This document shows positions 1 through 5,298 of a DNA stretch of 5,298 bases, piece by piece. Under the pieces are notes generated by a model that was not told the DNA's origin, did not search any database, and was given only the letters and a program-made list of their open reading frames with translations. Location: positions 1 through 5,298 of IMG/VR virus record IMGVR_UViG_3300029581_000118; one strand, written 5' to 3'. The number at the start of each line of letters is the position of its first letter. Positions within the stretch are counted from its first letter, which is position 1. The DNA is from a virus. Both the position numbers and the translations under genes were made by a program.

Positions 1-763
1 CTCTATGGTTCGTGTTTATTCTACCGCTGCTCAACCTTCTGGCACTATTGGTTTTTTGGCTTCTTCTTTTAGTCGTTCAGATCGTCTTCTTTCTTTTGGT
101 AATACTTCCGGTTCTTCTTCTGGCTCTTCTACTGATACTTTAGATTCTTTCACTTTTTCTTCCCCCTTTTATTCATACGCTTTTGCTATTCGTGAATCTT
201 CTTCTTCTTCTTCAAGTGGCTATGTTTTACAGGGTGGTTACTCTTCGTTTATTGTACCTCCTAATGCTTATTCTAGTGAGAGGTATATTCATCTTAAGTC
301 TACTCGTTATCTTTTGGGAACTCATTCTTTTGTCCCTTATCCGTCTGGATATACTATTCCGTCTTCTGATATCGGATTTGTCTTTGTGAAGCAACCTTCT
401 TCTTCCCCTGTTTATTCTGCTTCTGCCTTTGATACTACCGGTTCTTTCGCTTTTTCTCTCCTTGTTCCTGCTTCTCGTCTTCCTGACATTAAACTTGGTG
501 ACTGGCTCTCCGATTCTCCGGAGGATTTGCAAGATGCTATTACCAATCAATTTCACATTGATTCCGGTACCCTTAAAGATTCTCAGGATAACTTGAACTC
601 TTGGAATTCTGCTTCCTCTGTTGATTCTGACGTTGCCACGGGCGCTTCTGGTCTTCTTGGTGGTCTTTTCCAGAATTTAGGCACGTTTCTCTTTTCTGTT
701 TCTCTCCTTTGCTTCGGTGCTGTTGTTCTCCGAATGCTCATTAGAAAGGCGGTCGACGGATGA
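1..763 (+). CDS. pIII-like minor coat/adsorption protein, C-terminal part; 5' end cut by the window start, continuing from 4784..5298 across the circular junction
   Basis: Frame-2 ORF that runs unbroken from 4784 through the wrap point to the TGA at 761-763, about 392 aa in total. It has Ser/Gly-rich linker tracts (GNTSGSSSGSSTDT, ESSSSSSSGY) and a C-terminal hydrophobic anchor followed by basic residues (LLGGLFQNLGTFLFSVSLLCFGAVVLRMLIRK). This is the architecture of inovirus pIII. Codon usage is strongly T-ending. Confidence 0.6.
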   Translation, partial: SMVRVYSTAAQPSGTIGFLASSFSRSDRLLSFGNTSGSSSGSSTDTLDSFTFSSPFYSYAFAIRESSSSSSSGYVLQGGYSSFIVPPNAYSSERYIHLKSTRYLLGTHSFVPYPSGYTIPSSDIGFVFVKQPSSSPVYSASAFDTTGSFAFSLLVPASRLPDIKLGDWLSDSPEDLQDAITNQFHIDSGTLKDSQDNLNSWNSASSVDSDVATGASGLLGGLFQNLGTFLFSVSLLCFGAVVLRMLIRKAVDG

Positions 764-891
764 CTTTTCTTGATTTCTTCAAATCAGTTTTCGGCCTTTT
801 CGGTTCTGGCGGCGCTCTCGTCATCGCCGTTGTTGTTTTCCTTGTCGGCCTCGGTATTTATAAGTTCGTAAAGGATTGGTTGCCATGGTAG
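760..891 (+). CDS. small hydrophobic virion/membrane protein (43 aa; pVI- or Pf3-type coat-like)
   Basis: ATG at 760 overlaps the pIII stop (ATGA) and follows an AAAGG Shine-Dalgarno about 10 nt upstream. Product is MTFLDFFKSVFGLFGSGGALVIAVVVFLVGLGIYKFVKDWLPW: an acidic N-terminus, a Gly-rich transmembrane core and a basic C-terminus. It is absent from the ORF track only because it is shorter than 60 aa. Confidence 0.45.
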   Translation: MTFLDFFKSVFGLFGSGGALVIAVVVFLVGLGIYKFVKDWLPW

Positions 892-1052
892 ACTTTGTTT
901 CCGCTCTTGGCGTTTTTACCTCGTTTATTGCTAATGTGCTTTCTATTTCCTTTTTTGGCTTCGGTACTTTTGGCAACTTTATTCTGGTTTGTCTTCTGCT
1001 CTCGCTTGTTGGCTTTGTTCTCCGTGGCCTTTGGGATGGAGGTGATAAATAA
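885..1052 (+). CDS. small two-transmembrane-segment hydrophobic protein (55 aa), possibly pVI-like
   Basis: ATG at 885 overlaps the previous stop (ATGGTAG) and has AAGGA about 9 nt upstream. It ends TAATG, overlapping the next start. Product is MVDFVSALGVFTSFIANVLSISFFGFGTFGNFILVCLLLSLVGFVLRGLWDGGDK. Codon usage matches its neighbours, unlike the alternative track ORF 895..1086. Confidence 0.4.
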   Translation: MVDFVSALGVFTSFIANVLSISFFGFGTFGNFILVCLLLSLVGFVLRGLWDGGDK

Positions 1053-1663
1053 TGGAAGTTCCTGCTATTATCAAAACTTGGGTTGATTCTGACGGCGTCA
1101 CCGTCTACACAGTGCAGTATAAAGATGGCACCACTTGTGATATGACCGTCCAGCAGTATGATTATCTCAAGGCGTCTGCGCAGGCTGTCGCCGATATGGA
1201 TTCTAAAGCCTCCGCTGATTCTCAGCCTGCAGAAACTCCTGTTCCCGCTGAGCCTGCACAGAACATCACCGAAAGTCCAGACCTCCGCGACGGCTATGTA
1301 CCGGAGGAAGGCGAATTGCCTTTTGAGGGGAGTTTGACCGCTTATGATGACCGCGCCGCAGATACTCCGGCTTTGTATGCTAATCTCCCTAACGTCTCTA
1401 ATAGTTTCACTGCTATTATGGATTGGTTCGGCGATACGTTTTTCATCGAACGCACTGAGACGGTGCACAAATCCGGCTTTACGTCTGAAAGGTACTCCTA
1501 TAACAGTGCGACTCAACTTATTCAGTTGCCTTATGAGGAAGATTCCACTACTACGTCTCAGGTTCTCAACCCGCAAGCTTGCGTTTCTGCTTTGCTTGTT
1601 GTCCTTGTCTTCATTACTACTGTTACATGGATTAAGAACGCGATTTGGGGGCGCATGAGCTAA
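1052..1663 (+). CDS. hypothetical acidic protein (203 aa) with a single C-terminal transmembrane anchor and no signal peptide
   Basis: Long ORF that is translationally coupled at both ends (TAATG at 1050-1054 and at 1661-1665). It has a beta-rich N-terminal region (KTWVDSDGVTVYTVQYKDGTTCDMTV), a Pro/Ala/Glu linker (AETPVPAEPAQ), and a C-terminal hydrophobic helix (ACVSALLVVLVFITTVTWI) followed by KNAIWGRMS. I do not recognise the family. Confidence 0.6.
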   Translation: MEVPAIIKTWVDSDGVTVYTVQYKDGTTCDMTVQQYDYLKASAQAVADMDSKASADSQPAETPVPAEPAQNITESPDLRDGYVPEEGELPFEGSLTAYDDRAADTPALYANLPNVSNSFTAIMDWFGDTFFIERTETVHKSGFTSERYSYNSATQLIQLPYEEDSTTTSQVLNPQACVSALLVVLVFITTVTWIKNAIWGRMS

Positions 1664-1776
1664 TGGAAATTTTACCCTTGCAGTATTGTTTCGGCATCTT
1701 CTCTGTCCCCGAGATTGGCTATTTTATTGTCTTCGCCGCTGTTTTCTCTATGTTGGTTCTCCTGCTCCGTCCGTGA
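1663..1776 (+). CDS. small hydrophobic protein (37 aa), candidate pVII/pIX-like minor virion protein
   Basis: ATG overlaps the upstream stop (TAATG). Product is MEILPLQYCFGIFSVPEIGYFIVFAAVFSMLVLLLRP. Its size and hydrophobicity resemble inovirus pVII/pIX. The Shine-Dalgarno is weak. Confidence 0.3.
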   Translation: MEILPLQYCFGIFSVPEIGYFIVFAAVFSMLVLLLRP

Positions 1777-1801
1777 CAGGTGCCATAAATATTTTTATGA
1801 A
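1773..1801 (+). promoter_or_regulatory. possible sigma70-type promoter (GTGACA, 17-nt spacer, TATGAA) upstream of the coat-like gene
   Basis: A -35-like GTGACA at 1773-1778 and a -10-like TATGAA at 1796-1801 are separated by 17 nt in an AT-rich stretch. Ff phages have a strong promoter upstream of gene VIII. This is a weak call. Confidence 0.25.
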
Positions 1802-1877
1802 AGGATGATGACTTCAGGGCCCTACTGCTTCTATTCTTGCCACGCTGCTTTCCTTGGTCGGTGAGTTCTTCACGTCG

Positions 1878-2006
1878 ATGATCACTTGGATGGGTCAGCT
1901 CATTGATTTCTATGAGTCTCAGCCCATTCTCCTCGTCTTCGTGATTCTCACTATCGCGGGCATCGTTCTCCGTATCCTTCGCCGCTGGATTCCCGGTCGC
2001 TCCTAA
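1878..2006 (+). CDS. putative major coat protein (pVIII-like, 42 aa from ATG 1878); the start is uncertain
   Basis: Product is MITWMGQLIDFYESQPILLVFVILTIAGIVLRILRRWIPGRS: an acidic N-terminal segment, a hydrophobic core and four basic residues at the C-terminus, typical of a DNA-contacting coat protein. A strong hairpin terminator follows immediately, as after Ff gene VIII. The frame is open back to 1812 but has no canonical start there. Confidence 0.4.
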   Translation: MITWMGQLIDFYESQPILLVFVILTIAGIVLRILRRWIPGRS

Positions 2007-2015
2007 CGATTGAGA

Positions 2016-2062
2016 GAAAACGCCGCCGACCATTTTTAATGGTCGGCGACGTTTTCTCGTTT
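2016..2062 (+). terminator. strong hairpin (19-nt arms with one mismatch, TTT loop) followed by a T-rich tract; likely intrinsic terminator or mRNA-stabilising hairpin after the coat gene
   Basis: GAAAACGCCGCCGACCATT (2016-2034), TTT loop, then AATGGTCGGCGACGTTTTC (2038-2056): 18 of 19 positions pair. The hairpin is followed by TCGTTT. Confidence 0.5.
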
Positions 2063-2079
2063 AGAAAGGATTATATGTT

Positions 2080-2703
2080 ATGCTTTATGGTATTCTTGTC
2101 TTTTGCGTTTGCTGGCTTTTTGTTTATATCGATAACTATTGCAAAAACCCCTACAAACTTGAGGCTGTTGTTGGTTCAAAAGGTTCTGGCAAGTCTTTGT
2201 ATATGTCTCGTGTTGCTGATAAGTGGCTACGTTCTAATAAGGGGCTTATCTATAGCAATATGGGTATTGGTTATGAGTTAGAGCCGGAATACTGGAAACA
2301 AACCTTTATTCCTGATTCTCTTATCCTTATTGATGAGATAGGCGTGCTACACTCTAACCGTGATTTTAAAACTATGCCCCGTGAAGCTGTTGAGTTTTTC
2401 AAAATGCAACGTAAGTATCATTTGACGATTATTGTATCGTCTCAGACCATGGACTTTGATAAAAAGATACGTGATCTCTGTGACCGTATTTATCTTTGCA
2501 ATCGCATTGGCTGGTTTTGTCGCCTTACTCCGTATCGCTCTTGTATCGCTATGGAACATCGCCCCGAGGGAGGGCAAGAACTGGTTAACACGGTGCGCAA
2601 GGCGGGTCGGGCAAGATGGTATACCATCCCCAAGTCCGTTAAGCAGGTAAGTTCATTAGAATACGATACAGAGCAGGTTATCAGCAAAACCCCCTCGAAG
2701 TAA
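2080..2703 (+). CDS. Zot/pI-like P-loop assembly ATPase (207 aa)
   Basis: GAAAGGA Shine-Dalgarno 9 nt upstream of the ATG. Walker A is GSKGSGKS; a Walker-B-like LILIDEIG and a downstream block (KYHLTIIVSSQTMDFDKKIRDLCDRIYLCNRI) parallel the GSGKT, VLDECG and IIFLVQDLSIVDKQAR motifs of M13 pI and Zot. The N-terminus is hydrophobic (LYGILVFCVCWLFVYI). Confidence 0.8.
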   Translation: MLYGILVFCVCWLFVYIDNYCKNPYKLEAVVGSKGSGKSLYMSRVADKWLRSNKGLIYSNMGIGYELEPEYWKQTFIPDSLILIDEIGVLHSNRDFKTMPREAVEFFKMQRKYHLTIIVSSQTMDFDKKIRDLCDRIYLCNRIGWFCRLTPYRSCIAMEHRPEGGQELVNTVRKAGRARWYTIPKSVKQVSSLEYDTEQVISKTPSK

Positions 2704-2784
2704 AAAAACTTCCCCTGAAAAAAAGAAGTAGGCAGTCGCCACGTTTAGTCACGCGATAGCGTCTCCACCGCGTCCCCCGTCCCC

Positions 2785-2803
2785 GCAAGGGCAAAGCCCT
2801 TGC
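2785..2803. repeat. perfect 8-bp stem hairpin, GCAAGGGC-AAA-GCCCTTGC
   Basis: Direct base-pair check within the GC-rich part of the intergenic region. Confidence 0.6.
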
Positions 2804-2856
2804 CCTTCCTAAACAGGCTGGCAGGGGCTTCCGATTCGTAGTGACTGCCGTGACGT

Positions 2857-2895
2857 GGTGGGCGTGCGTGTAATACGCCCACCTTTTTTAAATTT
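2857..2895 (+). terminator. rho-independent terminator-like hairpin plus T tract
   Basis: GGTGGGCGT (2857-2865), a 9-nt loop GCGTGTAAT, then ACGCCCACC (2875-2883) form a 9-bp GC-rich stem. It is followed directly by TTTTTTAAATTT. Confidence 0.5.
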
Positions 2896-2924
2896 CCTCG
2901 GCAGTTCGTGCGCGTGCTGGCCGG

Positions 2925-2941
2925 TGCTCGCTTCGCGAGCA
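2925..2941. repeat. 7-bp hairpin TGCTCGC-TTC-GCGAGCA
   Basis: Inverted repeat that sits immediately upstream of the 12-bp hairpin. Confidence 0.4.
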
Positions 2942-2969
2942 TGAATCAAAAACTTCGTTTTTGATTCAA
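2942..2969. repeat. perfect 12-bp stem hairpin with a TTCG loop: TGAATCAAAAAC-TTCG-GTTTTTGATTCA
   Basis: Exact reverse-complement arms. The TGAATCAAAA motif recurs at 3024-3034 and, in inverted orientation, at 3061-3067. Confidence 0.65.
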
Positions 2970-3023
2970 GGCCATAGGGGCGCCAATTAAGGAAAGTAGG
3001 AAATGGGGATTAATTTTTTTGTC

Positions 3024-3067
3024 TTGAATCAAAATTTTTTTGTCCGCGAAAAAAATTTTAGATTCAA
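3024..3067. repeat. 18-bp A/T-rich palindrome (one bulged A) around a GTCCGCG loop; candidate origin / DNA-unwinding element
   Basis: TTGAATCAAAATTTTTTT (3024-3041) pairs with AAAAAAATTTT-A-GATTCAA (3049-3067). It is almost pure A/T and is flanked by the TGAATCAAAA repeats. Confidence 0.55.
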
Positions 3068-3143
3068 AAAAAAAATTGATCCACATTTGCTACTTTCGGC
3101 GCCCCGTCCATCGTTATTGCGTCTCCCCTTGATAAATTTCCTC

Positions 3144-3172
3144 TTGACAGCTCCTTCATATTGTGTTAATAT
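3144..3172 (+). promoter_or_regulatory. near-consensus sigma70 promoter for the rep gene
   Basis: -35 TTGACA at 3144-3149, a 17-nt spacer, and -10 TAATAT at 3167-3172 preceded by TGt (extended -10). There is an A/T-rich UP-like tract upstream. The predicted transcription start is about 25 nt before the rep Shine-Dalgarno/ATG. Confidence 0.6.
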
Positions 3173-3204
3173 TCAACCATGGAAATGAAAGGTGGTTTTC
3201 TCAC

Positions 3205-4341
3205 ATGAAAACGGTTGTTAAACTTGACTATGCCACGTTTGCTTTTGAACAAGGTTCGATTTCTATTCCTAAAATCGAAGACGCGCTTGCTCAGTGCGAC
3301 TTACATTTTGCTCAGACTTCCAACGCAAGTGAGAATTCCCCCTACAATTCCCCTGCGGGCCTTTTCTTTAAGCCGAACAACGGCGCGAAACAGTCTCCGC
3401 ACTCCTTGCAAGTGTCCGGTCATGGTTGTGAGCTTTTCCGTCCCACATTGCCGCGGCTTGCGTCACTGATGCAGGATGGTCACGAATTCGGTCATTTTTC
3501 TCGTCTCGATTTTTGCTTTGATGTTGTCATGACAAAGCAGCGGTGGCGCGAGTTTTATTTGGGTGTTATTTCTGCTTCTGTGGATGAAATGAATTGCCCT
3601 GAAAAAGCCCGTAAGGTTCGCAAGTTCATGTATCAGGGTTACGGCGATTCTACTACCGTTTATATCGGGCGCAGAACGTCTTCTGCAGTTTTTTGCCGTA
3701 TCTATAATAAATCACTGCAAGACCCTGATAAAAAGCTCTGTACGGCTTCTGGTGAGCTTCTGGATTGCCCCGATGATTCCTATATCATTCGTTACGAGAT
3801 GGAGTTGAAATTTACTTCTCGTGTACGTTCTGGTTCTCGTTCCGTCTATGACCCGTCTCCGCTTTTCTGGTTCTACTATGAAGACCCTGAGAAGCTCTTC
3901 GCTTATCTTCGTAAAGTCTGGAATCGTTACGGGAATGAAACTCTTCTCCCTGATGGCTGGGAAGATATGTATTTTGTGACTGATATTGAAGCTCGCAACA
4001 TTCAGTTTATTAAGGACTTATTGCATCCCCTTAGTAATGACCTTGCTCAAAAGTTCTCCGTTTCTATCCATACCGAAGAACAAAAAATGTCTTATGTTGC
4101 TAATGTCTTTGGGCATCGTATCATTGATATCCTGCTTTATCGTCCTGAGCTTCTTTTTCTCGCTTGTTGTAAGTGGGAGCAGTATTATAATGAGCGTCTT
4201 CCGTTTTCCTCTCTGTCGCTTACACAGGAAGTTGCACAATTCTCTGAGTCTTCGCGCATTGCTGTTGAGGAGTTCCGCGAAGTTGCTGAAGACCCCTCTC
4301 CCTTTAGTGAAGATGGGTTTGATGATATATCTTTATTCTGA
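3205..4341 (+). CDS. rolling-circle replication initiation protein (Rep_trans / gene II-like), about 378 aa
   Basis: GAAAGGTGG Shine-Dalgarno 9 nt upstream of ATG 3205; the track ORF from GTG 3163 would begin inside the promoter -10. The N-terminal KLDYATFAF resembles the conserved N-terminal motif of Rep_trans initiators. TTVYIGRRTS matches the catalytic-Tyr motif (TxYxGxRxS) of that family. The gene sits directly downstream of the hairpin-rich intergenic region. Confidence 0.75.
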   Translation: MKTVVKLDYATFAFEQGSISIPKIEDALAQCDLHFAQTSNASENSPYNSPAGLFFKPNNGAKQSPHSLQVSGHGCELFRPTLPRLASLMQDGHEFGHFSRLDFCFDVVMTKQRWREFYLGVISASVDEMNCPEKARKVRKFMYQGYGDSTTVYIGRRTSSAVFCRIYNKSLQDPDKKLCTASGELLDCPDDSYIIRYEMELKFTSRVRSGSRSVYDPSPLFWFYYEDPEKLFAYLRKVWNRYGNETLLPDGWEDMYFVTDIEARNIQFIKDLLHPLSNDLAQKFSVSIHTEEQKMSYVANVFGHRIIDILLYRPELLFLACCKWEQYYNERLPFSSLSLTQEVAQFSESSRIAVEEFREVAEDPSPFSEDGFDDISLF

Positions 4342-4359
4342 TGAAAGGATGGTCGCTCT

Positions 4360-4602
4360 ATGAAAGTTACTGTAGTTGGTAAGTCCCGCCGCGCTGGTAC
4401 ATCTAAGCAGGGCAAAGACTATGATTTTACTACTCTCATGGCCGAATATTCGATGCGTGCAAACGATGACAATGACGGCGTACAGGTTGATAGAATCAAT
4501 GTCGATTCTCGCATGATGCCGTATGCGCTCATTGTCGTTGGCGCTACGTATGACCTCGACTTTGACCGCAACGGATATCTCCTTGGAATTGAGGAAGTTT
4601 AA
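4360..4602 (+). CDS. gene V-like ssDNA-binding protein (80 aa)
   Basis: AAAGGA Shine-Dalgarno 10 nt upstream. The N-terminus MKVTVVGKSRRAGTSKQGKDYDF parallels M13 gV MIKVEIKPSQAQFTTRSGVSRQGKPYSL, sharing the S-(R/K)-QGK-x-Y motif. Its size and its position right after rep also fit. Confidence 0.7.
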   Translation: MKVTVVGKSRRAGTSKQGKDYDFTTLMAEYSMRANDDNDGVQVDRINVDSRMMPYALIVVGATYDLDFDRNGYLLGIEEV

Positions 4603-4638
4603 CTTCCTTTGTTCAAACCCGAATTTCATTTCCTATGG

Positions 4639-4658
4639 GAGAGCGGTTCGCCGCTCTC
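4639..4658 (+). other. perfect 8-bp hairpin with a TTCG loop: GAGAGCGG-TTCG-CCGCTCTC
   Basis: Exact inverted repeat between the gene V stop and the tRNA, with a UUCG tetraloop if transcribed. It could be a processing or stability element, or weak terminator. Confidence 0.5.
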
Positions 4659-4662
4659 ACAT

Positions 4663-4736
4663 GGCGGGGTGGTGCAATGGTAGCACGTCGCGCTCTGAAC
4701 GCGAAGCTGTAGGTTCAAATCCTAACCCCGCAACCA
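4663..4736 (+). tRNA. tRNA with anticodon CUG (Gln-like), 74 nt including an encoded CCA; G1-A72 and G49-A65 are mismatched
   Basis: Manual cloverleaf: acceptor GGCGGGG paired with CCCCGCA (6 of 7 positions); U8; D-stem GTGC/GCAC with loop AATGGTA (G18G19 present); anticodon stem TCGCG/CGCGA with loop CTCTGAA (U33, anticodon CTG, A37); 4-nt variable loop; T-arm GTAGG-TTCAAAT-CCTAA with the consensus GGTTCAAATCC; discriminator A followed by CCA. Confidence 0.6.
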
Positions 4737-4783
4737 AAACGGATTGACCTCCGTTATTCGATGCCGCGAAAGGTGGTGGCGAA

Positions 4784-5298
4784 GTGAAGAAAATGCAGCG
4801 GCGTTTTTATAAGCGCTTCGCCGCCCTTGTCGCGGCTCTGACGGTTTCTTTTTCTTTGTGTACTCCTTGTTTTGCTGGATTTGAAACGGAAGCTGATATG
4901 CCATCTTTGGATGATTTTTATAAAAATCATGGCTCTTGGTATGTTTGGCGTTCTGCTACTCTTTCTGGTTTCTCTTATTATGAGTTGCTTTGCTCTCCTA
5001 TTTCTGTTTCTGGCACTTCTTATTCTCTGCCTTATTCGGTTACTTATTCTACAGATGCGTTTGATGTTTCTTATCTAGCTAATGATTCTGGCTTAGCTTA
5101 TGATTACGCTTGCGCTTTTCCTCTTCCTCTCCGTGGTGCTTCTGGTTATTGGTCTGAATTACCTTCTTTCCCTATTGGTATGAGCACGAATTTTGAAGCC
5201 TCTATGGTTCGTGTTTATTCTACCGCTGCTCAACCTTCTGGCACTATTGGTTTTTTGGCTTCTTCTTTTAGTCGTTCAGATCGTCTTCTTTCTTTTGG
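4784..5298 (+). CDS. pIII-like minor coat/adsorption protein, N-terminal part with signal peptide; runs off the window end and continues at 100..763
   Basis: GTG 4784 lies 7 nt after the AAGGTGG Shine-Dalgarno; the alternative ATG is at 4793. The N-terminus MKKMQRRFYKRFAALVAALTVSFSLCTPCFA-GFETEAD is a classic Sec signal peptide with a basic n-region, a hydrophobic core and an AxA-like cleavage site. The frame stays open to the window end and is identical to 1..99 across the junction. Confidence 0.65.
   Translation, partial: MKKMQRRFYKRFAALVAALTVSFSLCTPCFAGFETEADMPSLDDFYKNHGSWYVWRSATLSGFSYYELLCSPISVSGTSYSLPYSVTYSTDAFDVSYLANDSGLAYDYACAFPLPLRGASGYWSELPSFPIGMSTNFEASMVRVYSTAAQPSGTIGFLASSFSRSDRLLSF
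5200..5298. repeat. terminal redundancy of the window: 5200-5298 is identical to 1-99, so the molecule is circular (about 5,199 nt) or tandemly repeated
   Basis: Base-by-base comparison of both ends. CTCTATGGTTCGTG...TCTTTCTTTTGG is present at both. Confidence 0.85.

Follow-up and report, generated by a model that had tools for sequence, protein, structure and literature searches.

The open reading frame at positions 2080-2703 of a 5,298-nt viral sequence (the window, by which we mean the whole stretch of DNA that was analysed) encodes a Zot/pI-like morphogenesis ATPase with a predicted role in virion assembly. The genome around it is a complete circular filamentous-phage genome of ~5.2 kb, which belongs to the order Tubulavirales. 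We consider it very probable that this is a filamentous phage of a monoderm gut host, the Clostridia being the most likely group, and that the open reading frame encodes its N-anchored morphogenesis ATPase of the atypical pI class.

The final 99 bases of the window duplicate its first 99, a terminal redundancy that leaves a circle of 5,199 nt, and the plausible genes of this circle all lie on its T-rich plus strand. Read from the sigma-70-like promoter at 3144-3172, the order is Rep, an SSB-like protein, tRNA-Gln(CTG), a pIII-like protein, small single-helix proteins together with a 203-aa protein, a hairpin, the ATPase and an intergenic region. The gene content is that of a small filamentous ssDNA phage, with the following features:

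5..763, plus strand: C-terminal part of the pIII-like protein, from reconstruction of the ORF across the circular junction
760..1052, plus strand: two small hydrophobic proteins of 43 and 58 aa (ORFs 760-891 and 876-1052), candidate coat or minor coat proteins
1052..1663, plus strand: 203-aa protein with a C-terminal hydrophobic anchor, matching PHROG 27347 (unknown function)
1645..1776, plus strand: small single-helix protein, called as an ORF
1854..2006, plus strand: coat-like protein of 50 aa, whose translation has an acidic N-terminus, one hydrophobic helix and a basic C-terminus (RILRRWIPGRS)
2024..2048, plus strand: terminator-like hairpin of 11 pairs with a T-rich tail, separating the coat-like gene from the ATPase gene
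2064..2069, plus strand: Shine-Dalgarno-like AAAGGA, ~10 nt 5' of ATG 2080, read from the sequence
2080..2703, plus strand: pI/Zot-like morphogenesis ATPase of 207 aa, from ATG 2080 to a TAA ending at 2703 (Pfam Zot, PHROG 197, fold match 2R2A)
2857..2883, plus strand: terminator-like hairpin in the intergenic region 3' of the ATPase gene
3144..3172, plus strand: sigma-70-like promoter 5' of the Rep gene, the best in the genome (TTGACA-17-TAATAT with TG)
3205..4341, plus strand: rolling-circle replication initiator Rep (Rep_trans), at 29.0 bits just below the Pfam cut-off of 29.6
4360..4602, plus strand: putative ssDNA-binding-like protein of 80 aa, proposed from its position and size, with weak PHROG 929 and 2866 matches
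4663..4736, plus strand: complete tRNA-Gln(CTG) with encoded CCA (ARAGORN; Rfam tRNA, 55.4 bits, full length)
4793..5298, plus strand: 5' part of the 389-aa pIII-like protein, which crosses the circular junction to 763 (ORF reconstruction)

The Rep gene likely starts at ATG 3205 and not at GTG 3163, since PHROG 27843 matches from residue 15 (residues 15-392). The 389-aa pIII-like protein has a signal-peptide-like N-terminus, Ser-rich linkers and a C-terminal anchor, and gave no match in a Pfam search; across the circular genome, no Pfam families other than Zot and Rep_trans were matched. The 203-aa protein at 1052-1663 is probably a virion or assembly protein, and the features of the 50-aa coat-like protein at 1854-2006 suggest that it may be the major coat protein. 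The ATPase gene lies exactly where the first-pass annotation of this DNA had drawn it, with an ATG start; its Shine-Dalgarno site, which had been described as optimal, is a good one but falls short of that. It is followed by a hairpin-rich intergenic region of 460 nt, where the plus-strand ORFs between 2703 and 3163 reach 61 aa at most. A further start codon, ATG 2039, lies inside the terminator-like hairpin and opens an 80-aa ORF in a different frame from the ATPase; in one relative (P0002) the counterpart of this ORF is joined in frame to the ATPase, by gene calling only.

The identification of the ATPase draws on two profile searches and a fold search, three independent tests in all. The product matched the Pfam Zot family (PF05707) with 25.6 bits, above the gathering cut-off of 20.3 (profile positions 75-157, E 1e-5), PHROG 197 ('Zot-like toxin') at 1.8e-9 and the PHROG of M13 protein I (PHROG 1675) at 1.5e-3, and most of its homologues already bear a precomputed PF05707 match. 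An AlphaFold2 (AF2) model built on 38 homologues (mean pLDDT 83, pTM 0.78) found its best PDB fold match in 2R2A, the Zot N-terminal domain (E 1.9e-7, TM 0.52-0.56). Among solved structures, the relation to Zot came from this fold search, the sequence search against the PDB having returned only a chance match to 53BP1. The family profile also aligns with residues 81-151 of M13 pI, from Walker B to the sensor region. Similarity to M13 pI and to the proteins of the Spiroplasma phages compared below is weak (hhalign probability ~60%, 13-22 bits). The first-pass annotation had proposed a Zot/pI-like assembly ATPase and had named a profile search free of Zot or pI matches as the result that would speak against it; the searches instead recovered that homology. 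The motifs and segments of the protein are as follows:

2080..2142, plus strand: N-terminal membrane-anchor helix, residues 1-21, predicted N-out/C-in from the apolar stretch, the AF2 helix and the K/R bias
2146..2154, plus strand: juxtamembrane N-P-Y motif, residues 23-25, between the anchor and strand beta-1 (in alignment A1, Y25 is invariant and N23 and P24 nearly so)
2173..2196, plus strand: Walker A, GSKGSGKS, residues 32-39, invariant among the 38 aligned homologues (alignment A1)
2320..2337, plus strand: Walker B, LILIDE, residues 81-86 (L81, I84, D85 and E86 invariant in alignment A1)

RecA/KaiC-like proteins and the STIV B204 packaging ATPase also appear among the Foldseek matches of the model, at E ~1e-5, and Roux et al. 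(2019; PMC6813254) caution against STIV-like false positives. It is nevertheless highly improbable that the protein is a P-loop NTPase of some other kind, one that translocates or replicates the DNA of a mobile element without filamentous particles, for example. Zot is the best match by Pfam, by PHROG and by fold, and the genomic context is that of an inovirus: a rolling-circle, Rep_trans-like Rep, several single-TM proteins of 40-60 aa (43-58 aa, each with one hydrophobic helix), a pIII-like protein and a circle of ~5.2 kb coding on one strand.

The N-terminus of the ATPase has the properties of a membrane anchor. Residues 1-17 (MLYGILVFCVCWLFVYI) include no charged residue and no N, Q, H or P, and residues 2-21 form a single helix in the AF2 model with pLDDT >90, in line with the ~16-residue hydrophobic stretch that had been noticed before the Walker A motif. 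In a homologue with an identical N-terminus (P0018), the Kyte-Doolittle mean over 17 residues is 2.45. Past residue 40, a hydropathy scan found no 19-residue window with a mean above 1.0, as had also been claimed for the part that follows the ATPase core; the known TM segment of M13 pI, at 254-270, was recovered as the positive control of the scan. The protein ends ~60 residues past the last Zot-profile position, and this tail is hydrophilic.

Among 187 homologues with Walker A at residues 28-42, the apolar stretch has a mean length of 17 residues, and its position and character are kept as its sequence varies. The tail that precedes it averages 1.4 residues with 0.22 K/R, and the ~14 residues from the stretch to Walker A carry 2.47 K/R on average. 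Because K/R residues are enriched after the stretch and scarce before it, the positive-inside rule predicts an N-out/C-in topology, which would make the ATPase domain cytoplasmic, and the pattern is the opposite of that of a cleavable signal peptide. This topology call is based on hydropathy, the positive-inside rule and the AF2 helix. As judged from the sequences, the N-terminal hydrophobic segment is neither a chance feature nor a compositional one, being kept across the 187 homologues while their sequence diverges.

We also considered that the N-terminal stretch is not a stable anchor, either because it is a cleaved signal peptide or because it is untranslated and the real start lies downstream. 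Such readings can point to the length of the stretch, which at 16-17 residues is short for a bilayer span, and to the T-rich coding strand, which favours hydrophobic codons. Yet no in-frame ATG, GTG or TTG occurs between 2080 and Walker A, or 5' of 2080 up to the in-frame stop, in agreement with the earlier statement that the frame has no alternative start. There is no basic n-region, and an exported ATPase would be left without a supply of ATP. Together with the conserved hydrophobic character and the K/R pattern of the 187 homologues, these observations make it extremely unlikely that the segment is anything other than an anchor.

The short length of the protein is shared by its family. A search of 5.8 billion clustered proteins yielded 84 close relatives of the ATPase, mostly of 200-260 aa, the shorter ones looking like truncated gene calls. 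Their contigs are mostly below 7 kb, which is the whole-genome size for such phages. Every relative with an intact N-terminus has an apolar segment there, constant in position and length, and Walker A mostly falls at ~31-39; the aligned homologues end at a conserved C-terminal motif, Y-x-T-E-Q-I-I-S-K, after which comes a short hydrophilic tail. Searching 1.84 billion cluster representatives with a profile extended the family to 1501 relatives at E<1e-3. Among the 147 listed profile matches outside the 84 close homologues, 113 have an N-terminal TM only, 11 have both an N-terminal and a later TM, one has a C-terminal TM only and 22 have none; about half of these 22 are N-terminally truncated, with Walker A before residue 22.

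Several of the relatives come from named gut or faecal metagenomic inoviruses with genomes of 4-5.5 kb. The ATPases of porcine 'Inovirus sp.' (MT135292/293/296/305) are 95-96% identical to the present one and of equal length, and those of Dulem virus 75 and bajarodino viruses 60 and 79 are 55-59% identical (55% for Dulem virus 75), again at equal length. At the nucleotide level, only 26-39% of the window aligns with these genomes, at 84-85% identity. The porcine records label the ATPase gene 'protein H', which is a microvirus name, so that they do not register what the gene encodes.

These data bear on whether the ORF could be the product of a frameshift or assembly error, the true protein having a C-terminal TM and an outside domain like M13 pI. 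Nothing but the shortness of the ORF relative to M13 pI (348 aa) speaks for such a truncation. The stop codon comes after the conserved C-terminal motif, and more than 80 clusters, assembled independently, repeat a length of ~205-260 aa, with hydrophilic sequence in the longer tails. At 90% identity, the nearest homologue alone represents a cluster of 3081 sequences. Downstream, the plus-strand ORFs before 3163 are short and lie in the hairpin-rich intergenic region. Because the family conserves both the length and the position of the stop, a frameshift can be excluded, and we give the truncated reading next to no chance. The alignment with homologues that the first-pass annotation had put forward as a check yields a shared short length and a common C-terminal motif; the length is not a sequencing artefact.

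The genome has no gene for a secretin: the Pfam search of every ORF in the circular genome returned no secretin domain, which agrees with the earlier remark that a pIV-like protein is missing. From this it had been concluded that assembly must rely on a secretin of the host or on another partner. Such use of a host protein exists, CTXphi exiting through the host secretin EpsD. A diderm host whose secretin is borrowed, by means of a different coupling mechanism for an ATPase that lacks the periplasmic connector, would fit a genome without a secretin gene. It would also fit, weakly, the label of the metagenome-assembled genome (MAG) that holds the closest integrated relative, Alistipes onderdonkii, a diderm.

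That label looks wrong. When one genome per prokaryotic species was scanned, four relatives came up, the closest of which (L001) is integrated; its Zot protein is 82% identical to the present one, and the two genomes share 72.5% nucleotide identity across 1.8 kb. L001 sits at the end of a 96-kb contig, along which the GC content passes from ~0.47 in the phage part to ~0.62 in the flank. The flank encodes RadA, CotJA-CotJB, a CotJC-type Mn-catalase and an MFS transporter, among others. CotJA/B are spore-coat proteins characteristic of endospore-forming Firmicutes. The named matches of the flanking RadA (77-79% identity) are all from Oscillospiraceae, Ruminococcaceae or Eubacteriales, and none is from Bacteroidota. 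Because of the CotJ genes and the RadA matches, we rejected the 'Alistipes onderdonkii' label as evidence on the host and regard it as almost certainly a binning error.

Other relatives bear on the host as well. Roseburia, Clostridia and Oscillospiraceae are the bins of the three remaining loci of the species scan, all on small contigs. L005 (P0056), another relative, is an integrated copy flanked by bacterial genes on either side; its RadA has only 55% identity with the L001 protein and with named proteins of Oscillospiraceae. Lemur faecal inoviruses, which include Dulem virus 75, have Ruthenibacterium, Enterocloster and Thomasclavia (sic) as their predicted hosts, all of them Firmicutes (PMC11281440), and Enterocloster species have been found to secrete inoviruses (PMC10061712). 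The N-anchored layout itself is tied to monoderm hosts by Roux et al. (2019; PMC6813254). Taken together, these lines of evidence make a diderm host very unlikely.

We infer that the host of this exact genome is most likely a monoderm gut bacterium of the Clostridium type, from the integrated relative with 72.5% nucleotide identity over 1.8 kb. The proposed reliance on a host secretin is accordingly probably wrong, since relatives are integrated in Clostridia-type chromosomes, whose hosts lack an outer membrane. In a monoderm host, neither a secretin nor the periplasmic, secretin-contacting C-terminal part of pI/pXI would have a role, and the absence of a secretin would follow from the type of host.

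The tRNA gene was a side observation. A complete tRNA gene is present in this 5.2-kb filamentous phage, some relatives also carry one with a different anticodon, and between two of these relatives the anticodon stem has changed on both sides. The tRNA was considered as an attachment site and rejected, because the junctions of L001 and L005 contain no tRNA. Around the L005 prophage, a search for att repeats gave nothing convincing, only a 12-mer.

In the mechanism that we propose for a monoderm host, the single N-terminal TM helix, with a very short tail outside and a K/R-rich segment inside, would tether the cytoplasmic Zot-type P-loop domain to the cell membrane, where the ATPase presumably oligomerises. 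Acting as a motor, it would use ATP to load coat proteins inserted in the membrane (with 1854-2006 and 760-891 as candidates) onto the ssDNA, and this loading would accompany the extrusion of the filament from the cell. The hairpin at 2024-2048 likely has an attenuating role and would lower the expression of the ATPase, by analogy with the terminator after gene VIII in Ff phages, which has this effect. One may further speculate that in the minimal clade to which this phage belongs (ATPases of 205-260 aa, genomes of 4-5.5 kb), a ring of N-terminal helices forms the whole export site, with a contribution of the N-P-Y motif and with no pXI-like partner or channel. We think this unlikely; were it the case, no filamentous phage would have a smaller extrusion machine, and the system would make the exit of a filament from a Gram-positive cell tractable to study.

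The assignment of the ATPase corrects two database labels, GenBank's 'protein H' and the 'unknown function' of PHROG 25712. The N-anchored layout dominates a large metagenomic group of at least 1501 clusters at 50% identity, and Oscillospiraceae-type Clostridia are indicated as hosts of widespread, tiny gut filamentous phages. As a discovery, the layout carries little weight. The first-pass annotation had suggested that an ATPase anchored in this way would be a new variant of the inovirus export machinery, but this layout, along with its association with hosts that lack an outer membrane, was published in 2019, in class iPF_00013 (Roux et al., 2019; PMC6813254), and it also occurs in cultured Spiroplasma phages whose records have long been public. 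An N-terminal anchor in combination with an absent secretin was thus already known as typical for filamentous phages of monoderm bacteria, and is no novelty.

The closest published description is that of the 'atypical' pI class iPF_00013, one of two classes set apart by Roux et al. (Nat Microbiol 2019; PMC6813254). In that study, its members have a Zot domain without a C-terminal extension and a TMD that is 'usually' N-terminal, and they occur mostly in Gram-positive or monoderm hosts, with isolates from Propionibacterium, Thermus and Spiroplasma. Phages of this class and the present one have in common a single N-terminal TMD, a Zot domain lacking the C-terminal extension and a small genome that encodes an RCR Rep and short structural proteins with a single TMD, but no secretin. 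The present subfamily differs in lying at the short end of the class (205-260 aa) and in having its own N-P-Y motif between the anchor and beta-1. The ATPase shows each testable feature of the atypical class, its probable placement there coming from a comparison of its layout with the published description.

Among isolates, Propionibacterium phage B5 was considered as an example of the N-terminal TMD and rejected: in its annotated Orf8, Walker A lies at residue 20, the hydropathy scan shows no hydrophobic segment and the frame cannot be extended upstream, and its profile similarity to the present family is weak. That a protein cited within the atypical family lacks the N-terminal segment is consistent with the word 'usually' in the description by Roux et al. 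(2019; PMC6813254). In the Spiroplasma phages the layout can be seen directly. ORF2 of SpV1-R8A2B (337 aa) and p01 of SVTS2 (336 aa), both from cultured Plectroviridae whose hosts have no outer membrane, begin with one or two hydrophobic segments that precede Walker A (at 82 and 94), and lack a C-terminal TM. They are longer than the 207-aa ATPase, with a larger N-terminal membrane part, and show weak similarity to the profile of the present family (13-18 bits); one of the two phages replicates via a transposase-like protein and not via Rep_trans.

The comparison with the Ff phages is one of a shared core in a different architecture. In M13 pI, which has 348 aa, Walker A lies at residue 8 and the TM at 254-270, and the C-terminal domain is periplasmic. 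M13 further makes pXI from an internal start and encodes its own secretin (pIV), and the present genome has neither feature. In the Ff phages, the C-terminal TM and periplasmic part of pI (and of pXI) couple the motor to the pIV secretin. The present protein departs from this canonical Ff-type arrangement, with Walker A at 32, no hydrophobic window past residue 40 and no phage secretin to contact. What the two have in common is the Zot-type P-loop core with its conserved region from Walker B to the sensor, a gene placed at the end of the structural module, and a product predicted to act as a membrane-tethered, cytoplasmic ATPase.

A tRNA gene is unusual for a 5-kb filamentous ssDNA phage. The one carried here and those of three relatives are as follows (positions without a locus name are those of the window):
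4663-4736, + strand: tRNA-Gln(CTG) gene, complete and with its CCA encoded, flanked by the SSB-like and pIII-like genes
971-1044 of L008, the locus of a relative: tRNA gene
1945-2018 of L002, the locus of a relative: tRNA-Gln(TTG) gene
1470-1544 of L004, the locus of a relative: tRNA-Thr(AGT) gene

The tRNA-Gln(CTG) is common to this genome and the porcine 'Inovirus sp.' genome MT135292, between which both sides of the anticodon stem have changed in a way that looks compensatory. This pattern suggests that the gene is maintained by selection as a folded tRNA rather than persisting as an attP remnant. The phage genome encodes no integrase gene, and its glutamine codons are CAG (n = 29) and CAA (n = 15).

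Two relatives are integrated next to radA or at most 3 kb from it, in contigs L001 (about 2950) and L005 (1781-6000), and the RadA proteins of the two hosts are only 55% identical. The vicinity of radA could thus be a preferred integration neighbourhood; neither att repeats nor tRNAs were found at the junctions of these two prophages. L001 (CAVDWO010000002.1, 96 kb) comes from a MAG labelled Alistipes onderdonkii and carries the closest prophage relative. In the region 2954-9804 the same contig encodes CotJA, CotJB and CotJC, and the named matches of its RadA are solely from Oscillospiraceae, Ruminococcaceae and Eubacteriales. It looks wrongly binned into a Bacteroidota MAG.

GC content peaks in the large intergenic region, which probably houses the replication origin and packaging signal:
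2704-3162: large intergenic region, GC 0.53
2857-2883: second terminator-like hairpin, inside this region
2941-3070: 'GATTCAA' repeats flanked by A/T runs, inside this region

Two further features concern the ATPase gene:
2146-2154: N-P-Y motif (residues N23-P24-Y25), located after the membrane helix and before the first beta-strand
2024-2048, + strand: GC-rich 11-bp hairpin with a T-rich tail, between the coat-like gene (end 2006) and the ATPase gene (start 2080)

The N-P-Y motif is confined to the ATPase subfamily of the window, with Y25 invariant and N23 and P24 nearly so. Labels in GenBank (MT135292/293/296/305 and MT135313; matches H5-H8 and H41) and PHROG mask the pI/Zot ATPase identity of the gene: its 96%-identical counterpart in the porcine 'Inovirus sp.' records is annotated 'protein H' and lies beside 'protein F' and 'protein C', all three being microvirus names, one relative is called 'replication factor C large subunit', and PHROG 25712, which contains the protein, is labelled 'unknown function'.

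The hairpin at 2024-2048 contains ATG 2039, the start of an overlapping 80-aa ORF, and resembles the terminator that follows gene VIII in Ff phages, where it holds the expression of gene I low.

Follow-up and report, generated by a model that had tools for sequence, protein, structure and literature searches.

A tRNA-Gln(CUG) gene under selection in a 5.2-kb filamentous phage genome

Introduction

The usual statement on phages with single-stranded DNA genomes is that they lack tRNA genes (PMC4032129). A strictly selected tRNA in a genome of 5.2 kb contradicts this view, and an element that takes up 1.4% of such a genome must earn its place. The question of how it does so is raised by the IMG/VR virus record IMGVR_UViG_3300029581_000118, of which positions 1 to 5,298 were analyzed; this whole stretch of 5,298 nucleotides is referred to here as the window. 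The original prediction, made from the sequence alone, located a tRNA gene with anticodon CUG between the genes of a putative ssDNA-binding protein and a putative adsorption protein, and offered three readings of it: a functional phage tRNA that compensates for host codon bias, a tRNA-like punctuation element that divides a long mRNA, or an attP remnant or tRNA captured by integration into a host tRNA gene.

The prediction also held that tRNA genes are very unusual in genomes of this kind, which is a fair statement, but the tRNA of this family already stands in a published supplement. The window belongs to the same phage family as the WW-nAnB or X53411 "non-A non-B hepatitis" inovirus (JN402401, KJ003981, and KJ003982), and entries of a 2019 in-silico survey list a predicted tRNA for these three records, KJ003982 being given a tRNA-Gln(ctg) and JN402401 a tRNA-Ser(act) (PMC6409571). 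As far as these entries go, the survey gives a prediction only, and the conservation, covariation, acceptor mismatch, hairpin module, host lineage, and function of the tRNA are addressed in the present analysis; relative to the survey entries, the tRNA was previously catalogued and its analysis is new. The main text of the 2011 description of WW-nAnB does not mention a tRNA (PMC3187576), and a literature search for inoviruses together with tRNA-Gln found no report. Few filamentous phages are as abundant in sewage as those of this type; the family comes from gut and sewage, and relatives have been recovered from pig samples and from many metagenome assemblies.

The phage genome and its operon

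The window ends in a direct terminal repeat of 99 nt (positions 1−99 repeat 5200−5298, as in a circular assembly) and thus contains a complete circular genome of 5,199 nt. Its DNA is ∼81% identical to GenBank "Inovirus sp." records, and by sequence it is placed in the WW-nAnB/X53411 family, described as Inoviridae (PMC3187576). The genome is that of an inovirus (Tubulavirales) in its small circular form, its rolling-circle Rep and Zot/pI ATPase, its coat-like proteins, which are small and hydrophobic, and its single coding strand: all genes lie on the + strand, which is T-rich as a virion strand would be. The features that frame the tRNA are the following.

1 to 763, + strand: adsorption-protein-like gene, remainder (ORF continued over the circular junction)
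2024 to 2048, + strand: intrinsic-terminator-like hairpin after the gene of a 50-aa coat-like protein (consensus scan)
2080 to 2703, + strand: Zot/pI-like assembly ATPase (Pfam PF05707, phrog_25712)
2857 to 2883, + strand: strong intrinsic-terminator-like hairpin plus T-run after zot (consensus scan)
3144 to 3172, + strand: strongest sigma-70-like promoter of the genome, TTGACA-17-TAATAT plus TG (consensus scan)
3205 to 4341, + strand: Rep_trans rolling-circle replication initiator (Pfam PF02486, phrog_27843)
4360 to 4602, + strand: RstB-like (ssDNA-binding-like) gene, 80 aa, the last before the tRNA (phrog_929 RstB, E 6e-4; prophage homologues)
4784 to 5298, + strand: adsorption-protein-like gene, 392 aa with signal peptide, 5′ part, crossing the circular junction (phrog_24417)

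The true start of Rep is likely position 3205, because its homologues are 378 aa long. The adsorption-protein-like gene begins 48 nt past the tRNA, so that the placement originally proposed, between an ssb-like and an adsorption-like gene on one strand of a ∼5.2-kb genome, is confirmed by the ORFs, the profile matches, and the terminal repeat. The operon in which the tRNA sits is presumed to begin at the promoter at 3144−3172 and to end at the hairpin at 2857−2883. Consensus scans, which are weak evidence alone, gave this one strong promoter and placed terminators only at 2024−2048 and 2857−2883; they found neither a promoter nor a terminator between the tRNA and its neighbors, nor any belonging to the tRNA itself. 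With coding genes of the same strand on both sides, the tRNA is embedded in the predicted operon. Elsewhere, the true intergenic region holds an AT-rich inverted repeat of ∼130 nt (2975−3106), and the microRNA-family matches that Rfam reports there were rejected as artefacts of this long repeat.

The tRNA gene

4663 to 4736, + strand: tRNA-Gln(CUG) gene, 74 nt; body 4663−4733, encoded CCA 4734−4736, anticodon 4695−4697 (ARAGORN, Rfam, relatives, covariation)

The identity of this element as a tRNA follows from the agreement of two tRNA callers. ARAGORN finds a single tRNA gene in the window, a tRNA-Gln with anticodon ctg at 4663−4736 on the + strand, and the Rfam covariance model RF00005 gives a full-model match at 4663−4733 (model positions 1−71) with 55.4 bits and E 2.7e-10, against a gathering score of 29. 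The tRNA(CUG) of the original prediction is therefore upheld, as are the invariant positions and the two mismatches read from the letters: the gene carries U8, G18G19, U33, A37, the GGTTCAAATCC T-arm, A73, and an encoded CCA, with a D-loop of 7 nt, a variable loop of 4 nt, and mismatches G1·A72 and G49·A65. Its anticodon loop, CUCUGAA, has the canonical 7 nt, with U33 in place and position 37 a purine.

Conservation and covariation in the family

The same 74-nt tRNA occurs in identical placement in all 27 complete related genomes. It is found at the corresponding position in 4/4 GenBank relatives and 22/23 IMG/VR relatives, as well as in L154, and the one IMG/VR relative that lacks it (L026) is a truncated contig; two of the genomes, L020 and L013, correspond to WW-nAnB GenBank records in their tRNA coordinates. 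An alignment of the 23 distinct tRNA copies contains double compensatory changes in 11 of the 21 stem pairs, and all five pairs of the anticodon stem covary. In the true alignment 91.7% of cells are paired, compared with 33−54% when the partners are slid as a control, and the observed covariation score was reached by none of 500 shuffles. The presence of the tRNA in every complete relative, together with compensatory substitutions, is far beyond chance.

The copies include two deeply diverged alleles that have only 55 of 74 consensus positions in common, and the backbones that carry them are 83−94% identical over the 300 nt upstream; the functional positions are nonetheless precisely retained. 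Never varying in the 23 copies are C34-U35-G36-A37, the G1·A72 mismatch, the acceptor pairs 2−6, and A73-CCA, while U33 is kept in 22 (the exception is L019). The two mismatches had been taken as signs of slight degeneracy, and this has to be revised for both. Since G1·A72 is invariant in 23/23 distinct copies, it is a selected feature and not decay, whereas G49·A65 is specific to one allele and is G:C or U:A in others. These data identify a genuine tRNA-Gln(CUG) gene under selection. The functional-tRNA reading thus draws support from the covariation and from the constancy of the anticodon loop and acceptor end across both alleles; because RNase P does not read the anticodon, its invariance indicates selection on charging or decoding.

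The same data bear on a role at the level of DNA, in which the cloverleaf and its hairpins, folded in the packaged + strand, would serve as a complementary-strand origin or as a packaging signal. The + strand is the T-rich, virion-like one, the G·T pairs that occur in the tRNA stems reveal selection on the + sense strand, and Rep_trans replicons use folded single-strand origins. The sequence, however, matches tertiary and identity positions that are specific to tRNA (U8, G18G19, U33, T54−C56, the anticodon, and CCA), the element is homologous to bacterial tRNA-Gln genes, and the inverted repeat at 2975−3106 is a far better candidate for such a hairpin. We give this explanation hardly any weight.

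Origin of the tRNA body and its unusual acceptor end

Bacterial genomes were scanned with the 5′ third of the tRNA as the query, leaving position 1 and the anticodon free. Among the 120 matches listed, 103 are tRNA-Gln genes, with a best chromosomal identity of up to 86% (L050); beyond the listed matches there may be bacterial tRNA-Gln genes with G1·A72, or isolate assemblies that contain WW-nAnB. The sequence comparison assigns the phage body to a host-derived bacterial tRNA-Gln of the U1/A1-GCGGGG type. Chromosomal tRNA-Gln(CUG) genes of Oscillospiraceae (L077 and L132) have the same body type, and this likeness, together with the related prophages described below, makes these gut Clostridia the likely host lineage.

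At the acceptor end, the phage tRNA departs from its chromosomal counterparts. Among the matches listed, 94 chromosomal tRNA-Gln genes have a parsable acceptor end; all 94 have a paired 1:72, and 90 carry G73. In place of the U1:A72 or A1:U72 pair and the usual G73, the phage copies bear G1·A72 and A73, and so differ at these identity positions from all 94 (among the matches listed). The combination of N1·A72 with A73 is common to three divergent phage lineages, being G·A in WW-nAnB and in the prophage L111 and C·A in L164, and occurs in none of the 94 chromosomal genes (again among the matches listed).

A mismatch at this place may be compatible with glutamine identity. The E. coli GlnRS opens the 1:72 pair. 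Bacterial GatCAB distinguishes U1-A72 from G1-C72 (PMC2811023). Judged from the sequence, a weak or absent 1:72 pair may therefore fit tRNA-Gln identity, with the mismatch satisfying a "not G1-C72" rule.

A second reading of the acceptor end is that of a special-purpose, initiator-like or non-elongator tRNA, whose Gln-charged form would be formylated and initiate at CAG, or would be kept off EF-Tu. In E. coli, a tRNA is marked for formylation, and binds EF-Tu less well, when it combines a 1·72 mismatch with G2:C71, C3:G70, and A73; an acceptor end of this type would work against elongator use. The phage family has all these formylation determinants as invariant features and, with G4:C69, reproduces the bacterial initiator acceptor end; none of the chromosomal tRNA-Gln genes just described has its N1·A72 plus A73. 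In E. coli and Salmonella only initiator tRNA genes match the phage tRNA (79−82% identity), and no tRNA-Gln match was found there even at E up to 10. Against this, the body is of the tRNA-Gln type, and the likeness to the E. coli initiator is explained by the common acceptor-stem sequence. The anticodon is CUG in all copies and not CAU; at 29−31:39−41, the run of three G:C pairs gives way to pairs that vary freely (GC, CG, and AU among them); and pair 11:24 is of the elongator type in all copies, U:A and not A:U. The gene 3′ of the tRNA starts with GTG, TTG, or ATG behind a good Shine-Dalgarno (SD) sequence in all versions, and the remaining genes of the window have ordinary start codons available. 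An origin from an initiator tRNA was accordingly rejected, the body being a common bacterial tRNA-Gln type that lacks both the three G:C pairs and A11:U24, and an initiator-like function appears very unlikely. A scan of viral contigs with the 5′ pattern of the tRNA returned only unrelated phage tRNAs with anticodon CAU, most of them with an initiator-like C1·A72. Whatever its use, the invariant unpaired 1·72 with A73 is a natural test case for the trade-off between tRNA-Gln identity, formylation, and EF-Tu binding.

Codon usage

Of the first proposed reading, the part that called for a functional tRNA is supported, and its rationale, the compensation of host codon bias, is weakly supported. 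CAG is the preferred Gln codon, with family-wide fractions of 0.61 for CAG, 0.40 for GAG, and 0.53 for AAG, and there are ∼28 CAG codons per genome. The fraction of Gln codons that are CAG is, however, 0.61−0.62 in the window and its family and 0.41−0.67 in relatives without the tRNA, and codon-bias compensation was rejected, since codon counts of the family and outgroups do not separate tRNA-bearing from tRNA-less phages. Furthermore, a tRNA-Gln(CUG) is already encoded in the likely host lineage, which makes the benefit of an extra copy less evident.

Hairpins flanking the tRNA

4639 to 4658, + strand: GC-rich 8-bp hairpin with TTCG loop, its end 4 nt short of the tRNA (predicted fold)
4738 to 4755, + strand: 6-bp hairpin directly after CCA, loop TTGACC (predicted fold)

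Both hairpins, which the original prediction had pointed out, are present in the minimum-energy fold of 4603−4783. Every family member has the upstream one, 3−4 nt ahead of the tRNA. Its sequence comes in at least two unrelated versions, within one of which L012 shows a compensatory double change, and the residue at −1 of the tRNA is always T in the WW-nAnB clade. The distant prophages L111 and L116 have equivalent upstream hairpins, so that a hairpin 3−6 nt before the tRNA has been kept despite complete sequence turnover. The downstream hairpin is kept in most family members and is absent in MT135293-type relatives.

Distant relatives and the attP question

The module of hairpin, tRNA, SD, and signal-peptide gene recurs in L111 and L116, prophages whose Zot is 26−39% identical to that of the WW-nAnB family, whose RstB-like homologues are 31−36% identical, and whose Rep belongs to a different family. 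In L164, too, an SD and a signal-peptide ORF come after the tRNA. The module always stands directly upstream of the adsorption-protein gene, even where the Rep family or gene order is another. The homologous tRNAs of these distant relatives keep their cloverleaf with both the D- and the T-loop, and also the CCA (43−56 bits), while their anticodons are CUG, CGU, or UGU and some have a pyrimidine at position 37; use of ACG and ACA codons tracks the CGU and UGU variants weakly or not at all. This suggests, from the sequences compared, that the module does not owe its retention to decoding in every lineage. Close relatives of both prophages do without the module, and scans of viral and metagenome sequences for the L116-type Rep gave four loci, none with the tRNA. 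A Zot-alignment scan for wider sampling yielded few further relatives among the matches listed. A related prophage is present in the cultured Oscillibacter ruminantium GH1, at ∼408−416 kb of NZ_DF158898.1, which offers a possible experimental system.

The prophages also bear on the third of the proposed readings, that of an attP site, or of a remnant taken up when the phage integrated into a host tRNA gene. Many temperate phages, some inoviruses included, integrate at tRNA genes, and the body of this tRNA is clearly host-derived. Searches of the window ORFs against Pfam and PHROGs, however, found no integrase, recombinase, or transposase. All 277 Rep homologues lie on contigs of ∼5 kb and none in a chromosome, so that no integrated copy of the WW-nAnB clade was seen among them. 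The gene retains its full length and shows purifying selection as well as covariation. In L111, an Oscillospiraceae prophage, the homologous tRNA is flanked by phage genes and set 1.3 kb or more into the prophage, where no repeats of tRNA fragments were found; L116 has the same gene arrangement, its ends falling outside the 8-kb slice. The attP reading was rejected on the lack of integrated clade copies and the internal position in L111, and we regard it as good as discarded.

A tRNA that may also split its operon

The reading that we favor, with a confidence somewhat above even, is that a host-derived tRNA-Gln is co-transcribed within the phage operon and that its excision also splits the rep-ssb mRNA from that of the virion genes. 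The tRNA would be transcribed within a single operon that starts at the promoter ahead of rep and stops at the terminators behind the coat-like gene and zot. Host RNase P would cut at the 5′ end of the tRNA, and 3′ trimming would halt at the encoded CCA, freeing the 74-nt tRNA; given the encoded CCA, it is less certain how a Firmicute host would cleave the 3′ end. The freed tRNA would be charged with glutamine and would read CAG codons. The same cuts would part the rep-ssb mRNA from that for adsorption, coat, and assembly, and would leave the upstream mRNA ending 3−4 nt past the GC-rich hairpin, which could act as a 3′ cap that shields it from 3′ exonucleases. In this scheme the conservation and covariation of the tRNA, its invariant anticodon and acceptor end, the Gln-type body, the operon layout, the conserved hairpin, and the internal position in L111 are observed, and the transcription, the RNase P and 3′ processing, the aminoacylation with glutamine, the use in elongation, and the stabilizing role of the hairpin are what we infer from them. 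The punctuation reading of the original prediction is thus sustained in its layout, by a predicted promoter before rep, terminators, and a conserved hairpin, and stays conditional as to cleavage.

How much of this is decoding? The element could be mainly a cis-acting device for mRNA processing or stability, in which an RNase P split sets the levels of replication and virion mRNAs and decoding is secondary or dispensable. Several of the observations above fit such a device: the tRNA lies inside one operon with no predicted promoter or terminator of its own, the upstream hairpin and the T at −1 (in WW-nAnB) are retained through sequence turnover, the module keeps its place before the adsorption-protein gene, distant relatives preserve the fold while the anticodon and position 37 change, and nothing in codon usage clearly calls for a tRNA-Gln. 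What weighs against it is that C34-U35-G36-A37 stays constant in two alleles between which the anticodon stem has been completely replaced, selection on the anticodon being unexpected for a pure processing signal, and that both L111 and L116 have close relatives that lack the module. We consider the device rather unlikely, though to be taken seriously.

Beyond the favored reading of a co-transcribed tRNA-Gln whose excision splits the operon, a broader conjecture can be offered tentatively. The hairpin-tRNA cassette might primarily be a mobile, RNase P-dependent "operon splitter" of filamentous phages infecting Clostridia, one that moves among phages with unrelated Rep proteins and always lands directly upstream of the adsorption-protein gene. 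It would exploit tRNA maturation by the host to uncouple the mRNAs of the replication and virion genes, with the upstream hairpin as a 3′ cap. It would still act as a Gln decoder in WW-nAnB and would have a drifting anticodon and position 37 elsewhere, and its 1·72 mismatch and A73 might be tuned for processing or for avoiding the normal fates of a tRNA, and not for decoding.

Comparison with known systems

Among the matches listed, the closest relatives of the phage tRNA in sequence are the chromosomal U1/A1-GCGGGG tRNA-Gln genes of Patescibacteria, Chloroflexota, and Oscillospiraceae. They have the same 74-nt architecture, D- and T-arms, and acceptor pairs 2−7, and an anticodon loop with CUG or UUG as in the phage type, at an identity of up to 86%. 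They differ in having U1:A72 or A1:U72 and mostly G73, where the phage copies have G1·A72 or C1·A72 and A73. The initiator tRNA-fMet is near-identical at the acceptor end alone, and its enterobacterial form is 79% identical overall; its CAU anticodon, its conserved run of three G:C pairs, and its A:U at 11:24 set it apart.

The tRNAs of dsDNA phages such as T4 and T5 are likewise host-derived; they are co-transcribed with phage genes and matured by host RNase P, as the present tRNA would be, and are presumed to supplement or replace host tRNAs. Here, by contrast, a single tRNA stands in a 5.2-kb ssDNA filamentous phage, between essential modules of its only operon, and has no clear rationale in codon usage.

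The proposed splitting finds its parallels in the tRNA punctuation of animal mitochondria, the tufB operon co-transcripts, and MALAT1-mascRNA, in all of which a tRNA or tRNA-like fold lies in a long transcript. In systems of the mitochondrial and MALAT1 type, RNase P cleavage at such a fold defines mRNA ends, and MALAT1 has a stable structure immediately upstream of the cut, where the phage has its hairpin before the predicted cleavage site. The phage element differs from these systems in keeping a canonical anticodon loop and an encoded CCA, and for this reason it probably also works as a tRNA. Splitting of an operon by a tRNA has, to our knowledge, not been described for filamentous phages. 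Ff phages process their mRNA by RNase E, and an RNase P-dependent operon-splitting cassette, if it proves true, would be a new answer to the mRNA-processing problem that they solve in that way.

Genome organization and the tRNA gene

The same 99 nt stand at both ends of the window (1-99 and 5200-5298, an exact direct terminal repeat), which is therefore a circular assembly of 5,199 nt. Every credible gene is on the + strand, so the claim that the tRNA shares its strand with all the genes holds, and this strand is T-rich, as expected of the packaged ssDNA strand. The promoter and terminators listed below come from consensus scans, which taken alone are weak evidence.

Features of the window
2024-2048, +: terminator-like hairpin after a 50-aa coat-like gene
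2080-2703, +: Zot/pI ATPase
2857-2883, +: terminator-like site after zot
3144-3172, directly 5' of rep: sigma-70-type promoter, TTGACA-17-TAATAT with a TG motif, the only strong one
3205-4341, +: Rep_trans replication initiator
4360-4602, +: 80-aa RstB-like protein (ssb)
4639-4658: 8-bp TTCG hairpin, present in the sequence
4663-4736, +: tRNA-Gln, anticodon ctg (ARAGORN, its sole gene call in the window)
4738-4755: 6-bp hairpin, present in the sequence
4784 to 763, reading through the circular junction, +: 392-aa signal-peptide protein, adsorption-protein-like
Several small hydrophobic proteins, +

The original prediction of a tRNA(CUG) at 4663-4736 is confirmed by the ARAGORN call and by a full-length match to the Rfam tRNA model (4663-4733, 55.4 bits, E 2.7e-10, against a gathering score of 29). 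U8, G18G19, U33, A37, the GGTTCAAATCC T-arm, A73, and a CCA encoded in the DNA (4734-4736) can all be read in the sequence, together with the two mismatches that had been pointed out, G1·A72 and G49·A65. Both bracketing hairpins are also where they had been placed, and the minimum-energy fold of 4603-4783 contains them along with the cloverleaf.

Four porcine "Inovirus sp." GenBank records (L001-L004: MT135292, MT135293, MT135305, and MT135296) are ~81% identical to the window genome; they are marked UNVERIFIED, bear microvirus-style gene names ("protein A/C/F/H"), and annotate the tRNA in none of the four cases. The window belongs to the family of "Uncultured phage WW-nAnB" (X53411), which was originally held to be a non-A non-B hepatitis agent; in 2011 it was recognized as an inovirus that is abundant in sewage (PMC3187576).

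Two other regions deserve mention. The adsorption-protein-like gene (4784-5298 plus 1-763; 60-600 nt 3' of the tRNA in relatives) is serine-rich and hypervariable (53-83% DNA identity, versus ~90% elsewhere in the genome); a receptor-binding protein that is diversified by selection or recombination would be expected to look like this. Between the zot terminator and the rep promoter, in the window's only long non-coding stretch, lies a near-perfect AT-rich inverted repeat of ~130 nt (2975-3106, ~25% GC). It is probably the replication origin or packaging signal, and it gave spurious plant microRNA matches on each strand (at most 48 bits, below cut-offs).

Conservation and covariation

The same 74-nt tRNA(CUG) occupies the same place in all four GenBank relatives and in 22 of the 23 relatives that Rep retrieved from IMG/VR; the remaining one (L026) is a truncated contig. 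A recombinant with a divergent Rep (L154) carries it too. Across 23 distinct copies, standard pairs fill 91.7% of cells, versus 33-54% in a control in which the 3' partners were slid by one to three columns. Changes on both sides occur in 11 of 21 pairs, and the covariation score is equalled by none of 500 shuffles. All five pairs of the anticodon stem covary, as do four of the five of the T-stem. C34-U35-G36-A37, G18G19, the T-loop core, acceptor pairs 2-6, G1·A72, and A73-CCA are invariant in these copies.

Two deeply diverged alleles of the tRNA exist, with only 55 of 74 consensus positions common to both (L008, L014, L016, L019, L021, and L027 were compared with the window over the tRNA region). 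They differ only at compensated stem positions and in the variable loop, while their backbones are 83-94% identical over the upstream 300 nt, which indicates that the tRNA either is exchanged like a cassette or evolves very rapidly with compensation. The invariant positions and the restriction of allele differences to compensated stem sites and the variable loop show the element to be under purifying selection as a tRNA. A role as mere structure in the ssDNA is unlikely. G49·A65 is specific to one allele. The slight degeneracy read into G1·A72 does not agree with its invariance in 23 distinct copies, and this mismatch is a selected feature.

The tRNA of one relative (L020, 1577-1650), which by its tRNA coordinates corresponds to the original WW-nAnB record JN402401, has small indels in the D-loop and anticodon loop; ARAGORN labels it tRNA-??? 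(actg), and a 2019 survey names it Ser(act) (PMC6409571). These indels probably stem from faulty sequencing in the 2011 assembly and not from real variation.

Glutamine or initiator type

BLAST searches of phage records and of 5,426 E. coli genomes returned tRNA-Met genes only, at a median of four places per E. coli genome. A Salmonella match between mltA and amiC shows the hallmarks of an initiator; its identity with the phage tRNA is 79%, versus 57-60% for E. coli tRNA-Gln and elongator tRNA-Met. These matches pointed to an initiator tRNA whose anticodon had changed, a reading that was refuted by a scan of 185,579 species' genomes with a pattern from the tRNA's 5' third that left position 1 and the anticodon unconstrained: 103 of the 120 matches listed are tRNA-Gln (57 UUG, 46 CUG), with the same 74-nt architecture and identity up to 86%. 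Moreover, the three G:C pairs of the initiator anticodon stem are absent and these positions vary, 11:24 is U:A, and the anticodon is not CAU, so that an initiator-like tRNA is unlikely. The bacterial matches (L033-L152) show a widespread tRNA-Gln type, U1-GCGGGG...CCCCGC-A72-G73 with D-arm GUGY-AAYGGUA-RCAC; since initiators have the same GCGGGG/CCCCGC acceptor stem, enterobacterial BLAST reports tRNA-Met only.

The phage tRNA differs from its chromosomal counterparts at the acceptor end. Among the matches listed, all 94 chromosomal tRNA-Gln with a parsed end pair positions 1 and 72 in Watson-Crick fashion (U1:A72 or A1:U72), and G73 is present in 90 of them, whereas G1·A72 with A73 was seen once, in a prophage copy (L111). 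The element is, in short, a genuine and selected tRNA-Gln(CUG) of host origin within the phage operon.

The scan also found, in Bacilli and other MAGs (L114, L127, and L142), unusual tRNA-like genes that share this 5' third but have a CAU anticodon, a shortened T-arm, and a 3' end in ...GACCGCAACCA; ARAGORN misses two of the three.

Distant relatives and host lineage

L111, 8 kb taken from an Oscillospiraceae contig of 169 kb, contains an inovirus prophage, whose order is an ssb homologue, a REP_ORF2-G2P Rep of a different family from that of the window, a GGGGC-TTCG-GCCCC hairpin, tRNA(CUG) (2174-2247; G1·A72, A73, CCA), a Shine-Dalgarno site with a 921-aa signal-peptide protein, small membrane proteins, and a Zot 26% identical to that of the window. 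The cultured isolate Oscillibacter ruminantium GH1 (L116) has this layout and hairpin, and its homologous tRNA (1971-2044) reads CGU; UGU is found in L092 (7884-7954, - strand) and L100 (1033-1103), and in L164 the anticodon is CUG and the mismatch C1·A72. These tRNAs all pass the Rfam threshold at 43-56 bits. Those of L111, L116, L092, and L100, located in inovirus prophages or contigs of Oscillospiraceae-type genomes, have a pyrimidine at 37, unusual for a decoding tRNA; the last three also have C73.

The hairpin and tRNA are absent from L161-163 (Zot 65% identical to that of L111), from L183-186 (Rep 53-59% identical to that of L116), and from the small bajarodino and Dulem inoviruses. The pair looks like a mobile module, always just 5' of the adsorption-protein gene, and the distant relatives and the tRNA type tentatively suggest Oscillospiraceae as the host lineage.

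The tRNA had also been proposed to be an attP remnant or a host tRNA captured by integration, which is unlikely: the WW-nAnB clade encodes no integrase, its Rep homologues are all on ~5-kb contigs (277 of 277), and even in the integrated L111, where GC is 0.58-0.67 in the first 800 nt and then 0.39-0.55, the tRNA is at least 1.3 kb inside the prophage and the 8-kb slice has no tRNA-fragment repeats.

The far end of the L111 prophage has a RepB-like regulator gene and, close to it, a partly palindromic 21-nt repeat, CATACACATAGGTGTATATTT, in two copies 65 nt apart (7871-7956), which may be an operator or iteron. An IS30-type transposase (HTH_38 plus rve) adjoins the inovirus-like region and tRNA in L092 (42-1070) and L100 (1384-2445), and may be the integration route of this sub-lineage.

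Operon layout and function

Consensus scans of the window found no promoter or terminator between ssb and the tRNA, and two weaker + strand terminator matches inside rep. Every family member has the upstream hairpin, 3-4 nt 5' of the tRNA. Its sequence takes at least two unrelated forms (GAGAGCGG...CCGCTCTC and GGCCGC...GCGGCC), with a compensatory double change in one version (L012) and several wobble-compatible changes; position -1 of the tRNA is T in all members. Layout and hairpin fit co-transcription followed by excision of the tRNA from the operon transcript by RNase P, which would leave the rep-ssb mRNA with a protective hairpin at its end.

Such processing could be the primary function of the element, the main rival reading, which we regard as rather doubtful: RNase P does not read the anticodon, and the conservation of anticodon and A37 across alleles with turned-over stems counts for decoding. 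So does the preference for CAG (0.61 of Gln codons family-wide, versus 0.40 for GAG and 0.53 for AAG). We lean modestly toward an element that works as a tRNA and also marks the place where the transcript is processed between replication and virion modules. Compensation for codon bias, as originally proposed, is weakly supported: tRNA-less relatives have CAG fractions of 0.41-0.67, which counts against this rationale, and the anticodon variants follow their codons weakly or not at all.

Comparison with known systems

In E. coli, an unpaired 1·72 with A73, G2:C71, and C3:G70 is the set that directs formylation and weakens EF-Tu binding, and the phage tRNA reproduces it. GlnRS opens the 1:72 pair. 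Bacterial GatCAB tells U1-A72 from G1-C72 (PMC2811023). An unpaired first base pair fits this tRNA-Gln logic. The hairpin at 2024-2048 recalls the Ff terminator after gene VIII. That terminator lifts the level of coat-protein mRNA above that of the assembly genes further downstream.

A 2014 study stated that ssDNA phages carry no tRNA genes (PMC4032129), and the main text of the 2011 WW-nAnB paper makes no mention of a tRNA (PMC3187576). The supplement of the 2019 in-silico survey, however, lists without analysis a predicted tRNA in three of the 47 genomes of Inoviridae, which are precisely the WW-nAnB records (PMC6409571), so that the bare observation is already on record there. Phage tRNAs are a known kind; what is new is that this one is conserved and covaries throughout the family, that its mismatch is invariant, that it comes in two alleles, that it is embedded in an operon, and that it forms with the hairpin a cassette which has spread to Oscillospiraceae prophages, where anticodons are altered.
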